Below, one piece after another: positions 1 through 64,000 of a DNA stretch of 64,000 nt. Within the stretch, counting starts at the first letter, position 1, and the number at the start of each line of letters is the position of its first letter. The DNA is from Clostridia bacterium (lineage in GTDB: Bacteria > Bacillota > Clostridia > Christensenellales > Borkfalkiaceae), in assembly GCA_017505945.1 (NCBI GenBank), contig JAFVOG010000075.1, positions 461-64,460 of the forward strand. The letters run 5' to 3'. Below the pieces are notes generated by a model, which saw only the letters and a program-made list of their open reading frames with translations, was not told where the DNA came from and ran no database searches. Made by a program: the position numbers and the translations under genes.

Positions 1-25
1 TTTTTTCGTTTTTTTTGCGATTTGA

Positions 26-62
26 GCAAAAAACGGAGCAACCGTATCTTGGGTTGCTCCGT
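26..62 (-). terminator. Intrinsic terminator downstream of the 739-aa exported protein gene
   Basis: Inverted repeat acggagcaacc (33-43) / gggttgctccgt (51-62). The A-run at 28-32 on the + strand gives a U-run after the hairpin on the - strand. Confidence 0.7.
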
Positions 63-81
63 TACGCCTTACGGCACGTGA

Positions 82-2301
82 TTATTCGTTTTCTTCTTCT
101 ACGGCTTTTTCCGCGTCTTTTTCGGCTTCTTCCGCCTTTTCTTCCGCGTCGTCGTCCGCATAAACGTCTATCGTCTTGTCGTCTTGCGTATCAATTTTAC
201 GCTTGTATGCGTTTACGGTTGCGTCTTCTTCCGCTTTTTTCGCTTTCTTCTTCGCGTTAGCAATGACAATCGCTACGATTACGCCTGCCACAATCAACGC
301 TACGCCGATACCGACAATCAGCCATACCACCCAAGCCTCTACTCCGTCTTCCGACGTTTCTTCCGTTTCCGACAAGAGCGTGTTGCTAAACGCTTGTTCC
401 ATTGCGTCCTTATCATCTTGCGTTACTTTGCCCACAAGCCCGATAAAGTTGCTTTCCAACGCGTTTTCAAATTCTTTTCCTGTTCCGAACTTTTCGATAA
501 ATTCGGTTACCGTCTTCTTTTGCGACGCGCTATACAAATCGATTACTTCGTCGTAAAGTGCCGTTTCGCCCGTACGGAAATAGTATTTCATAACACTCTT
601 TACCGTGTCGGTGAATTTAGTATCCGCCATATAATCTTGTACGGCTTTATATTTTTCGTTTCTTTCCTTAATTTCTTCTACCGTGCCAAGCTTTGCCGCG
701 TAAATATAATTGTACGACGTATCGCCAAACGATTGCACGTTAGCATACATCAGCGTATTGCCGATAAGTTCGGGCATATACCAGTCTTCTTTATTATTGA
801 AATCTACGTAGCTTACCGTTACGGGCTGGAATTCTGCCTTTTCCAAAATCGCGTTATAATCTTCCGCGTCCCCCGTGTACTTAATCATCGAAAGCGTTTG
901 ACCGTTACCGCCGTCCGTCGCCGTATAATAGTACAGCATTTGCGTCGTTTCGTCCAACTTCCAAAGGGTTGCCGAGCCAACCTTTTGCTTGGTCAGTTGC
1001 ACGATAGGCAAAGCCACGCCGTTTTCATTATCGTAACCGCCACGATAGATAAGTTCGTCTTTTACGTAGAAGTAATATTGTAAATCGTCTCCTGCATCAA
1101 ACAACGCCGTGCCCGTGTTCGTGGTGTTGGTCGCTACCGTTTCCAACGCGCTGTCCGCGTTACCCGTAATGGTATCCCAAGCGTCCGCTTGCACCGTCGT
1201 ATCGGCTACGTAATAAAGCTTTGCGTTTTCCCCTGCGGAATCGGTTTTTTGTACCGCCGTACGGGTAAAATACAAGCCGTGATTTCTATACCCCGTTATC
1301 GTATAGGTATAACCAGCCGTTTCGATACAACCTGCCATATCGTCACGCGTGTATTGCGTTTTCGACGTGCTCTTACCTACGCCGTCTAAAACGAGCGTAC
1401 CAAGGTTGACGTACGGATAGGTCGTATAATCGCTGAACACGTACGACGAACCGTTGTCGTTGGCTTCTTTCATTTCTTCTTCGTCAAAATCGTACGTATA
1501 GCCGTTAGAAACGGTGTAGGACGCTTTCGACGCGTCAATCGACGTTACCGTAGCGTCTGCGCTTACGCAGTACAGTTGGTCGTAACTTGCGTTTTCGCTG
1601 TTCAAGCTACCCTTCACGTTCATCGTGTAATATACGTTGCCGTTTTCCGCGTCTTCCAAATCGTAGAAGAATGCCGATTTCGCCCCCGAAACGAGTACCG
1701 TCGTGTCGCCCGTAGCCGTGTTATACGATTTTAACGCGCTGTTTTCTTCGTACAAGCAGTACACCGTTTCGTCTATTTCCACAAAACGGTATTTTGCCGA
1801 GTTGGTGGAAAGACGGAAGAACGCGTCTTCGGGAGCTTCGCTACCGTCGAGCTTTGCACGCTTAAAGTCAATGTTCGTGTTCCCTACGTTCCCTTCCATC
1901 GTATTGTACGTGGTAGGCGTTGCATAGTACACGTATTCGCCGTAGATATAAATACCTGCGTCGTAGTTTTGCGAAACGATAAGGGACGGCACTACCGTTT
2001 TCACGTCGTCGTAGTTGCCAGCCACAAGGTCCGCTTTCTTAATACGCATCAAAGCCGATTTTACAACTTCGCCGTATTTATTGCTCTTATCATAGCTGTC
2101 TTTACCGTTGATAAAGTACACGTAGTCGCCTTGTTCTACGGCAAAACCGCCGTTGGAATATACGGTAGCCGTCTTATCGAACGTACCGTCCAACGCGTCG
2201 CCCTTATACGCGGTAGAACCGCACCCTGCAAACGCCGTACACATACCTATGGTAGCCAGCAATATGCCTAAACTTTTTTTGATATTATCCTTCATTGTCA
2301 A
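82..2301 (-). CDS. Large exported repeat protein with lipoprotein signal peptide, Tyr-rich beta-propeller-like repeats (DUF5050-like), C-terminal TM helix and acidic tail
   Basis: 739-aa ORF. The N-terminus MTMKDNIKKSLGILLATIGMCTAFAGCGS contains a lipobox (FAGC). Recurrent strand-like motifs are present (YVYFING, YVYYATP, VYCLYEE, VYYTMNV, LYYVADT, LYYYTAT). The C-terminal helix AWVVWLIVGIGVALIVAGVIVAIVIA is followed by a KKKAKKAEED... acidic tail. Confidence 0.85.
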   Translation of the reverse strand: MTMKDNIKKSLGILLATIGMCTAFAGCGSTAYKGDALDGTFDKTATVYSNGGFAVEQGDYVYFINGKDSYDKSNKYGEVVKSALMRIKKADLVAGNYDDVKTVVPSLIVSQNYDAGIYIYGEYVYYATPTTYNTMEGNVGNTNIDFKRAKLDGSEAPEDAFFRLSTNSAKYRFVEIDETVYCLYEENSALKSYNTATGDTTVLVSGAKSAFFYDLEDAENGNVYYTMNVKGSLNSENASYDQLYCVSADATVTSIDASKASYTVSNGYTYDFDEEEMKEANDNGSSYVFSDYTTYPYVNLGTLVLDGVGKSTSKTQYTRDDMAGCIETAGYTYTITGYRNHGLYFTRTAVQKTDSAGENAKLYYVADTTVQADAWDTITGNADSALETVATNTTNTGTALFDAGDDLQYYFYVKDELIYRGGYDNENGVALPIVQLTKQKVGSATLWKLDETTQMLYYYTATDGGNGQTLSMIKYTGDAEDYNAILEKAEFQPVTVSYVDFNNKEDWYMPELIGNTLMYANVQSFGDTSYNYIYAAKLGTVEEIKERNEKYKAVQDYMADTKFTDTVKSVMKYYFRTGETALYDEVIDLYSASQKKTVTEFIEKFGTGKEFENALESNFIGLVGKVTQDDKDAMEQAFSNTLLSETEETSEDGVEAWVVWLIVGIGVALIVAGVIVAIVIANAKKKAKKAEEDATVNAYKRKIDTQDDKTIDVYADDDAEEKAEEAEKDAEKAVEEENE

Positions 2302-2430
2302 GGACTCCTTACAATTCTCTGCGCAAGCGAATTTTTACAAGTAGTGATAATTCGCCTACTTTAACGCATATTCTATTATATATCAAAATGCAAAGCAAAG
2401 CAATCAAAAACACCCCGTTACACAGCATTT

Positions 2431-2715
2431 TTGCGTGAAAATTTTTTATTGCGGAGCATTTTTTGCAATTTAGCGACAAGGAGCGTGATTTTTTTGCAAC
2501 CGTTTGGATTATTTTCCCTATTACAAACGCTGGCGAGCAGTGCCACCGCCCCCCAAACGCCACCTGCGGACGATACAAACGCACCGTCCGCCGAACCTTG
2601 TGAACAACCAGTGGTGGACGAACCGCGCGACACGGCAAACGAAAGCAATCGGCAAGCCGTTTTGCAATTTTTACAAGCCCACGAACAACGCGCCAAGCAA
2701 ATAAAAAAACGGTAA
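2431..2715 (+). CDS. Hypothetical small Pro/Ala/Asp-rich protein (weak call, start uncertain)
   Basis: 94-aa ORF followed by the hairpin terminator at 2722-2738. AAGGAG lies upstream of in-frame GTG/TTG codons inside the ORF. No recognisable domain. Confidence 0.25.
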   Translation: MRENFLLRSIFCNLATRSVIFLQPFGLFSLLQTLASSATAPQTPPADDTNAPSAEPCEQPVVDEPRDTANESNRQAVLQFLQAHEQRAKQIKKR

Positions 2716-2750
2716 AGAAAAACACCCCACTGGGGTGTTTATTATTGTTT
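2715..2750. terminator. Bidirectional hairpin terminator
   Basis: acacccca (2722-2729) / tggggtgt (2731-2738), flanked by an A-run upstream and a T-run downstream. Confidence 0.6.
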
Positions 2751-2987
2751 TTTATTCTTTATTTTTTCTATTATCCACTTTATGAAAAATACCGCGCCCG
2801 CTATCAGTCCCACCTTTACTAAAGTAACGTTACGCTAGTTCACACAAGCGGTAATACTTGTTCTTTGGGCGTTGCGCTTATGATAGAGCCAACGTCCTTT
2901 TTTACCCAAATACATATAATAAATAGTATGGCTAAAACAAATACGACAATCCGCCAAGCCTGTATTTTTTATCTTTCATTTTTCTCC

Positions 2988-3317
2988 TTAAAAAACACCT
3001 TTATTGTATTTTATCATAGCGTAAACACTAATGATACCGCCCACGACAAGCCCTGCAATCAGCACGGCGTTCCCGACATATTCAAACGCTATACTCGCCG
3101 TGAAAAAGTACACGCAGGAAAAGATACCGAATAAAAGCAACGCCACACCCATTATCATTGTGCCCACCCCTATCAACTTAGAAAATATAGGCAAATCTTC
3201 TTGCGTTACGCGTTTTCTATGTTTGCGTTTTAACGTGCCGATATGCCCGTTTATATTCAACACGCCCATTACGATACATACGATACCTAAAATTATTGCA
3301 ACAATAAACTTGGACAT
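2988..3317 (-). CDS. Small integral membrane protein (about 3 TM helices), unknown function
   Basis: The ORF track gives 2988..3347 (GTG start). I prefer the ATG at 3317 (MSKFIVAIILG...), preceded by AAAAAGGGGAAAAGG. Hydrophobic segments: IVAIILGIVCIVMGV, LIGVGTMIMGVALLLFGIF, AVLIAGLVVGGIISVYA. Confidence 0.7.
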   Translation of the reverse strand: MSKFIVAIILGIVCIVMGVLNINGHIGTLKRKHRKRVTQEDLPIFSKLIGVGTMIMGVALLLFGIFSCVYFFTASIAFEYVGNAVLIAGLVVGGIISVYAMIKYNKGVF

Positions 3318-3402
3318 ACCTTTTCCCCTTTTTCTATATTCTAACACATGAAAGAAAAGATGTCAATGTAATTGCCCTTTCTACTTTGCAAGAATTTCTC
3401 TA

Positions 3403-3867
3403 TTACAAATATAAATTGACAATCTCTTTCTTTTTCTTTACCGCGTATGCATAGGCAATTTTTGTACCGCTACGCCGTTGTAATTGTGACACGTGGTTCT
3501 CATTATAATAAAAAATGCAATAGGTTGCGTTGTCTATCATTTCATAATTACGTTCGACGTACGCATATTTCCCAGCGTTTTGCAAACGGGGTGGATAGTA
3601 CGTTTCTTCATACAACCCAAGCAAATATTCTTCATAAGCTTTATCTATCTTTGGATAGTCCGCCCTAACGTATATCCTTCTAATAAAAGGATATTCTTTT
3701 TTTATTTGCGTAACCACCTGCCAAGACAAATGGTCAAATGCACTTTTGCTACCAAAAAGAAAGGACGTTGCCCCCTTATTGATAAAATGAATAATGCTTT
3801 CTTTTAATCTTACTCTAAGCTCTTCCGTTTTCTCAATCGTTCTATGCCCTATAAAGCAAACTTGCAT
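3403..3867 (-). CDS. DUF1273/YpsA-YoqJ-like SLOG-superfamily protein, paralogue 1
   Basis: 154 aa. N-terminal CFIGHR motif, GSKSAFDHLS (G..FD) motif, ERNYEMIDNATYCIFYY and RSGTKIAYAY motifs shared with the ORFs at 44625 and 49827. RBS AGGGG upstream of the ATG. Confidence 0.8.
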   Translation of the reverse strand: MQVCFIGHRTIEKTEELRVRLKESIIHFINKGATSFLFGSKSAFDHLSWQVVTQIKKEYPFIRRIYVRADYPKIDKAYEEYLLGLYEETYYPPRLQNAGKYAYVERNYEMIDNATYCIFYYNENHVSQLQRRSGTKIAYAYAVKKKKEIVNLYL

Positions 3868-3882
3868 ATTTTAACCCCTATT

Positions 3883-4010
3883 TTCGTGGAATTCCGTAAT
3901 TATTATACTAAAAAATACACAATACTGTCAATATCGTGGAGTTCCACGAGAGAATATTTTTCACGGTTCGTATAATAATTTCGTGGAATTCCGTATAGGA
4001 ATTCCACGAA
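3883..4010. promoter_or_regulatory. Divergent promoter region carrying three CGTGGAA-type palindromic operator-like sites
   Basis: O1 TTCGTGGAATTCCG 3883-3896. O2 TCGTGGAGTTCCACGA 3934-3949. O3 is a perfect inverted repeat TTCGTGGAATTCC-GTATA-GGAATTCCACGAA at 3980-4010. The minus-strand promoter is TTGACA (3931-3926) - 18 nt - TATAAT (3907-3902). The plus-strand TATAAT is at 3971-3976. Confidence 0.6.
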
Positions 4011-4020
4011 GGGGCTTATT

Positions 4021-4254
4021 ATGAATATCAACGACGCCATCATTACAAGAATTGAAGAAATTTGCAAAGAAAAGAATATCAACGTTTGCGAAGCGACGTT
4101 AAACGGCGGAAAATCTCCGTCCGCGATATACGACTTAATCAAAGGGAGAACAAAATGCTCCAAAGTGTCCACTATCAAAGCCTTTTGTCAAGGCGCAGGT
4201 ATCACTTTGTCGGAGTTTTTCAATAAAGAATATTTTAACGACTTTGAGGACTAA
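4021..4254 (+). CDS. XRE/Cro-C1-type helix-turn-helix transcriptional regulator
   Basis: 77 aa. NINVCEATLNGGKSPSAIYDLIKGRTK...STIKAFCQGAGITLSEFF fits the short HTH_XRE layout. GGGG RBS-like run 5 nt upstream of the ATG. Divergent from the DUF1273 gene. Confidence 0.8.
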   Translation: MNINDAIITRIEEICKEKNINVCEATLNGGKSPSAIYDLIKGRTKCSKVSTIKAFCQGAGITLSEFFNKEYFNDFED

Positions 4255-4263
4255 TAACTAAAA

Positions 4264-4293
4264 ATATCCACGCTTTTTCGTGGATATTTTTTA
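4264..4293 (+). terminator. Intrinsic terminator of the HTH gene
   Basis: atatccacg (4264-4272) / cgtggatat (4279-4287) followed by a T-run. The arms contain the same CGTGGA half-site as the operators. Confidence 0.7.
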
Positions 4294-4297
4294 TTCC

Positions 4298-4322
4298 TTT
4301 ACCTTCTCCCGTCGGAGAAGGT
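4298..4322 (+). repeat. Solo hairpin copy of the ACCTTCTCC-N4-GGAGAAGGT repeat family
   Basis: tttaccttctcccgtcggagaaggt is identical to the 5' hairpin of the 161-bp repeats at 9824 and 10367. Confidence 0.7.
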
Positions 4323-4333
4323 TTTCCTTTACG

Positions 4334-4372
4334 TAAAAATCCCCGAAACACAAGGTTTCGGGGATTGCTTTT
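4334..4372. terminator. Bidirectional terminator (serves rpsI on the - strand)
   Basis: aatccccgaaac (4338-4349) / gtttcggggatt (4355-4366), with an A-run before and T-rich sequence after. Confidence 0.75.
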
Positions 4373-4390
4373 GTTGTGGATTGCTCCGAA

Positions 4391-4804
4391 TTATCTCTTG
4401 GAGAATTGAGGAGCGCGACGAGCTTTCTTCAAGCCGTACTTCTTTCTTTCCTTTGCACGGGGGTCTCTCGTTAAGAAACCTGCCGCCTTCAAGGTAGGAC
4501 GGGAATTTTCTTCCGCTTCCAAAAGTGCACGTGCAACGCCAAGACGGATTGCACCTGCTTGACCCGTGTAACCGCCACCGATTACGTTTACGATTACGTC
4601 GTATTTTGCTTCCGCTTCAACAGCAACGAGGGGTTGCTTTACGATATATTGAAGGGTGCCTTGGGGGAAGTAATCTTCAAAAGCGCGGTCGTTAATTACA
4701 ATCGTGCCGTTGCCACCAGGGATAAGGCGAACACGAGCGATTGCCTTCTTTCTTCTACCCGTTCCCCAGAATTGAATTTTCTTTTTAACGTTTGCCTTTG
4801 CCAT
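4391..4804 (-). CDS. rpsI: 30S ribosomal protein S9
   Basis: 137 aa. [14 protein letters not shown]...[19 protein letters not shown]...[10 protein letters not shown] is the canonical S9 signature. Confidence 0.95.
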
Positions 4805-4820
4805 TTTTCAATCCTCTCCT

Positions 4821-5252
4821 TTAGTCAACTTTAAGCACTTCGGGCTTTTGCGCGCTGTGATTGTGTTCCGCACCCTTATAAACGCGGAGCTTCTTCAACA
4901 TTTGTCTGCCAAGCGAGTTTTTGGGGAGCATACCCTTTACCGCTTCGTAAACGGCAAGGTCGCTCTTTTCCGCCATCATCTTCTTGTAAGGGATTTCCTT
5001 CAAGTTGCCGATGTAGCCGGTGTGGTATCTATACATTTTATCTTCCAACTTGTTGCCCGTCAAAACCACTTTGTCGGTGTTGATAACGATAACGAAATCG
5101 CCCGTATCAACGTTGGGAGTGTAGGTGGGTTTGTGCTTGCCTCTCAAAACAGCTGCGACGCGGGTAGCAAGACGGCCGAGGGGAAGACCCGCAGCATCTA
5201 CGACGTACCATTTTCTCTCAACCGTTTCGGCGTGTGCCATATAGGTTTTCAT
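4821..5252 (-). CDS. rplM: 50S ribosomal protein L13
   Basis: 143 aa. [45 protein letters not shown] is the canonical L13 N-terminus. Lies upstream of rpsI, as in most bacteria. Confidence 0.95.
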
Positions 5253-5378
5253 AATATGTTACTCCTTTCAATCGTATGTTTTTCTTTTTTCATTTCTCGC
5301 CTATTCTCGCCCACGAAAACCGCTTAACTAACGGGGAAAGACGTGTTTTTCGTAGCATTTTCCTAAGCTTGCCTATTT

Positions 5379-5407
5379 ATTGTATTATGAAACAAATTTT
5401 AAGTCAA
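5379..5407 (-). promoter_or_regulatory. Sigma-A-type promoter of rplM-rpsI
   Basis: On the - strand: TTGACT (5407-5402) - 17 nt - TACAAT (5384-5379). This leaves a leader of about 125 nt before the rplM ATG. Confidence 0.55.
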
Positions 5408-5518
5408 GCTGTTTTGCATACCCTTTTTCAATTTTTTTGAAAATTTTTCATTTTTTTTCTCAAATTGAAAAAAAGCGGATTTTTTTAGATTTTTCCGCAT
5501 ATTTCCTTATATATATAA

Positions 5519-5553
5519 TGAAAAAAAGCGGAGCTGACCACCGTCAGCTCCGC
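5519..5553 (-). terminator. Intrinsic terminator ending the AAA+/YbjN operon
   Basis: gcggagctgac (5528-5538) / gtcagctccgc (5543-5553). The A7 run at 5521-5527 on the + strand is a U-run on the - strand. Confidence 0.8.
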
Positions 5554-5572
5554 CGTAAAAATCCACCCTCGC

Positions 5573-6046
5573 TTACGCGTGCTTTTTCATAAATTGTTCG
5601 ATGGTAATTTGACCTTTATCCAACATCAACAATTCGTCGTTATAGTCGTCCACCGTATTTGCCGCTACGTTAATCATATAGTTAAACGCACCGTCGCCCA
5701 AAACCGCGCCCTTATAGCTTGCGCTTAAACGGAACGCTATCGCGCCGTCTTTGTAGTTAAAATCAAAGCTACCTGCAATCATTTTATAGTTAGCTTGCAA
5801 TACCGCACGGGAAACCGCGTCGGGGTTGTTGGTGGCATTGAACGGGAGCCAGCTCATCAAACGCACCAAAGCGCGGTCCGCATCTACGAACATCACGAAA
5901 GACATATTCAAATCGTCGCCCGATACGTTAAAGCGCACCATCAACTTTTCTTCTTCCTTCGTGTACTTCCATTTTCTTCTATCCAAAGCGTCGCAAAGTG
6001 CTTTATAAGTAGCCACAGCTTCTTTTAATTGTTTCTTATCAGCCAT
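5573..6046 (-). CDS. YbjN-like (type III secretion chaperone-fold) protein, copy 2
   Basis: 157 aa, acidic. Layout W.Y....-....F.V.GDD....F..VDADRALVRLMSWLP...AVLQANYKMIAGSFDF..DGAIAFRLS recalls the YbjN family. Paralogous to the upstream ORF. Confidence 0.6.
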   Translation of the reverse strand: MADKKQLKEAVATYKALCDALDRRKWKYTKEEEKLMVRFNVSGDDLNMSFVMFVDADRALVRLMSWLPFNATNNPDAVSRAVLQANYKMIAGSFDFNYKDGAIAFRLSASYKGAVLGDGAFNYMINVAANTVDDYNDELLMLDKGQITIEQFMKKHA

Positions 6047-6061
6047 TTTCTTTTACCCCCC

Positions 6062-6532
6062 TTACTTTCTCAATTCGTCGTACAGTTCGTCCACGGTCAA
6101 GTACCCTTTAACGACGCGTCTAAACTTCTCCATATACATATCCGCCGAAGAAATAGAAACGCCCAAAAGATAGTTAAACCATTCTTCACTTACCACGCTG
6201 TCTCTAAACGACGACGTACAACGGTACAAAAGGTTTCCCTTTTCTTGACCGAAATCGTACGCGCCGTGTACCAAACAGTAGTTGACTACGTTTACCGCGT
6301 GCGCCATCGTTTCGCGCATATCTTCGGGTACTTTCAAATCTAAGAATACCCACGTAATTGCCACTTCTCTATCCGCGTCCAAGTACATACGTACGTCCAA
6401 CGTGCCGTTGTCACCGCTTACCTTACAAGAAATCTTATACTTTTCCTCATCCTTGTCGTACGTCCAACCGCGATTATCAAGCATTTTGCACATGGCTTTA
6501 TACCATTTTGCTACCGTTTTGTTGTCTGCCAT
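6062..6532 (-). CDS. YbjN-like (type III secretion chaperone-fold) protein, copy 1
   Basis: 156 aa. Same architecture as 5573..6046 (MADxK start, RGWTYDKDEEKYKISCKVSGDNG..., NVVNYCLVHGAYDF). 15-nt gap to the next gene. Confidence 0.6.
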   Translation of the reverse strand: MADNKTVAKWYKAMCKMLDNRGWTYDKDEEKYKISCKVSGDNGTLDVRMYLDADREVAITWVFLDLKVPEDMRETMAHAVNVVNYCLVHGAYDFGQEKGNLLYRCTSSFRDSVVSEEWFNYLLGVSISSADMYMEKFRRVVKGYLTVDELYDELRK

Positions 6533-6559
6533 AATATTCTCCTTTATCTATTATTATTT

Positions 6560-8659
6560 TTATTCTTCATAAAAACCTAAACGGTTTTTCTTTTTCTCGT
6601 TAAAGGCAAATTCCTTATCCGCCGCCGCGCGCACGAAATCGTCTCTCGTAAGCGTCTTTGCACTGCCCTTATTCAGTTGACAGCGGAGCATAGCTTTTGC
6701 CCAAGCCCTCTCGTACAGGTTTCTCACAAACCGCGCGTTGCTAAACTCCTTGGACTTTAACACCGAATCGGGCAAGCGGTCAAAGTACGCCTTCGCTTCT
6801 TCCAAGTACCCCTTTTCGCACTGCCATTTTTTCGTGGACATATTCTCGAAAATTTGATACAGTTCGTCCCTCGTAAAGTTGGGGAATTCAATCAGGTACG
6901 GCATACGGCTGGCAAGCCCCGAGTTGCCCTGCATCAGCGTTTCCATCTCGTCTTTATAGCCCGCCATAATCACCACCAAATCGTGGCGGTGATTTTCCAT
7001 TTCCGCAATCAGCGTATCAATCGCTTCTCTGCCGTAATCCCTGTCGTTCCCTTCGCCACGGTACAGCGAATACGCTTCGTCGATAAACAGCACCGAACCG
7101 TACGCGTCACGACACATACTTGCCGTTTTTGGTGCGGTTTCGCCGATATACCGTCCGCAAAAATCTCGTCCTGCGTATTCGTAGAAATTCCCGATTCTCA
7201 ATAGCCCTTTCTCTTTCAGAATCTTGCCGATAATCCGCGCCACCGTCGTTTTCCCCGTACCTGGGTTACCCGAAAAGCGCATATGGATACAGGGCGCGTT
7301 CGCTCCTTCTTCACGGCTCATTTCAATTTGCGAAATAATCGACGCGATTTGCTCTTTCATCTTCTCGCCACCAACCATTTCCGCAAGCATTTGTTCGCCC
7401 GTGAGTTTTTTATTGAGTTCACCGCAAATGAGTTTTGCGTCCGTTGCGGAAATCGTCTTGGTAATCCGCTTTTTGCGTGCGTTGCGCAGTTGCTTTTTAT
7501 ATAACAGCTCGCGCACGACTTTCCGCACGGTATTCAAACCGTAAAATTTACCGTCGCTACGCTCCATCATCAAGCGTTCCTGCAAATACGGTTTCGCTTC
7601 CTTTGCAAGCTGGAAACCGTATTTATCCAACTCTTTCGCACCCCAAGCCACCAAGTCTTCAATGCCAAGCGGAGGAAACGCCACGGGGCGCACGTACATA
7701 ATATCGTTTAACGCACTACGGATACGTTCCAGCACTTCCCTATCGACAAACGGCACGCGGAACACGATAATATGCGCACCCACTTGCCCTTCGACAAACT
7801 CTAAAAAGTTTCTAAACGGACGACTTTCCAAATGTGCCATCCACTCGCTAATGTCCAAACAAATGACGTCTTGCCCACTGCTTGGCTTTACGCGGAGCGC
7901 ACCCCTTGCCGAATCGAACACGTCTTCCGCTTCGCCTTTGGGCGCAGGCAATACGATTTCTTTAATATCGCTCGTGCGTACCGCTTGGATATGTATCTCG
8001 TTCAAAAGCTCGGCAAACGCCTGCAAACAGGTCGTCAATCCAAACCCATTGTTAATCGAAAACAAATAGCTTTGATAGGAAAAAATCTCAAACGTCTTAT
8101 TCTCGACGATTTGCGGAGCAATCGCTACCAGCTCTTTGGCAAGCTCCTTAAATTCTTCCGCACCCATCAGCGCGTCGATTTTTTTTATGCGCTCTTGTAC
8201 TTTTTCTTCGTTTAAGCTCCACTTCTCTTCCTTTTTGCCAGAATCCAACTCCATCATCATCAACGGTTTATTGACGGCAGGTTGTTTGCTTTCCGCAGTA
8301 GGCGCAGGGGGCGGAGTGGGTTCTTCGTCCAAATCCTCGTCTTCGATAAACGCGTCGAACGGGTCGGGTTCGTCGTCCTCGTCTTCCCCATCTTCGCAAA
8401 GCGAAACTTCTAAACCGCTGTCCTTCCAGTCGGAAAAGAGCGCTTGCATCTTTTCTTGCACGCGCTTTTGCCACTCGTCTTTCGTCCAATCTACTCCCAC
8501 GTTGACTTGTAACGTCAACAGTTGTACGTCCCACTCGCTATACATGGACGGAGGCACGCCTTCCTTCAACGCCTCCGCAAGACGTTCAAGCGGAAAATCG
8601 TCGTCGTCGCGGTGACTTAATACCCAACTGCTGGAAATTTTTATCGTTAAAACTTTCAT
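6560..8659 (-). CDS. SpoVK/CbbX/EccA-type AAA+ ATPase with N-terminal acidic region, one degenerate and one intact AAA+ module
   Basis: 699 aa. Intact Walker A GNPGTGKTTVARIIG and Walker B VLFIDEAYSL. The DYGREAIDTLIAEMENHRHDLVVIMAGY block is typical of the SpoVK/CbbX clade. An upstream module has NNGFGLTTC in place of the P-loop. Acidic low-complexity stretch EDGEDEDDEPDPFDAFIEDEDLDEE. Confidence 0.85.
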   Translation of the reverse strand: MKVLTIKISSSWVLSHRDDDDFPLERLAEALKEGVPPSMYSEWDVQLLTLQVNVGVDWTKDEWQKRVQEKMQALFSDWKDSGLEVSLCEDGEDEDDEPDPFDAFIEDEDLDEEPTPPPAPTAESKQPAVNKPLMMMELDSGKKEEKWSLNEEKVQERIKKIDALMGAEEFKELAKELVAIAPQIVENKTFEIFSYQSYLFSINNGFGLTTCLQAFAELLNEIHIQAVRTSDIKEIVLPAPKGEAEDVFDSARGALRVKPSSGQDVICLDISEWMAHLESRPFRNFLEFVEGQVGAHIIVFRVPFVDREVLERIRSALNDIMYVRPVAFPPLGIEDLVAWGAKELDKYGFQLAKEAKPYLQERLMMERSDGKFYGLNTVRKVVRELLYKKQLRNARKKRITKTISATDAKLICGELNKKLTGEQMLAEMVGGEKMKEQIASIISQIEMSREEGANAPCIHMRFSGNPGTGKTTVARIIGKILKEKGLLRIGNFYEYAGRDFCGRYIGETAPKTASMCRDAYGSVLFIDEAYSLYRGEGNDRDYGREAIDTLIAEMENHRHDLVVIMAGYKDEMETLMQGNSGLASRMPYLIEFPNFTRDELYQIFENMSTKKWQCEKGYLEEAKAYFDRLPDSVLKSKEFSNARFVRNLYERAWAKAMLRCQLNKGSAKTLTRDDFVRAAADKEFAFNEKKKNRLGFYEE

Positions 8660-8764
8660 CTCTTGCTCCTAATATATCTTACATTATAATATGAACCGTG
8701 CATTTTGTCAATACGGTTAAATAAAATTTTACGCGCGGAAAAGAGAAATATTTATCGTAAACGA

Positions 8765-8793
8765 TTGCTTTTTTATAAAAAATAGGCTATAAT
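8765..8793 (+). promoter_or_regulatory. Sigma-A-type promoter of fba
   Basis: TTGCTT (8765-8770) - 17 nt - TATAAT (8788-8793). Confidence 0.55.
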
Positions 8794-8833
8794 GGAAAAG
8801 TAGAAAAAAATTAAATTTTGGAGGACATATATT

Positions 8834-9772
8834 ATGCCTTTGGTTACTACAACCGAAATGTTCAAAAGAGCGTATGCTGAAAAATACGCTATCGGCGCGT
8901 TCAACGTCAACAATATGGAAATGATTCAAGCTATCGTAGAAGCGGCAAACGAAGAAAAATCCCCCGTGATTTTGCAAGTTTCCGCAGGTGCAAGAAAATA
9001 CGCGAATCCCACGTATTTGAAGCACCTTGTACAAGCTGCGGTAGAAACCAACGATATTCCTATCGCTATGCACCTTGACCACGGTGCGGATTTCGAAATT
9101 TGCAAAGCTTCGATTGACGGTGGCTTTACGTCCGTTATGATTGACGCGTCTTCGCATCCTTGGGAAGAAAATATCGCTATCACGAAAAAGGTAGTAGAAT
9201 ACGCACACGACCACGGCGTCGTTGTAGAAGCGGAACTTGGTAAGCTTGCAGGCGTAGAAGACGACGTAAACGTTGCGGACGCGGACGCACAATTCACGTC
9301 CCCCGACGAAGTAGAAGAATTTACCCAAAGAACGGGTATCGACTCCCTTGCAATCGCTATCGGCACCAGCCACGGCGCGTATAAATTCAAGCCTGGTCAA
9401 GACCCCAAACTTCGTTTGGACATCTTGGAAGAAATCGGCAGACGTTTGCCCGGTTTCCCTATCGTATTGCACGGCGCGTCGTCCGTTCCCCAAGATAAGG
9501 TTGCTATCGTAAATCAATTCGGCGGTAGTATGCCCAACGCAATCGGTATCCCCGAAAGCGAACTTAGAAAGGCAGCGCAAATGGCGGTTTGCAAAATCAA
9601 TATCGACTCCGATTTGCGCGTAGCGTTCACGGCGGCGATTAGAAAGCACTTCTCCGAACAACCCGGTCACTTCGACCCCCGTCAATACCTTGGCGACGCA
9701 CGCGCGTTGATGAAAGAAATGGTTAAACACAAGATTGTCAACGTACTCGGCTCGGCAGGCAAAGCGTTTTAA
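8834..9772 (+). CDS. fba: Class II fructose-1,6-bisphosphate aldolase
   Basis: 312 aa. YAIGAFNVNNMEMIQAIVEAA...PVILQVSAGARKY...HLDHG...AIAIGTSHGAYKF are class II FBA signatures. GGAGG RBS. Confidence 0.95.
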   Translation: MPLVTTTEMFKRAYAEKYAIGAFNVNNMEMIQAIVEAANEEKSPVILQVSAGARKYANPTYLKHLVQAAVETNDIPIAMHLDHGADFEICKASIDGGFTSVMIDASSHPWEENIAITKKVVEYAHDHGVVVEAELGKLAGVEDDVNVADADAQFTSPDEVEEFTQRTGIDSLAIAIGTSHGAYKFKPGQDPKLRLDILEEIGRRLPGFPIVLHGASSVPQDKVAIVNQFGGSMPNAIGIPESELRKAAQMAVCKINIDSDLRVAFTAAIRKHFSEQPGHFDPRQYLGDARALMKEMVKHKIVNVLGSAGKAF

Positions 9773-9790
9773 TCGATTATAAAACTATAC

Positions 9791-9823
9791 AGCCCGAAAC
9801 GGATAACCGTTTCGGGCTTTTTT
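9791..9823 (+). terminator. Intrinsic terminator of fba
   Basis: agcccgaaacgg (9791-9802) / ccgtttcgggct (9807-9818) followed by T6. Confidence 0.85.
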
Positions 9824-9984
9824 CCCTTAATTTACCTTCTCCCGTCGGAGAAGGTGTCTCGAGTGCGAAGTAGCAACGAGCCGAGCGTCGGTTGAGGCGT
9901 CCCGTTTCTAAAACGCTTTGCCTTGATTACCTGCAACTACTCATCCACCGCAAGCGGTCCCCCTTCTCTTGCAAGAGAAGGTCT
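9824..9984 (+). repeat. 161-bp hairpin-rich repeat, copy A
   Basis: Starts cccttaatttaccttctcccgtcggagaaggt and ends ccttctcttgcaagagaaggtct. 8 mismatches in 161 nt versus copy B, same orientation. Ends 4 nt before the DUF559 stop codon. Confidence 0.9.
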
Positions 9985-9988
9985 TTTT

Positions 9989-10360
9989 CTATTCGTCTTT
10001 CAGGTCCATCACAGATAACCCCAACCGTTTCAAAATATCTTCCGCAACCGCATTAAATATCTCGTTTACGTCCTTGTTCGTATAACGCAATACACGTATT
10101 CCTAAACGCGACAGCGTTTCGTCGCGTTTCTTATCCGCCTGTGCGTGTTTTTCTTCCCCGTGTTGCAAACCGTCAATTTCAATCACCGTTTTATATTTTG
10201 CTATATAAAAATCTACGATATACTCCCCTATATTATGCTGTCTATGCACCGTAATAGGCAATCTTTTTAGAAATTGAAACCAAAGTTTCCTTTCTTCTTT
10301 CGTCATACTTTTTCGCAACGTTTGTGCATTTTTCACCAGCTTTTTATCGTATTCGTACAT
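9989..10360 (-). CDS. DUF559 (Vsr/restriction-endonuclease-like fold) domain protein
   Basis: 123 aa. LRKSMTKEERKLWFQFLK...RQHNIGEYIVDFYIAKYKTVIEIDGLQH...D..RD..L...G..VLRY matches the DUF559 pattern. Confidence 0.8.
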   Translation of the reverse strand: MYEYDKKLVKNAQTLRKSMTKEERKLWFQFLKRLPITVHRQHNIGEYIVDFYIAKYKTVIEIDGLQHGEEKHAQADKKRDETLSRLGIRVLRYTNKDVNEIFNAVAEDILKRLGLSVMDLKDE

Positions 10361-10366
10361 CTTATC

Positions 10367-10527
10367 CCCTTAATTTACCTTCTCCCGTTGGAGAAGGTGG
10401 CGCGAGCGCGAAGTGCCAACGAGCCGAGCGTCGGTTGAGGCGTCCCGTTTATAAAACGCTTTGCCTTGATTACCTGCAACTACTCATCCACCGCAAGCGG
10501 TCCCCCTTCTCTTACAAGAGAAGGTCT
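10367..10527 (+). repeat. 161-bp hairpin-rich repeat, copy B
   Basis: Direct repeat of 9824-9984 (about 95% identity). Starts 6 nt after the DUF559 start codon position. Its cccctt end supplies the AAGGGG RBS of the DUF559 gene on the - strand. Confidence 0.9.
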
Positions 10528-10663
10528 TATTTTGCATTAGTATATCACACCGTACCCTTATAAGTCAAGCCCCTCTTTCGGGGGCGGTTTTTGCTACGCA
10601 AAGAATAAAGCGGTTTTCTTTTTTACATTTGTAAATATTTTTTCGTTTCTTTGCGCAAAATTA

Positions 10664-10692
10664 TTGACGAACGGGGAAAATTATGGTAGAAT
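10664..10692 (+). promoter_or_regulatory. Sigma-A-type promoter of gap (extended -10)
   Basis: TTGACG (10664-10669) - 17 nt - TAGAAT (10687-10692), preceded by TGg. Confidence 0.55.
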
Positions 10693-10772
10693 ATTCTTGG
10701 ATAAAATCGGGCTTGTCCCATTATCTATTCAGTAATCAATAAAATTTTCAATATTTTTGGAGGAATTTAACT

Positions 10773-11792
10773 ATGGCAAACGTAAAAGTTGCAATCAACG
10801 GTTTTGGCCGTATCGGCCGTCTCGCTTTCAGACAAATGTTCGGTGCTGAAGGTTACGACGTAGTAGCTATCAACGACCTTACCAGCCCCACGATGCTCGC
10901 TCACCTTTTGAAGTACGACTCCGCGCAAGGCAGATATGCTCTCGCTGACACCGTATCCGCTAACGAAGAAGCAAGCACCATCACCGTTAATGGCAAAACC
11001 ATTAAAATCTACGCAGAAAAAGACGCGGCTAACTGCCCTTGGGCTGAACTTGACGTAGACGTTGTTTTGGAATGTACTGGTTTCTACACGTCCAAGGCAA
11101 AATCCGAAGCGCACATCAAAGCTGGCGCTAAGAAAGTTGTTATCTCTGCTCCCGCAGGTAACGACCTTCCTACCATCGTTTACAGCGTAAACGAAAACAC
11201 CCTTACGAAGAACGACACCATCATCTCCGCAGCGTCCTGTACGACCAACTGTCTTGCTCCTATGGCAAACACGCTTAACAAGCTTGCGAAGATTAAGAAA
11301 GGTTATATGACCACCATCCACGCTTACACGGGCGACCAAATGGTTCTCGACGGCCCCCACAGAAAGGGCGACCTTCGTCGTGCTCGTGCAGCTGCTGCTA
11401 ATATCGTTCCCAACTCCACGGGCGCAGCAAAAGCTATCGGCTTGGTTATCCCCGAACTCAACGGCGTACTTGACGGTTGCGCACAACGCGTTCCCGTTCC
11501 CACCGGTTCGCTTACCCAACTCGTTGCTATCTGCGAAGGCGAAGTTGACGCAGCTACCGTAAACGCAGCAATGAAGAACGCGGCTTCCGCATCCTTCGGC
11601 TACACCGAAGAAGAAATCGTATCTTCCGACATCATCGGTATCACCTACGGTTCCTTGTTCGACGCTACGCAAACGAAGTGTATGCCTATGGGCGACGGCT
11701 CTACCCTTGTTAAGGTAGTTTCCTGGTACGATAACGAAAACTCCTACACCAGCCAAATGGTTAGAACGATTAAGTTCTTCGCAGAACTCTAA
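10773..11792 (+). CDS. gap: Type I glyceraldehyde-3-phosphate dehydrogenase
   Basis: 339 aa. [15 protein letters not shown]...SCTTNCLAP...WYDNE are canonical GAPDH motifs. GGAGG RBS. Confidence 0.95.
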
Positions 11793-11820
11793 TCTCCGTT
11801 TTCTAAAAGGAAAAAATCAA

Positions 11821-11848
11821 CCCCCTTTCCGCTTGGAAAGGGGGTTTT
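11821..11848. terminator. Terminator between convergent gap and engB
   Basis: ccccctttcc (11821-11830) / ggaaaggggg (11835-11844) followed by TTTTATTT. A second hairpin cgggcgttgcc/ggcaacgcccg lies at 11861-11886. Confidence 0.8.
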
Positions 11849-11892
11849 ATTTATGCACTACGGGCGTTGCCGTTTGGCAACGCCCGTATTAT

Positions 11893-12555
11893 TTATTCTT
11901 GTTCTTCTTCCAACTCGTCTTCTTCTACGTATTCTTCTTCGTTTGCAACGTCAATCACGTGGCGCAATTTTTTCAGCACTTCTTCCTTGCCGTAACCCGA
12001 TTCCGCACTGGTGGCAATTACGTTTTCCACGCCCAAGTACAGCTCGCCTGCAATTTTGCGGATTTGTTCTTTAAGTTTCATCTTGGACAGCTTGTCCGCT
12101 TTCGTCAGCACCACCGTAAACGGTATCGTATAATAGTGCAAAAACTGCATCATTTGTTTGTCGTCTTCCGTGGGGGAGTGCCGACAATCCACCAACACCA
12201 GCGCGTGCGTCAAATTGCCTTTATCCTTGAAATACGCGTCCAAAAGCTTGCCCCACTTGTCCTTTTCCGTCTTAGAAACGCGCGCAAAGCCATACCCAGG
12301 TAAGTCGGCAAGCACAAATTCGCCAAAATCAAAATAATTGACAAGCCGAGTACGGCCAGGGTCACGGCTGGTTTTGGCAAGCTGTTTTCTGTTTGCCATC
12401 ATATTGATAAACGAGCTTTTGCCGACGTTGGATTTTCCGCAAATCGCCACCGTCGGTTTTTGCGGTTTGAGAAACTGGTCAACGCGCCCTGCCGACGTGA
12501 TAAACGTCGCGTTTTTAATCATCAGCGTATCTTGTTTTGCTTGTTCCATAGCCAC
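11893..12555 (-). CDS. engB: Ribosome-biogenesis GTPase EngB/YsxC
   Basis: 220 aa. G1 GKSNVGKSS, RTRLVNYF, DLPGYGF, TKADKL. Directly downstream of lon, as in Bacillus. Acidic C-terminal tail. Confidence 0.9.
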   Translation of the reverse strand: MAMEQAKQDTLMIKNATFITSAGRVDQFLKPQKPTVAICGKSNVGKSSFINMMANRKQLAKTSRDPGRTRLVNYFDFGEFVLADLPGYGFARVSKTEKDKWGKLLDAYFKDKGNLTHALVLVDCRHSPTEDDKQMMQFLHYYTIPFTVVLTKADKLSKMKLKEQIRKIAGELYLGVENVIATSAESGYGKEEVLKKLRHVIDVANEEEYVEEDELEEEQE

Positions 12556-12573
12556 ACCCCCCTTTCGTGTATT

Positions 12574-14901
12574 TTATGCAAATGCGTGTGCAAATACTTC
12601 TTCTACGTCTTTTACAAAACGGAACTCGACGTCGCACTTGGTCGTAGCCAAAATTTCGTCCACGTCCTTTGCGTTTTCGTAAGGTACGATAACCGTCTTA
12701 ATACCCGTACGGCTTGCGGAAAGTGCCTTTTCACGCAGTCCGCCAATCGGGAGCACGTTCCCCCTAAGCGTAACTTCGCCCGTCATTGCGACGTCACCGC
12801 GCACCGCCTTGCCCGTAAACGCGGACAAAATGGCCGTTGCCATTGTAATCCCTGCGCTCGGTCCGTCCTTGGGCGTTGCCCCTTCTGGCACGTGGATATG
12901 CAAGTCCGTTTTTTCAAAATCCACGCCGTCCAAACCGTATTTTTGTGCGTTAGCACGGATATACGAAAGTGCCGTTTGCGCCGATTCGCGCATTACGTCG
13001 CCAAGGTGTCCCGTCAACTTAATTTCGCCCTTGCCTTTCACAGTTACCGCTTCCACGACGAGCGTAGAACCGCCCACTGCCGTCCAAGCCAAGCCCGTCA
13101 CCGCGCCCACCTTGGGTTGCAAATTGCTTTCGTCCACCTTAAAACGGGGCTTGCCCAGTAGCGTTTCCACTTGCTTGGGCGTAATTACCCCCACCGTCTT
13201 TTCGTCGTTAGCGTACTTTACGGCAAGCTTTCTGCATACCGAACCTATGGTGCGTTCTAACGTACGCACGCCTGCTTCTCGCGTGTACCCTTCGATAATA
13301 AACCGCAACGCGTCCGTGCGCAGTTTAGGCTGTCTATCTTCAATCCCGTTCGCCTTGCTTTGCTTGGGAACGAGATAGCGTTTGGCAATTTCCGTCTTTT
13401 CTTCTACGGTATAGCCCGTAAGCTCGATAATTTCCATTCTGTCGCGCAATGCCGTAGGCACGGTATCCAAAGTGTTTGCCGTTGCCAAAAACAGCACTTT
13501 GCTCAAATCGTATTCGTATTCCAAATACCTATCGCGGAAAGTGGAATTTTGCTCGGGGTCTAACGCTTCCAAAAGCGCGGACGCAGGGTCGCCGTGCATA
13601 TCCGACGTAATTTTATCAATTTCGTCCAACAAGAACACGGGGTTAATCGAGCCTGCCTGTTTCATACCGTACAAAATCCGCCCAGGCATTGCACCGATAT
13701 ACGTACGACGGTGACCGCGAATTTCCGCTTCGTCCTTCACACCGCCCAGCGACATACGCACGAATTTCCTATTTAATGCGCGCGCAATGCTTTGCGCAAT
13801 ACTCGTTTTCCCCACACCAGGTGGACCTACAAGGCACAAAATAGGCGCTTTCATATTGCCCGTAAGCTTTAACACCGCCAAATATTCGGTAATCCGTTCT
13901 TTAATTTTATTCAGCCCGTAATGGTCGGCGTCCAACGTCTTTTGACAAGCGGAAAGCTTGTTCGTGTCCTGCGTTTCTTCCGTCCAAGGCAAGGACAGGA
14001 CTTGTTCCAAATACCCCGAAATTACCGTATATTCGGGAGAAGACGGTTGCATTTTTTGCATACGGTCTACTTCTTTCAAGCATTTCTCTTCCAAGCCTTT
14101 GGGCAGGTTTTTCGCCTTGATTTTTTCGCGGAATTCGTCTTCTTCCTTTCCGTCGTCGCCAAGCTCTTTATGAATTGCCTTGACCTGTTCGCGCAAGAAA
14201 TACTCCTTTTGCGATTTGTCAATGCTTTGGCGTACGGCGTTTGCGATTTTCTTTTCCACTTTGGCAATTTCCAGCTCGTCGTTTAAGCATTTATCCAAAA
14301 GGCGTAAGCGTTTAATTACGTCCGTTTCTTCAAGTGCGGATTGCTTGACTTCCAAGCGAATACGCATCACCGAAAACGCCATATTCATAAACGATTCGGC
14401 GTCTTCTTTCGCGTCTAAAAGGAGTAGCGTTTCTTTGCTCAATTTACCGTCGGCGGAAAGCACGTCCTGCGCAAGCGCCTTTGCCGTACGCAAATACGCT
14501 TCTTCCAAAACGTCGTCGCCAGCTCGCTTAATCGAAAGCTCGTCCACGACCGCCATAAAACAACCGCCGTCTTCACTAATTTCACGCACTTTCGCGCGGT
14601 ACAAGCCTTGACAAATCACGCGCGTTGCGCCGTTATTCATTCTCGACGCCTGCTTAATCTTCGCTACGCACCCCACCGAAAACAAGTCGCTACCTTGTAC
14701 GTCTTCCTGTTCCGTGTCCTTTTGCGTAACGATAAACACAAGCGAATTCGTCGTTTGCATAGCGCGTTTGGTTGCATTTACCGTGCGTTCTCGCCCGATT
14801 TCAAAAGTAATCGCCACTTGCGGAAACGCCACTTTCCCACGCAAGGGGATTACGGGCAATACGTTTGCCCTATATTCGTTTTCTATCGTATAATTTTCCA
14901 T
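12574..14901 (-). CDS. lon: ATP-dependent Lon protease (LonA)
   Basis: 775 aa. GPPGVGKTSIAQSIARAL, LLDEIDK, and the protease motif PKDGPSAGITMATA. Confidence 0.95.
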   Translation of the reverse strand: MENYTIENEYRANVLPVIPLRGKVAFPQVAITFEIGRERTVNATKRAMQTTNSLVFIVTQKDTEQEDVQGSDLFSVGCVAKIKQASRMNNGATRVICQGLYRAKVREISEDGGCFMAVVDELSIKRAGDDVLEEAYLRTAKALAQDVLSADGKLSKETLLLLDAKEDAESFMNMAFSVMRIRLEVKQSALEETDVIKRLRLLDKCLNDELEIAKVEKKIANAVRQSIDKSQKEYFLREQVKAIHKELGDDGKEEDEFREKIKAKNLPKGLEEKCLKEVDRMQKMQPSSPEYTVISGYLEQVLSLPWTEETQDTNKLSACQKTLDADHYGLNKIKERITEYLAVLKLTGNMKAPILCLVGPPGVGKTSIAQSIARALNRKFVRMSLGGVKDEAEIRGHRRTYIGAMPGRILYGMKQAGSINPVFLLDEIDKITSDMHGDPASALLEALDPEQNSTFRDRYLEYEYDLSKVLFLATANTLDTVPTALRDRMEIIELTGYTVEEKTEIAKRYLVPKQSKANGIEDRQPKLRTDALRFIIEGYTREAGVRTLERTIGSVCRKLAVKYANDEKTVGVITPKQVETLLGKPRFKVDESNLQPKVGAVTGLAWTAVGGSTLVVEAVTVKGKGEIKLTGHLGDVMRESAQTALSYIRANAQKYGLDGVDFEKTDLHIHVPEGATPKDGPSAGITMATAILSAFTGKAVRGDVAMTGEVTLRGNVLPIGGLREKALSASRTGIKTVIVPYENAKDVDEILATTKCDVEFRFVKDVEEVFAHAFA

Positions 14902-14942
14902 AATGCTTATTTATAAACGGTTTTTCCTGCTTTCAAACACCC

Positions 14943-15782
14943 TTAGTCCCGTCGAAAGCTGTCAATCATTTCCAAGTACTCTTCAAAGCGGTATAAATCT
15001 TCGGGAGAATAATAATCTATGTAAATTCTACCCTTTTTATCGTTCCCCACCAGCGAAACCTTGGTGCGGAACGTCGTCCGCATGCGTTCGACAAGCGCTT
15101 TTAATTGCTCGCTTTTGGCGTTGGCTTTGGCTTGGTTTTCCTGCTGTAACACTTCGGGGGGAGTTAAAAACGCCTTGACCGCGCGTTCCATTTCCCGCAC
15201 CGAATAGTCGCGCTTAATCGCTTCTTCCGCAAAGGCGTACTGTTGCGTTTTGGGAACGCGCACTAACGTACGCGCGTGCCCTGCCGACAATTTTCCGCTT
15301 TCGATTAAACCCAGCACTTCGGGTTCTAATTTCAACAGTCGCAACGTGTTGGCAATAGCAGGACGGGAACGCCCCGTCAGCGCAGAAATATCGTCTTGCG
15401 TTAACCCGCGCTCGTCTATCAGCCCTTTCATCAAATACGCTTCGTCCAAAATAGGCAAGTTTTCCGTTTTGAGTTTTTCCACCGCCAAAAACACTTCCGC
15501 GTTTTGTTCGCTTAAACGGTAAATGCGCGCTTGCACTTCCCTTGCGCCCGTCGCCAAACACGCGTGGAAATCTCTATCCCCTGCAAGCAGTTGAAAACGC
15601 CCGTCCGCTTGCTCGTTTACCGCAAGTATCGGAAGTCCGTTCAGCACGAAATACGTCGCGCGCGTTTTGAGTTCTTTCTTGTCAAAATCGTTTATCGTGG
15701 AGCGTACGTCTATTAACGACAGGGGTATGGTTTTTACCACGTACCCCGTGTCTATCGTTTTGCGTTGTTTGGTCTTTTTCAC
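14943..15782 (-). CDS. ParB/Spo0J/Noc-family DNA-binding protein with a degenerate arginine patch
   Basis: 279 aa. The HTH region LTQDDISALTGRSRPAIANTLRLLKL...LSAGHARTL is classic ParB. The position of GERRxRA reads LLAGDRDFHA. No parA gene is adjacent. Confidence 0.8.
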   Translation of the reverse strand: MKKTKQRKTIDTGYVVKTIPLSLIDVRSTINDFDKKELKTRATYFVLNGLPILAVNEQADGRFQLLAGDRDFHACLATGAREVQARIYRLSEQNAEVFLAVEKLKTENLPILDEAYLMKGLIDERGLTQDDISALTGRSRPAIANTLRLLKLEPEVLGLIESGKLSAGHARTLVRVPKTQQYAFAEEAIKRDYSVREMERAVKAFLTPPEVLQQENQAKANAKSEQLKALVERMRTTFRTKVSLVGNDKKGRIYIDYYSPEDLYRFEEYLEMIDSFRRD

Positions 15783-15811
15783 CTTGCACCTGCCTATCGT
15801 GATTAGATTAT

Positions 15812-15845
15812 TACGGAGCTGTCCGTTGTTTGACAGCTCCGTCTT
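15812..15845. terminator. Hairpin downstream of ftsH (possible terminator)
   Basis: acggagctgtc (15813-15823) / gacagctccgt (15832-15842). The T-run is on the + side only, so function for the - strand ftsH is uncertain. Confidence 0.45.
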
Positions 15846-15863
15846 TTGCCTATTTACTTTGCC

Positions 15864-17828
15864 TTATTCTTCGCTTTTTTCTTCCGTCTTTTTCTCGTCT
15901 TCTACGAGATGCTCTTTGGTGGGAGAAGTCATATTTGCAAAGGGGTTATCCCTATGCGTTTGCTCGCGGGAATCCATCGCTTCTATTACTTCCTTCCACG
16001 TTGCGCCTTTCATAAGGAGCGCAACGTCTTCGGTATAGATGGTTTCTCTTTCCACCAGCACTCTCGACATATTATCCAAAATGGAACGGTTTTCTTTCAA
16101 AAGCTTGGTCGCACGCGTATGCGCTTCGCTAATCAAACGACGGATTTCCGCGTCGATAACGCTTGCCGTTTCTTGCGAATATCCGCCACGGCTTTGGTTG
16201 CCGTATTCCATACCCATAAATACGGGTTGGTCGCTGTCGTACGCCACAAGCCCGAGCTTATCGCTCATACCCCATTGCGTTACCATACGGCGCGCAATAT
16301 CGCTTACGTGTTGCAAGTCCGCACTTGCGCCCGTCGTTACGTCTTGGATAACCAACTCTTCCGCAACCCGTCCGCCAAGCGACATACAAATATTATCGAC
16401 GAGCTTATTATACGAAACGTCGTTGTCGTCCGTTTCGGGGCGCGTCATTGTGTAGCCTGCCGCCCTGCCACGGGGAATAATGGAAACTTCGTGAACGGGG
16501 TCGCAATGTTCGCAAAGGCAAGCCAGTACCGCGTGCCCTGCTTCGTGGTACGCCGTGCAACGCTTATCCGATTCGGTAACCACACGGCTCTTCTTTTGCG
16601 GGCCCATAAGCACCTTGTTAATGCCGTCGTACAATTCCAAATTGCCAATCGCTTTCTTGCCTGCACGCGCCGCCAAAATAGCCGCTTCGTTCAAAAGGTT
16701 GGCAAGCTCCGCACCCGAGAACCCTGCCGTAATCCGCGCCACCGTCTTAAAGTTGACGTCCGACTCCATCGGTTTGTTTCTCGCGTGGACTTTCAAGATT
16801 TGTTCTCTACCCTTTACGTCGGGAAGGTTGACGTTAATTTGTCTGTCGAAACGACCGGGACGGAGCAATGCGGGGTCTAAGATATCCGCACGGTTGGTTG
16901 CCGCCATAACGATAATGCCGTCGTTGCTTTCAAAGCCGTCCATTTGCACCAAGATTTGGTTAAGCGTTTGTTCGCGTTCGTCGTGACCGCCACCAAGCCC
17001 TGCCCCACGCCGTCTACCTACGGCGTCGATTTCGTCGATAAAGATAATACAGGGTTGGTTTTTCTTCGCCGTGTCGAACAAGTCGCGCACACGTTTTGCA
17101 CCCACGCCCACGTACATTTCTACAAAGTCCGAACCCGAAACGGAGAAGAACGGCACGCCTGCTTCGCCTGCAACCGCTTTCGCAAACAACGTCTTACCCG
17201 TGCCCGGAGGCCCTACGAGCAGTACGCCCGACGGGATACGCGCGCCCAAAGCGGAAAATTTCTTGGGGCTTTTCAAAAATTCTACTACTTCCGCAAGTTC
17301 TTCCTTTTCTTCTTCCGCGCCCGCTACGTCGCTGAACCGCACGCGCATATTGTTTTGCACTTGCGTTTTGGTCTTGCCAAGGTTCATATTCGCGTTGCCT
17401 GCGCCTGCCGCACTGCGCATAATCCACCAGAAAATAACGCCTACGACAACGATACCCAAAAACGGCATTAAGCTTGCTAAAAAGCTACCCGAGTTGGGGT
17501 CGGCAAATTCTACGACCAGCTTGCTTACGTCCACGCCACCGTTGGTTAAATCGGTCATCAGCGCGGAGAAAGACTGATAATCGTAAATGCTCGGTCCGCC
17601 TTCCACTTGGTAGCTTGCCTTTACCAGCCCGTTTTCCACCAAACTCGCTTCCCAAGTATATCCGTCCACGTACAAGTGGTTGACTTTGCCCTGTTCAATC
17701 AGCGACAGCAATTCCGTAAAGGAAATACTTGCGCCTGCGCCTATAATATCTACAAGCATAAACGCAAGTAAACCCACCGCAACTACGCCGATGACTATCC
17801 ATAAAATGGTCTTACTTGATTTTTTCAA
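15864..17828 (-). CDS. ftsH: ATP-dependent zinc metalloprotease FtsH
   Basis: 654 aa. N-terminal [29 protein letters not shown], zinc site HEAGHAV. Confidence 0.95.
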
Positions 17829-17997
17829 AATGTTACTCCTTCAAGAGTTTTTCTCTACAATACTTATTTATACCCGTTTATTATATAAAATAAACGAAAG
17901 CCTACTAATTTATTCTAACATAAACGCGCGGGATTTTCAAGCGGTATTTGCCAAATACTTCAAACGTTTAACAAAATCTCACCCGTTCTTCACAAAA

Positions 17998-18618
17998 CTA
18001 CACGAAAAGCATCTTTATCGCCAGCAAGATAAGCACTACACCGCCACAAAGCGTAGCTTTATCCGCAAGCTTATTGCCCACCGCTTTACCTATATACACC
18101 GCACCGACGGAAAGCCCCAACGTAATGACGCCGATAAGCCCTGCCGACAGCCATACGCCCATAGGCAGTCCACCGCTGATTTCCGTCATCCGCAGAGTAA
18201 CCCCCACCGCCAAAGCGTCAATGGACGTCGCCACCGCTTGGGCAAGCAATTTTACTATCGTCGTTTTGCTTTCGCAGGCGCAACCGTCGTCCGCACGTTC
18301 GTCCGCGTCTGCATTTTCGCGTTCTTTCTTTTTTTCTAAAATGCAATCGATTAGCATTTTACCGCCTAAAAATGCAAGCAGGGCAAACGCCACCCAAGAC
18401 GAAATTTTCTCAAACGTACTTTGAAACGCTCCTGCGATTAGGTGCGTGACAAAATACCCGATAACGGGCATCATAAACTGAAATAACCCAAACGCCAAGC
18501 CGATAAGCAATACCCGTCGCACAGGCATTTTTCTATCCGTCATACCGTTAGTCATACTCACGGCGCACGCGTCCATAGCCAACGCAACCGCCGTCAATAC
18601 CACTTCCCAAAGTCCCAT
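17998..18618 (-). CDS. mntP: Manganese efflux pump MntP (DUF204 repeats)
   Basis: 206 aa. AVALAMDACAVSM and QAVATSIDALAVGV are duplicated motifs. Multi-TM. Starts 10 nt after the tmk stop, so there is no room for a yybP-ykoY leader. Confidence 0.8.
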   Translation of the reverse strand: MGLWEVVLTAVALAMDACAVSMTNGMTDRKMPVRRVLLIGLAFGLFQFMMPVIGYFVTHLIAGAFQSTFEKISSWVAFALLAFLGGKMLIDCILEKKKERENADADERADDGCACESKTTIVKLLAQAVATSIDALAVGVTLRMTEISGGLPMGVWLSAGLIGVITLGLSVGAVYIGKAVGNKLADKATLCGGVVLILLAIKMLFV

Positions 18619-18628
18619 ATTCGCTCCG

Positions 18629-19270
18629 TTATAAACAGTTTCGCTCTTTCAACGCCTTTACGACGTCCGCAAAGATTTCCGCAGGCGTTTGTTTGCCGTC
18701 CACGCGAATATACCGCTTAGGATACCGCTTTGCCAAGCTGTCAAAACCTTCGTACACCCGTTTATGGAAAGCAAGCCCTGCCTGTTCCAACCTGTCGTTT
18801 TCATCTGCGCCTTTCTTGCGCAAAAACGCTTCTTCGGGGGTTAAATCGATAAACACCGTCGCATCGGGTAAATAGTTTTGCAAAGCAAACGCATTGATGC
18901 TTTCCACAAACGTTTCCCCAAGCCCACGCGCGTACGCTTGATAAGCAAGGGACGAATCGACGTATCTGTCGCAAATGACCAGCTTTCCTTCTTGCAAAGC
19001 AGGCTCTACCTTATCGTGCAAGTGTTGCACGCGCGCCGCCGCGTATAACAGCGCTTCGCACTCATCCGTCATTTCGGCATTTTTTCCGTTTAATAAAATT
19101 TCACGGATGGCTTCGGAGATTTTTCCACCGCCGGGCTCTCTCGTAAATACGTGCTGTACGCCCTGTTCTTGCAAATACGCGCTCAGCATTTTCAGTTGCG
19201 TACTTTTCCCACAACCGTCACAGCCTTCAAACGTAATCAGTTTCCCTCTCATTATCTTATTCCTCCGCAT
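18629..19270 (-). CDS. tmk: Thymidylate kinase
   Basis: 213 aa. P-loop ITFEGCDGCGKST, DRY motif CDRYVDSSLAYQ. The start may instead be the internal MRGK at 19252. Confidence 0.9.
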   Translation of the reverse strand: MRRNKIMRGKLITFEGCDGCGKSTQLKMLSAYLQEQGVQHVFTREPGGGKISEAIREILLNGKNAEMTDECEALLYAAARVQHLHDKVEPALQEGKLVICDRYVDSSLAYQAYARGLGETFVESINAFALQNYLPDATVFIDLTPEEAFLRKKGADENDRLEQAGLAFHKRVYEGFDSLAKRYPKRYIRVDGKQTPAEIFADVVKALKERNCL

Positions 19271-20516
19271 CCGCTTTGCATACCGTAATTTTTCCGTCCG
19301 TCAGTCCAAACGTACCGTCGGCGTTTTGTAATACGCGTATTTTTTCTTGCGTAATCCTTTCACCGCGCGCAATCAGCGTTACGCACGGAGGGAACAGTCC
19401 GCAATCCTTTGCGCACACCCTGCCTAAGGCTTGCGCCAAAGGGATATTCTCCATATCCCCGTCCACCGCTACAAATTCGGGGGCAGGTATGCGTTCAATT
19501 CGTTCATAGGGGTATTGCTTTCCCACCTTTTTTAATGCCCTGCACAGCGCTGAAAATTGCCCGTTCGTCGTTGCAGGCGACAGATAAAACAATAACAAAT
19601 CCCCATCGCAAAACTCCGCAAATATTCCGCGCCGTTCCAACGCTTGTTTGATTTCGTAGGCGCGTTTTCCGCCCTTAAATAAAAACTTCGTCCAGTCGTC
19701 GTTTACAATCACCCTATCGTTTGTCTTTGCCACCGCAAAAACGGCGTCTTCCAAACGGGGGTTGGGGGGATATTTTACCGCGTACTCCACCGACGCCATA
19801 ACGGGGTACGAAGGACTGCTCGTGCGGAATATATCCACGCTTTCCCGTAAATACTCCGCCCAAAATTCCGTCTTAGCGGAAACGACTGCGCCTTGCGTCA
19901 ACGCAGGCAAGCTCTTATGTACGCCGTCCACCCACATATCCGCAAAAAAGCCTGCGTATAATTTGGCGTTACCTTTCAAATGTCCGCCGTGCGCCCCGTC
20001 GCAAAGCAGGGGCTTGTTTGCATTTTTACACGCGTTTTCGAGTTGTTGTAAATTCGGGATACGCCCGTAATAATCAGGGGAAACGATAAGCAAGCCGTCC
20101 GCCTTTTCCAACACCGTTTGAGGGGCTGACAAATCTTCCGCCGTGTAGAACACGGGAGCGATATGGCACAGCTTGCAACCGTTTTTCACACTTTTATGCG
20201 CAAAATCGGGAATAGCTAAGCTTTGATACCCAGCCAACACATAGGCGTGGAGCATAGCAAGCACCCCCGAAGTACTGCCGTCCGTTAGGATAAAGCTTTG
20301 CTTTGCGCCTAAAACCTCCGCGATATCCGCTTGCGCCTTGGCAATACAACCCGTCGGCGCGGACAAGTTATCCGTATAGCTAAGCTCGGTTACGTCGTAT
20401 CCAGGTTGTTTATGCCCAGGCGTGTGAAAGGACAAATGTTTACCTTGCGCACGGAGCATAGCGTAGATATGGCAACGCTTTTTAACGTTGCGATTTTTCA
20501 ACCTAAGCTTAACCAT
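19257..20516 (-). CDS. Orn/Lys/Arg decarboxylase-family PLP enzyme (YaaO-like)
   Basis: 419 aa. SFHTPGHK N-terminal motif and VDGVHKSLPALTQ (PLP lysine). Lies upstream of tmk, as yaaO does in Bacillus. Start uncertain (20516 or 20459). Confidence 0.8.
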   Translation of the reverse strand: MVKLRLKNRNVKKRCHIYAMLRAQGKHLSFHTPGHKQPGYDVTELSYTDNLSAPTGCIAKAQADIAEVLGAKQSFILTDGSTSGVLAMLHAYVLAGYQSLAIPDFAHKSVKNGCKLCHIAPVFYTAEDLSAPQTVLEKADGLLIVSPDYYGRIPNLQQLENACKNANKPLLCDGAHGGHLKGNAKLYAGFFADMWVDGVHKSLPALTQGAVVSAKTEFWAEYLRESVDIFRTSSPSYPVMASVEYAVKYPPNPRLEDAVFAVAKTNDRVIVNDDWTKFLFKGGKRAYEIKQALERRGIFAEFCDGDLLLFYLSPATTNGQFSALCRALKKVGKQYPYERIERIPAPEFVAVDGDMENIPLAQALGRVCAKDCGLFPPCVTLIARGERITQEKIRVLQNADGTFGLTDGKITVCKADAEE

Positions 20517-21507
20517 TTTGCACGGGCGTATAGCAATCCTTAATGATATACGTTACGTAAACCAAACTTTCGTATTCGTACGAATCGTCCACGTCGTACA
20601 TATCAAAGAACATCACGCACATATTTTTGGACGTCATAGCCGGTTTTTCCACCGTTTCGTCCACGTACGAATACCAGTTGCTCAGCTTGCCCATCGTAGT
20701 TACGTCGGGGCATAAATTGAGCGCAAATTTCCCTTCAAGCGCAGGTTCGTCCGTCGTTTCGTTTTTAATTACCGTACCGTCGGGGTTTACCGCCGTAACC
20801 GTTTCCAACGTAACGATTCCGTCTTGTAAAAAGCCCGTAAATTCGTCGTACGCCGTCTTATACTTGCGGATGCGTTCCACTTCGTCCAACGCGCCTGCCT
20901 GTTTTTGTTTTTCCGTCTTAAAACGCTTGTCTTTGTTCGCCTTAACGCGGTCTAAAAACGCTTGCTTTACTTTATCTTCGTCCAGCGTTCCCGTCGTATG
21001 GTCACCGCCGTAGTATTCGTCCAAATACTCGTCCATACCCTGCAAATATTTTTCAATATCGAAAAAGTTGGACGGGTAGGACGAAAGCATTGCTTGCACG
21101 TACGTACGGGGATAGGTCGTTTGTTCGTCTTTCTCGACGGGGTTGGTCGCGTCGGGAGCGTTGGGCAAAAACAGCACATCCCCTTCGTTCGTCGAAAGAC
21201 GGGTTTGCAACATCGTGTGCGCCATATCCTTTTGCGTGGATAAATCGTAGGTGTGCGTTTCTATCGTTTCATACGAAAACACACCGTCTTGCAATATTCC
21301 TTGTTGACGGGTATAATATCCGTCGTCCAACGGCACGTTGCTGGAATAGCTAAACACGGTAAATTCCTGCCACGGCTGAATCCGCGTTGCCGTCGTCGTA
21401 AAAACGAGCGACCAACCTAAAATGACCGCCGCGATAACCGCCACGATTTTTATCCAGTCGTAGGAAAGCATCCTGCCTATTCTTTGTTTGGTGATTTTTG
21501 CATCCAT
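20509..21507 (-). CDS. Membrane-anchored extracytoplasmic protein of unknown function
   Basis: I chose the ATG at 21507 (MDAKITKQR...), preceded by GGAG. There is a single TM, IKIVAVIAAVILGWSLVF. No motif recognised. The track ORF extends to 21645. Confidence 0.6.
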   Translation of the reverse strand: MDAKITKQRIGRMLSYDWIKIVAVIAAVILGWSLVFTTTATRIQPWQEFTVFSYSSNVPLDDGYYTRQQGILQDGVFSYETIETHTYDLSTQKDMAHTMLQTRLSTNEGDVLFLPNAPDATNPVEKDEQTTYPRTYVQAMLSSYPSNFFDIEKYLQGMDEYLDEYYGGDHTTGTLDEDKVKQAFLDRVKANKDKRFKTEKQKQAGALDEVERIRKYKTAYDEFTGFLQDGIVTLETVTAVNPDGTVIKNETTDEPALEGKFALNLCPDVTTMGKLSNWYSYVDETVEKPAMTSKNMCVMFFDMYDVDDSYEYESLVYVTYIIKDCYTPVQNG

Positions 21508-21689
21508 AAAACACTCCGTACAAATTGCATAAACGCATACTTTTTGAAAAAGGCATACACACGGTTTGCACCTATTTTTACAATTTGCTGAATATTTAGT
21601 ATATTTATGCGACAGCAAAACTTGTCGCATAAAGGGTACGCGCAACGTGCGTGCGTTATGAAAACGCCCACGCGTTGCGCGCCTTTCTC

Positions 21690-23198
21690 TTATTTTTTCG
21701 GTTTCATCGTCGGGAAGAGAATTACGTCTCTAATCGTCGAACTGTCGGTAAGAAGCATTACGAAACGGTCAAACCCAAGCCCCAAACCGCCTGTGGGGGG
21801 CAAGCCGTATTCCAGCGCGTTAATGAAATCTTCATCTACTTGCGCGTCGTTGTTGCCCTTGGCACGTTTTGCTTCTACTTGTTTAAGCATACGTTGCTTT
21901 TGGTCAATCGGGTCGTTAAGTTCGGAGAACGCGTTGCCGTATTCGTGACCGCAAATAAAGTACTCGAAGCGTTCGGTAAACGCAGGATTAGACGGTTTGC
22001 GTTTTGCCAAAGGCGAATTTTCTACGGGATAATCGTAGATAATCGTGGGCTGAATCAGCTTGTCTTCTACAAACGCGTCGAACAGTTCGATAAGCACCCA
22101 ACCTTTGGTTGCGTTTTCGTGTTCGAGTTCCACACCCAACGATTTAGCCGACTCGCGCGCGTCTTCGTCCGTAGCCCAGTCGTTATAATCGACGCCAGCG
22201 TACTTTTTCACCGCTTCCGCCATCGTAAGGCGCGTCCAGTTGCCCATATCGATTTCCGTGCCTTGATAGCTAATGTTCAGCGTACCGCAAACGTTTTGCG
22301 TTACCGTCTTATACAGGTCTTCAATCATATCCATCATATCGAAATAGTCGCTGTACGCTTCGTACATTTCAATCGACGTAAATTCGGGGTTGTGATACGC
22401 GTCCATACCTTCGTTACGGAAAATTCTACCCACTTCGTACACTCTGTCCATACCGCCTACAATCAAGCGTTTCAAAAAGAGCTCCGTTTCGATACGCATA
22501 TACATATCCAAATCCAACGCGTTGTGGTGCGTCTTAAACGGGCGTGCGTCCGCGCCGATTTCCAGCGGTAAAAGCGTGGGGGTATCCACTTCCAAATACC
22601 CGCGGTTATCCAAATAGTTTCTAATTTCTTTCAAAATTTGCGAACGAACGCGGAACGTGTCGCGCACGTCCTTATTCATAATCAAATCCAAATGGCGCAA
22701 GCGGTATTTCATATCCTTGTCCTGCAAACCGTTGTATTTTTCGGGCAGGGGGAGCAAGGATTTAGAAAGCATAATCAGCTCGGTTACGTGTACGCTGACT
22801 TCGCCCGTTTGCGTTTTGAACACAAATCCCTTAAAGCCCACGATATCGCCGATGTCGTAGTCCTTTTTGTAGGACATATAGTTTTCTTCGCCGATATCCT
22901 GACGGGTTACGTAAATTTGGATATTGCCCGTCTTGTCCGCAATATGCGAAAAGGACGCTTTGCCCATAATACGGCGGGACATCATACGCCCTGCCATCGT
23001 TACCGTCTTGCCTTCGTACGCTTCAAAGTTTTCTTTAACCGTCGTAGAGTGTACGTCTACGGGGTATTTTACCTGTTCGTACGGATTTTTACCTTCGGCA
23101 ACAAGCTTAGCAAGCTTTTCACGGCGAATTCTGCCTTGTTCGATAAGCTGTTCTTCTTCCGACACGCCTTCGGGCGTGTTTACGTTATTATTTTGCAT
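21690..23198 (-). CDS. lysS: Lysyl-tRNA synthetase, class II
   Basis: 502 aa. OB anticodon-binding domain followed by class II motifs (FRNEG, GLGIDR-like GLGLGFDR). Confidence 0.95.
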   Translation of the reverse strand: MQNNNVNTPEGVSEEEQLIEQGRIRREKLAKLVAEGKNPYEQVKYPVDVHSTTVKENFEAYEGKTVTMAGRMMSRRIMGKASFSHIADKTGNIQIYVTRQDIGEENYMSYKKDYDIGDIVGFKGFVFKTQTGEVSVHVTELIMLSKSLLPLPEKYNGLQDKDMKYRLRHLDLIMNKDVRDTFRVRSQILKEIRNYLDNRGYLEVDTPTLLPLEIGADARPFKTHHNALDLDMYMRIETELFLKRLIVGGMDRVYEVGRIFRNEGMDAYHNPEFTSIEMYEAYSDYFDMMDMIEDLYKTVTQNVCGTLNISYQGTEIDMGNWTRLTMAEAVKKYAGVDYNDWATDEDARESAKSLGVELEHENATKGWVLIELFDAFVEDKLIQPTIIYDYPVENSPLAKRKPSNPAFTERFEYFICGHEYGNAFSELNDPIDQKQRMLKQVEAKRAKGNNDAQVDEDFINALEYGLPPTGGLGLGFDRFVMLLTDSSTIRDVILFPTMKPKK

Positions 23199-23230
23199 AT
23201 TTTCAACCTCTCGTTTCCTGCTACGGTTCG

Positions 23231-23698
23231 TTAAAAAATCTTTCTAATCGTCAATTTATATTCGCATTCGGGGGCTTTTACCGTTACCGTTTCTCCCACT
23301 TTGCGTTTCATAAGCGCAGTCCCTACGGGGGATTCGTTGGAAATCTTGTTGTTCATCGGGTCGGCTTCCGTCGAACCCGTGATTTCATACACTTCTTCCA
23401 TATCCATATCTTCGTCGTAAACGCTAACCTTCGAGCCGATATGCACGTGGCTCGTATCCGTCGTTTCTTCTACGATTACCGCGTTTTTCAGCTTATAATC
23501 GAGTTCGGTAATTTCCGTTTCGTTAGCCGCTTGTTCGTTACGCGCTGCGTCGTATTCCGCATTTTCGCTCAAATCGCCGTGGTCTCTCGCTTCCTTAATA
23601 CGCTCTACGATTTCTCTGCGTTTTACCGTTTGTAAGTACATCAATCTTTCTTGCTCTTCGTCGTAGGCTTTTTGCGTCATAAGAAATTTTTCCGCCAT
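23231..23698 (-). CDS. greA: Transcription elongation factor GreA
   Basis: ATG at 23698 (MAEKFLMTQKAYD...), preceded by AAGGAGAT. DLSENAEYDAAR is the Gre coiled-coil acidic tip. Confidence 0.9.
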   Translation of the reverse strand: MAEKFLMTQKAYDEEQERLMYLQTVKRREIVERIKEARDHGDLSENAEYDAARNEQAANETEITELDYKLKNAVIVEETTDTSHVHIGSKVSVYDEDMDMEEVYEITGSTEADPMNNKISNESPVGTALMKRKVGETVTVKAPECEYKLTIRKIF

Positions 23699-23849
23699 AT
23701 ATCTCCTTATCCGTCCCACACTCGTTTTTTACGGGTTTTGTCCTTTCGCCAAACAGCACACGAAAAAACAGCCCGTCTTGCGGGGCGTTAAAAACTACCG
23801 CGGCTTTTCTTCTACCAAAAAGCCACGGCATTTCTCTTTATCGTACCTT

Positions 23850-23878
23850 ATTATATATCATTTTCCCGTCGTTGTCAA
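23850..23878 (-). promoter_or_regulatory. Sigma-A consensus promoter of greA
   Basis: On the - strand: TTGACA (23878-23873) - 17 nt - TATAAT (23855-23850). Leader of about 145 nt. Confidence 0.65.
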
Positions 23879-23940
23879 TGTTTTTCGTCCGTTTTTACAA
23901 GATTTTCATCTCGTTTCCGCATTTTGACGGGCGTATTTTG

Positions 23941-25107
23941 TCAAATCTTAGAAACAAACGCTTGCATCCGCGTAAACGCCTCGTCCAAAGCACTCATACT
24001 CGTCGCGTACGACAACCGTACGTTGTATTCCCCAAACGTCCCAAACGCGTTTCCAGGCACAACCGCTACTTTGTGCCCTTTCAGCAGTCCGTCGGCAAAC
24101 TTTTCCGCGTTCAATCCCGTACTCTTAACGGACGGGAACGCATAAAACGCGCCTTGCGGTTCAAAACAGTGCAACCCGATTTCCGAAAGGGAGTGGAGCA
24201 CGAACTTACGGCGTTTATCGTACGAATCGCGCATTTCTTCCACCGTCGCAAACCCGTCGTAAAACCCGTCTTTCAACGCTTCTATCGCACCATATTGCGA
24301 AGTGATAGGGGCGCACATAATGCCGTATTGATGAATTTTGAACATCGCCTCGTCAATCTCTTTCGGCGCGCACACAAACCCCAAACGCCAGCCCGTCATA
24401 GCAAACGCCTTGGAGAAACCGCCCACGTACACGCAACGCTCCTGCATCCCAGGCAGGGAAACGATGCTTGCGTGTTTTCTACCGTAGGTAAGCTCCGCAT
24501 AAATTTCGTCGGTAATCACAAGCAAGTCGTGCTTGATAATCACTTTCGCTATCTTTTCCAAGTCTTCCTTGGTCATAATACCGCCCGTAGGATTGTTGGG
24601 ATAGGTCAAAATAATCGCCTTCGTCTTAGGCGTAATCACCTTTTCCAAACTCTCGGGTTTTAACACGAAATTGTCTTCTTCCTTGCACTCCACAGGCACG
24701 GCAACGCCGTCCGCCATATACACAAGTGGAGAATAAGACACGTAGGCAGGGTCGGGAACAAGCACTTCGTCACCGCGTTCCACGCACGCACGCAAAGCAA
24801 GGTCAATCGCCTCGCTACCGCCTACGGTAATCAAAATATGTTTAGGGTCGTAAGAAAGCCCAAACCGTTCGAAAAGGTACTTAGAAATCAGCTCCAAAAG
24901 TTGGGGCAAACCGCGATTGCCCGTGTACTGCGTATAACCGCGTTGCAAGGACGTAATCGCAGCGGAGCGCACTTTCCAAGGCGTAACAAAATCAGGTTCG
25001 CCCACGCCAAGGGAAATCGCACCTTCCGTTTCGCGTACGATATCGAAAAATTTTCGTATTCCACTCGGCTGTAACAGTTTGGCTTTTTGGTTTACAAAAT
25101 CACGCAT
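23941..25107 (-). CDS. Class I/II PLP-dependent aminotransferase (AspC-like)
   Basis: 388 aa. GEPDF, NPTG, SKAFAMTGWRLG (PLP lysine context). Confidence 0.85.
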   Translation of the reverse strand: MRDFVNQKAKLLQPSGIRKFFDIVRETEGAISLGVGEPDFVTPWKVRSAAITSLQRGYTQYTGNRGLPQLLELISKYLFERFGLSYDPKHILITVGGSEAIDLALRACVERGDEVLVPDPAYVSYSPLVYMADGVAVPVECKEEDNFVLKPESLEKVITPKTKAIILTYPNNPTGGIMTKEDLEKIAKVIIKHDLLVITDEIYAELTYGRKHASIVSLPGMQERCVYVGGFSKAFAMTGWRLGFVCAPKEIDEAMFKIHQYGIMCAPITSQYGAIEALKDGFYDGFATVEEMRDSYDKRRKFVLHSLSEIGLHCFEPQGAFYAFPSVKSTGLNAEKFADGLLKGHKVAVVPGNAFGTFGEYNVRLSYATSMSALDEAFTRMQAFVSKI

Positions 25108-25119
25108 ACAAATATCCTT

Positions 25120-25611
25120 TTACGCTTGCACGGACAAACGCAAATCCGCGTCTTCCTTTTCCGTTAATACGCCTTCGATTTTATACTTCTTCAAAATGAA
25201 ATGCGTCGCCGTAGAAATTACGCCGTCAAACGTGGAAATACGTTCGCTGACGAAACGGGACACCTGTTGCAACGACCTGTCTTCGATAAATACCGCCAAA
25301 TCGTACGCACCGCTCATCAAATACACCGATTTTACTTCGGGGAAGGACGCGATTTGCTTGGCAATACCGTCAAAGCCTTCTTTCTTTTTAGGGGTAACTT
25401 TGACTTCAATCAGCGCGCTCACCACCGAATCTTCCGTCTTTTCGTCGTTGACGATGGCGGTATATTTGACAATCGTTCCGTTTTCTTCCATAGCGCGAAT
25501 ACACGAAGAAACTTCGTCTTCGCCTACGGACAGCATTGCGGAAATCTTCTTGGCGGACATACGCGCGTCGCTTGACAAAATGGCTAAAATATCCTTTTCT
25601 AAAACCGTCAT
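25120..25611 (-). CDS. Lrp/AsnC-family transcriptional regulator
   Basis: 163 aa. N-terminal wHTH (ILAILSSDARMSAKKISAMLSV) and a C-terminal RAM-like domain. Lies upstream of the aminotransferase. Confidence 0.8.
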   Translation of the reverse strand: MTVLEKDILAILSSDARMSAKKISAMLSVGEDEVSSCIRAMEENGTIVKYTAIVNDEKTEDSVVSALIEVKVTPKKKEGFDGIAKQIASFPEVKSVYLMSGAYDLAVFIEDRSLQQVSRFVSERISTFDGVISTATHFILKKYKIEGVLTEKEDADLRLSVQA

Positions 25612-25630
25612 TTTTCTTTTCTCCTAACCT

Positions 25631-25900
25631 TTACGGTAAATTTTCCAAAAACAGCTGGTCGTACCCTAAACTCTCCACGAAATCCCTTGGGATAAACTTG
25701 ACGTGGTTGAATTTTGCAAAATTAAAAATGTGCGTTTTCGTCAAAACGGGAGTGGGAACGTCCATCGCTTGACAGATATCCGTAATATAATCGAAAAAAT
25801 GCGAATATATCACCCGTTCGCCCTTTTCATATACGTACTGTTTCTCAATTTTGCCGTCTGTAATCAGCTTTGCCCAAATTCTCATACCCGTATTATACAC
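25631..25900 (-). CDS. Small hypothetical protein
   Basis: 89-aa ORF co-directional with, and 19 nt upstream of, the Lrp-like gene. No motif recognised. The start could be MRIW at 25885. Confidence 0.45.
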   Translation of the reverse strand: MYNTGMRIWAKLITDGKIEKQYVYEKGERVIYSHFFDYITDICQAMDVPTPVLTKTHIFNFAKFNHVKFIPRDFVESLGYDQLFLENLP

Positions 25901-26115
25901 GAAAAGCGAAAAAAAGTAAACCGTTTCCGTGATACTATTGCGTTTTTTTCATAAAATCCACGTTCTAAACTCCCGTCTTTTTCTCATACCCTAAAATAGC
26001 GACGTACCCCAAACCAAGAGAGAATAGGCGTTTTCGATAAAACTTCTTTTCTTTCCCGTAAGTTTGGCAAATTTCGACGGCGTAAAATTGCTATGATGGA
26101 GCAAATCGATACGTT

Positions 26116-26907
26116 ATGCAACACAAACACAATCCCAAGTACAATTCTCCCACGCGAAAGCAAAAAACCGCCGTTGGTTGCGTTTTACTTTCGGCGCTGT
26201 TTTTCGTTGTCGGCGTTTGCATTTTCGTCACCCAAAAACGCGTAGCCCAAACGGTGGCAAGCAGTAGGCTGTTGCCCGTTTACTCGGTAGCAAGGGAAGA
26301 TAAGCAAATCGCCATCAGTTTCGATTGCGCTTGGGGCGTGGAACACACCGACGAAATTTTATCCCACCTTAAAAACAACGACGTGCGTTGCACCTTTTTT
26401 GCCGTGGAGTTTTGGGTGGAACGTTATCCCGAATACGCCAAGAAAATCGTGGACGCAGGACACGAACTCGGCACGCACAGCCGTTCGCACCCGTATATGA
26501 GCAAGCTTTCCAAAACGCAAATCCAAGACGAACTGACCACTTCGGCTTTGGCAATCGAAAGGGCGACGGGCAAAAAGCCCGACCTGTTCCGCGCGCCGTA
26601 CGGCGATTATAACAACACGCTTATCCAAACGGCAACGGAGCTTGGTTTATACACGATACAGTGGGACGTCGATTCGCTCGACTGGAAAAACCTATCCGCA
26701 ACGGAAATCGCCCTGCGCGTCGTCAACGGCGCGAAAAGCGGTTCGATTATCCTTTGCCACAACAACGGCTTGCACACCGCCGAAGCCTTACCGCTTATCT
26801 TTTCCACGCTGAAAAACCGCGGTTTTTCCTTCGTGCCTATCGGCGAGCTTATCTACCGCGAAAACTATACGATAGACGTGACGGGAAAACAGCACCCGTG
26901 TACTTGA
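26116..26907 (+). CDS. Polysaccharide (peptidoglycan) deacetylase, NodB family, membrane-anchored
   Basis: 263 aa. TM near the N-terminus. NodB motifs ISFDCAWG (TFDD-like), HELGTHSRSHP, RAPYG, LCHN. Confidence 0.85.
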   Translation: MQHKHNPKYNSPTRKQKTAVGCVLLSALFFVVGVCIFVTQKRVAQTVASSRLLPVYSVAREDKQIAISFDCAWGVEHTDEILSHLKNNDVRCTFFAVEFWVERYPEYAKKIVDAGHELGTHSRSHPYMSKLSKTQIQDELTTSALAIERATGKKPDLFRAPYGDYNNTLIQTATELGLYTIQWDVDSLDWKNLSATEIALRVVNGAKSGSIILCHNNGLHTAEALPLIFSTLKNRGFSFVPIGELIYRENYTIDVTGKQHPCT

Positions 26908-26966
26908 TAAACGCGTACACGGTAGGGGCATTTTAATACTATACATATTACTTTGGAGGTAAATTT

Positions 26967-27668
26967 ATGAACTACGTTACAGAGAAGAACAACCGTGTTT
27001 GCATTATGGGAGAAATCGTCAGCGAAGCCACCTTTTCTCACGAAGTGTACGGGGAAGGGTTTTACGAATTTTTCGTAAAAGTGATGCGCCTTTCGGGGCA
27101 GGCGGATATTTTGCCGATTACGGTGTCCGAACGGCTTATTCAAGAAGGGATGCTGTGCAAGGGCAAAACCGTTTGCGCAACGGGGCAGTTTAGAAGTTAC
27201 AACAAGATAGAAAACGGCAAGTCGCGCTTGATGCTGACGGTGTTCGTGCGCGAACTTTTGGACGAACCGTCCGTAAAAGCACCCAACAGCATTTTGCTTA
27301 GCGGTTATATTTGCAAACCGCCCGTCTATCGCACCACGCCGTTCAACCGTGAAATTGCCGACGTGCTGATTGCCGTCAACCGCGCGTACAATAAATCCGA
27401 TTATATCCCGTGTATCGCTTGGGGGCGCAACGCAAGGTTTGTCAAAAGCCTTGCCGTGGGAGATAGAATTGCCGTTTCGGGAAGAATACAAAGCAGGGAA
27501 TACCAAAAGAAACTCAGCGAAACGGAAATTAGGACTATGACCGCATACGAAGTGTCCGTTTCCAAACTCGCCACCTTTGAACAAGGGGAAGAATTTGATA
27601 TCGACGATGAGTTTGATTTATACACCATGCAAAAAACCGCACAAACGGCGGTCAACGGAGAATACTAA
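26967..27668 (+). CDS. Tandem-OB single-stranded-DNA-binding-like protein
   Basis: 233 aa. Two SSB-like OB units (NNRVCIMGEIV...ATGQFRSYNK...LTVFV and ILLSGYICKPPVYR...IAWGRNARF...VSGRIQSREYQ...AYEVSV) and an acidic C-terminal segment EEFDIDDEFDLY. GGAGG RBS. Confidence 0.65.
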   Translation: MNYVTEKNNRVCIMGEIVSEATFSHEVYGEGFYEFFVKVMRLSGQADILPITVSERLIQEGMLCKGKTVCATGQFRSYNKIENGKSRLMLTVFVRELLDEPSVKAPNSILLSGYICKPPVYRTTPFNREIADVLIAVNRAYNKSDYIPCIAWGRNARFVKSLAVGDRIAVSGRIQSREYQKKLSETEIRTMTAYEVSVSKLATFEQGEEFDIDDEFDLYTMQKTAQTAVNGEY

Positions 27669-27800
27669 TATACGCGCCACCGCAAAAATGCGGTGGCGCG
27701 TTTTTGCTAAAATTCGTCAATATTTCTTGTCCTGTTTTCGTTCTATTCCACCCCGTTTTCGCATACAATAGCGTAGAGATAAAAAGCAAGGAGAATGAAA

Positions 27801-28688
27801 ATGAACGAAGCCATCGAATACGCCGAAATGTTAGAAATACCCGTTTCCACCGTCAACGTCGTCCGCAAAAAGCGGAAAAGCAAACGCAAAACGGAACAAC
27901 CGCAACCCCCCGTCACCCTGCCCGAGCAACCTGCCCAAGCGGAAATTTCCGTAGATGCAGAACTGTTCGCAGAAAGCGCAAACAGTCAAGGTACAGTGCT
28001 TTTCGACGACGCCGAACGCATAGACACCGTACGGGTATATTCCGCCTACGACAAGCCCTTTTCAGGGGACGGACAGCTCCGTCCAAGGGACTATCCTGCG
28101 GACGAAACGGATTTGGAAGAAGAATACGTACCCGTATATTATCCCACCCGCAAGGCAGACCGTCGCACGCGCATTGCGCTTGGCGTAGAGTTTGCCAGTG
28201 CTTGCGCGCTGTGCGGTGCAATCTTTTTAACGAATATCTTTATGCCGAGTAGCGCCATCAATACCTTTTTCCGTTTCCTTGGGGAATCGTCCCAACAAAC
28301 GGACGCGCGCACGTACACCGATTTTACTCTTTCACCCGTCGTTAGCGAACTTGCCGATGCAAAACTGTCGCTTACGGAAAACGGCGTGCTCACCTTTAAG
28401 GACGCCTGCCACGTCTATCCCGCCGTGGACGGCACCGTTTCGTCCGTAACCCAAACGGAAAACGGGTATTATTGCGTAAAAATTTCCCACTCCAACTCCT
28501 TTACGGGGGTTATCGACGGGTTGCAAAACGTGTATTACGCCGTAGGGGATACGGTAAAATGCAACGTGCCCGTCGGGTACGCGGACGGCGAAACGGACGT
28601 GCAAGTGACAATGTATTCGTTTGGGGAGCTGTTAAGCTGTTTCGAACTGACGGAAGAGAATTGTTTGGCGTGGAGCGAACAAGAATAA
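27801..28688 (+). CDS. spoIVFA: SpoIVFA-like membrane protein with degenerate LytM (M23) domain
   Basis: I prefer the ATG at 27801 (7 nt after AAGGAG); the track start is 27795. Central TM IALGVEFASACALCGAIFL. The C-terminal M23-like fold (VYPAVDGTV...ISHSNSFTGVIDGL...VGDTV...) lacks the HxH motif. Lies upstream of an M50 protease, as spoIVFA does. Confidence 0.6.
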   Translation: MNEAIEYAEMLEIPVSTVNVVRKKRKSKRKTEQPQPPVTLPEQPAQAEISVDAELFAESANSQGTVLFDDAERIDTVRVYSAYDKPFSGDGQLRPRDYPADETDLEEEYVPVYYPTRKADRRTRIALGVEFASACALCGAIFLTNIFMPSSAINTFFRFLGESSQQTDARTYTDFTLSPVVSELADAKLSLTENGVLTFKDACHVYPAVDGTVSSVTQTENGYYCVKISHSNSFTGVIDGLQNVYYAVGDTVKCNVPVGYADGETDVQVTMYSFGELLSCFELTEENCLAWSEQE

Positions 28689-28699
28689 CGTCGAAAAGA

Positions 28700-28732
28700 A
28701 CAGGACGGCGCAATCGGCGCCGTCCTGTTTTG
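28700..28732 (+). terminator. Strong hairpin with U-tract between spoIVFA-like and spoIVFB-like genes
   Basis: Perfect 12-bp stem ACAGGACGGCGC (28700-28711) / GCGCCGTCCTGT (28717-28728) followed by TTTT. Confidence 0.7.
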
Positions 28733-29650
28733 CATACCCAAAACGGGGCGTTTCGTTTATCCCTACACCCGTTATTCGTGCTCGTAGGTCTATGGTATGC
28801 GCTACAAGGGGATTTATTCCTGTTTTTAATGAGCGGTTTGGTTGCCGTCCAGCACGAGCTTGCGCACGCGTTTGCATCGGCAAAACTTGGATATACGCTA
28901 CGCAAAATCGTACTGATGCCCTTTGGCGCGGTGTTAGAGGGCGACCTGTCGGGCATTACTCTAAAAGACGAAATTATCGTGGCTTTATACGGACCTTTAT
29001 GCAACCTGTTTACCGCGTTCTTTTTTGGTGCGCTTTGGTGGTTTTACCCCACCGTGTACGCGTACACGGATACCGCGTATTCCATTTCTTTGTCCATTGC
29101 GCTTGTCAATTTACTGCCCTGCTATCCCTTGGACGGCGGACGTATTTTGCGTGCCTTTCTCACGTCCGCACTCTATAACAAGCGTGGCGATTATCCCAAA
29201 GCGGAACGCACGGCTTATACCGTTTGCAAAATCGTATCCCTTTCGATAGGGGTTCTCCTTTGCGCCGTCGGAGCAGGCTTGTTATTTACGGGGCGGGGCA
29301 ATATTTCCGCTTGTCTGTTCGGCGCGTTTCTAATCGTGGGAGCGTTACAAAATACGCGCAACGTTTCGTATGCCAAAATCCGTTTTTCGCAAGCGGACGC
29401 GCTAAAACGTGGCGTAGAAACACGGCGCATTGCCGTACTGCAAACGTGCAAGCTCAAAGACGTTTTCCGTTTTATTCGCCAAAGCTCGTTTCTCATTTTG
29501 GACGTGTATTCGACAGACGAACAGCCTCTGTTTACCGTCACGCAAAACGAGCTTGACAACCTGTTTTTGCGCGCAAACTCTCCCTATGCTACGCTTGGAG
29601 AATTATATAGCCAAGCACAAACGGAACAAACCCGAAAAAACGAGGCATAA
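28730..29650 (+). CDS. spoIVFB: SpoIVFB-like M50 site-2 metalloprotease with C-terminal CBS-like domain
   Basis: HExxH in a TM helix (VAVQHELAHAF) and NLLPCYPLDGG (NxxPxxxLDG). The only in-frame start that leaves the first TM intact is the TTG at 28730 (no SD). The track ORF from 28472 overlaps the upstream gene. Confidence 0.7.
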   Translation: MHTQNGAFRLSLHPLFVLVGLWYALQGDLFLFLMSGLVAVQHELAHAFASAKLGYTLRKIVLMPFGAVLEGDLSGITLKDEIIVALYGPLCNLFTAFFFGALWWFYPTVYAYTDTAYSISLSIALVNLLPCYPLDGGRILRAFLTSALYNKRGDYPKAERTAYTVCKIVSLSIGVLLCAVGAGLLFTGRGNISACLFGAFLIVGALQNTRNVSYAKIRFSQADALKRGVETRRIAVLQTCKLKDVFRFIRQSSFLILDVYSTDEQPLFTVTQNELDNLFLRANSPYATLGELYSQAQTEQTRKNEA

Positions 29651-29759
29651 TTTTAGAAAAAAGGGTGTAAAACGGACAAAACCCCTTGCAAAATGCACGT
29701 TTCTTTGTTATACTTATACCGTTAGCAGGTTGACAAATACAAAGTTTTGGAAGAACGAA

Positions 29760-31268
29760 ATGAAAAAAGAATGGTTTTTCGACAGACATTGTGGGTTGCA
29801 ACTTACCGCTTTAATGGAAGACGGTAAACTCACCGAATTTTTTACCGAACGCGAAAGTCGCGTAGGCTTAGTAGGGGACGTATATAAAGGCAAAGTTACC
29901 AACGTTTTATCGGGTATGAACGCCGTATTCGTGTCCTGCGGTTTGGAAAAGAATTGTTATTTGTCAACGGAAGAGACTTACACGGACTATACGAAATACG
30001 ACGGAACGCGCGTACAAACGGACGAACAACCGTTACAGCTTAACGTAGGCGACGAAATTTTGGTACAAATCACCAAGCCTGCGCGCGGAAACAAGGGCGC
30101 GAAAGTGACGACGCATCTCTCGTTTGTGGGAAAACGGCTCATTTACCTGCCCACCACCGACTTTTTGGGGATTTCCCGTAAAATCACGGACGAAACGCAA
30201 CGGGAAAAGCTGTTAAAAATTGCCGACGGAATGCGCGATAAAAACACGCACAGCGGTTTTATCGTGCGCACGCAAGCTCCGCTTGCCACGCAAAAACAAT
30301 TAAAAACAGAAGCAGGGTATCTTAAAAAACTGTACGAAGAAATGCTGGAAAAAGCAAAAACGGCAAAAGTGGGCGACGTGTTATACCAAGACGAAGATTT
30401 GGTAACGCGCACCGTACGCGATTCGTTCGGGGCGGAGCTTGTCGCTATACACGTCGGCGACGAAAAGTTGTACCTGCAACTGCTTGACCGTATCCGTTTG
30501 CGCGGAGATATCCCCGAACGCAAGCTCATCCGCTATCAAGGCGAACGCTCGATGTTTTCCGAACTTGGCATAACCGCGCGTATCGACGCCGTATCTTCCC
30601 CCAAAGTGCCCCTGCCTTGCGGTGGATATTTGGTACTCGAACACACCGAAGCTATGACGGTTATCGACGTAAATACGGGAAGTTTCACGGGGAACAATAA
30701 TTTAGAAGAAACAGTGTATGCCGTCAATTTGGAAGCGGTAGAAGAAATTGCACGGCAAGTACGGCTTAGAAACGTCGGCGGTATTATCGCAGTGGATTTT
30801 ATCGATATGGTAGAAGAAGCGCACAAGCAAGCCGTAACGCTTGCCTTGGAAGAACGGCTTGCCAAAGACAGCGCAAAATGCAAGGTGTCGCCTATGAACG
30901 ACTTTTGCGTGACGTTGTTTACGAGAAAGCGCGTAGGGGATAACGTGTTATCCTTTTTAACCAAATCTTGCCCCACCTGTCAAGGCGCAGGATACGTTGC
31001 GGACGATTTGTACGTAATCTCCCGTGTTCGAGAAAGTATTATGGACTGTTTTGCAAGCGGTTACGAATCGGCTGTCATCGACATAAACCAGGATATTCTC
31101 AAACGCATTATAGACGAGCGTTTGTTTGAAGAAGAACGCAAAACGCTGTGGAAAGAAAAGCGCGTATATTTTGTTCCGCACAAGACGTATAAGGAACACG
31201 TGTTCCACGTCAAAGGGGATAATTCGTCGGTGCTCACCCTGCCCAACAACGCGCAAATCCTGTATTAA
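29760..31268 (+). CDS. rng: Ribonuclease G/E family protein
   Basis: ATG at 29760 (MKKEWFFDR...). S1 domain (GDVYKGKVTNVLSGMNAVFVSCG), then the catalytic core with EAMTVIDVNTGSFTG. 502 aa. Confidence 0.85.
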   Translation: MKKEWFFDRHCGLQLTALMEDGKLTEFFTERESRVGLVGDVYKGKVTNVLSGMNAVFVSCGLEKNCYLSTEETYTDYTKYDGTRVQTDEQPLQLNVGDEILVQITKPARGNKGAKVTTHLSFVGKRLIYLPTTDFLGISRKITDETQREKLLKIADGMRDKNTHSGFIVRTQAPLATQKQLKTEAGYLKKLYEEMLEKAKTAKVGDVLYQDEDLVTRTVRDSFGAELVAIHVGDEKLYLQLLDRIRLRGDIPERKLIRYQGERSMFSELGITARIDAVSSPKVPLPCGGYLVLEHTEAMTVIDVNTGSFTGNNNLEETVYAVNLEAVEEIARQVRLRNVGGIIAVDFIDMVEEAHKQAVTLALEERLAKDSAKCKVSPMNDFCVTLFTRKRVGDNVLSFLTKSCPTCQGAGYVADDLYVISRVRESIMDCFASGYESAVIDINQDILKRIIDERLFEEERKTLWKEKRVYFVPHKTYKEHVFHVKGDNSSVLTLPNNAQILY

Positions 31269-31302
31269 AAACAAAAAGGGGCATACCGTGTATGCGTTGA
31301 AT

Positions 31303-31350
31303 ATAAAAACACCGCCCGTGGCTAACGCCACGGGCGGTGTTTGTTTTTTA
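31303..31350. terminator. Bidirectional terminator between the RNase G/E gene and clpX
   Basis: 14-bp stem acaccgcccgtggc (31309-31322) / gccacgggcggtgt (31327-31340), flanked by A5 and a T-run. Confidence 0.9.
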
Positions 31351-31351
31351 T

Positions 31352-32590
31352 TTACGCCGTTTGTTTATACATAAGCTTGGGGCTTGCGCCTTCGGTTAAA
31401 CATTCCTTGGTTACGACGACTTCTTCGATATTCTCTTGCGAAGGGATATCGTACATCACTTCGGTCATCACGCTTTCGATAATCGTACGAAGTCCGCGCG
31501 CGCCAGTCTTTAAGCGAATCGCCGTTTGCGCAATCTCGCGCACCGCGTCTTCTTCTACGGTAAGCTTTACGCCGTCAAAGCCGACAAGCTTTTGGTATTG
31601 TTTGATAATCGCGTTTTTCGGTTCGGTTAAAATCTTGACGAGTGCATTTTCGTCAAGCGGTTCTAAGTTGACGACAATCGGGAGCCTACCCACAAATTCG
31701 GGAATCAGCCCAAATTTAGTCAAATCCTGCGGTTTTACGTCGTCCAAAACGGAATAGTCCGCTTCGTTTTCGCCCAGCCGTACCTTACCGCCAAACCCAA
31801 GCGTCGTATCGTCCTTTCTCGAAGATACGATTTTGTCGAGTCCCACGAACGCGCCACCGCAAATAAACAAAATATTCGTGGTGTCAATACGCAAACACTC
31901 TTGGTTGGGGTGTTTTCTACCGCCTTGGGGGGGCACGTTAGCCGTCGTGCTTTCGATAATTTTCAAAAGAGCTTGTTGTACGCCTTCGCCCGAAACGTCG
32001 CGAGTGATGGATACGTTTTCGCTCTTTCTTGCAATTTTATCAATTTCGTCGATATAGATAATACCGCGTTGTGCGCGTTCAATATCAAAATCGGCGTTTT
32101 GGATAAGCTCTAACAGGATATTTTCCACGTCTTCGCCCACGTAACCCGCTTCGGTAAGCGTCGTTGCGTCGCAAGTCGCGAAGGGTACGTTCAAAATTTT
32201 TGCAAGCGTACGCGCAAGCAACGTTTTACCGCTACCCGTAGGGCCAAGCAAGAGTACGTTGCTCTTTTCAATTTCTACACCGTCGTCCGTTTGATTTTTC
32301 TTGGACGTCGCGTTAATGCGCTTGTAGTGGTTATACACCGCAACGGACAACACGCGCTTTGCCTTGTCTTGCCCTACGATATATTTATCCAGCTCCGCCT
32401 TGATTTCCGCAGGCTTTTTCAAGGGAACGTCCGTTTGTTCCACTTTGTCGTCCTGCCATTCTTCCACCATAGATTTGCAAATTTCTACACACTCGTCGCA
32501 GATACACGCGCCGTCGGGGCCCGTGATTAAACGACGGGTTTCTTCTTTGGGTTTTCCGCAAAAGGAACAACGTTGAGATTTATTTGCCAT
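31352..32590 (-). CDS. clpX: ATP-dependent Clp protease ATP-binding subunit ClpX
   Basis: 412 aa. Zinc-ribbon CSFCGK...CDEC, Walker [18 protein letters not shown]. Confidence 0.95.
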
Positions 32591-32707
32591 ACTTTTCTCC
32601 GTTACTTATTTATAAATGGTATGCCTTGCGACGAAAAATAGTGCAAGGCGGTTTTTCTATACTTATTTATACCCAAAAGCACGCGCTTTCAATCACGTTT
32701 TCTTTTA

Positions 32708-32745
32708 GGAAAAATACTGCGCAAAACGCGAACCGTTTTGCGCAG
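32708..32745 (-). terminator. Intrinsic terminator downstream of clpP
   Basis: 12-bp stem ctgcgcaaaacg (32717-32728) / cgttttgcgcag (32734-32745). The + strand A-run at 32710-32714 (ggAAAAAtac) gives UAUUUUU on the - strand. Confidence 0.75.
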
Positions 32746-32759
32746 AGATATTTATTGCC

Positions 32760-33359
32760 TTATCTTCTCACGAACACTTTATCAATTAAGCCATACGCAC
32801 GGGCTTCGTCCGCGGACATATAATTGTCTCTGTCCGTATCCCGTTCGATGGTGGCGATATCCCGTCCCGAGTTCTCCGCTAAAATTCTATTCAGCTTAGC
32901 CTTGGTACGAAGAATATGTTCCGCTTGAATTTTAATATCGCTCGCTTGCCCTTGCGCACCGCCCAAAGGTTGGTGAATCATAATCTCCGAGTTGGGCAAT
33001 GCAAAACGCTTTCCCTTTGCGCCACTGGACAATAAGAAGGCACCCATGGACGCGGCGAGCCCGATACAAATGGTGGAAACGTCGCATTTGATATAGTTCA
33101 TCGTGTCGTAAATCGCCATACCTGCGGAAACGCTTCCGCCGGGGGAGTTGATATACAAGCTGATGTCTTTCGTGGGGTCTTTCCCTTCCAAATAGATAAG
33201 TTGCGCCACGACGGTGTTTGCCAAAGCGTCGTTGATTTCACCGCTTAAAAAGATGATGCGGTCTTCGAGCATTCTCGAATACAAATCAAACGAGCGTTCG
33301 CCCGTTGCCGTGCGTTCTACAACGTAGGGGATTAAAACGTTTTTTTCCATATTTTGCAC
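32760..33359 (-). CDS. clpP: ATP-dependent Clp protease proteolytic subunit ClpP
   Basis: 199 aa. INSPGGSV, catalytic Ser context [16 protein letters not shown]. The start may be MEKN at 33350. Overlaps the tig 3' end. Confidence 0.95.
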
Positions 33360-34669
33360 TTTGCGCTCCTATACTTAGTCATGTACATTTCGTTGTTTTC
33401 TTGCAAGAACTTGAAGAGTTTTACAATGATGATATCGCTACGGATATAATCGAATTGACGGGGGTCCATACCCTTCTTGTATTCTTCTACGTCCTTGTCA
33501 ACCGATTTTGCTTGTTCCACAACTTTTGCTTCTACTTCTTCTTCGGTTGCTTCGATTTTTTCGTCCTTGATGATTTGCGAAATGATAAGTTGGCTCATTA
33601 CGTTCTTCTTCGCGGATTCTTCGTAGTTCTTTCTGAATTCTTCCTTCGTAACCTTCAAGAAATCCAAATAGTCTTGCAATTTAAGACCTTGATACATCAA
33701 TTGATACTCGAATTTTTGGATAAGGTTATCGATTTCTCTTTCAATCATCGCTTGGGGAATTTCCGCTTCGGTATTTGCAGAAATGGCTTCCAAAATGCTG
33801 TTTTCGGTTGCATCTACGCTACGTCTGTCCGCTTGCGCTTGCAATCTTTCACGCGTTTTTGCCTTGTATTCTTCCACCGTTGCACTGCCCGTTGCGTCCT
33901 TAATAAATTCGTCCGTAACTTCGGGAAGTTCTTTGCCTTGGATTGCGTTTAACGTAACGGCAAATACTGCAGGTTTGCCTTTCAACGCTTCCGCTTGGTA
34001 ATTTTCGGGGAAGGTAACGTTTACGTCCTTCGTTTCGCCGATGTTCATACCAACCACTTGGTCTTCAAAGCCGGGGATAAATTGACCGCTACCAAGCGTC
34101 AAATCAAAGCCCTTTGCTTCGCCACCGTCAAACTTAACGCCGTCAACCGTACCCACGAAGTCGATATTCACGATATCGCCGAGCGCGCAAGCTCTGTCCG
34201 TAACGTCAACTTTACGAGCGTTTCTGTCTTGTACGCGAGCGATTTCCGCGTCGATTTCCGCGTCTTGTACAGTATATTCGTATTTCTTAATCTTCATACC
34301 CTTGTAGGACGAAATTTTCACTTCGGGCTTAACGGGTACTACCGCTACGAGCGTTACGCCTTCTTCCGAGAAATCTTCCACGGAAACGTCGGGGTCGCCA
34401 ACCACCGTAAATTTCTTTTCGCATTTATCCAAAACGTCGCCGTAGTTGTCGCCAAACAATGCGTTGAGCGCGTCTTCGTAGAATACACCCTTGCCGTAAA
34501 CGCTTTCAATCACGTTTTTGGGTGCTTTGCCTTTACGGAACCCGTTTACCGTAAATTTACCGCGGTTTTTCAAATACGCTTGCGTTTGTGCGTTTTTCCA
34601 TTCTTCCGCGTCAAACTTCATCGTAATTTTAACCGTACTTTTTTCGCCTGCTTTGGTAGTGTACTTCAT
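33332..34669 (-). CDS. tig: Trigger factor
   Basis: 445 aa. N-terminal ribosome-binding motif GFRKGKAP, central FKBP-type PPIase, C-terminal helical arm. Confidence 0.9.
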
Positions 34670-34911
34670 AGTTTTTCTCCTGCTTATAATACTTGAATTT
34701 TTATTTTTTATTTATTTTCGCGCGCGCCGTTTTCTACATTATATCATAACGTACGTACGCTTTTTACATTTTACCATATTTGTCAAAGAAAATAAAGCGT
34801 TTTTTAACCGTTTTTATTTACATTTTGCAATTTTTGCGTTATAATTTAAGAGAAGTTTTTCCCTTTCGACGGTTTTTTTCAAATTCCGCCGTACCCTTTA
34901 AGGAGTAGAGT

Positions 34912-36621
34912 ATGCCACAAGACGCTTTTCATATCCGCCGTAGCACGGCTGAGCTTAGCTCCTTGCTGACGGGCGGTAAAATCAACCGCATCTCGCAAGT
35001 AAGCAAAGACGAGCTTACTTTTATTATATACACGGGAAAAAGCGCGGTTAAACTGATTATTAGCGCAAATGCGACAAATTGTCGGGTTTGTTTGTCCAAC
35101 ACGGAAAAAACGCCCTTGCCCGTCGCCCCGAATTTTTGCATGCTCCTTAGAAAGCATTTGCAGGGCGCGGAAATTTTGTCCATACGCCAACTCGGGTTTG
35201 AGCGTATCGTGGAAATCACCCTGCTTTGCACGTCCGATTTTTCCCAAAGCAAACGCGTTTTATACTGCGAACTGATGGGCAAATACTCCAACGTAGTATT
35301 GACGGAAAACGGGATAATTTTAGGCGCACTGAAAACGAGTTCGCTCCTTGACGACACCCACCGCGTACTCCTTGCAGGCGCAAAATACGAATTGCCACAA
35401 CCGCAGGACAAATTATCACATACGGATAAGGCAGGGCTTAGCGTACTTTTCGACAATTTCTTACAAAACCGTGCAGACGGGTACGACGTGGACGCGCTTT
35501 CCAAACTGCTGTTTGAAAACGTGGCAGGGCTTGCTTTGCCTACGTGTAGGCAAATTGCCTTTCGGTATTTACAAACGCACGACAGCTTACAAAATTTACC
35601 TGCATTTCTGTTGGAATTTTGCGAAAACGAACCGTGTTTGCCCTGCTTGATTATGCAAGACGGCACGCCTTGCGACTTTTTCGCGTTCCCCGTAGAACAC
35701 GGCGTGCAAACGCCTTCGCTTTGCAAAGCGGAAGACGACTACTACACGTACAAGGAAACGAGCAAGGATTTCGCCGATAAAAAGCGTAAATTGCAATCTC
35801 TTGCACAAGGCTTGCGCAAAAAGACGGCGAAACGCTTGCAGGACACGGCGGATAAGCTCCGCGAAGCACAAAAAGCGGACGAATACCGCATAAAAGGGGA
35901 ACTTCTTACCGCCAACTTATATGCGGTAAAAGACGGCCAACGCACCGTCGAACTCGTCAACTGGTACGACGAAAACGGGGGCACTTTGCAAGTGGCGTTA
36001 GACCCCACGATTTCCCCGTCTAAAAACGCGCAACGGTATTTCAAGACGTATAACAAACTCAAACGCGCAAAGGAAGTGCTTTCACCAAGACTGCGCGCAG
36101 ACGAAGAAGAACTTTCCTACGTGGACAGCGTACTTTCGAGTATTGCGCTTGCGGAACGCGCGGACGATTTGACGGAAATCAGGGAAGAACTCGTTTTGCT
36201 TGGGCTTATCAAGACGGATGAGAAAAAGGCAAAAAAACAAAAGAAAGAAACACCCGTGCCGTTTCGGCGTTACGAGTTTATGGGCTATACCGTACTCGTC
36301 GGCAGAAACAACGTACAAAACGATAGGCTTTTGAAAGAAGTTTCGGCAAACGATATTTGGTTGCACGTGCAAAAATACCACTCGTCCCACGTCGTTATCA
36401 TAAATAAAGGGGGGCAGGTACGCGACGAAATCATTAAATTCGCGTGCGAAATATGCGCGTATTATTCGCAAGGACAAAAGGGGGATAAAATCCCCGTCGA
36501 TTATTGCCCCCGTAAATTCGTTAAAAAGCCAAACCGTAGCAAGGCAGGATTCGTCGTATATACCGATTATAAAACGGCACTTGCTAAGCCGTGCGCCCAC
36601 GAAGAGTACCGTGTGGATTAA
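34912..36621 (+). CDS. rqcH: NFACT-family ribosome quality-control protein RqcH (FbpA-like)
   Basis: 569 aa. NFACT-N start (AFHIRRSTAELSSLLTGGKINRISQ), coiled-coil middle, NFACT-R (DIWLHVQKYHSSHVVI). AAGGAG RBS. Confidence 0.85.
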   Translation: MPQDAFHIRRSTAELSSLLTGGKINRISQVSKDELTFIIYTGKSAVKLIISANATNCRVCLSNTEKTPLPVAPNFCMLLRKHLQGAEILSIRQLGFERIVEITLLCTSDFSQSKRVLYCELMGKYSNVVLTENGIILGALKTSSLLDDTHRVLLAGAKYELPQPQDKLSHTDKAGLSVLFDNFLQNRADGYDVDALSKLLFENVAGLALPTCRQIAFRYLQTHDSLQNLPAFLLEFCENEPCLPCLIMQDGTPCDFFAFPVEHGVQTPSLCKAEDDYYTYKETSKDFADKKRKLQSLAQGLRKKTAKRLQDTADKLREAQKADEYRIKGELLTANLYAVKDGQRTVELVNWYDENGGTLQVALDPTISPSKNAQRYFKTYNKLKRAKEVLSPRLRADEEELSYVDSVLSSIALAERADDLTEIREELVLLGLIKTDEKKAKKQKKETPVPFRRYEFMGYTVLVGRNNVQNDRLLKEVSANDIWLHVQKYHSSHVVIINKGGQVRDEIIKFACEICAYYSQGQKGDKIPVDYCPRKFVKKPNRSKAGFVVYTDYKTALAKPCAHEEYRVD

Positions 36622-36628
36622 GTAAATA

Positions 36629-36668
36629 AACCGCCCAAAGCGTTCGGCTTTGGGCGGTTGTTGTTTGG
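36629..36668. terminator. Bidirectional terminator after rqcH
   Basis: ccgcccaaagc (36631-36641) / gctttgggcgg (36647-36657) followed by a T-rich tract. Confidence 0.8.
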
Positions 36669-36683
36669 AAAAGGGGTTATCCC

Positions 36684-37130
36684 TTATAAACGTTCTTTCC
36701 AAATTTCTTCAAACCGTTCTTCCATTTTCAAAAATTCTTCCGCTAAGGCGCGGATTTCTTCGTGCGCGTCGGGGGACAGTTCGCCAAGCGATTTTTTCAG
36801 CGCCGTTATCCCCATAACCGTGCCTTGCACCATCATTTCCGCCACGTGCGACGGAGAATTGTCGGTGAGCGTACTCATCTTAATCGAACCCCACATCATC
36901 ATTTTCTTAAACGGGTTGGGGTCTTTGAGTTCAATCCCTTTATCCTTGGCAATCACGGCGGTTTTTGCCGAAATTTGTTCGTATTCTTCGTGCTGACGAA
37001 GGAGTTCTTCTCTCGTCGGCATATCGTCTATCTGCGGTAACAAGTTAGATATCGATTGCAACGCAAGTTGCGTATTGCGATATACTTCGGCAAGCACTTC
37101 TTCGCTTTGTTTGTTCGCTTGATTTTCCAT
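36684..37130 (-). CDS. Hypothetical helical protein, 148 aa
   Basis: ATG at 37130 (MENQANKQSEE...), preceded by AAGGAGA. The 330-aa track ORF upstream of this ATG overlaps the rplU gene and leader, so it was trimmed. Confidence 0.6.
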   Translation of the reverse strand: MENQANKQSEEVLAEVYRNTQLALQSISNLLPQIDDMPTREELLRQHEEYEQISAKTAVIAKDKGIELKDPNPFKKMMMWGSIKMSTLTDNSPSHVAEMMVQGTVMGITALKKSLGELSPDAHEEIRALAEEFLKMEERFEEIWKERL

Positions 37131-37220
37131 AATGCGTTCTCCTTTTCTCTTATCTTGCGGAATTTGTCCAAAAAACATACGTATTTTTTTATAAAAAATA
37201 GAAATGTGACGAAAAAACGC

Positions 37221-37250
37221 TTGACGGAGCGCAAAGGATTGTGTTATATT
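37221..37250 (+). promoter_or_regulatory. Candidate promoter of rplU-rpmA
   Basis: TTGACG (37221-37226) - 18 nt - TATATT (37245-37250), with TGt upstream of the -10. Leader of about 110 nt. Confidence 0.45.
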
Positions 37251-37364
37251 TATAGTCGAGCCGATAGAAACGGGCTTTATTAAGTTGCATTTTTTGACGG
37301 AATTTTCCCCAAAAAGCACGCCTTGGTTATTCTTCGAGACTGGAAAGAGGAGGTAAAAATTTTT

Positions 37365-37670
37365 ATGTACGCTATTATCGATAACGGCAATAAGCAATAC
37401 AAGGTAGCGGAAGGCGACGTTGTACGCGTAGAAAAGCTCGCGGCAAACGAAGGCGACGTAGTATCTTTCAACGTGCTTATGGTTGCAGATGAAAACGGTG
37501 TAAAAGCAGGCGCGGAAGTTGCGTCCGCAAAAGTAACCGCTACGGTCGTTAAGCAAGACAAGGCGAAGAAGATTATCGTCTTCAAGTATAAGGCTAAGAA
37601 AAACGAACGTAAAAAGCAAGGGCACAGACAACCCTTCACCGCAGTTAAAATCGAAAAAATCGAACTTTAA
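37365..37670 (+). CDS. rplU: 50S ribosomal protein L21
   Basis: [25 protein letters not shown] is the canonical L21 start. AGAGGAGG RBS. 101 aa. Confidence 0.95.
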
Positions 37671-37728
37671 TTGCAAGGCTATACAAACTTGGTTTGTATG
37701 AAAAATTTGAATTTAAGGAGAAAGAAAA

Positions 37729-38013
37729 ATGATTTTTATTCGTTTATTCGCTCATAAGAAAGGTACTGGTTCTTCCCACAACGGTAGAGATAGTGAATCC
37801 AAACGCCTTGGTACCAAGCGTAGCGACGGTCAAGCCGTTCTCGCTGGTAATATTCTCGTTCGTCAAAGAGGAACGAAAATTCACCCTGGCGCAAACGTAG
37901 GTATCGGTAAAGACGACACCTTGTTCGCTCTCGTTGACGGTATCGTTCGTTACGAAAGAATGGGCAAAGACAAGAAAAAGGCAAGCGTTTATCCCGTAGA
38001 AAACGCACAATAA
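37729..38013 (+). CDS. rpmA: 50S ribosomal protein L27 with 7-residue N-terminal extension
   Basis: [34 protein letters not shown] lies 8 nt upstream of the ATG at 37729. Only 58 nt separate it from rplU. Confidence 0.95.
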
Positions 38014-38021
38014 CGAAAGTC

Positions 38022-38051
38022 AACCGACCGAAAAAATCGGTCGGTTTTTTC
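38022..38051 (+). terminator. Intrinsic terminator of rpmA
   Basis: aaccgaccga (38022-38031) / tcggtcggtt (38037-38046) followed by T-run. Confidence 0.85.
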
Positions 38052-38172
38052 TTATCAACAACGAAAAAATTTCCCAAAAAAATAAAAACGTATTGAAAAA
38101 TTCAACGCTTTATATTATGATAAAAGCGTAAACGGTAACGCGCGCGTCGCGCCCGCGTATATAATATTGTAT

Positions 38173-39099
38173 ATGGAAGAGTTGCAAAGTCAAAACGAAA
38201 TACAAACCCCACGCCGTAGCAAAAGCTGGTTGGGGGTGTTTTATATCGTACTCTCGGCGTTTTTCTTTTCGCTGATGAGCGTTTTCGTGCGCCTTTCGGG
38301 GGATTTACCCACCTTCCAAAAATCCTTTTTTAGAAATTTAGTGGCGGCACTCGTCGCCTGTTGCGTGCTGATTAAAGAAAAAAACTTCCGCTTGCAAAAG
38401 GGGAGTTTGCCTGCACTACTTTTGCGCTCGGTGGCAGGTACGGTGGGGATTGTTTGCAACTTCTACGCCATCGACCATTTGGCGGTTGCCGACGCGTCTA
38501 TATTAAACAAACTCGCGCCCTTTTTTAGCATCGTATTTTCCGCACTGCTCCTCAAAGAACGGGCGTCTTGGAAGGACTGGTTACTCGTTGTAATTGCCTT
38601 TTCGGGGGCGCTTTTCGTTATCAAACCCACCTTTTCCCTTTCCGAAAGCTTTCCTGCTCTTATGGGCGCGCTGGGCGGACTGGGCGCTGGGCTTGCCTAT
38701 ACCTGCGTACACTATTTGGGTGGCAAAGGGGAGCGCACGGCTATGATAGTTTTCTTTTTCTCCGCATTTTCCTGCCTTTCTATGCTACCCTTTACCATTA
38801 TTTATTTTACGCCGATGTCCCTTCCCCAACTCGCCTTTTTGCTTCTTGCAGGCGCGTCGGCAAGCGTGGCGCAATTCTCCGTCACCAAAGCGTATTCCTT
38901 TGCTCCTGCCAAGGATATTTCCGTGTACGATTATTCGCAAGTGTTGTTTAGTGCAATATGGGGTCTGGCATTTTTTACCGAACTTCCCGATATATGGAGT
39001 TTTATCGGCTACGCCGTCATTATCGGCGCGGCTATCGTCAAGTTTTTACTTTCCAAAACTAAGCACGAAAAGGACGTGGGCACGGACGAATTAAAATAG
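38173..39099 (+). CDS. EamA/DMT-superfamily transporter
   Basis: About 10 TM helices in two EamA-like halves. ATG at 38173 (the track start at 38167 is TTG). Confidence 0.8.
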   Translation: MEELQSQNEIQTPRRSKSWLGVFYIVLSAFFFSLMSVFVRLSGDLPTFQKSFFRNLVAALVACCVLIKEKNFRLQKGSLPALLLRSVAGTVGIVCNFYAIDHLAVADASILNKLAPFFSIVFSALLLKERASWKDWLLVVIAFSGALFVIKPTFSLSESFPALMGALGGLGAGLAYTCVHYLGGKGERTAMIVFFFSAFSCLSMLPFTIIYFTPMSLPQLAFLLLAGASASVAQFSVTKAYSFAPAKDISVYDYSQVLFSAIWGLAFFTELPDIWSFIGYAVIIGAAIVKFLLSKTKHEKDVGTDELK

Positions 39100-39127
39100 C
39101 GTTCCCCCCACCCGTGTACGCGTTGAA

Positions 39128-39152
39128 ATGCTCCTTTGGGGCATTTTTTTGT
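39128..39152 (+). terminator. Terminator after the EamA gene
   Basis: atgctcc (39128-39134) / ggggcat (39139-39145) followed by T7. Confidence 0.6.
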
Positions 39153-39200
39153 TTGTATAGAGACTTTTTTGTTTTTTATTAGGCTTTTTTAATAAACCGC

Positions 39201-39229
39201 TTGCAAATTCGCGCGCGATATGTTATAAT
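39201..39229 (+). promoter_or_regulatory. Sigma-A-type promoter of holB-ricT
   Basis: TTGCAA (39201-39206) - 17 nt - TATAAT (39224-39229). Confidence 0.6.
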
Positions 39230-39267
39230 ATAAGGGATTGAGAGTATATAAGTAAAAGGGGTTGCGT

Positions 39268-40254
39268 ATGCAAACGTTAATTAGGCAAACAAACGCGTTT
39301 AAGACGTTCCAAGCGGAAGTGGCAAACGACGCGCATTCGCACGCCTATTTAATCGTTTTGGACGACGCTCGCAATTTACGGGATACCCTTCTCACTTTTG
39401 CCAAAGCGTTGTACGGTTGCGATAATCCTTACGAAGAAGACGAACGCATTTTGGCGGAGCGTATCGAGGCAGGCACGTTTAGCGATTGTCGCTGTTTTCC
39501 CGAAGAAGGAAAAAAGTTTATGGTGGACGACGCCGAGCTTTTGACGGAAGAAAGCTATTTAATGCCCGTAGAAAGCAACAAAAAGGTGTTTATCGTAACC
39601 GACTTTGCCGAAGCGAACGTCGCCTCGCAAAACAAGCTGTTAAAGCTTTTGGAAGAACCGCCGTTTGGCGTGGTGTTTTTGTTGGGCGCAACGAATAGCT
39701 TTTCCGTGCTCCCCACCGTGCTTTCTCGCGTTTCTAAGTTGGAAATTCCCCCCTTCTCCGAAACGAGTATCGTAAACGCGTTAAAACGCGCCTATCCCAC
39801 GGGATATAAGCAAGAAGATTTTACGCTTTGCGCGGTGGCGTCCGGCGGTAGCGTAGGCTCGGCGCAGACTATGCTTGAAGGCGGAGAATACCGTGCGCTG
39901 ATTGCAGATGCGTTTGCCCTTTGCCTTACGCGCAAGGACAAGCTCCCTATGCTTGTCAAAAAAATCGGAGAAACCAAAAGGAAAAAGCAGTTGTTGTTTT
40001 TGCTCCGCGTGATTTTCCGCGACGCAACGCTTATCAAGGGCGGTTTGGATTCAAAAGGGTTTTTGCTGTTGCAGGCGGAACGAGAAAACGTCGTGGCGGT
40101 GGCAAATGCGTTTTCACTGTCCACGCTGATATACGCACAAGAAAAAATAACGCAGGCGGAAGTGGACGTGCAGTTTAACGCCGTATTTCCGCAATGTATC
40201 GAACTGTTGTTTGCCGACCTTTTCGCTCATCAAGAAAAATATCGAGATTTATAA
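39268..40254 (+). CDS. holB: DNA polymerase III delta-prime subunit
   Basis: HAYLIV..., KVFIVTDFAEANVASQNKLLKLLEEPP and LPTVLSRV are delta-prime signatures. ATG at 39268, 6 nt after GGGG. Confidence 0.85.
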   Translation: MQTLIRQTNAFKTFQAEVANDAHSHAYLIVLDDARNLRDTLLTFAKALYGCDNPYEEDERILAERIEAGTFSDCRCFPEEGKKFMVDDAELLTEESYLMPVESNKKVFIVTDFAEANVASQNKLLKLLEEPPFGVVFLLGATNSFSVLPTVLSRVSKLEIPPFSETSIVNALKRAYPTGYKQEDFTLCAVASGGSVGSAQTMLEGGEYRALIADAFALCLTRKDKLPMLVKKIGETKRKKQLLFLLRVIFRDATLIKGGLDSKGFLLLQAERENVVAVANAFSLSTLIYAQEKITQAEVDVQFNAVFPQCIELLFADLFAHQEKYRDL

Positions 40255-40272
40255 GGATTGTTTTTATAGAAT

Positions 40273-41136
40273 ATGGAAAAAGTAGTAGGAATTAAATTTA
40301 AGACGGGGAGTAAGCTGTACTATTTCGCACCCAAACAAGGGGACGAATACACGCGCAATATGCCCGTTATCGTAGAGACTTCAAGGGGGTTGGAATACGC
40401 TTGGGTGGTATATCCTTGTTTGGAAGTAGAAGAAGATAAAATCGTAGCCCCGTTAAAGCCTATCGTGCGTATCGCCACGGAAAAAGACACCGCGCGCTAT
40501 CAATCGTTCCAAGAAAAAAAGCAAGAAACGATGCGCGTTTGCAAAGAAAAAATTATCAAGCACGAATTGCAAATGAAACTTGTCGATTGCGAATATTCGT
40601 TTGATAACGGACAAATTACTTTCTTTTTTACGTCCGAAAACCGTGTGGATTTTAGAGAACTCGTCAAAGACCTGGCATCTACCTTTCATACCCGTATCGA
40701 TTTACGCCAAGTAGGGATTCGTGATGAAACCAAGTACTTGGGCGGTATCGCGCCCTGCGGTAGAGTTTGTTGTTGTGCAGGGAATATGCCCGAATTTAAG
40801 AAGGTGAGCGTCAAGATGGCAAAAGCGCAAAACTTGTCCTTAAACCCTGGAAAAATCAGCGGTCTTTGCGGACGATTGATGTGTTGTTTGGGATATGAAA
40901 TCGATTACTATACCGAAGCGGGCAAACAGCTCCCGAAAATGGGCGCGGAAGTGACTACTCCCGACGGAAAAGGCATTGTTGCGGGCTTGAATATGCTGAA
41001 AATGGAAGTGCGTGTAAAATCGGGCGACGTGAACAGCGGTTTTACGTTTAGGGACTATCCCGTGGCGCAGTTGCAATTCAAAAAGCCTTGCGCAAACTGC
41101 CCGAAAGCGGAAAACGCAGACGAGGACGACGAATAA
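40273..41136 (+). CDS. ricT: PSP1-domain protein RicT/YaaT
   Basis: 287 aa. Cys cluster CGRVCCCAGNMPEF...GLCGRLMCCLGYE. Follows holB, as in Bacillus. Confidence 0.9.
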   Translation: MEKVVGIKFKTGSKLYYFAPKQGDEYTRNMPVIVETSRGLEYAWVVYPCLEVEEDKIVAPLKPIVRIATEKDTARYQSFQEKKQETMRVCKEKIIKHELQMKLVDCEYSFDNGQITFFFTSENRVDFRELVKDLASTFHTRIDLRQVGIRDETKYLGGIAPCGRVCCCAGNMPEFKKVSVKMAKAQNLSLNPGKISGLCGRLMCCLGYEIDYYTEAGKQLPKMGAEVTTPDGKGIVAGLNMLKMEVRVKSGDVNSGFTFRDYPVAQLQFKKPCANCPKAENADEDDE

Positions 41137-41265
41137 ATCCCCCGTTCTGCCTGTATTTGGATATATATTTAGATATATATAATGTAAAAAACGCTTTACT
41201 TTTACCCGTTTTCGTGGTATAATGTGGCGTATGATAAGGAAATTTTGGCACAAAGGAGATTGTTG

Positions 41266-42507
41266 ATGGAAGACAAGACGCAAGAAAAATTGCAGTTGCA
41301 AGACGAAATCAGCTTGGTGGATATCCTTCGTTTGTTCGTCCGCAAGTTGAAAATTTTAATTATCGTCGCGCTGGTTGCAATTATCGCAGGCGCGTCGTAC
41401 GGGTATATTAAAACTCGCGACGTAAACTATTTCGGTACGACCATCGCCTTTTACGTTAACCCGCAAAAGGACGAAAATTCCGACCAAGAAAGCGAATACA
41501 GCATTTACGGTTCGTACGGCGAAAACGTTATGGATAACATGGTTAAGCTGTTGTCTAGTGAATTGTTTGCCGAATCGCTTATGTTGGATAAAGACGGGTT
41601 GCCCGACGACGGCATGATTGACAAAGTAAAAGCTACCAAGGGCGAAGAAGTGGCTACCGCTTTGGCTACAAAGGTGGCTAATGCAAGAGCTACCTTGGCG
41701 GCTATCGATACCAAGGACGCGGAACTGGATGCGGCGACGGACGCGCTTTCCGAAGCGAAAGATACGATGTACGCTTTGCAATCGGACGTAAACAACGCTT
41801 GGGCGGACCTTGGTAAATACGGTACTCCCGGACGTATCGCGTCCCCTTCTAACGAAGACGAACACACGTATAACACCATTTGGGATAACTACCAACTGGC
41901 TATCGACGCATACGAAACTGCAACCGAACAACAAGCGATTGCGCGCGATAATTTGAAAGCGGCAAAGAAAGCGCAAAAAGCGGCGTTTGAAGATACGCTT
42001 GCACAATGGAGAAAGGATTACAGCGCGTACTACGCAGGGGAACTTGCAAGATATCGCTGGGCGGCGTCCTATTCGTATAAGAGCGCTTCGGACGGTTCGG
42101 ATTCCAACTTTGCAAGAAGTTTCTTCTACGTGTATATTTCCGTAACCAACGACGTGGATTTTGCCAACAACGTACGCAACAGAATCGTAGAATACGTACC
42201 GATGTTCATTGAAGAAATTATGCCCGTTCCCGGCGGTTATTTGGATACCAACTGTCAACGTATTACGCGTAACGACTATATCGTAAACACCAACGCAGGG
42301 TATGCAAGAAACACGGCTATCCGCTATGCTATCTTGCTTGCGGCAGTAGCTATCGTCGTGGCTTGCGTAATTATCGTTATCGTGGACCGTTCGGACAAAC
42401 GTTTGCGCGCGGTGGAACAAATCACCGAAAAATTCAATTTGCCCGTGCTCGGTGTTATTCCTAACATTCACATCGTCAAAGACAAGAATACGGAGGATAA
42501 CGAATAA
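41266..42507 (+). CDS. Wzz/YveK-type chain-length determinant / BY-kinase transmembrane modulator
   Basis: ATG at 41266 after AAAGGAGA. N-terminal Wzz motif (ISLVDILRLFVRKLKILIIVALVAIIAG), a long extracytoplasmic segment rich in Ala/Asp/Glu/Lys (predicted helical), and a second TM (AILLAAVAIVVACVIIVIV) near the C-terminus. Confidence 0.8.
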   Translation: MEDKTQEKLQLQDEISLVDILRLFVRKLKILIIVALVAIIAGASYGYIKTRDVNYFGTTIAFYVNPQKDENSDQESEYSIYGSYGENVMDNMVKLLSSELFAESLMLDKDGLPDDGMIDKVKATKGEEVATALATKVANARATLAAIDTKDAELDAATDALSEAKDTMYALQSDVNNAWADLGKYGTPGRIASPSNEDEHTYNTIWDNYQLAIDAYETATEQQAIARDNLKAAKKAQKAAFEDTLAQWRKDYSAYYAGELARYRWAASYSYKSASDGSDSNFARSFFYVYISVTNDVDFANNVRNRIVEYVPMFIEEIMPVPGGYLDTNCQRITRNDYIVNTNAGYARNTAIRYAILLAAVAIVVACVIIVIVDRSDKRLRAVEQITEKFNLPVLGVIPNIHIVKDKNTEDNE

Positions 42508-43313
42508 TGGGTATTTTCAATAAAAAAAGAACGGTTAAAAAATCTTCTAATAGAAACGAATACTTGCTTACGGATAACGTTTCCTTTAACGTAATGGAAG
42601 CGTTCCGCAACTTCAAGGCGTCCCTGTCCGTATCTATGTCCAAAAAACCGGCGGGCGAAGGTACGGCGATTATGATTACGTCGTCCTGTCCCGAAGACGG
42701 TAAAACGACGGTTGCGGTAAACCTTGCCTTGATGTACGCGTTTTCCGACGCGAAAGTCGTACTTGTCGATGCCGACGTAAGAAAGGGTAGAGTTGCAAGA
42801 TTTTTCAAGAGAAAATCTGCACCCGGTCTTGCGGACTATTTGTCGGGCGGTGCGACGCTGGACGAAATTACGCACCACGACCACGAAAATAAGAACTTTT
42901 CGTTTATCACTTGCGGTACGCACTCCCCCCGTCCTTACGAACTTTTAGAAAGTGACGAAATGAAAGGTTTGATTGCACAATTAAAAACGCAATACGACTT
43001 CGTTATTATCGACACTCCGCCCCTTCTCGTCGTATCCGACGCGTTGGCTATCGCTACCGAAACGGACGGTGCCGTCGTAGTAAGCAGACACCAAACGTCC
43101 TACTTGGGGGACATTGCAAAGACGTTGGAAAAATTGCGCTTTGCCAAAGCAAACGTACTCGGCGTTGTCGTAAACGACTACAACGTGGAAGAAAAAGCGT
43201 ACTATTCGCATAATTACTATCACTATAACTATTATTCCTATCAATATAGTGACGATGCGGAAGAAAGAGCCAAAGACGAACAACAACCTACTCCTTCCCA
43301 AGACGAAGAATAA
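42507..43313 (+). CDS. CpsD/CapB-family bacterial tyrosine kinase (BY-kinase)
   Basis: Walker A-like SSCPEDGKTTVAVNLA, Walker A' VLVDADVRK, Walker B VIIDTPPL, and a C-terminal Tyr cluster YYSHNYYHYNYYSYQY. The ATG overlaps the upstream stop by 1 nt. Confidence 0.85.
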   Translation: MGIFNKKRTVKKSSNRNEYLLTDNVSFNVMEAFRNFKASLSVSMSKKPAGEGTAIMITSSCPEDGKTTVAVNLALMYAFSDAKVVLVDADVRKGRVARFFKRKSAPGLADYLSGGATLDEITHHDHENKNFSFITCGTHSPRPYELLESDEMKGLIAQLKTQYDFVIIDTPPLLVVSDALAIATETDGAVVVSRHQTSYLGDIAKTLEKLRFAKANVLGVVVNDYNVEEKAYYSHNYYHYNYYSYQYSDDAEERAKDEQQPTPSQDEE

Positions 43314-43326
43314 GTATCTTTACAAC

Positions 43327-43366
43327 CAAAACAACCGCCTTTTTTAAGGCGGTTGTTTCTTTTATA
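43327..43366. terminator. Bidirectional terminator between the BY-kinase gene and rsmG
   Basis: acaaccgcctt (43331-43341) / aaggcggttgt (43346-43356), followed by TTCTTTT. Confidence 0.8.
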
Positions 43367-43407
43367 GCATAAAAAAACACTCTACCTAATGAGATAGAGT
43401 ATATTTT

Positions 43408-44094
43408 TTATAACGGATTTTTTCGTTCTTTGCCCTGTCCGCGCGGATATTTAGGCGGAGTATTTTTAACTTTATTGACGACGATTAGCGTACGTGCGCC
43501 GTATTCCTTAGGTAAATCGTATTGCTGAATTTCCTGCAACTTTCCACCCAAAATTTTATACGCGTTTTCTGCTTCGTACGCCTCAGCGGTATCTCCGCTT
43601 TTATAGGCGATAAACTTGCCTCCAACCTTGACAAACGGCAAGCAATATTCGCAAAGGGTATTCATTCTTGCCACTGCCCTTGCCGTAACGCAGTCGTACT
43701 TTTCTCTAAACTTCACGTCTTTGGCACAATCTTCCGCCCTTGCATTATAAATATGCACGTTGGAAAGTTGTAACTTATCCACAACTACGCGTAAAAATTC
43801 ACACTTTTTTCCCACACTTTCAAACAAATCCAACTGTAAATCGGGACGGATAATTTTCAAGGGAATAGACGGAAATCCCGCCCCCGAACCGATTTCGGCA
43901 ACCCTTGCGTTGCACGTAAAAAAACTTTCTCCTACTACGCTGTCTAAAAAGTGCTTATAATACACGTCCTGTTCTTGTATAATGGTTGTCAAATTGTACT
44001 TTTCATTATATTCTAACAGGATTTTTCTAAATTCTTCAAATGTTTCGCGTTTGTCTTCCAACACGATTTTTTCATATTCTTGAACGTCTTGCAT
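43408..44094 (-). CDS. rsmG: 16S rRNA (guanine527-N7)-methyltransferase RsmG (GidB)
   Basis: 228 aa. SAM motif EIGSGAGFPSIPLKI. Typical origin-proximal location. Confidence 0.9.
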   Translation of the reverse strand: MQDVQEYEKIVLEDKRETFEEFRKILLEYNEKYNLTTIIQEQDVYYKHFLDSVVGESFFTCNARVAEIGSGAGFPSIPLKIIRPDLQLDLFESVGKKCEFLRVVVDKLQLSNVHIYNARAEDCAKDVKFREKYDCVTARAVARMNTLCEYCLPFVKVGGKFIAYKSGDTAEAYEAENAYKILGGKLQEIQQYDLPKEYGARTLIVVNKVKNTPPKYPRGQGKERKNPL

Positions 44095-44203
44095 CGCTAT
44101 CTCCCATCCCTTGTATTATACCATATCTTTACATAAATAGCAACGCTTTTTTCAAAATACTCTTTTCTTTCTTTTCCACCTCCCGTTTATAACGTTATCA
44201 ACC

Positions 44204-44482
44204 TGTGGATAACTTTGGTGGATATCTCTTTACAAACTTAATATTTATTCAATATTTTTATATTTATAACTTTTGTTTTAGTCTCAACTTTTTGCTTGTC
44301 CACTTATCCACTTTCTATACACTTTTTTATCCACCGAAAAAAAGCGGTTATACACCGCCTTATCCACATAGAAAAACGCTGATAAAATCTAACTTTTTTA
44401 GCAATTTTTAGTACTTGTCCACAAATCCACCGCACCTATTACTACTATTACCACTATTTATATTTTATATAAATAATAAAGG
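44204..44482. other. oriC-like element: DnaA-box cluster, GC clamp, DnaA-trio array and AT-rich DUE
   Basis: Perfect boxes: TGTGGATAA 44204-44212 and TTATCCACA 44360-44368. One-mismatch boxes: 44304-44312, 44327-44335, 44415-44423. Degenerate box: 44423-44431. These are followed by GCAC, then CTA TTA CTA CTA TTA CCA CTA at 44436-44456 (3'-GAT/AAT-5' on the other strand), then an AT-rich tract at 44457-44482. Confidence 0.75.
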
Positions 44483-44572
44483 AAGGAAAGAGCGACGTCG
44501 AAGAAAATGCAGGCTGAATAAAGTCTATAAAATACAAGCCGGAAAAAGTATAGGCTTTTTTTTGCAAGGGTA

Positions 44573-44601
44573 TTGAAATTGTAGCCAAAAAGTGCTATAC
44601 T
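44573..44601 (+). promoter_or_regulatory. Sigma-A-type promoter of DUF1273 paralogue 2
   Basis: TTGAAA (44573-44578) - 17 nt - TATACT (44596-44601). Confidence 0.6.
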
Positions 44602-44624
44602 TTATACGTGGAGATTTGCGTTTT

Positions 44625-45119
44625 ATGAAAAGTGTACTATTACAAACGAATATATTTACTCCTAAGGCTTGTGTTTTTACTGGACACCGCGGATTAGAAA
44701 AAGATTTTTCTAAACGCGCGCTAAAAAAGGCGATTGAAACGGTAATCAAAGCTGGCGTTACGACCTTTTATAACGGGCTTGCCTGCGGTTTTGATTTGGA
44801 AGCTTGCGAAGCGGTGTTAAAGTTAAAAAAGAAAAATCCGCAACTCCGTTTAATCGGGTGCGTGCCCTGTTTGGAACAGTCCGCTTATTATGCGTTGGAC
44901 GACCAAAAACGGTATGAAAAAATTTGCAAAAGCTTGGACGAAAAAGTACAAGTTTCTTCCACTTACTATTATAACGGTTGCATGCAAAAGCGCAACAGAT
45001 ATATGTGTGACAGAGCGGATTTGATGATAGCGTATTGCAATAGGGATAAGGGCGGAACGGCTTCTACCGTGAAGTATTTTCAAAAAACCTATCCTGAAAA
45101 ACAGGTAATATTTATATAA
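44625..45119 (+). CDS. DUF1273/YpsA-like SLOG-superfamily protein, paralogue 2
   Basis: ATG at 44625 (MKSVLLQ...). CVFTGHR, NGLACGFDLEA, KRNRYMCDRADLMIAYC and KGGTASTVKY motifs are shared with paralogues 1 and 3. Confidence 0.8.
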   Translation: MKSVLLQTNIFTPKACVFTGHRGLEKDFSKRALKKAIETVIKAGVTTFYNGLACGFDLEACEAVLKLKKKNPQLRLIGCVPCLEQSAYYALDDQKRYEKICKSLDEKVQVSSTYYYNGCMQKRNRYMCDRADLMIAYCNRDKGGTASTVKYFQKTYPEKQVIFI

Positions 45120-45163
45120 ATATAAAATTTATATAAAAAATGCGAAAATATAAAAATTTTTAC

Positions 45164-45192
45164 TTGCAAACGCAGGCAAAATATGGTACAAT
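45164..45192 (+). promoter_or_regulatory. Sigma-A-type promoter of dnaN (extended -10)
   Basis: TTGCAA (45164-45169) - 17 nt - TACAAT (45187-45192), preceded by TGg. Confidence 0.6.
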
Positions 45193-45233
45193 AAAAGGGT
45201 ATAAAAAAAGAGATAAAAGGTAGGGTTAAACGT

Positions 45234-46343
45234 ATGAAATTCGTATGTGAAGGTTCGGTTTTAGCGGACGCGTCTTTTACGGTAAGTAAAGCTTGTGCAA
45301 CGCGCACGATGACGCCTATTTTAGAATGTATCAAGATTAAGGCGCAAAACGAAGGTTTGACGCTGACGGCGTACGACGGGGAAATTTCCATTGAAAAGAA
45401 AATGAAAGCGGACGTTATGGAAGAAGGCGAAGTTTGTGTAAACGGTAAATTCTTTTCCGATTTCGTCGGTAAAATCACGTTGGACGAAGTCACCGTTTCG
45501 TCGGGCGAACAAGGAATGATGATTAAATATGGCGATAACGAATCGTTTATGCAAACGCTTTCGGCAAAGGATTTTCCCGTATTTGACGGCGCGAATATTC
45601 CCGAAGAAAAATATTTTGAATTGAAACAAACGGCGTTTAAGGAACTTGTTTCCAAAGTAACGTTTTGCTGTGCAACGGATGACAGCCGTCCTATTTTGAA
45701 AGGGAGCTTGTTGGAAGCAAAAGACGGCGTTTTGTACGCTTCTGCTCTCGACGGATTTAGAATGGCTTGCGGTTACACGCACACGACGGACGGAGGAAAT
45801 ATGAAAATCGTCGTTCCTGCAAGAACGCTTACGGAAATTTCCCGTATGTTGGAAGGGGACGAGCTTATTAAGATTTTCGCGGATAAAAACAGATTGTCCG
45901 TAGCGGTAAACGATACCGTGATTACGTCTCGTTTGTATTTAGGAGAATTCGTTAAAAAGGAAAATATTTTCCCCAGCGAATTTACGACGAGAATAACGCT
46001 GAAAAAGAGCGAACTTATCGACAGTGTAGAACGTGCAGCCGTAATGATTAGAGGGGATAAAAATAACCTGCTTCTCTTTGATATTAAAGCGGATAAGATG
46101 GTGGTAAACGCCAACTCGGATATCGGTAAAATTGAAGAAACGGTTACGGCGAACTTACAAGGCAAGGAATTGAAAATTGCTATGAACGGGAAATATTTGT
46201 TGGACGCGTTGAAAGCGTTGGACGAAGAAGAAATCATCTTGTCGTTCAATTCGGCTACGTCCCCTTTCACGGTGGAAAATATGATGGACAAGCGTTTTCA
46301 ATACTTAATTTTGCCCGTAAGAACAAGCAATTCAGCGCAATAA
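45234..46343 (+). CDS. dnaN: DNA polymerase III beta sliding clamp
   Basis: 369 aa. MKFVCEGSVLADASFTVSKACATRTMTPILECIKIKA aligns with the conserved DnaN N-terminus. Ends ...YLILPVRT. Confidence 0.95.
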   Translation: MKFVCEGSVLADASFTVSKACATRTMTPILECIKIKAQNEGLTLTAYDGEISIEKKMKADVMEEGEVCVNGKFFSDFVGKITLDEVTVSSGEQGMMIKYGDNESFMQTLSAKDFPVFDGANIPEEKYFELKQTAFKELVSKVTFCCATDDSRPILKGSLLEAKDGVLYASALDGFRMACGYTHTTDGGNMKIVVPARTLTEISRMLEGDELIKIFADKNRLSVAVNDTVITSRLYLGEFVKKENIFPSEFTTRITLKKSELIDSVERAAVMIRGDKNNLLLFDIKADKMVVNANSDIGKIEETVTANLQGKELKIAMNGKYLLDALKALDEEEIILSFNSATSPFTVENMMDKRFQYLILPVRTSNSAQ

Positions 46344-46377
46344 CGGTACAAAACTGTAAAAAAGCGTGGTAAATTGC

Positions 46378-46406
46378 TTGACGGAAAAAGCAAAATTTCG
46401 TATAAT
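46378..46406 (+). promoter_or_regulatory. Sigma-A-type promoter of rpmH
   Basis: TTGACG (46378-46383) - 17 nt - TATAAT (46401-46406). Confidence 0.65.
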
Positions 46407-46472
46407 ATGAAAGTTATCGCACGCGCGATACAAAAATAAATAAAAAGAAAAACCAAATACAGGAGAAATAGT

Positions 46473-46607
46473 ATGAAAAGAACGTATCAACCCAAAAAGA
46501 GACAAAGAAGCAAAGTGCACGGCTTCCGTAAGAGAATGGCAACGACGGCAGGTAGAAAGGTTTTGAAACGCCGTAGAAATAAGGGCAGAAAACGTCTTAC
46601 CCACTAA
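46473..46607 (+). CDS. rpmH: 50S ribosomal protein L34
   Basis: Not in the ORF track (44 aa). I translated it by hand as [52 protein letters not shown]. Confidence 0.95.
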
Positions 46608-46715
46608 TGGTAAAAAAACAAAGTAGAAACGAAGCGCGCAATCCTTTCCTTTTTTATAAAGGAGAGGTTTTGCCATTTTAATATACCGCTTCGTTAAAGG
46701 TAAAAAGCAAAAAAG

Positions 46716-47033
46716 ATGCGCTATTATAAACTGAAAAAACAAGCGGATTTCGATAAGCTTTTCAAAAAGGGAAAACGTCTGTTTTCCTCGTCCGTTACCG
46801 TAATTTACGCTCCGTCTAAGCAAACGACGATGGGAATTTCCGTAGGAAAACGTCACGGCAAAAGCGTACAAAGAAACCGCATTAAAAGGTTAATAAGAGA
46901 GGCGTTTCGGCGCGAAGTGGAAACCATTAAAGGCACGTATGCGTTTGTGATTATTCCAAAAGTAGCCGAAGAATATCATTTTGCTACGTTTCAAGACGAT
47001 TTACGATGTATATTGAAAAAAGCACAACTTTAA
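46716..47033 (+). CDS. rnpA: Ribonuclease P protein component
   Basis: 105 aa, basic. [17 protein letters not shown]...[12 protein letters not shown] (RNR motif). Downstream of rpmH. Confidence 0.9.
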
Positions 47034-47098
47034 GTTTGCAGTGGAAACCGTTTTTTACGGAAAATGCAAGATACGTATATAAAATTTTGAGAAAAAAG

Positions 47099-47341
47099 GT
47101 GTTTCGCCCCTATCTCAAATCGTTTTGTATGCGTTTGATTATTTTCTATCAAAAACACATTTCCAAACACACTTGCCTGTACCGCCCCACCTGTTCGCAA
47201 TACACGCTGGAATGTATCAATAATCACGGTGCAATAGTAGGTATTTTGATGGGGGCGTGGCGCATTTTACGGTGCAATCCCCTTTCCAAAGGCGGTTACG
47301 ACCCTGCACCCGAAAAACGGCAAAAAAAGTGGCTTTTATAA
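47099..47341 (+). CDS. yidD: Membrane protein insertion efficiency factor YidD
   Basis: [10 protein letters not shown]...[15 protein letters not shown]...G...R.LRCNP is the YidD signature. I chose the GTG at 47099 (80 aa). The alternatives are ATG at 47129 or 47006. Confidence 0.8.
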
Positions 47342-47386
47342 ACTCGATGATAATAGTACGGCAAAAGCCGTAAAAATAGGATAGAT

Positions 47387-48832
47387 ATGGAATTATTCAA
47401 TTTGTTAAACGGCTCGGTAGGGATTCATTTATTTGGACAAACCTTCGACGTGTCGCTCAACTGGATAGGCGAACTTATTAAAGGACTCATCAAGGGCGTT
47501 GGCTCGGTGGGTTTGGGTATTATCGTCTTTTCGCTTATCTTAAAAGTTATCGTTTTACCTTTCGACATTTACCAACGTATTGCAATGCGTAAACAAAACT
47601 TAAAGATGGCGGAAAATAAAGACCGTATGGAAAAATTGCAAAAGCAATACGCCAACGACAAGCAGATGTATAACCAAAAAGTTATGGAAATGTACAAGGA
47701 AAGCGGAATCAATATGTTCTCTTCCTGTCTGCCTATGATTTTGTCGATGATTATCTTTTTCGTAGCCATCGGCGCGTTTAACTCGTATTCGCAATATTCC
47801 AACATTGAAAACTATAATATTATGGTAGATGCGTACAACGCGAAAATGACGGAATATGCAGTAGATGTGTCGGACGAAAACACAAATTTCACGTTGCAAA
47901 CGCGTACGGAAAAAAATGCGCAAGGCGTCGATGAAGAAGTGTATTATATCCAAGTTTCGCAAACGGCAAAAGTCATCTATTTCGAAGTGAAATACACGGG
48001 CGAAATTGCGGATATGGCGACTTACAAGGCGTACGTGGACGACTATAAGGGCGAAAAGGCGTACTATATCGACAAAGCTAAATTAGACGACACCGTAAAG
48101 GCGTACGTAGAAGAAAAACGCACGGCGCATAACAATGCTAACGCGGAATCGGGCGCAACGACGCCTTTTGATGAAGACTTGGCAATTAAGACGTACTTTA
48201 TCGAACAAGGTCAAGACGCGGTAGTTTCGGCGTATAAAAAGGACGTTACCAAAAACACGTCGTTTTTATGGATTAAAAACATTTGGGTTACGGACGCCGT
48301 ATATAAACACCCCGTTCTCCCCTACGGCGAATTCTCGTCGAGTATGGCAAGAGAATCGTTTAAGGTAGATGGAAAAAAGGTAAAACTCAGCGACGTAGCG
48401 GAATATACCAACGCCTACCAAGAATATGCGTACGACCAAATTACGGGCAAACTCGACAGCCAAAAATCCGCACCTAACGGGTATTTCATTTTAATCGCGC
48501 TGTCTATCGGCAGTATCTTGTTGCAACAGTTCGTTAGCATGCGTTCGCAAAAGGAACAGCAAAAATATTCGTCCGTAGATGGACAAAGCGGTTCGCAACA
48601 AAAAATGATGCTGATTATGATGACGGGTATGTTCGCTATCTTCTCGTTTTTGTATAGCTCCGCATTTACTATTTATATGGTAACGAGTAACTTAACGTCG
48701 CTTGCTTCTACGCTGATTATCAATAAAGCGGTAGATAGCTCGGCAAGAAAGAAGGAAGAACGCGCTTTGCAAGAAAAATATAACAAGCGTTTCCCTCGTC
48801 AGCAACAAGACGATAAGAAAAAGAAGAAGTAA
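47387..48832 (+). CDS. yidC: YidC/Oxa1-family membrane insertase with a large inserted soluble region
   Basis: 481 aa. Conserved core (ILKVIVLPF...QKQYANDKQMYNQKVMEMYKESGINMFSSCLPMILSMIIFF, FLWIKNI, and C-terminal TMs with a Lys-rich tail). About 170 extra residues lie between the core TM helices. Confidence 0.9.
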   Translation: MELFNLLNGSVGIHLFGQTFDVSLNWIGELIKGLIKGVGSVGLGIIVFSLILKVIVLPFDIYQRIAMRKQNLKMAENKDRMEKLQKQYANDKQMYNQKVMEMYKESGINMFSSCLPMILSMIIFFVAIGAFNSYSQYSNIENYNIMVDAYNAKMTEYAVDVSDENTNFTLQTRTEKNAQGVDEEVYYIQVSQTAKVIYFEVKYTGEIADMATYKAYVDDYKGEKAYYIDKAKLDDTVKAYVEEKRTAHNNANAESGATTPFDEDLAIKTYFIEQGQDAVVSAYKKDVTKNTSFLWIKNIWVTDAVYKHPVLPYGEFSSSMARESFKVDGKKVKLSDVAEYTNAYQEYAYDQITGKLDSQKSAPNGYFILIALSIGSILLQQFVSMRSQKEQQKYSSVDGQSGSQQKMMLIMMTGMFAIFSFLYSSAFTIYMVTSNLTSLASTLIINKAVDSSARKKEERALQEKYNKRFPRQQQDDKKKKK

Positions 48833-48870
48833 AAAACGTTTCCGCAAATAAGCGGAAAGGAGAGTAGAAT

Positions 48871-49788
48871 ATGAGTTATAAGGAATTTACGGGTAAAACC
48901 GTAGAAGAAGCGATTGAGCTTGGTCTTGCCGAGCTGAATCTCACGAAAGAAAACGCAGATATCCGCGTTTTGGAAGAAGGCAAGAGAAAACTGTTTGGTT
49001 CGGTAAAAGCGCGCGTAGAAATCGCACCGAAAAATGCGGAAGAACAACCCGAAGACGCTCCCGTTGTAGAAAAATCGGGAAAGACGGACGGCGAACGCAC
49101 GGTAGAATTTTTAGAAGGGCTGTTTAAGCTGTTAAATATCACGGCGGACACGGAGCTTGTTTCCGAAGGGGAAAAGGTAGAAATCAACGTAACGGCGGTG
49201 CGTTCCACCACCGTTATCGGTAAGCACGGCGCAATGCTCGACGCTATCCAAACGTTGGCTGGCGCGGTGGCAAACACGGGTAGAGACGAATATAAACGCG
49301 TCGTTGTCGATTGCGAAAATTACCGTGAAAATAGAGAAAACACGCTGAATAAGCTTGCGGAAAACTTGGCAAGCAAAGCCATTCGCTTGCAAAGAAAAAT
49401 CCAGTTAGAACCGATGAACCCGTACGAAAGACGTATCATCCACTCCGCACTGGCAAACGCGGAAGGCGTAAAGACGGTAAGCGAAGGCAAAGAACCCAAC
49501 CGCTATATCGTCATTATCCCTGAAAACGAAGAAGACCCTACCCTGCCCCCCTTGCCTGCAAGAAACGACAGACGTGACGATAGACAAGACAGACGTGGAA
49601 ACGGGCGTGGGGATAGAAGAAACGGCGGACGCGGATACGGCAACAAAGGCGATAGACGCGGTGGTTATAAAAAGCAAAACCGTAGCGGTTCGGGCGCACC
49701 CGCGTCGGGCGGAACGTCTATGAAGGCAAGCACCGATTTCTTTGGGATTTTCCTTGGCAATAGCGGTAACAACGGCGACGAAGAATAA
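48871..49788 (+). CDS. khpB: Jag/KhpB RNA-binding protein (Jag-N, KH, R3H) with Arg/Gly-rich tail
   Basis: 305 aa. The N-terminal Jag domain, IGKHGAMLDAIQ (KH) and YERRIIHSAL (R3H) are present. The tail is RNDRRDDRQDRRGNGRGDRRNGGRGYGNKGDRRGG. Confidence 0.9.
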   Translation: MSYKEFTGKTVEEAIELGLAELNLTKENADIRVLEEGKRKLFGSVKARVEIAPKNAEEQPEDAPVVEKSGKTDGERTVEFLEGLFKLLNITADTELVSEGEKVEINVTAVRSTTVIGKHGAMLDAIQTLAGAVANTGRDEYKRVVVDCENYRENRENTLNKLAENLASKAIRLQRKIQLEPMNPYERRIIHSALANAEGVKTVSEGKEPNRYIVIIPENEEDPTLPPLPARNDRRDDRQDRRGNGRGDRRNGGRGYGNKGDRRGGYKKQNRSGSGAPASGGTSMKASTDFFGIFLGNSGNNGDEE

Positions 49789-49792
49789 GAAA

Positions 49793-49830
49793 ACAAAAAA
49801 ACGCTTTCCTACACGGAAAGCGTTTTTTAT
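49793..49830. terminator. Bidirectional terminator after jag
   Basis: acgctttcc (49801-49809) / ggaaagcgt (49815-49823), flanked by an A-run and T6. Confidence 0.8.
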
Positions 49831-50312
49831 TTGCAAAATAGGGAATCCCAAATATTGACGATTCGTTTATCCTTACGGCGAGTAGTTGCATAGCGATACG
49901 CCTTATACGCACCACTGTTTTCACGGTTTTCAGCGTAAAACAGGATATAATGGCTTTCGTCTATCATAGCGCAGTTTCTAAAATAAATGCTTTTATACCA
50001 ACCGTTAAACGACGGCACAAGATAGGTAATTTCGTCGTAATTTTCACGGTTAAAATAACGTACTTTTTTGGTTAGATACCGTTCTTGCGCAACGCAATAT
50101 ACGCGCCAAAGCGCAAGCTCTGGTCGGCTCGTTTTTAGTTGCGTTACGATTTGATAACAAAGCTCGTCAAAATCTCCGTACCCCCCGAAATAAAAAATAC
50201 GGCAACCGTTACGTATGGCGTTTTCAATTTCCGCAAGGGTGGCGTTATATAATTCCTGTGTAACCGTAATGTCACGGTGTCCGAAAAACGAGCATATTTT
50301 TCTTTCGTCCAT
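49827..50312 (-). CDS. DUF1273/YpsA-like SLOG-superfamily protein, paralogue 3
   Basis: ATG at 50312 (MDERKICSFFGHRD...). GGYGDFDELC, FRNCAMIDESHYILFYA and NSGAYKAYRY motifs. The track ORF extends to a GTG at 50378 inside the structured leader. Confidence 0.75.
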   Translation of the reverse strand: MDERKICSFFGHRDITVTQELYNATLAEIENAIRNGCRIFYFGGYGDFDELCYQIVTQLKTSRPELALWRVYCVAQERYLTKKVRYFNRENYDEITYLVPSFNGWYKSIYFRNCAMIDESHYILFYAENRENSGAYKAYRYATTRRKDKRIVNIWDSLFCK

Positions 50313-50506
50313 AATAAAAAAATAAGGTGCCACCCCTTGCGAGATGACACCGCAGAATACCTCTCGCGTAGTTGCCACACCACTTTAACCTACTTTTCAG
50401 CCGATTATTGCGATACCGTATTTCTGCCGAAATAGAGTATGGCTGAAAAAAGGGAATACTATCCCTTCAAAGTAGGTTTTTAGAAAATTATTAAAATGAT
50501 GTGGCT
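50313..50506 (-). promoter_or_regulatory. Riboswitch-like structured 5' leader (three-way junction plus antiterminator/terminator), class unknown
   Basis: On the - strand, P1 is AACCUACUUU (50478-50469) / AAAGUAGGUU (50396-50387), enclosing hairpin AAGGGA-UAGUAU-UCCCUU and stem CAGCC...GGCUG, which has an inner UAUUUC-GGCA-GAAAUA hairpin. The terminator GGUGUCAUCUC-GCAA-GGGGUGGCACC (50351-50326) is followed by UUAUUUUUUU. A competing stem GCGAGA/UCUCGC is also possible. Confidence 0.55.
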
Positions 50507-50512
50507 TTTTAT

Positions 50513-50541
50513 AGTATAACACGCTTTTTAATTCTTTTCAA
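50513..50541 (-). promoter_or_regulatory. Sigma-A-type promoter driving the structured leader
   Basis: On the - strand: TTGAAA (50541-50536) - 17 nt - TATACT (50518-50513), preceded by TGt. Confidence 0.6.
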
Positions 50542-50570
50542 CAAAAAAGCATAAAAAAAGCAAAAAAAAA

Positions 50571-50734
50571 CCTTCTCTTACAAGAGAAGGACTTCCATAG
50601 TGTACCTTCTCCCGCAGGAGAAGGTGGCGTGAGCGCGAGTGATGCGAGCCGAAAGGCGGATGAGGCGTTGCTTGTTTTTTAGCATAAACTACTCATCCAC
50701 CGCAAGCGGTCCCCCTTCTCTTACAAGAGAAGGT
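50571..50734 (+). repeat. Hairpin-rich repeat, copy C (diverged centre, extra 5' hairpin)
   Basis: Hairpins ccttctcttacaagagaagg at 50571-50590 and 50714-50733, and accttctcccgcaggagaaggt at 50604-50625. The last roughly 45 nt are identical to copy B. Confidence 0.85.
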
Positions 50735-50749
50735 TACACTGCGGTGCAA

Positions 50750-51268
50750 TTACCGTAAAAACGAAACGTTTTTTTGTAGTTTTTTCACGGACAGGTATAA
50801 CGGTGTGCCAAGCCCGTACACCCACACCGTTTGCGTGATAAATAAGGACAGGGCGTAGGCAAAATATGCCGTCAGCGCGGTGGCGTAACCGCCCGCGTCA
50901 CCACACAAAACGACGATAACGAACGGAATTATGACGGTATTAAACAGGACGGGGAAAATTCCCCCCACCGCAATTTTCAGCGCGGTGTTTTGTATGCGTT
51001 TCCCCACCAAATAGGTGCAAACGGCGGAAAGCAGGGTGGCAAGCGAACCGAACGGCAGGTCGTACAAAATAAACGGTGACGCCAAGTTGGAAAGGGCGCA
51101 CCCCACCGTTAAGCCCACAATCGATTCGGGGAAAAACAGCGGTAAAAGACAAAACGCCTCTGCGGGGCGGACCTGTAACGGGCCGAACGCAAAGGGTGTA
51201 AAGATAAGGGTAATTGCAACGTACAACGCCGAAATTACGGCGGAACGGCAAAGCTTTTTGGCTTGCAT
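50750..51268 (-). CDS. queT: QueT-family queuosine-precursor transporter (ECF S-component-like)
   Basis: 172 aa, about 5 TM helices. RSAVISALYVAITLIFTPFAFGPLQVR.AEA matches the QueT N-terminal signature. Confidence 0.75.
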   Translation of the reverse strand: MQAKKLCRSAVISALYVAITLIFTPFAFGPLQVRPAEAFCLLPLFFPESIVGLTVGCALSNLASPFILYDLPFGSLATLLSAVCTYLVGKRIQNTALKIAVGGIFPVLFNTVIIPFVIVVLCGDAGGYATALTAYFAYALSLFITQTVWVYGLGTPLYLSVKKLQKNVSFLR

Positions 51269-51273
51269 ATTGT

Positions 51274-51318
51274 CACCTCGGTTTTTTTACGGAAGTGTTT
51301 ACCGAAAACCTTCCTATG
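51274..51318 (-). promoter_or_regulatory. preQ1-I-like riboswitch upstream of queT
   Basis: - strand RNA: GGAAG-GUUUUCGGUAAACA-CUUCC-GUAAAAAAACCGAGGUG. It has a short P1, an A-rich tail, tail ACCGA complementary to loop UCGGU (H-type pseudoknot), and an SD GAGG at the 3' end. This mirrors the B. subtilis queC aptamer layout. Confidence 0.55.
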
Positions 51319-51323
51319 CCCGT

Positions 51324-51353
51324 ATTATAACACTCTTTTTTCGTGTTCGTCAA
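51324..51353 (-). promoter_or_regulatory. Sigma-A-type promoter of the queT leader
   Basis: On the - strand: TTGACG (51353-51348) - 18 nt - TATAAT (51329-51324), preceded by TGt. Confidence 0.6.
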
Positions 51354-51364
51354 GCATTTTATAT

Positions 51365-51964
51365 TTATTTGGCGGATTTTGTTTGCGACGCCCTATTCCA
51401 AAGCAGAGTAGCGATTGCGGACGAGATTTGTTCCGCCATACTATACACCAAGTGCAGGCGCGTGGTGTTGAGAAGTCCGAAATTTGCCACCGATTTTTCC
51501 GCTACGATACCCATAACGGATACGTCGCCGATTGCACCCAGCTTTTTATTCGCCCCTGCGCCCGGGAGCAGGGGCGAGTCGTTGAGCTTAATAAGACCTA
51601 TATCCCCTTCCGCACCCACGGCGGCGTCGATTGCGATAATTTGGCTTTTGGGGTGCGTTTCCTTCAAAAACGCGCGCAAATACCGTATTTCTTTGGCGGT
51701 TACGGGCAGGGCAAGCGTACCGTAAATAAACGCCTTTACCCCCTGCGTCTTGTATTTGAGCATAGAACCCGTAATCGGACCTAAACTGTCCCCGATGGCA
51801 AGGTCGCTCCCCACGCATACAATCACGGGCGCGCGCTCGCTATCCACTTGCGCTCCGCCTTTTTTCTTGGATTTTTGGATAAGGTCTTCTCGTAACAGCT
51901 CGTCCAAAGCCATCGTGATACCGTCCGTTGCTAATTTATTATAAATATGAAAGGAATACTGCAT
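51365..51964 (-). CDS. yyaC: Putative sporulation protein YyaC (GPR-like protease fold, DUF1256)
   Basis: VIVCVGSDLAIGDSLGPITGSML and IIAIDAAVG motifs as in YyaC. Start uncertain (ATG 51964 chosen; the track gives TTG at 52006). Confidence 0.7.
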   Translation of the reverse strand: MQYSFHIYNKLATDGITMALDELLREDLIQKSKKKGGAQVDSERAPVIVCVGSDLAIGDSLGPITGSMLKYKTQGVKAFIYGTLALPVTAKEIRYLRAFLKETHPKSQIIAIDAAVGAEGDIGLIKLNDSPLLPGAGANKKLGAIGDVSVMGIVAEKSVANFGLLNTTRLHLVYSMAEQISSAIATLLWNRASQTKSAK

Positions 51965-52121
51965 ACGCCACCTGCCAAAATGGAGTATTGCCTGCCCAAA
52001 GCCCAAATAAACGCAAAAATAAAAAATATTTCATAAAAGCGTTGAAAAATACGGGCGACTGTGGTATAATAAGTAAACGGATGGGCAAAACGAAAAAGAA
52101 AAGGAGAAACAAAGCATAGTT

Positions 52122-52829
52122 ATGTTGCATTTACTCAACGCAGGCGCACCCAACTATATCATAGATATTCTTGCCGTTGTGGTAATCCTCGGCGTAGCAA
52201 TCGTTTCCGCAAAGCGCGGTTTCGTCGATTGCTTGTTCGGGTTTATCTCCACGATTGTCGCTATGCTACTCGCCTTTTTATTGCTCAAACCTTTTTTGGG
52301 TTGGACGAACGGGCTGTTCGGCTTGCAAGGCGTTTTGGAAAAAGGGTGCATAGACGCGCTGTCCAAAATTAAAGGCTTTTCTATGGATATTTCCAACCAA
52401 GGCATTAGCGAAGCGCTTGCAGGAAAGAATTTACCGCAATTTTTAATCGACGCTATCGTGTCGAGTATCGGCAACGAGAGTATTCCTGCCGGCACGACGA
52501 TTGCTATGCTTGCAGGGGACGCACTGGGCGGATTTATCGTAGGGCTTATCGCTTGGGCGGTGCTGTTTTTCCTGTTCAAGCTCGTGCTGATGCTCGTTAA
52601 AAATCTCGTTAGTTCCGTCGTGGAAAAGTTGCCGATTATCAGCAGTGTCAATACCTTACTTGGTTTTGTGCTCGGCTTGTTGCAAGGTCTTTTGGTGGTC
52701 AGCGGTATTATCGCCGTTATCTCTATTTTACCCCTTGCAGGCGCAAACTTTTTCAGCGATTGTATCTTCGTCGGCTGGCTGTATAACCACAACCCGATTA
52801 ACGTTATCGTCGGTTGGATTGTCGTATAA
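52122..52829 (+). CDS. cvpA: CvpA-family membrane protein
   Basis: 235 aa. N-terminal IIDILAVVVILGVAIVSAKRGFV... is the typical CvpA start. 4-5 TM helices. Confidence 0.75.
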   Translation: MLHLLNAGAPNYIIDILAVVVILGVAIVSAKRGFVDCLFGFISTIVAMLLAFLLLKPFLGWTNGLFGLQGVLEKGCIDALSKIKGFSMDISNQGISEALAGKNLPQFLIDAIVSSIGNESIPAGTTIAMLAGDALGGFIVGLIAWAVLFFLFKLVLMLVKNLVSSVVEKLPIISSVNTLLGFVLGLLQGLLVVSGIIAVISILPLAGANFFSDCIFVGWLYNHNPINVIVGWIVV

Positions 52830-52855
52830 ACCAAATAAAAAACGCAAGGCAACGC

Positions 52856-52890
52856 CGAATTCTCGGCGTTGCCTTTTTCTTATATTTTTG
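52856..52890 (+). terminator. Intrinsic terminator of cvpA
   Basis: aaggcaacgccga (52856-52868) / tcggcgttgcctt (52873-52885) followed by T-run. Confidence 0.85.
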
Positions 52891-53037
52891 CCATTTTTCG
52901 ATGGCTTTTTTCGGCATAGTTCCGCTTTGTTTTTTTCTCGAAAACGCACGCCTTTTCCTATAAAAAAAAGGCGTGTATTTTTATCAACGTACCCTAAAAT
53001 ATTATGCGTTTATAACGCTGTGCATAACGCAAAACCC

Positions 53038-53487
53038 TGTGGATAACTTAGGGTTATCCACTAAAGAACGTATGTTTGCATTGTAAAAAACTCGCAAAAA
53101 TGCTGTAAAAAACGCAAAATGGAGCAAAAATTATCGTCCAAAATTGTGGATAACCTATGCGTTATCCACCAAAAAAGACCACCTTTTCACATAAGATTTC
53201 GGGAAAAAAGCCCGTTTATCCACCGATTTTTTCATTTTTAGGTGGAATAGGTCGCAAAATCGTTAGATTTTCGATTATTGAACAAAAATGCGTGCAATAG
53301 TTATCCACAATATTTTACGGATTGATGTGGAAAAGTCCACTTATCCACATTACGGGAAGAAAAGTGAAAAACGCAACCATTGTATATTTTTATAATTTTA
53401 TTTTTTCGGCAAAAACGGGCAAAAAAATACGGAATAAGACAAATGTGTTTTTCCTTCGACAAAAGCGGTTATCCACCGTATTCCACA
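53038..53487. other. Second DnaA-box cluster in a non-coding convergent intergenic region
   Basis: Perfect boxes at 53038-53046, 53145-53153 (both TGTGGATAA), 53301-53309 and 53341-53349 (both TTATCCACA). One-mismatch boxes at 53054-53062, 53162-53170, 53216-53224 and 53469-53477. AT-rich tract around 53383-53407. Confidence 0.75.
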
Positions 53488-53489
53488 AG

Positions 53490-54689
53490 CTATCGTACCC
53501 CCCTAAAACGCACGGAGACGTCGGCGTTGCTGTATTGCAAAAGGGTGGGGGCAAGCTGGGTTTTGGACGGGTGGTGTTTTTGTAAAAGGTCTAAAAGTCC
53601 AAACGCGTCGCAACCCGTATTTTTGCATTTTTCAAACGCCGTTTCGATTTGTGCGGAAAGCCGTTTTTCCGCCGAAGAAAATACTCCGCTTGGCACGTCG
53701 CCCGAATCCGTCCCTTCGTCTTTGACGGGGGCTTTGGAATAGTCTAAAAGCCCTGCCGACAGCGTGACGTGGATTTGATAACTTGCCCTGCCGTCCTTGC
53801 CTAAAACGAGTTTATTTTTGCGCTCGTTATTTTTAATGGAAAGGGTGCAGTATTCTTCCCCTAAGCCCACGTTATAGCTTGCAAGGCGCAATTTATTTTG
53901 TACGGCGTTAAAGGCAAACGTTTCTTCTTCCGTCCAAACGCCTACGCGCCTGCCCCGTACGAACAGCGCCGTTTCCCCTGCCGAAAATACGGGTTTATCC
54001 TGCTTCTCTCCGCTTGCGCTGGACGAAGAACTGTCCGTTCCGCCTTCCGCAGTAGCAATCGCGCTGGGCGAATCGTCCTGTTGGGGTTTGGTCTTGACAA
54101 GGGGCAAGTATCCCGACGAACTTTCTCCAAAATAGCCGATAGAAAATTCGCGTAAGGTAACGGGCAGGGCAGTGCCTACCTGTTTGGCGTGGGCGGATAG
54201 GATTTTTTGTATGGCAATACTCCCCGACGGGTCGATAAGCGCGCTGACGTTGAGTAGGTCTTTGGCAAGCCCGTCGCAAGTGGCGACTAAGCAACCGTCC
54301 GACATATATTCGTCCAAAAGGAAAAATTCCAGCGCGTCGAATACGTTTTCCTGCGTCGCGTTTTCCCCTAAGATAATGAGATTGCAAAAGACGAGCTTGG
54401 GATACCAACCCGTTTTGGCGTTGATGTCCGCAAACGCGTCCGCCACCGTTTTGCCACGGCTGACGAGCTGTACCGTTTGGGTGGATTTGCCCTGTTTAGA
54501 CGATTCGGGTACGGCGATTTGCGAAGTGATGATAAACGTATCGTCCCGCCTATCTATACCCACCGCCATGACGATTGCCGTTTTTTGCGTGTCTAACGTG
54601 CCGAAATCCCCTACGAAGAAAAACACGATAAGCAGGGCTACCAGTAATAAATAATACCGAACTCCGTTACGTTGATGCGTTTGTTGCAC
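53490..54689 (-). CDS. Ger(x)C-family spore germination protein
   Basis: GTG at 54689, 8 nt after GGGAGG. IVMAVGIDRRDD...ITSQIAVP is the GerAC-type start. It has an N-terminal hydrophobic anchor without a lipobox Cys. Confidence 0.75.
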   Translation of the reverse strand: MQQTHQRNGVRYYLLLVALLIVFFFVGDFGTLDTQKTAIVMAVGIDRRDDTFIITSQIAVPESSKQGKSTQTVQLVSRGKTVADAFADINAKTGWYPKLVFCNLIILGENATQENVFDALEFFLLDEYMSDGCLVATCDGLAKDLLNVSALIDPSGSIAIQKILSAHAKQVGTALPVTLREFSIGYFGESSSGYLPLVKTKPQQDDSPSAIATAEGGTDSSSSSASGEKQDKPVFSAGETALFVRGRRVGVWTEEETFAFNAVQNKLRLASYNVGLGEEYCTLSIKNNERKNKLVLGKDGRASYQIHVTLSAGLLDYSKAPVKDEGTDSGDVPSGVFSSAEKRLSAQIETAFEKCKNTGCDAFGLLDLLQKHHPSKTQLAPTLLQYSNADVSVRFRGVR

Positions 54690-55752
54690 GTTTTTTACCT
54701 CCCGTAAAAAAGAGTAACAGTAGGGGCAGGATAAAGCCGAACACCCAAAATACGGGGTATAGGCGGTATCCAAACAGCGAATAGATAGCGTCGTAGTATT
54801 TGTTACAAAACAGCGTAAAGACGAACGCCACGACGGCGAGTATGCCCGAGCTAAGACAAGGGCTGAATTTGGGCGCGAGCCGTTTTACGCACCGCACCGT
54901 ATATAAAAAGGGCACGCAAGCATAGAAGAAGGCAAGTATGCACAAAAGATATACGAACAGTAAATCTACTCTGCCCACGACGTCGAGTGCGGGGAAGTAC
55001 TGTGCGATTTTGGAAAAAGCGTAATGTTCCCGTCCTGCCGAAGTGGAGAACACGCCGTAAAACACGACGAGAAAGAGCAGGGAGCAAATCGCTCCCACGC
55101 CGTAGCCTACGGCTATTTTTTTACCGTCCCCCTTTTGGTATTCCAACCGCAAGACAAGGGGCAATAGAAGTGCCACGTCGCAAAAGGGCATAGCGGTATA
55201 GCGCACGGCGGAAACGACGTCTTGAACGGGCGTTTTGGCAACGGGTAAAAGGGAAGATAAATCGCAGGCGGAAAACGCCATAACAATGAGTGCGAAAAAC
55301 GCGATGGGAAAGATAAACAGCGCGCCGTCGCCAAACCTACCCACCGTCTTTAAGCGTTTACAGCCGACGAACGCAAGCAATAAAAAGAAAAAGCCAAACG
55401 AAAAACTGGTCGGGGCGGTGTCGTAAAACACGGCGTAGGTGAATTTTTCCAAATCCAAAATAGGGAGCACGGCGTAAAAGAGATAGAATACCGCGTACAA
55501 CCCGTAAACGGCGTACAGTCCTTTTCCAAGCTTAGCTTGCATACGGGAAAGGAGTGTGCCTTCTCCCCTTTTTACGGCGTAGAGTACGGCGCAAAGTAGG
55601 GCAAATTGCAAAGCAAGTTGCAAAAGCGCGGGGAGCCACAAATCCCCGTTGGTGCGCCGTGCAAGCAAGGACGGGAGTTCAAGCATTTTATAGACGGGCA
55701 AGACGCAAGCGGAAAACAGCGCGATTTGTCTTGCTGGTATGGATTTTTGCAT
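54667..55752 (-). CDS. Ger(x)B-family spore germination permease
   Basis: 361 aa, about 10 TM helices. Positioned between the GerAA-like and GerAC-like genes. Confidence 0.75.
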   Translation of the reverse strand: MQKSIPARQIALFSACVLPVYKMLELPSLLARRTNGDLWLPALLQLALQFALLCAVLYAVKRGEGTLLSRMQAKLGKGLYAVYGLYAVFYLFYAVLPILDLEKFTYAVFYDTAPTSFSFGFFFLLLAFVGCKRLKTVGRFGDGALFIFPIAFFALIVMAFSACDLSSLLPVAKTPVQDVVSAVRYTAMPFCDVALLLPLVLRLEYQKGDGKKIAVGYGVGAICSLLFLVVFYGVFSTSAGREHYAFSKIAQYFPALDVVGRVDLLFVYLLCILAFFYACVPFLYTVRCVKRLAPKFSPCLSSGILAVVAFVFTLFCNKYYDAIYSLFGYRLYPVFWVFGFILPLLLLFFTGGKKRATNAST

Positions 55753-55753
55753 A

Positions 55754-57235
55754 TCAATCCCCCTTTTTCAAACGTGTTTTGTTAGGCGAGCGTAACAGTT
55801 TAGGGCGTTGTTTTAACCCAAACAAATCGTATTTTACAACGGAATCTTTCATATCGGTAAGCAGTAGCGGTGAAAAGGGCGCAAGCACGGGCACGGAGAA
55901 GTTTTCCAGCGTAAACAAATAGCACAGTAAAAACGTAGATAAAAGCACGATACCAAACGTGCCCAAGCCCCCTGCTACCAGCAGGTACAGCCACCTTAGC
56001 AAGCTACCCGTTTCCACGAAGTTGGGCACGGTGTAAAGGCAAATCCCCGAAAATGCGACGACGATAATGGCAGGCGTGGATAAGAACCCTGCCGACACCG
56101 CCGTTTCGCCCAGCACGAGCGCGCCGACAACGGAAAGGGACATACCCACGTATTTGGGCATACGGATACTGGCTTCTTTCAGCGTTTCCAACAAAAACAG
56201 CACGACGAACATTTCCAAAGCAGGGGATAGGGGGAGCTCTCGGACGGAGCTTGCCACCGTTAGAATAAGCCCAAGCGGAAGAAGTTGCATCTTAAACAGC
56301 TGTGCGGAAACGTAAAACGCAGGCAACAGTACGGCTACGAACAACGCGATAAGCCTAAGCAAGCGAAAGAGCGTCGCCATAAACGGGGAAATGAAATAGT
56401 CTTCACTGCTTTGTAAATCTTCCGTTAAAATAAACGGTGCGGTAAGCGCGATAGGCGAGCCGTCCACGAGTACGCCCACTCGCCCTTCGGCAATTTTAGC
56501 CGTAAAGATATCGGGTTTTTCCGTCGTGCCCACCGTGCGGAACAAGGTGTGCGGACGAGAAGAAAGCAAAGCCGAAACGTAGGACGACGACGGTACGTTG
56601 TCGAGTTGGACGTTTTGTAGTTTTTGTTTGACTTCTTCGACGAAACGGGGGTTTGTCGTGCCTTGCAGATAGCACACGACCACCGCCGTATCCGAACGTT
56701 TGCCCAACCGAACGGTGTCCATTTGTAATTCGGGGGTTTTCAAGCGTTTTCTAACGAGTGCCATATTCGTTTTGATATCTTCGATAAACCCTTCTCTCGG
56801 TCCTTTGACGGCAACGTCCGTAGGCGGTTCCATTACCGCGCGTACGGGGAGTAGTTTTGCCCCTACGATAAACGCTATGGGAAGGGTATCGACGAGAAGT
56901 AAGGTATTGCCGTCCAACACTTCTTGCACGCTTTCTTGCAGGGTGGGTTTGGTTTTGAATTCGGGGAAACGCACGGTGGTTGCAATTTGCGTTTGTAAGG
57001 CGCTTAGCGCAACCTTGCCCCCGTCTTTTTGCACTGTGAGCGCGGACAAGGGGCGCGCGACAAGTTCCCCTAAAAGCTGTTTGTTTACCATACCGTCCGC
57101 ATAGACGAGTGTGCACGCTACGCCGTTTTCCGTTGTAAAATCATACGTTAAAACGTCTTCGGCGGAGAGTATGTTTTTTACCGCGCCGACGTCCTTTTGT
57201 AAATTGCCCGTAAGTCCCGTCGTTTTCATATTCAT
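55754..57235 (-). CDS. Ger(x)A-family spore germination receptor subunit
   Basis: GerA-family core (PREGFIEDIKTNMALVRKRLKTPEL, C-terminal TM bundle). Start uncertain: ATG 57235 chosen, the track gives TTG at 57259. Confidence 0.8.
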   Translation of the reverse strand: MNMKTTGLTGNLQKDVGAVKNILSAEDVLTYDFTTENGVACTLVYADGMVNKQLLGELVARPLSALTVQKDGGKVALSALQTQIATTVRFPEFKTKPTLQESVQEVLDGNTLLLVDTLPIAFIVGAKLLPVRAVMEPPTDVAVKGPREGFIEDIKTNMALVRKRLKTPELQMDTVRLGKRSDTAVVVCYLQGTTNPRFVEEVKQKLQNVQLDNVPSSSYVSALLSSRPHTLFRTVGTTEKPDIFTAKIAEGRVGVLVDGSPIALTAPFILTEDLQSSEDYFISPFMATLFRLLRLIALFVAVLLPAFYVSAQLFKMQLLPLGLILTVASSVRELPLSPALEMFVVLFLLETLKEASIRMPKYVGMSLSVVGALVLGETAVSAGFLSTPAIIVVAFSGICLYTVPNFVETGSLLRWLYLLVAGGLGTFGIVLLSTFLLCYLFTLENFSVPVLAPFSPLLLTDMKDSVVKYDLFGLKQRPKLLRSPNKTRLKKGD

Positions 57236-57276
57236 AACCGAGTATGCGTGAGTTGGCAAGAATTATCCGCAAGCGG

Positions 57277-57305
57277 TTGACTTTTTTTGGGAGTTTTGCT
57301 ATACT
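57277..57305 (+). promoter_or_regulatory. Sigma-A-type promoter of the methyltransferase-rsmI operon
   Basis: TTGACT (57277-57282) - 17 nt - TATACT (57300-57305). Confidence 0.6.
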
Positions 57306-57315
57306 GATAGTGGTT

Positions 57316-58017
57316 ATGGAAGAAGTGGTTTTAGGACAATTTGAACGGGCGGAAGATATGCAATTAGACGGGCTGAAAATTATTCAGGATACCCGTTTAT
57401 ACCGCTTTACGTCCGATTCCGTTTTACTCTCTAAATTTGCGAGAGTGAAAAAGGGGGACGTGGTTGCCGATTTTTGCGCAGGGTGCGGAATCGTGGGGTT
57501 TCATACCTACGCTTTGCATAAAAACGGCTTGCCGAATTTGCCCGTAACGCTGTTCGAGTTACAGCCCGAGCTGATTGCGCTTGCTAAAAAGACGGCGAAG
57601 TGGAACGGGTTTTCCAACTTCTCGTTCGTGCAAGGCAAACTGCAAGATATGCCCGAAACGTACCGCGACGCCTTTTCGCTGGTTTTGTGCAATCCCCCGT
57701 ACGAGCGTGGCGGTTTTGACAACGAAAGCTATGAAAAGGCGATTTGTCGCAAGGAGATTACGCTGAATTTAGACGAAATCGCTAAGGCGTGTGCGTTTGC
57801 GTTGAAGTTTGGGGGCAGAGTTGCCATTTTGCACCGCGCCGATAGGGTGGCGGAGCTTATTTATACAATGAAAAAGTACAATATAGAAGTAAAACGGTTG
57901 CAATTCGTTTGCGGAAGACAGGGTGAAAAACCCTATCTCGTGATGGCGGAAGGGGTAAAGGGCGGAAAACCTGCCGTGGAATTGTTACCGACGGTTTGCA
58001 ATACAAGGGAGAATTGA
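57316..58017 (+). CDS. SAM-dependent N6-adenine methyltransferase (YabB/TrmN6-like)
   Basis: ATG at 57316. SAM motif VADFCAGCGIVG and catalytic NPPY (VLCNPPYE). Confidence 0.8.
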   Translation: MEEVVLGQFERAEDMQLDGLKIIQDTRLYRFTSDSVLLSKFARVKKGDVVADFCAGCGIVGFHTYALHKNGLPNLPVTLFELQPELIALAKKTAKWNGFSNFSFVQGKLQDMPETYRDAFSLVLCNPPYERGGFDNESYEKAICRKEITLNLDEIAKACAFALKFGGRVAILHRADRVAELIYTMKKYNIEVKRLQFVCGRQGEKPYLVMAEGVKGGKPAVELLPTVCNTREN

Positions 58018-58018
58018 T

Positions 58019-58822
58019 ATGGTATATTTTGTGGCTACGCCGATAGGGAATTTAAAGGATATTACCTATCGCGCGGTAGAAACGCTGTCCGAAGCGGACG
58101 TGATATTTTGCGAAGATACGCGCCATACGATAAAACTACTCAATGCGTACGACATTAAAAAACCGTTGTATGCGTGCCATAAGTTTAACGAGCGCGAGGC
58201 AGGGGAAAAGATTGTAGAGGCGTCGAGAAGGGGCGAAAAGGTAGCGGTGGTTAGCGACGCAGGCATGCCCGTCGTTTCCGACCCCGGCAACGAAGTTTGT
58301 AAAATGCTGACGCAGGCGGGCGAGCCATATACCGTTATCCCCGGTGCGTGTGCGTTCGTTACAGGCTTGGTATTATCTGCGCTCCCTGCCGATAAATTTA
58401 CGTTTATCGGATTTTTACCCGACAAGCAAAGCGAGAAAAAAGCCGTTTTGGAAAAGTATAAGGATTTGGATACGACGCTTATTTTTCACGTCGCACCGCA
58501 GGATTTACAAAAAACGGTACAAACTACGTATGAAGTGCTTGGCAATCGGCAAGCCGTAGCCGTGCGCGAAATTACCAAAATTCACGAAGAAGCGGTACGT
58601 TTTTGCTTGCAAGACGGTTTCCCCAAAGAACCCAAAGGGGAGTTCGTATTATGTATAGAAGGCGCAAAGCAAGGGGCTTGTCCCTTAAACGAACTTAGCG
58701 AAACGGAACATATTAGGCATTATATGCGCGCAGGCTTGGATAAAAAGGAAGCGTTAAAGCGTGCGGCTAAGGATAGGGGCGTTTCGAAATCGGCTTTGTA
58801 CCCGTTTGCCATTGATTTATAA
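58019..58822 (+). CDS. rsmI: 16S rRNA (cytidine1402-2'-O)-methyltransferase RsmI
   Basis: 267 aa. YFVATPIGNLKDITYRAVETLSEADVIFCEDTRHT is the RsmI N-terminal signature. Confidence 0.9.
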   Translation: MVYFVATPIGNLKDITYRAVETLSEADVIFCEDTRHTIKLLNAYDIKKPLYACHKFNEREAGEKIVEASRRGEKVAVVSDAGMPVVSDPGNEVCKMLTQAGEPYTVIPGACAFVTGLVLSALPADKFTFIGFLPDKQSEKKAVLEKYKDLDTTLIFHVAPQDLQKTVQTTYEVLGNRQAVAVREITKIHEEAVRFCLQDGFPKEPKGEFVLCIEGAKQGACPLNELSETEHIRHYMRAGLDKKEALKRAAKDRGVSKSALYPFAIDL

Positions 58823-58831
58823 GGAGTAGGT

Positions 58832-59566
58832 ATGGAATACTGGATTTTTGTGATATTGATTTTGCTGTGCTGTGCGTTTGCAGGTTCGGCAAGCGCGAAG
58901 GTGCATAGGACGTATAACGCTATGCAAAGCGTACCCACCAAGTCGCACGCGACGGGTAGGGATACCGCGCTCCGCTTGCTCCGTGAAAACGACGTTACGG
59001 ATATCGAAGTGGGCAGGGTAAAAGGCGTGTTGTCCGACCATTATCACCCCACGAAAAAACAAGTGAACTTATCCGAAGGGGTATATGGCGGAGACTCAGT
59101 GGCGGCGGTTGCCGTTGCCGCACACGAAATCGGACACGTAATGCAACGTAAAAAAGGGTACTTGCCCTATAAGTTGCGTTCGGTGTTAGTGCCCATTACG
59201 AATATCGGCAGTAGGCTGGCGTTTCCGTTGGTGCTTATCGGTATTTTGATGGAAGTATTTTTGGTGCGCACTGCGGATAGCGCGTACGCAAACTGGGGAT
59301 ACTACGTAGCCATTGCAGGGGTGGCGTTGTACGGCACGTCCACGTTGTTTGCTCTCGTTACGTTGCCCGTGGAATTAGACGCAAGCCGACGGGCAAAGGC
59401 TATGCTGTTAGAAACGGGAATTATCAGCGAAGACGAATTGCCGTACGCGGAAAAAATGTTGTCGGCGGCGGCGCAAACGTACCTTGCGTCGTTGCTCGTT
59501 TCGTTGGTGTATTTCTTACGGTTTGCGTGGTGGGTTTTGCGGATATTTGGACGGAGCAGGGATTAA
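58832..59566 (+). CDS. YugP-family membrane zinc metallopeptidase
   Basis: 244 aa. N-terminal TM, HEIGHVMQ zinc motif, C-terminal TM helices. Confidence 0.75.
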   Translation: MEYWIFVILILLCCAFAGSASAKVHRTYNAMQSVPTKSHATGRDTALRLLRENDVTDIEVGRVKGVLSDHYHPTKKQVNLSEGVYGGDSVAAVAVAAHEIGHVMQRKKGYLPYKLRSVLVPITNIGSRLAFPLVLIGILMEVFLVRTADSAYANWGYYVAIAGVALYGTSTLFALVTLPVELDASRRAKAMLLETGIISEDELPYAEKMLSAAAQTYLASLLVSLVYFLRFAWWVLRIFGRSRD

Positions 59567-59580
59567 GTGAATAGCGTTTA

Positions 59581-59620
59581 GGGGGGCGGATACGCACGGC
59601 GTATCCGCCCCCCTTTTTTC
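59581..59620 (+). terminator. Intrinsic terminator
   Basis: 15-bp stem ggggggcggatacgc (59581-59595) / gcgtatccgcccccc (59599-59613) followed by T6. Confidence 0.9.
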
Positions 59621-59674
59621 GTCCTGCGTATTTTAACTTGGAAATTCCACAAACTTTCCAAGGGGGAATACGCG

Positions 59675-61051
59675 GTGCAAGCAAACGAAAAAGACAAAAA
59701 GGGCGGATTTATCAAAGGCGCGGTAACGGTGGCTACGGGCGGTTTTATCGCGAAAATTATCGGCGCGCTGTATCGGATTCCGCTGACCAACTTTATCGGC
59801 GGAACGGGCATAGGCTTATATCAAATGATTTATCCTGCCTATTGCATTTTATTGACCGTTTCGGCAACGGGGATACCCTCGTCGATTGCTAAACTCACGG
59901 CAGAGCGCGTAAGTAGCGGTAAGTCGAGCAAGCCGTTGTTTGCGACGGCTATGCGCTTGTTCGTGTGGATAGGGCTTGCAGGGGCGGTAACGCTTTGTCT
60001 ATTTGCTCCGCTTTTGTCGCGGTTACAAGAGAGCAGAGAAACACTGGGCGGATATTTTGCGTTAGCGCCGTCCGTTTTCATCGTTTCCGCCATATCGGTG
60101 TTTCGGGGTTGGTTTCAAGGCAAAAACGATATGACGCCCACCGCCCTTTCGGAAATCGTGGAACAGGCGGTAAAGGTGGCGGTGGGGCTTATTTTTGCTT
60201 ACCTTTTCCGTGAGAACGTCGTAAAAGCGGTCACCTTTTTATTGCTTGCCGTAACCGTTTCCGAAGCGTTTGCCCTGCTCCTTCTTATCGTGTTATATCG
60301 TCGTGCGGATAAGGCGGACGGGGCTTTTGACGGGCAAAAGCCCAAAATGCGTAGCATTTTATCGCTTAGCGTGCCCGTGACGTTTAGCGCGATTTTGTTT
60401 CCGCTGTCGTCCCTTATCGACAGTGTGCTTGCCGTGCGCCTTATGGGCGCATATACCGATAACGCCGTTGCGTTGTACGGGTTGTTTTCGGGGGGCGCGG
60501 TAACCGTCGTAAATTTGCCCGTGTCCGTGTGCTACGGGATAGCCGTGGCGTCTATTCCTGCGATAACCAAAGCCAAAACGGAGCTTTCCGCTTGGAAAAC
60601 GCTACCCGAAGAAGAACAAAAATCGGCAAAAAAACCCAACCCCCAAAAGCGGTTGCTTTTTGCCGTCGGCTTGACGGTGGCGGTGGCTTTGCCTTGCGTT
60701 TTTGGGCTGTATTTGTTTGCCGAGCCTGCCTGCAAAATCGTCTTTCGGAACTTGAAAGGGGACGAACTACAAACGCTGGTTGCGCTGATAAAAGCCTTTT
60801 CCGTTAGCGCGTTGACTTTATCGCTCGTGCAAACGCTGTCCGCGTGCTTGACAGCGCAGGGCAAACCGCAATATTCCGCCCTTGCTATGCTGGTGGGGGT
60901 TACGGCAAAAACGGGGATTTACGCCGTGCTCATGCAAAACCCGTCCGTAGGCGTATTTGGCTTGGCACACGCGACGAATATCGGTTATACGGTTGCTTTT
61001 TCGTTGGATTTATGGTATAATATACGGTGTATCAAACGAACGAAGGAGTAG
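59675..61051 (+). CDS. MOP-superfamily flippase (SpoVB/YabM/MurJ-like polysaccharide biosynthesis protein)
   Basis: 458 aa, 12 or more TM helices. N-terminal GFIAKIIGALYRIPL is typical of this family. GTG start 8 nt after GGGGG. Confidence 0.8.
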   Translation: MQANEKDKKGGFIKGAVTVATGGFIAKIIGALYRIPLTNFIGGTGIGLYQMIYPAYCILLTVSATGIPSSIAKLTAERVSSGKSSKPLFATAMRLFVWIGLAGAVTLCLFAPLLSRLQESRETLGGYFALAPSVFIVSAISVFRGWFQGKNDMTPTALSEIVEQAVKVAVGLIFAYLFRENVVKAVTFLLLAVTVSEAFALLLLIVLYRRADKADGAFDGQKPKMRSILSLSVPVTFSAILFPLSSLIDSVLAVRLMGAYTDNAVALYGLFSGGAVTVVNLPVSVCYGIAVASIPAITKAKTELSAWKTLPEEEQKSAKKPNPQKRLLFAVGLTVAVALPCVFGLYLFAEPACKIVFRNLKGDELQTLVALIKAFSVSALTLSLVQTLSACLTAQGKPQYSALAMLVGVTAKTGIYAVLMQNPSVGVFGLAHATNIGYTVAFSLDLWYNIRCIKRTKE

Positions 61052-61054
61052 AGT

Positions 61055-62479
61055 ATGATAACGGTAATAGGGCTGGGCGTAGAAGTCGGCGATTTGACGG
61101 AAAAAGGCAAACGAAAAATACAGGAAGCTAAACAAAACGGCGAGCCCGTGTTGGTGCGGACGGCGTATACGAAGTCGTACGGTTCGGTTTTGCAAACGGG
61201 GGTAGAACACCGCTGTTTGGACGACGTATATGCGCGAAGCCGTAGCTTTGCTACGCTTGCCAAAAATTTGGCGAAAGAAGTGGCAAACGCAGGCGAAAAC
61301 GCCGTATATTTGGTGGACGGCTCGGCAACGGAAGACGTGTCGGTAAAAGCGCTTTGCAAGCGCCTTCGCGGAAAAGTAGAAATTATCGACGGCGTATCCA
61401 AGATAACCGCTATACTTAAAAAAGCCAACTTCAAAGATTGTTCTTATACGGCGGTATCGGCGTACGAACTACTTGCAGGACAAACGGAGCTTGCGCTCCC
61501 CCTTTTGGTGTACGATATGGACGACAGGGCGGTGGCAAGCGATTGTAAACTCGTGCTGGGCGAACTCTACGGTGAAGAGATTGCCGTGCGCTATCTTTGT
61601 GGAGAGAGCGTTGTCAAATGCAAGTTGTACGAAATCGACAGGCGCAAACGGTACGATTACACGTCGGCGGTGGCGATAGAACGGGTGGATTTGCTGGATA
61701 AAAGCCGTTTTTCCATTGCCGATTTGCAAGAAATTATCGTGCGTTTGAGAAAACCCGACGGCTGTCCTTGGGACAGAGTGCAAACCAACGACAGTATCAA
61801 GATGTCCCTAATCGAAGAATCGTACGAACTGGTAGATGCGATTGACAGTGGGGACGACGATAAAATTTTGGAAGAAACGGGCGACGTATTGTTGCAGGCG
61901 GTGTTTCACGCCGTATTAAAGGAAGAAACGGGTGCGTTTACGCTAACGGACGCTTTGACGGGCATTTGTCAAAAGCTCATTTCCCGTCATACGCACGTGT
62001 TCGGGCAAGACCACGCGGACAGCGAAGGCGGTGCATTAAACGTTTGGGAAAAGAATAAAATGACGGAAAAGCACCAAGTGACGTTTGCCGATTCGGTAAA
62101 CGACGTGCCCAAATGTTTCCCTGCGCTGATGCGTGCGCAAAAGGTGGGCAAACGGGCAGGCAAAGGCGGTATGGATTTTGCTTGCGTGGACGACGCGCTT
62201 TGCCGTTTGCGCGAAGAAATAGACGAGTTTATCACGGCGTACCGCTTGGGGGATAAAACGCAAGCGGAAAAGGAACTGGGCGACGTGCTGTTTTCCGCAG
62301 TCAACGTGGGGAGAAAGGCAGGCGTCGATTGTGAAAAGGCGTTGAAAGAGAGCGTCGAAAGGTTTGCCAAACGCTTTACTTTGGCGGAAAGCTACGCTTT
62401 GCAGGACGGCAGGGACGTAACCACGCTTTCCGAGGCGGAGTGGGACGAATACTACGTGCGTGCGAAAAACGCCGAATAA
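61055..62479 (+). CDS. mazG: YabN-like fusion: tetrapyrrole-methylase-like N-domain plus MazG nucleotide pyrophosphohydrolase
   Basis: 474 aa. Two MazG repeats (EESYELVDAI...EETGDVLLQ and EEIDEFITAY...KELGDVLFS). Follows the flippase gene, as yabM-yabN do in Bacillus. Confidence 0.85.
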   Translation: MITVIGLGVEVGDLTEKGKRKIQEAKQNGEPVLVRTAYTKSYGSVLQTGVEHRCLDDVYARSRSFATLAKNLAKEVANAGENAVYLVDGSATEDVSVKALCKRLRGKVEIIDGVSKITAILKKANFKDCSYTAVSAYELLAGQTELALPLLVYDMDDRAVASDCKLVLGELYGEEIAVRYLCGESVVKCKLYEIDRRKRYDYTSAVAIERVDLLDKSRFSIADLQEIIVRLRKPDGCPWDRVQTNDSIKMSLIEESYELVDAIDSGDDDKILEETGDVLLQAVFHAVLKEETGAFTLTDALTGICQKLISRHTHVFGQDHADSEGGALNVWEKNKMTEKHQVTFADSVNDVPKCFPALMRAQKVGKRAGKGGMDFACVDDALCRLREEIDEFITAYRLGDKTQAEKELGDVLFSAVNVGRKAGVDCEKALKESVERFAKRFTLAESYALQDGRDVTTLSEAEWDEYYVRAKNAE

Positions 62480-62490
62480 CGGGGGCAGGT

Positions 62491-63438
62491 ATGCGTTTAT
62501 CTACGATACGGGTGGGGGATATACTCCTGCCCAACAACGTGTTTTTAGCTCCGCTTGCAGGGTACACAAACTATGCGTTTAGACGGCTTTGCAAGGAGTA
62601 TGGCGCAGGGCTGTGTTTTAGTGAAATGGTAAGTGCCAAGGGCTTGAAATACGGAAACGAAAACACCGAAGATTTATTATACACGGACGAAGAAGAAGGA
62701 CTTACCGCCGTGCAAATTTTTGGGAACGACCCCGAAATTATGCGTATGGCGTGCGAGAACGAAAAGCTTGCGCCCTTTCCTATCGTCGATATCAATATGG
62801 GCTGTCCCGTGCCGAAAATTTATAAAAACGGCGAAGGGAGCGCGCTGTTGGAAAATCCAAAACTTGCCGAAGAAATCGTCAAGGCGTGCGTAAAGAGTGG
62901 AAAAACGATTACTGTGAAATTCCGTATCGGCGTTTCGGCGGATAAGTTAATCACCAAAGAATTTGCCAAGCGTATGGAAGGGGCGGGCGCAAGTATGCTT
63001 ACCATACACGGCAGAACGAAAGATAAAGTATATGCAGGCGAAGTAAACTACGACGAAATCGCAAGCGCAAAGAGCGCGGTGGGTATTCCCGTAATCGCCA
63101 ACGGCGGTGTGTTTTCTAACGAAGACGCGAAACGGCTGATGCAAAACACGGGCGCGGACGGCGTGATGGTGGCGCGCGCGTCGCTGTTCGACCCCCAACT
63201 GTTTTGCGATTTGACGGGTAAAGAAAGGGAAAATAAATATACTTCGTTTTGCAAGCAAATGCAGTGGACGAGAGCGCACGCGGACGAGAAATTTACCACG
63301 GTATTTATGCGTAAAATGGCAGCGTTTTACGTCAAGGGGGAACGGGGCGCGGCGGCGTATAAAGATAGGCTGTTTTCCTGCAAAACCCCCGAAGAAGTTT
63401 TAGAGATAGCCAAAGAGATTTGGGGCGAAAAGAAATAA
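62491..63438 (+). CDS. dus: tRNA-dihydrouridine synthase
   Basis: ATG at 62491. LAPLAGYTNYAFRRLCKEYGAGLCFSEMVSA, DINMGCP and HGRT are Dus motifs. Confidence 0.9.
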   Translation: MRLSTIRVGDILLPNNVFLAPLAGYTNYAFRRLCKEYGAGLCFSEMVSAKGLKYGNENTEDLLYTDEEEGLTAVQIFGNDPEIMRMACENEKLAPFPIVDINMGCPVPKIYKNGEGSALLENPKLAEEIVKACVKSGKTITVKFRIGVSADKLITKEFAKRMEGAGASMLTIHGRTKDKVYAGEVNYDEIASAKSAVGIPVIANGGVFSNEDAKRLMQNTGADGVMVARASLFDPQLFCDLTGKERENKYTSFCKQMQWTRAHADEKFTTVFMRKMAAFYVKGERGAAAYKDRLFSCKTPEEVLEIAKEIWGEKK

Positions 63439-63447
63439 CGCGTTAAA

Positions 63448-63474
63448 AACGGGCGAGAAACCGCCCGTTTTTTC
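63448..63474 (+). terminator. Intrinsic terminator of dus
   Basis: aacgggcg (63448-63455) / cgcccgtt (63462-63469) followed by T-run. Confidence 0.8.
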
Positions 63475-63683
63475 GTGCCGTTTTATCTGTCGGTAAGGTA
63501 TGCAACGTGAAAAAATGGGGCAAAATAACGCCCGAAAACGGACAAAACGGGGCGGTAGGCAACTTTTTTTGAAAAAATTGCGTTCATTTGCTATACATTT
63601 TTCAAAAGTTGTGGTATAATGGAAGGGAAATAACGATTTCCCTTTTTTATAAAAAAAGGGAAGCGGTTAGGGAGAAAAGTAAA

Positions 63684-64000
63684 ATGGCTGAAAGAGTAGA
63701 AGGCGAATACGGCGCGGAGCAGATACAGGTTTTAGACGGCTTGGAACATATCCGTAAACGTCCGGGGATGTATATTTCGTCCACGGATGCAAAGGGGCTT
63801 CACCACCTTGTGCACGAAGTCGTGGATAACTCCATTGACGAAGCGCTTGCAGGGTACTGTACGCATATCGAAGTGACGATTAACGCGGACGGGAGTTGCA
63901 CCGTACAAGACAATGGGCGCGGTATTCCTACCGATATTCACCCCAAGGAAGGCATTTCGACGTTGGAAGTCGTATTTACCAAGGTCAACGCAGGCGGTAA
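63684..64000 (+). CDS. gyrB: DNA gyrase subunit B, 5' partial (runs off the window)
   Basis: Hand translation: [58 protein letters not shown]...DNGRGIP. This is the canonical GHKL N-terminus. GGGAG RBS. Confidence 0.95.

Follow-up and report, generated by a model that had tools for sequence, protein, structure and literature searches.

In Bacillus subtilis, a pair of co-oriented DnaA boxes recruits DnaA and steers the oligomerization of ATP-DnaA onto the adjacent DnaA-trios, separating the two strands (PMC10721633, PMC6669920). The literature on this B. subtilis basal unwinding system (BUS) includes Richardson et al. (2016, 2019) and Pelliciari et al. (2021, 2023), and a survey of 2070 bacterial origins predicted BUS elements in 85% of them. 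The sequence search of Pelliciari et al. 2021 (PMC8287927), whose criteria were used here, takes a DnaA box with up to 2 mismatches located 0–16 bp from the first trio, the commonest spacer being 13 bp, and an optional second tandem box with up to 4 mismatches, the upstream box being the nearer to the consensus. After the boxes it requires three or more trios in succession, each with A in the middle (3'-NAN-5') and preferably 3'-GAT-5'.

According to reviews and the C. difficile study, the rnpA-rpmH-dnaA-dnaN context is conserved throughout the Firmicutes and dnaA separates the two parts of bipartite origins; C. difficile itself carries the bipartite arrangement oriC1-dnaA-oriC2 (PMC7561715). 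Among cyanobacteria, including Synechococcus elongatus PCC 7942 and Anabaena, an oriC linked to dnaN with dnaA located elsewhere is nearly universal, an arrangement for which the proposed cause is that dnaA was translocated away from a dnaA-dnaN spacer present in the ancestor (PMC4009838); the BUS of S. elongatus has been tested in vitro (PMC8287927). Origin predictors already acknowledge that oriC and dnaA can lie apart. The oriC of E. coli, located between mnmG/gidA and mioC with dnaA about 40 kb away, has a DUE made of 13-mers, carries IHF/Fis sites and is under GATC/SeqA control. In its R1 box and R 13-mer, TTATCCACA and a 5'-CTA some 13 bp further downstream lie on one strand, an orientation shared by the module described below.

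The window analysed here is a 64,000-nucleotide stretch of a Clostridia contig. It contains a 497 bp spacer (44095–44591) between the divergent genes rsmG and ypsA, in which a motif scan allowing up to 2 mismatches detected about 10 DnaA boxes, plus a degenerate proximal box (Table 1). All the boxes listed in the preliminary description were recovered where it had placed them, and the five two-mismatch boxes of the left and middle groups, which it had omitted, were added. Only the last, co-oriented pair of boxes leads into a run of trios. Its upstream box, TTGTCCACA, has 1 mismatch to TTATCCACA and ends 12 bp before the first trio (44436), near the commonest spacing of 13 bp, while the proximal box AATCCACC, taken as the 9-mer AAATCCACC, has 3 mismatches to the consensus; the upstream box is thus the closer of the two, as in B. 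subtilis. The TCCAC cores of this pair are offset by 8 nt, so the two boxes, taken as 9-mers, share one base, which differs from the B. subtilis arrangement. On the minus strand, the triplets that follow read 3'-GAT AAT GAT GAT AAT GGT GAT-5', six of the seven fitting 3'-[G/A]AT-5' and five of them consecutively. Beyond the trios lies a 26 nt run of A/T only, the second-longest such run in the window; by nearest-neighbour energy, only two other 40-mers of the window are less stable than the one surrounding it. The tandem pair, the GCAC spacer and the seven phased triplets were found exactly where they had first been reported, and so was the AT tract except for its edges, which lie at 44455–44480 rather than at 44457–44482, a difference of 2 nt. 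The original reading of this region as an unwinding module of boxes, GC spacer, trios and DUE gains support from the presence of every sequence-level element of the BUS search and strong support from its conservation in 17 orthologous loci.

Table 1. Positions of the origin region, its neighbouring genes and the second DnaA-box cluster in the window
Feature	Position	Strand	Remarks
rsmG (16S rRNA m7G methyltransferase G), left neighbour	43408–44094	-	Pfam GidB 2.8e-47
Promoter-like site, rsmG	44143–44115	-	TTGCTA-17-TATAAT; inside the origin region
Left DnaA-box group as a whole	44172–44225		Includes the perfect box at 44204–44212
Two-mismatch box TTTTCCACC, left group	44172	+	Motif scan
Two-mismatch box TTATCAACC, left group	44195	+	Motif scan
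Perfect DnaA box TGTGGATAA	44204–44212	-	Motif scan
Two-mismatch box ATATCCACC, left group	44217	-	Motif scan
AT-rich spacer separating left and right box groups	44230–44269		Second-lowest 40-mer stability in the window
Middle DnaA-box group as a whole	44296–44368	+	Boxes co-oriented
Two-mismatch box TTGTCCACT, middle group	44296	+	Overlapping tandem with TTATCCACT at 44304
One-mismatch box TTATCCACT	44304	+	Motif scan
One-mismatch box TTATCCACC	44327	+	Motif scan
Two-mismatch box TTATACACC, middle group	44348	+	Motif scan
Perfect DnaA box TTATCCACA	44360–44368	+	Motif scan
BUS upstream box TTGTCCACA, one mismatch	44415–44423	+	Better conserved of the tandem pair; T-TCCAC unchanged across 17 loci
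BUS proximal degenerate box AATCCACC	44424–44431	+	Co-oriented with the upstream box; TCCAC invariant in 17 loci
GC-rich spacer GCAC	44432–44435	+	
DnaA-trios	44436–44456	-	Plus strand reads CTA TTA CTA CTA TTA CCA CTA
AT-rich DNA unwinding element	44455–44480		26 nt, A/T only; palindrome-like TTTATATAAATA motif, common to orthologues
Promoter-like site, ypsA(-dnaN) transcription unit	44573–44601	+	TTGAAA-17-TG-n-TATACT
YpsA/SLOG-family (DUF1273) gene, between origin and dnaN	44592–45119	+	Pfam YpsA 2.1e-15
Promoter-like site, dnaN	45164–45192	+	Promoter scan
dnaN (beta clamp)	45234–46343	+	All three beta-clamp domains (Pfam)
rpmH	46474–46608	+	Downstream of dnaN
rnpA	46716–47033	+	Downstream of dnaN
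Second DnaA-box cluster	53019–53477		10 boxes with up to 1 mismatch, 4 perfect

The motifs were compared with chance expectation. Boxes with up to 1 mismatch number 40 in the window, against 10.5 ± 3.1 in dinucleotide-preserving shuffles (a count of 40 was reached in 0 of 100), and 15 of the 40 are concentrated in two clusters, at 44204–44423 and 53019–53477. Scanning both strands of the 64 kb for phased runs in which 5 or more of 6 triplets are [C/T]TA yielded a single one (44439–44456), the block-shuffle mean being 0.04. Among the boxes with up to 2 mismatches of both clusters, the one at 44415 is the sole box followed by trios, which begin 12 nt beyond it and number 6 among 7 triplets.

The neighbours given in the preliminary description, rsmG on the left and ypsA followed by dnaN on the right, were confirmed by Pfam; for ypsA, the gene caller places the start at 44625, giving a protein of 164 aa. 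On the plus strand, dnaN is trailed by rpmH, rnpA, yidD, yidC and jag, and gyrB and gyrA lie about 17 kb rightward of the module. Several genes around the module are origin-proximal ones (dnaN, rpmH, rnpA, yidC, jag, rsmG, gyrB and gyrA) and were counted in favour of an origin. The unwinding module is flanked by divergent promoter-like sites as well as by divergent genes. No Rfam family reached the gathering score anywhere in the window, and structured RNA was set aside.

Compared with the incC/BUS of B. subtilis, the locus shares the co-oriented tandem boxes, the short G+C-rich spacer, the trios, the AT-rich DUE, the extra boxes upstream and the direction of the module towards dnaN. The differences concern the genes around it. 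Where dnaA would stand directly upstream of the unwinding region in the canonical Firmicute context, rsmG is found here; dnaN does lie downstream of the trios and DUE, with the YpsA/SLOG gene intervening between the DUE and dnaN; and the rpmH-rnpA-yidD-yidC-jag block is located downstream of dnaN on the same strand, here and in relatives, whereas in B. subtilis it is upstream and divergent. C. difficile, which also belongs to the class Clostridia, has a similar unwinding module with trios and DUE upstream of dnaN and a second, box-only cluster, but in the window the rnpA-rpmH-dnaA-dnaN context is broken and some 8.6 kb separate the module from the second cluster, which sits between cvpA and gerAC. 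As in cyanobacteria, the box cluster with its BUS elements adjoins dnaN and not dnaA; however, the phylum is another one, the event would be independent and the likeness one of analogy, not homology, and the box motif is TTTTCCACA in cyanobacteria versus TT(A/G)TCCACA here. With E. coli, the locus has in common an origin uncoupled from dnaA, a close neighbour of the rsmG/gid family and a separate DnaA-box cluster elsewhere (datA in E. coli).

We scanned species-representative genomes with the DnaN protein and obtained 22 loci with DnaN proteins 57–72% identical, all of them from metagenome-assembled genomes (MAGs) of uncultured gut or rumen Clostridia, many named Candidatus Scatosoma. Most loci share the gene order rsmG(-), spacer, ypsA-dnaN-rpmH-rnpA-yidD-yidC-jag(+), continued rightward to cvpA(+), a second spacer and gerAC(-). 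The layout of two boxes, GC spacer, triplets and AT tract was present in 17 of the 17 loci whose sequence includes the rsmG-side spacer, with the consensus [TT(G/A)TCCACn][wwTCCACn], 3–7 G+C-rich bp, the triplets and the AT tract. The orthologous triplets are of the type CTA CTA (C/A)TA ATA CTA CTA, and the core of the AT tract is similar to TTTATATAAATA. Aligning the 17 loci shows no variation in the two TCCAC cores or in the TA of the phased triplets and no conservation of the flanks, and the positions of the boxes across the whole spacer, relative to the rsmG start, recur. In every locus, the module stands between rsmG and dnaN and turns its triplets and AT tract towards dnaN, and this placement is kept where ypsA is missing (L009), has moved (L019) or is inverted together with an extra gene (L011); in L009 and L019, dnaN directly adjoins the module. 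Neither a relic nor a chance array would show such behaviour. The earlier proposal that the unwinding element was kept with dnaN fits this constant position. A broader search for DnaN homologues gave 1572 relatives at E ≤ 1e-30; the 120 matches listed are all within the clade, with at least 67% identity. Chance and an assembly artefact as the source of the module are ruled out by the shuffle statistics and by the 22 independent contigs, which come from different studies.

No dnaA gene was detected near the module. The source scaffold, from an ENA metagenome, is 122,624 bp long, and the stretch covered, record positions 1–82386, spans from −54 kb to +28 kb around the module (82 kb). Neither Bac_DnaA nor Bac_DnaA_C occurs in the precomputed Pfam annotations of all called genes on this stretch, and Pfam scans covering all but four (79–332 aa) of the window's 61 called ORFs, 57 in number, gave no DnaA domain. 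As a tblastn query, we used B. subtilis DnaA in a sequence that scored 270, 108 and 64 bits against Pfam Bac_DnaA, Bac_DnaA_C and DnaA_N, respectively. At E ≤ 10, it produced only two meaningless matches (E > 5) in the window and 29 loci (537,599 bases), so there is no dnaA gene or recognizable remnant within about 10 kb of dnaN in the 22 related genomes. The absence of dnaA beside the module, initially noted for this stretch, is therefore upheld and extends to 82 kb by domain annotations and to 29 loci by tblastn. Neither of the two box-bearing spacers contains a dnaA remnant or a small conserved ORF, and neither recF nor mnmE/mnmG was seen on record positions 1–82386. The 1.7 kb insert between ypsA and dnaN in L011 and L012 was considered as a location of dnaA and rejected, as it apparently encodes a SAM-dependent methyltransferase (translation judged by eye). 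Given that high-affinity boxes and trios are conserved, a lineage without any DnaA would be very unlikely.

As far as about 26 kb the GC skew has negative values; from 26 to 45 kb it is near zero or mixed, and beyond that positive. The module falls inside this zone of changing sign, which was counted in favour of an origin. The cumulative GC skew, suggested in the preliminary description as a check and computed here, is compatible with an origin at 44 kb but does not single it out: the minimum lies near 36 kb (2 kb scale), with a second local minimum at 44–45 kb. The switch in gene orientation also falls in this window. Because plus-strand genes at 38–43 kb confound the skew, we instead modelled the GC3 skew of each gene as the sum of a coding-strand and a replication-strand term, trying all possible switch points along the 82 kb. 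From 26 to 56 kb the quality of the fit hardly changes, a switch point at 30–32 kb (RSS 587.7) being marginally better than the second-best at 44.1–44.6 kb (RSS 593.8), so the skew places the origin in the window without pinpointing it within 26–56 kb. The case for a putative origin at 44.4 kb stands on motif architecture and conservation.

Judging from these features, the region 44172–44482 is very probably the chromosomal oriC of this bacterium, functional and of the Bacillus-type BUS kind, and its counterpart in other Firmicutes appears to be the dnaA-dnaN spacer (incC/oriC2). In Candidatus Scatosoma and its relatives, dnaA is not adjacent to this spacer and the rpmH-jag block is located downstream of dnaN; it would be dnaA that moved. 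Following the B. subtilis model, DnaA, encoded elsewhere in the genome, would bind the approximately 10 double-stranded DnaA boxes, and the co-oriented pair TTGTCCACA/AATCCACC (44415–44431) would anchor an ATP-DnaA oligomer. This oligomer would extend over the GCAC spacer onto the minus-strand trios, where the strands would be stretched and separated. The opening would then spread to the A/T-only tract, the predicted site of helicase loading, and replication would proceed leftward through rsmG and rightward through ypsA-dnaN-rpmH-rnpA-yidD-yidC-jag.

The second DnaA-box cluster, missing from the preliminary description, is denser than the cluster at 44 kb and lies 8.6 kb from it. It is contained in a 660 bp spacer (52830–53489) onto which cvpA (+) and gerAC (-) converge with their 3' ends, a position that leaves it without an obvious role as promoter of the adjoining genes. 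No conserved small ORF and no Rfam RNA were found in this spacer, which includes an A/T-only run of 24 nt (53383–53406), the third-longest in the window. This larger cluster with an AT tract of its own was counted against reading the 44 kb module as oriC. A second BUS within it was considered and rejected, given that trios follow none of its boxes. There are no further box clusters or trio runs on record positions 1–82386. An equivalent cluster is present in 15 related loci, with 9–14 boxes with up to 1 mismatch, 4–8 of them perfect, and its AT-rich element recurs in 6–7 relatives in either orientation; the orientation of the cluster relative to the flanking genes also varies. The distance to the BUS cluster is about 7–12.5 kb across the clade, and after a rearrangement in L018 the second cluster is found on the other side of the BUS cluster, at a distance of about 8.3 kb. 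It was not seen in the available sequence of L002, L007, L015 and L019; in L015, acetyltransferase-like and other genes occupy the place after cvpA.

We see roughly even chances that the 53 kb cluster is a DnaA-titrating or DnaA-inactivating locus, comparable with the DnaA-box clusters (DBCs) of B. subtilis or with E. coli datA, the 44 kb module being in that case a self-sufficient origin. As in those loci, many high-affinity boxes occur at 53019–53477 with no unwinding module and no trios, at a site that is both non-coding and non-promoter, and its proximity to the putative oriC is conserved. B. subtilis reportedly has six such clusters, one of them near oriC, and these are said to restrain initiation (Okumura et al. 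2012). Nevertheless, a regulatory locus of this type is indistinguishable by sequence from one half of a bipartite origin, and an AT-rich element, conserved in the present case, is not known as a DBC feature.

It is doubtful, in comparison, that the two clusters form a split origin, with the BUS cluster (44.2–44.5 kb) as the unwinding half and the cluster at 53.0–53.5 kb as the auxiliary half; this would extend the explanation of the module as oriC and does not contradict it. The auxiliary half might, with similarly low probability, be equivalent to the incA/B or oriC1 of B. subtilis, C. difficile and H. pylori. DnaA would then bridge the two halves and loop out 8.6 kb (11 genes) rather than dnaA alone, which also seems unlikely. 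Such an arrangement is consistent with the richness in boxes in the 15 related loci, the location between convergent 3' ends with no conserved ORF or Rfam RNA, the long A/T-only run and its recurring AT element, and a distance that is held across the clade, even after the rearrangement in L018. Moreover, the bipartite origins already described pair one box-only half with one unwinding half (PMC7561715). Against it stand the absence of the 53 kb cluster from the available sequence of the four loci named above, its unfixed orientation with respect to the flanking genes and the BUS cluster alone having about 10 boxes, which equals a complete incC. In addition, the halves of known bipartite origins are parted by the dnaA gene only, a distance of about 1.3–1.5 kb, and we know of no bipartite origin with about 9 kb between its halves. 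A long-range split origin acting via DnaA looping, with selection keeping the halves within about 10 kb through rearrangements, is thus a tentative proposal of low likelihood, and we prefer the titrating or regulatory role for the 53 kb cluster over that of a bipartite half.

It is most improbable that the 44 kb region is a relic or a DnaA-controlled promoter region of rsmG and ypsA-dnaN, with the active origin beside a relocated dnaA. In favour of this reading, dnaA, and hence any module flanking it, was not found on record positions 1–82386, the boxes are flanked by promoter-like sites for rsmG and ypsA, and the GC skew does not pinpoint 44 kb. Against it, the invariant tandem boxes, phased trios and AT tract have been kept despite DnaN identities of 57–72%, trios and DUE have no known part in transcriptional control, and both the skew sign change and the gene-orientation switch are located inside the window.

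With the 44 kb module as the probable oriC, the only unusual feature of the locus is its gene context, in which dnaA is not adjacent, and the unwinding mechanism is a standard one. Given an ordinary BUS and the cyanobacterial precedent, the locus represents a clade-wide exception among the Firmicutes and no new mechanism, and it is a clear exception to the claim that the rnpA-rpmH-dnaA-dnaN context is 'conserved throughout the Firmicutes'. It provides a confident oriC annotation for an abundant uncultured gut lineage (the 1572 DnaN relatives found above), which is useful when growth rates are estimated from the coverage of metagenomes, when MAG assemblies are checked by their skew and for origin predictors keyed on dnaA. 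The conserved distal box cluster is the sole part that could lead somewhere new, as a natural test case for auxiliary clusters acting at a distance. For the lineage itself, the BUS would remain beside dnaN when dnaA moves, as in cyanobacteria.

Immediately upstream of dnaN, the spacer that separates this gene from ypsA holds a tract of 36 nt (45106-45141), which is the longest A/T-only run in the window. Because the palindrome TTTATATAAA, present in two copies in this tract, also marks the putative DUE at 44455-44480, the sequence suggests either an insertion of ypsA into what was once a longer stretch of AT-rich DNA ahead of dnaN, or a role for the tract as an UP-like element of the dnaN promoter. 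ypsA itself is one of three YpsA/SLOG-family paralogues that the window carries in a 47-kb stretch. The third of them is approximately 30% identical in tblastn to the ypsA orthologues of the relatives (Candidatus Scatosoma-like MAGs), as well as to the first paralogue. In B. subtilis, YpsA has been linked to inhibition of cell division.

Within the origin spacer, an inverted repeat with an 8-bp stem, AAAGCGGTTATACACCGCCTT, is centred on a two-mismatch DnaA box (TTATACACC) placed immediately ahead of the perfect box at 44360, and the same repeat was scored as terminator-like on the - strand in our scan. Some 320 bp outside the origin spacer, the coding region of rsmG also contains an isolated perfect DnaA box, TTATCCACA.

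A second cluster, comprising 10 DnaA boxes with at most one mismatch, of which 4 are perfect, occupies the spacer between cvpA and gerAC, two convergent genes that face it with their 3' ends. Neither trios nor a conserved ORF were found in this spacer. An equivalent cluster is kept in 15 related loci, at around 7-12 kb from the origin, with its AT-rich element in either orientation across the relatives.

Features in the vicinity of dnaN and elsewhere in the window
Feature	Position	Strand	Remark
YpsA/SLOG paralogue 1	3403-3867	-	
Isolated DnaA box	43775-43783	+	
Inverted repeat	44341-44361		
YpsA/SLOG paralogue 2	44592-45119	+	wedged between the DUE of the origin and dnaN
YpsA/SLOG paralogue 3	49827-50378	-	tblastn likeness; no Pfam match
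Second DnaA-box cluster	spacer 52830-53489; boxes 53019-53477; AT run 53383-53406		denser than the origin cluster

Two longest-ORF calls, 36684-37676 (-) and 51015-51725 (+), were rejected as artefacts antisense to real genes. Their tblastn conservation was only apparent and stems from the genuine genes of the other strand: according to the gene caller, 36.7-38.0 kb carries a 148-aa gene followed by rplU and rpmA, and 50.7-51.9 kb carries queT and a DUF1256 gene, both on the - strand. The offset between the window and the deposited ENA scaffold_136 amounts to 9906 at the gene in 82-2295 but to 9907 at dnaN, which implies that the two sequences differ by 1 bp somewhere within 2.3-45 kb.

Regarding gene order, gyrB-gyrA lies approximately 17 kb to the right of dnaN (from about 63684 to the end of the window; 12630-17200 in L028, one of the loci examined), preceded by dus instead of recF/remB. 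No recF, mnmE or mnmG, which in Firmicutes are usually near the origin, was seen across the 82 kb examined. While in other Firmicutes rpmH, rnpA, yidD, yidC and jag/khpB are found upstream of the origin in divergent orientation, here they follow dnaN and share its strand (46474-49788), a placement that is conserved in the clade. Deriving this order from the canonical Firmicute one requires two or more rearrangements.

Follow-up and report, generated by a model that had tools for sequence, protein, structure and literature searches.

The 5′ leader of a YpsA-like SLOG gene in a Clostridia bacterium (Borkfalkiaceae) represents, judged by comparative sequence and predicted folding, a previously undescribed RNA family. 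It probably acts in cis as a transcription attenuator that would hold the gene off unless a signal is received. The helices of the leader covary, three of its pairings are mutually exclusive, and the RNA is linked to its gene. An aptamer-like domain followed by an antiterminator and a terminator had been proposed in an earlier sequence-only reading of this DNA, and that architecture is supported by the Rfam, conservation, pairing and gene-linkage results presented below.

Promoter and architecture of the leader

The analysed stretch of DNA, henceforth referred to as the window, comprises 64,000 nt of contig JAFVOG010000075.1 (assembly GCA_017505945.1, positions 461–64,460, forward strand). Features of the leader and its gene are collected in Table 1. 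The promoter claimed at 50541–50513 (−) was recovered by a promoter scan with 10 of 12 matches plus the TG extension, and its spacing to the RNA is kept in homologues, where TTGAAAAA...TGnTATAAT aligns at a constant distance from helix P0 in about 50 cases. Transcription presumably starts near 50506 (−). A repeated 170-nt element sits upstream of the promoter, outside the RNA.

Table 1 Features of the leader and the downstream gene in the window.
Feature	Position	Strand	Details and basis
Promoter, sigma-70-type	50513–50541	−	−35 TTGAAA 50541–50536, 17-nt spacer, extended −10 TGtTATACT 50521–50513
Whole leader RNA, ~194 nt	50313–50506	−	Presumed start to end of U-tract; MFE −73.8 kcal/mol
P0 5′ strand, GCCACAUCAUUUU	50493–50505	−	Pairs with 50386–50374, 13 bp; fold and homologue alignment
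A-rich asymmetric internal loop between P0 and P1, AAUAAUUUUCUAA	50480–50492	−	AAUA start moderately conserved
Three-way junction domain	50387–50479	−	P1 ACCUACUUU/AAAGUAGGU; P2 hairpin 50468–50450; P3 UCAGCC/GGCUGA
Elements inside P3	within 50387–50479	−	P3a AUAC/GUAU; P3b UAUUUC/GAAAUA; 10-nt strand CGCAAUAAUC
seg1, GGCAGAAAUACGGUAUCGC, P3 apex, anti-antiterminator strand	50410–50428	−	Partner of seg2
Stretch within seg1 of the window leader, GGCAGAAAUAC			
P0 3′ strand, AAAGUGGUGUGGC	50374–50386	−	Pairs with 50505–50493; fold and covariation
Linker AACUAC (consensus CAACUA)	50368–50373	−	At least 97% conserved, 36 sequences
seg2, GCGAGAGGUAUUCUGC, switching strand	50352–50367	−	Alternative partners: seg1 or terminator 5′ arm
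Intrinsic terminator hairpin, GGUGUCAUCUC-GCAA-GGGGUGGCACC	50326–50351	−	Terminator scan and alignment
U-tract, UUAUUUUUUUAUU	50313–50325	−	Sequence and terminator scan
YpsA-like SLOG protein gene, 161 aa	49827–50312	−	ATG 50312 abuts U-tract

Folding of a 213-nt leader gave an MFE of −74.2 kcal/mol, whereas 200 dinucleotide shuffles averaged −44.8 ± 4.0 kcal/mol and none of them folded as well (z = −7.4). The three-way junction of P1, P2 and P3 that had been described at 50478–50387 is present in the MFE structure, including P3a and P3b. All elements listed in that earlier model were found, but it had missed the 13-bp helix P0 and the pairing of seg1 with seg2, both of which must be central to how the switch works.

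The junction architecture recurs in 30 diverse homologues despite differing sequences. The proportion of paired cells is 92% for P1, 83% for P2, 95% for P3, 89% for P3a and 92% for P3b, with double changes at every pair. P0 (helices 1–3 of the alignment) is 90–99% paired; its upper part covaries freely, and its basal A-U, C-G and A-U pairs are almost invariant across homologues. Hardly any unpaired nucleotides of the junction are conserved, an unusual situation for a ligand pocket, and sequence conservation peaks in the switching strands and at the P0 base rather than in the junction.

The leader is single-copy in the window by both covariance-model and sequence searches, scoring 180 bits (R1) and 177 bits (R2) with the covariance models. 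Interpretation of the leader as a copy of a repeat or mobile element was rejected on the ground of this single copy. Because the window holds one leader, the two paralogues of the gene, at 3403–3867 (−) and 44592–45119 (+), lack it, as had been noted from the sequence.

Distribution, covariation and novelty of the RNA family

Covariance-model searches identified 63 instances (R1) and 77 instances (R2) on the strand of the gene, at about 60 loci, all from uncultured gut Clostridia. Reverse-strand hits were few and scored at most 25 bits, and the strand of the RNA is fixed because many of its pairs are G-U. In the alignment 94.2% of cells are paired, and double changes occur at 56 of the 58 pairs. 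Covariation scored 0.565, compared with 0.195 for shuffles (none of 500 reached the real value) and no more than 0.105 with slid partners; these figures come from a model-fitted alignment, which is biased towards the structure of the model. Across 31 loci the leader is 77% identical (85% in its 3′ part), compared with 67% at the nucleotide level for the coding sequence. Homologous leaders are conserved and covarying, in keeping with the regulatory RNA first proposed.

Searches with all families of Rfam 15, including every riboswitch class, T-box, PyrR site, ribosomal leaders, 6S and ribozymes, gave no hits at the gathering score in the 64-kb window and, over 50200–50850 at E ≤ 10, only sub-threshold chance hits, none of them on the leader core. 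At 8 homologous loci the leader was unmatched as well, the single match being a tRNA elsewhere. The earlier statement that the leader falls outside known riboswitch classes therefore holds against Rfam 15 in the window and at these 8 loci. A T-box leader was rejected, given no RF00230 hit at E ≤ 10 and an antiterminator devoid of the 7-nt bulge. Leader-peptide or translational attenuation was likewise rejected: the extensions proposed by gene callers (MTTTREVFYGV..., MSSRKGWHL...) are conserved RNA read in two frames, and the AUG within CUAUGCG is missing from the window and from many homologues.

A phage or plasmid origin of the RNA was rejected on the basis of blastn against phage and plasmid collections, in which the leader was unmatched, and a leader pattern scan of viral contigs, which gave no hit. 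Only 24 stretches came out of a metagenome pattern scan, 9 of them true hits, and the family remains small for this reason. A literature search found no paper connecting DUF1273, YpsA or SLOG with a riboswitch or leader RNA.

Alternative pairings of the switching strands

Seg1 (50428–50410) and seg2 (50367–50352) of the window leader are complementary, with a duplex energy of −17.5 kcal/mol. Within the aptamer, seg1 provides the best duplex partner for seg2 in all 63 instances (−13 to −21 kcal/mol), and cognate pairs average −17.5 kcal/mol versus −12.6 kcal/mol for non-cognate pairs. Loci L048 and L016b carry unrelated seg1 and seg2 sequences that retain complementarity, and GGCAG...CUGC in the window versus GGUAG...CUAC in the consensus is a double change in this helix. 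Column-wise covariation of seg1 with seg2 is weak because the strands are near-invariant and their lengths vary by one base from clade to clade; support was taken from the per-sequence duplexes and the cognate-versus-non-cognate matrix, not from column covariation. At −13 to −21 kcal/mol this helix has sufficient stability to need no ligand, and it would have to form as a pseudoknot in which the 6-nt linker reaches from the P0 base to the P3 tip.

The terminator with its GCAA loop and U-tract was confirmed at 50351–50326 and 50325–50313, respectively. Its stem (helix 10 of the alignment) is 99.9% paired, with double changes at 10 of 11 pairs, and its 3′ arm bears the only Shine-Dalgarno-like purine run in the leader. 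In distant homologues the loop and 3′ arm read AAAGGAG, about 10 nt before the AUG. The stem GCGAGA/UCUCGC described previously is present (50367–50362 with 50344–50339), but it forms only the lower part of a longer hairpin (up to 12 bp) and is not a complete element. Its mutual exclusivity with the terminator proved true in 63 of 63 instances. When the tails of the same 63 instances were truncated, seg2 and the terminator 5′ arm (seg3) formed 8–13 pairs, with a mean of −11.9 kcal/mol compared with −17.3 kcal/mol for the terminator. Four sequence versions keep this pairing: GCGAGA/UCUCGC, GGAACG/CGUUCC, CAGAGUU/AACUUUG and GUGAG/CUCAC.

For the window leader the terminated (OFF) state has an energy of −73.8 kcal/mol, compared with −66.7 kcal/mol for the alternative. 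Thermodynamic dominance of the OFF state would suit a constitutive attenuator that senses nothing, in which a leaky terminator and masking of the ribosome site hold expression at a very low level, the alternative pairings being intermediates of folding. Such an attenuator is highly improbable, however, since a plain terminator needs no 130-nt domain with five covarying helices and the anti-antiterminator/antiterminator pair survives complete sequence turnover.

The downstream gene

Proteins of the YpsA-like SLOG type occur widely, and little is understood about them. Their presumed ligands are nucleotides derived from NAD or ADP-ribose, and related proteins sense Thoeris immune signals. The ATG at 50312 was confirmed to lie directly 3′ of the U-tract, and the 161-aa protein that it begins has more than 463 homologues. 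Its predicted structure (pLDDT 90) retrieved YpsA (2NX2; E = 1e-6, TM 0.65, 13% identity) as the top PDB match, followed by LOG proteins, the TRPM8 N-terminal domain, ShosA and Moco carrier protein. The N-terminal GH(R) and GGxGxxD-like motifs of B. subtilis YpsA (2NX2, PF06908/DUF1273) are common to the window protein. Neither Pfam, even at E ≤ 10 (PF06908 threshold 27.7 bits), nor NCBIfam gave a hit for the window protein; it is 34% and 28% identical to the two window paralogues, which match PF06908 at 27.7 and 57.5 bits. By predicted fold and paralogue identity, the protein has a YpsA-like SLOG fold. The earlier assignment to the DUF1273/YpsA family is upheld at that level, but not as PF06908 membership by Pfam score. 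For ypsA itself, no comparable leader was found reported in a literature search.

Linkage of the RNA to SLOG genes

About 60 of the 77 RNA instances lie directly before YpsA-like SLOG genes, which fall in three clades, and the start codon is 0–15 nt past the terminator stem in about 50 loci. The RNA is also found upstream of direct PF06908 YpsA matches (33.5 bits at L093/L099; an N-terminal fragment at L081). Exceptions to the linkage are tandem copies and copies that are orphan or precede unrelated ORFs (L016b, L100, L088). The RNA accompanies the gene into different genomic contexts.

In place of the RNA, orthologues that lack it and window paralogue 1 have a divergent HTH gene of the Cro/C1 type together with palindromic operators. 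Because RNA-less members have such a repressor and operators, the gene family appears always to be under dedicated tight control. Orthologues L079 and L070 contain perfect or near-perfect TTGTGAAnnnnTTCACAA boxes. Control by Rex (NADH) was set aside despite these boxes, which are more likely Cro/C1 operators because a divergent HTH gene adjoins them, as in all leader-less loci.

At least 8 loci carry the RNA in tandem; the copies there are 69–81% identical, with separate −35 and −10 elements and an intact structure in each. The upstream copies have no ORF. Tandem copies are unexplained by a purely cis role, a hint that the RNA product itself may matter. The terminated RNA could then be the product, an abundant sRNA that partners a potentially harmful SLOG protein, with the terminator mainly setting the RNA:protein ratio; it would act like the antitoxin of a type III toxin-antitoxin system or in trans on nascent leaders. 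Orphan copies and the occurrence of several cassettes per genome point the same way, as do RNA copies found in an integrase/LexA-type element and one RNA-less homologue in a prophage, adjoining Macro and ADP-ribosylglycohydrolase genes. Overexpression of B. subtilis YpsA blocks cell division (PMC6459960, PMC7376506), which would fit a harmful protein. Against this interpretation, the tandem at L025 can be seen to be a cassette duplication in which an ORF has been deleted, PADLOC gave no hit, and the conserved antiterminator suggests regulated read-through, for which a fixed-ratio terminator has no need. We consider it rather unlikely that the RNA is primarily a product of this kind.

Comparison with known systems

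The ToxIN, CptIN and TenpIN systems have the same layout as the present unit, a promoter, an ncRNA, an intrinsic terminator and, with no spacer, a gene for a protein of about 160–170 aa, and they share its variable RNA dosage and mobile or phage-linked contexts. An intrinsic terminator lies between RNA and protein gene here as in type III systems. Unlike those systems, the leader has no 30–40-nt tandem repeats, the protein has a SLOG fold and the antiterminator is conserved. TRF detected only an A-run in the promoter region and no tandem repeat array. Type III toxin-antitoxin membership was rejected on the absence of repeats and on a YpsA/LOG/SLOG fold that is not that of a ToxN/AbiQ-type endoribonuclease. 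In pT181 and pIP501 rep attenuation, as here, RNA:RNA pairing with the nascent leader selects a pre-emptor hairpin or a terminator; here, however, both partners are on one transcript and no antisense promoter was seen. Action of the leader RNA in trans is a possibility.

With riboswitches in general the leader has in common a structured and covarying 5′ domain, a mutually exclusive terminator and antiterminator overlapping the sensor, and a consistent gene association, in this case with YpsA-like SLOG. Firmicute S-box/SAM-I, FMN and PyrR-controlled pyr leaders likewise lie 5′ on the gene strand with an upstream structured sensor domain, and use three mutually exclusive pairings with the terminator just before the start codon. 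They differ in that the anti-antiterminator here is composed of the P3 tip and the tail 3′ of P0, not the closing helix of the aptamer, and in that the promoter belongs to the conserved, duplicated unit. In ZTP/pfl, SAM-II, preQ1-II and fluoride riboswitches a distal 3′ strand, common to the expression platform, also pairs with a loop of the upstream domain, and the most conserved bases are at the pseudoknot. By comparison, the helix here is much longer (14–16 bp with bulges) and competes with the covarying P3a/P3b hairpin, and the models of those classes were unmatched.

Proposed switch mechanism

In the proposed cis-acting attenuator, the strong promoter would start the RNA 1–3 nt ahead of P0, which would close the P1/P2/P3 junction. 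Four strands would operate the switch: seg1 at the apex of P3, seg2 located 6 nt past P0, and seg3 and seg4, the 5′ and 3′ arms of the terminator, the latter including the Shine-Dalgarno-like run. With seg1 paired to seg2 and seg3 to seg4, transcription would terminate and the ribosome site would be masked (OFF). Formation of the seg2:seg3 hairpin, of up to 12 bp, would block the terminator and free seg4 (ON). At equilibrium the OFF state would be favoured by about 7 kcal/mol without the seg1:seg2 helix and by more with it; read-through would therefore have to be settled kinetically. The deciding event would be the capture of seg2 by seg1 before seg3 is synthesized, for which seg1 must first quit its local P3a/P3b hairpin, and an effector would presumably bias the choice made by seg2.

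Provided that the leader is a cis-acting attenuator, its trigger may be a small nucleotide-derived ligand, which would make it a true riboswitch, at a little under even chances. A protein trigger, for example the SLOG protein itself, has about one chance in four on the same condition, and an RNA trigger or no trigger accounts for the rest. Nucleotide conservation is greatest at the P0 base, in the linker CAACUA and in seg1 and seg2, and the likeliest position of the putative effector site is where the seg1:seg2 helix meets P0, around which those nucleotides would cluster.

The same conservation bears on a protein-dependent switch, in which the SLOG protein (by autoregulation) or another RNA-binding protein would bind seg1, seg2 or the base of P0 and set termination as in PyrR, TRAP or ribosomal-protein leaders, with no small molecule touching the RNA. 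Sequence, beyond pairing, is near-invariant in seg1, seg2, the linker and the P0 base, the junction lacks conserved unpaired bases, other lineages control the same gene by a dedicated protein repressor, and the RNA travels with the gene across genomic contexts. Strands with two or three partners are nevertheless expected to be invariant anyway, and the switch is retained at L016b and L048, where the sequences differ. To our knowledge, SLOG proteins are generally nucleotide binders and are not known as RNA binders. A protein-dependent switch is considered unlikely overall.

Biological significance

A more speculative and improbable extension combines two proposals: the leader would be a riboswitch for the nucleotide-derived signal of the YpsA-like SLOG family (NAD+, ADP-ribose or a cyclic ADP-ribose-type immune signal), and the promoter-RNA-terminator-SLOG unit would form a mobile conflict module that regulates itself and whose terminated RNA also acts on other copies. 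If true, the NAD/ADP-ribose conflict network would gain its first RNA sensor. The RNA design is itself unusual, with an anti-antiterminator built from an arm tip and a 3′ tail and a promoter within the conserved unit. The leader is confined to uncultured gut Clostridia, and metagenome-assembled genomes therefore appear still to conceal large cis-regulatory RNA families. A dedicated RNA switch would provide a direct experimental handle on the YpsA-like SLOG family, as whatever flips the switch would be the physiological signal of these proteins.

Leader RNA upstream of the SLOG-like gene

The leader RNA ahead of the YpsA-like SLOG gene has a folding energy of −74.2 kcal/mol, compared to −44.8 ± 4.0 kcal/mol in 200 dinucleotide shuffles (z = −7.4). 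All helices listed in the sequence-only reading were recovered in its minimum free energy (MFE) fold, which additionally contains an outer closing helix, P0, that begins 1–3 nt from the inferred transcription start and was absent from that reading. The leader is single-copy in the window, and the two other paralogues of the gene lack it, as had been claimed. Coordinates are collected in the table.

Features of the window and of homologous loci (L numbers) from other genomes
Feature	Locus	Position	Strand	Remark
Near-consensus promoter, TTGAAA-17-TGtTATACT	window	50541-50513	-	promoter scan
P0, 13 bp	window	50505-50493 with 50386-50374	-	MFE fold
11-bp G+C-rich hairpin and U-tract	window	50351-50313	-	closes the ~194-nt leader
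161-aa ORF	window	50312-49827	-	ATG directly after U-tract
Paralogue 1	window	3403-3867	-	PF06908 match
77-aa ORF	window	4021-4254	+	divergent from paralogue 1
Region with palindromes and 77-aa ORF	window	3868-4254		
Paralogue 2	window	44592-45119	+	ypsA-like
Orphan RNA	L100	2004-2198		coiled-coil ORF follows
Orphan RNA	L088	2835-2996		coiled-coil ORF follows
L016b, second diverged two-armed RNA	L016	4267-4439		ahead of 201-aa ORF
Tandem leaders	L043	1043-1485		
Tandem leaders	L110	4553-4998		
Tandem leaders	L025	2446-2998		
Tandem leaders	L039, L055, L059, L067			
Prophage region with homologue P0115	L105	6001-10195		
Rex-like boxes	L079	~2920-2940		
Rex-like boxes	L070	~2918-2937		
~170-nt element	window	9819-9988; 10362-10531; ~50565-50740		three copies
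DUF559 endonuclease-like ORF	window	9989-10360	-	
DnaA box cluster	window	44204-44423		5 boxes
DnaA box cluster	window	53019-53477		11 boxes
dnaN	window	45234-46343		
queT terminator	window	50590-50571		
queT	window	50750-51268		
queT leader	window	51269-51325	-	promoter TTGACG-18-TATAAT
427-aa ORF	window	53490-54773	-	

Rfam 15 gave no match in the whole window at gathering thresholds, only chance-level matches at E ≤ 10 in 50200-50850, none of them over the leader core, and nothing other than one tRNA in eight homologous loci. No family was thus returned for the leader, in agreement with the initial failure to match the junction to a familiar riboswitch class. Nothing relevant was found in the literature on DUF1273, YpsA or SLOG proteins with riboswitches or leaders.

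The downstream protein

The 161-aa protein has no Pfam or NCBIfam match even at E ≤ 10 and only weak PHROG matches. Its more than 463 homologues are all unnamed proteins of uncultured Clostridia, and one phage record encodes a protein 47% identical. An AlphaFold model built from 30 sequences (pLDDT 90) gave B. subtilis YpsA (2NX2) as top PDB match (E = 1e-6, TM 0.65), followed by LOG proteins, the SLOG-type N-terminal domain of TRPM8, ShosA and the Moco carrier protein. The protein is 34% and 28% identical to the window paralogues, both of which match PF06908. The assignment to the DUF1273/YpsA family therefore holds at the level of predicted fold, as a YpsA-like SLOG protein, but the clade falls outside the Pfam model. 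Membership of a type III toxin-antitoxin system was rejected, since the leader lacks short tandem repeats and the protein has the wrong fold.

Conservation and covariation of the leader

Searching 185,579 species genomes yielded 80 loci that encode relatives, and the leader, promoter included, was located upstream of most of them by blastn and nhmmer. A covariance model of 15 close leaders with the structure described here (R1) identified 63 full-length instances at E < 2e-4; a broader model (R2) identified 77, including those in loci fetched later. Instances lie throughout on the strand of the gene, and the few reverse-strand matches score at most 25 bits each. In 31 closer loci, identity to the window's leader is 77% (85% in the 3' part); for the coding sequence it is just 67% in nucleotides and 63% in protein. 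The hosts are metagenome-assembled genomes (MAGs) of ruminant, rabbit and human gut labelled Clostridia, Eubacteriales, Candidatus Scatosoma, Christensenellaceae, Oscillospiraceae and Acutalibacteraceae. The RNA had no match in phage and plasmid collections or viral contigs.

In the 63-sequence alignment, which was itself fitted to the leader structure, standard pairs occupy 94.2% of cells (71.4% in shuffles), changes on both sides occur at 56 of 58 pairs, and the covariation score is 0.565, compared to 0.195 in shuffles (reached in 0 of 500) and at most 0.105 with partners slid by 1–3 columns. Two independent checks gave the same picture. With a plain MAFFT alignment as input, RNAalifold returned both P0 and the terminator, supported by numerous double changes. 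When 30 diverse members were folded singly, every MFE structure had P0, the A-rich internal loop on the 5' side, P1, a hairpin at P2 and an extended P3, even though the sequences of P1, P2 and P3 are unrelated between clades. The three-way junction proposed initially is conserved in structure and covaries in homologous leaders. G-U pairs are frequent, which fixes the transcribed strand; U-G, for example, accounts for 37 of the 63 sequences at one pair of P0 and for 51 at one pair of the terminator.

Nucleotides conserved at 97% or more cluster in the P0 base (GUCACA/UGUGAC), the linker CAACUA, the apex of P3 (seg1), the strand after P0 (seg2) and the terminator; the junction and the P1–P3 stems are conserved in structure only.

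Alternative pairings of the switching strands

Both seg1 (GGUAGnAAUAC..UAUCGC in most members, GGUAGUAAUACCUGUUCC in a distant clade) and seg2 (GCGAGAGGUAUUCUAC and GGAACGGUAUUCUAC, respectively) are almost invariant, and they are mutually complementary. The best duplex of seg2 with the entire upstream domain was seg1 in 63 of 63 instances (−13 to −21 kcal/mol). Divergence is greatest in L048 and L016b, whose seg1 and seg2 sequences are wholly different and still complementary. In a 14 × 14 matrix, cognate pairs averaged −17.5 kcal/mol and non-cognate pairs −12.6 kcal/mol, and in most rows and columns the cognate partner took one of the top two ranks. By column, seg1:seg2 shows 90.7% pairing but, given how little either strand varies, not much covariation; the window itself carries a compensatory change (GGCAG...CUGC versus consensus GGUAG...CUAC). 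The inner P3 helix P3b also covaries (UAUUUC/GAAAUA versus UAUAUC/GAUAUA), so seg1, like seg2, has two conserved partners.

When the tail was truncated before the terminator 3' arm (seg4), seg2 paired with the 5' arm (seg3) in the MFE fold of 63 of 63 instances, by 8–13 pairs with a mean of −11.9 kcal/mol versus −17.3 kcal/mol for the terminator. The mutually exclusive stem and terminator described earlier are thereby borne out. The 6-bp stem itself is present and covaries (score 0.211 versus 0.127), but is only the base of the longer seg2:seg3 hairpin. For the window leader, the full MFE with terminator is −73.8 kcal/mol and −66.7 kcal/mol when formation of the antiterminator is imposed; the local P3a/P3b hairpin, in which seg1 is sequestered, contributes −7.6 kcal/mol and the seg1:seg2 duplex −17.5 kcal/mol. 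The predicted ground state is therefore seg1:seg2 with seg3:seg4 (OFF). In distant clades the terminator loop and 3' arm read AAAGGAG ~10 nt ahead of the AUG, so that the hairpin also masks the ribosome site.

Gene association and tandem copies

A SLOG-like start codon lies 0–15 nt past the terminator stem in ~50 instances. One metagenome scan with the pattern CAACYAN{2,3}GARMGGTATTCTAC returned 24 stretches, 9 of them true. Two precede genes of the window protein's clade, two precede copies of a 185-aa protein matching PF06908 (33.5 bits), three precede a frameshifted CFTGHR-type gene matching the PF06908 N-terminus, and the last two lie before an unrelated coiled-coil ORF that has a promoter of its own, the arrangement of L100 and L088. 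L016b lacks the P2 arm and retains P0, seg1:seg2, antiterminator and terminator with different sequences; its 201-aa ORF has a predicted membrane segment and a zinc ribbon.

Tandem leader pairs occur in at least eight loci, with copies 69–81% identical and 51–174 nt apart, each structurally intact with its own −35 and −10. An ORF stump is left between the pair in L025. In L043 and in L110 the two copies come from different sequence subgroups, which marks the arrangement as old and not a fresh duplication. Such tandem and orphan copies leave room for a function of the terminated RNA in its own right, an explanation we consider quite improbable; a cis-acting attenuator representing a new RNA family is the probable one.

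Several MAGs carry two or three cassettes. In the window, housekeeping genes (jag and queT) flank the cassette; housekeeping genes also flank it in L110, and in L106 it lies within an integrase/LexA-S24/Y-polymerase element. In the L105 prophage, the homologue P0115 follows a plain promoter without the RNA leader, directly precedes a Macro-domain gene and lies near an ADP-ribosylglycohydrolase gene, a hint that the family deals with ADP-ribose-type nucleotides.

Orthologues without the leader

The leader is missing from ~25 of the 80 loci. Those examined have lineage-specific palindromes around the promoter and a divergently transcribed Cro/C1-type HTH gene (7 of 8 match HTH_3 or HTH_26). The 77-aa ORF beside paralogue 1 is 32% identical (E = 5e-16) to one of these regulators, and three or four CGTGGAATTCC/GGAATTCCACG palindromes flank the paralogue 1 promoter. 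The family is therefore always subject to dedicated repressive control, by protein or RNA, which favours both a regulatory function of the leader and a default-OFF logic. Perfect and near-perfect copies of the Rex operator consensus TTGTGAAnnnnTTCACAA upstream of the leader-less orthologues in L079 and L070 are more likely operators of the adjacent Cro/C1 regulator than of the NADH/NAD+ sensor Rex.

Other features of the window

The ~170-nt intergenic element carries hairpins CCTTCTC-TTGTAA-GAGAAGG. Two copies flank the DUF559 ORF; the third separates queT from the leader promoter and provides the queT terminator. The queT leader contains a small hairpin (GGAAG/CUUCC) and an A-rich tail, and its CCGA can pair with UCGG in a loop beside the Shine-Dalgarno sequence. 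By eye it resembles a preQ1-I layout; it had no Rfam match even at E ≤ 1. DnaA boxes at ≤1 mismatch number 40 in the window (10.5 expected). Between the two clusters lie paralogue 2, dnaN, yidC, jag, the leader and SLOG gene, queT and yyaC. This arrangement suggests that the window spans a split replication origin. The 427-aa ORF adjoins the second cluster.

Proposed mechanism and significance

Comparative sequence evidence shows that the helices exist, that three pairings exclude one another and that the RNA is linked to the gene. In the proposed attenuator, seg1:seg2 would act as anti-antiterminator, seg2:seg3 as antiterminator and seg3:seg4 as terminator, and the ON state, seg2:seg3, would win only kinetically or with help. 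An effector may bias this choice. Given a cis-attenuator, a small nucleotide-derived ligand is tentatively suggested as trigger; a protein is rather unlikely, and an RNA trigger or no trigger would account for the rest. Any effector site would most likely be where the seg1:seg2 helix meets the P0 base. Placing seg1:seg2 alongside P0, P1 and P3 across the 6-nt linker would require the A-rich internal loop as a hinge.

The leader would be a new family of a known kind, the terminator/antiterminator leader; its layout is unusual and the gene it accompanies is of interest. For specialists it is a solid orphan riboswitch candidate and no shock; were the trigger an NAD- or ADP-ribose-derived signal, it would be of far greater interest.
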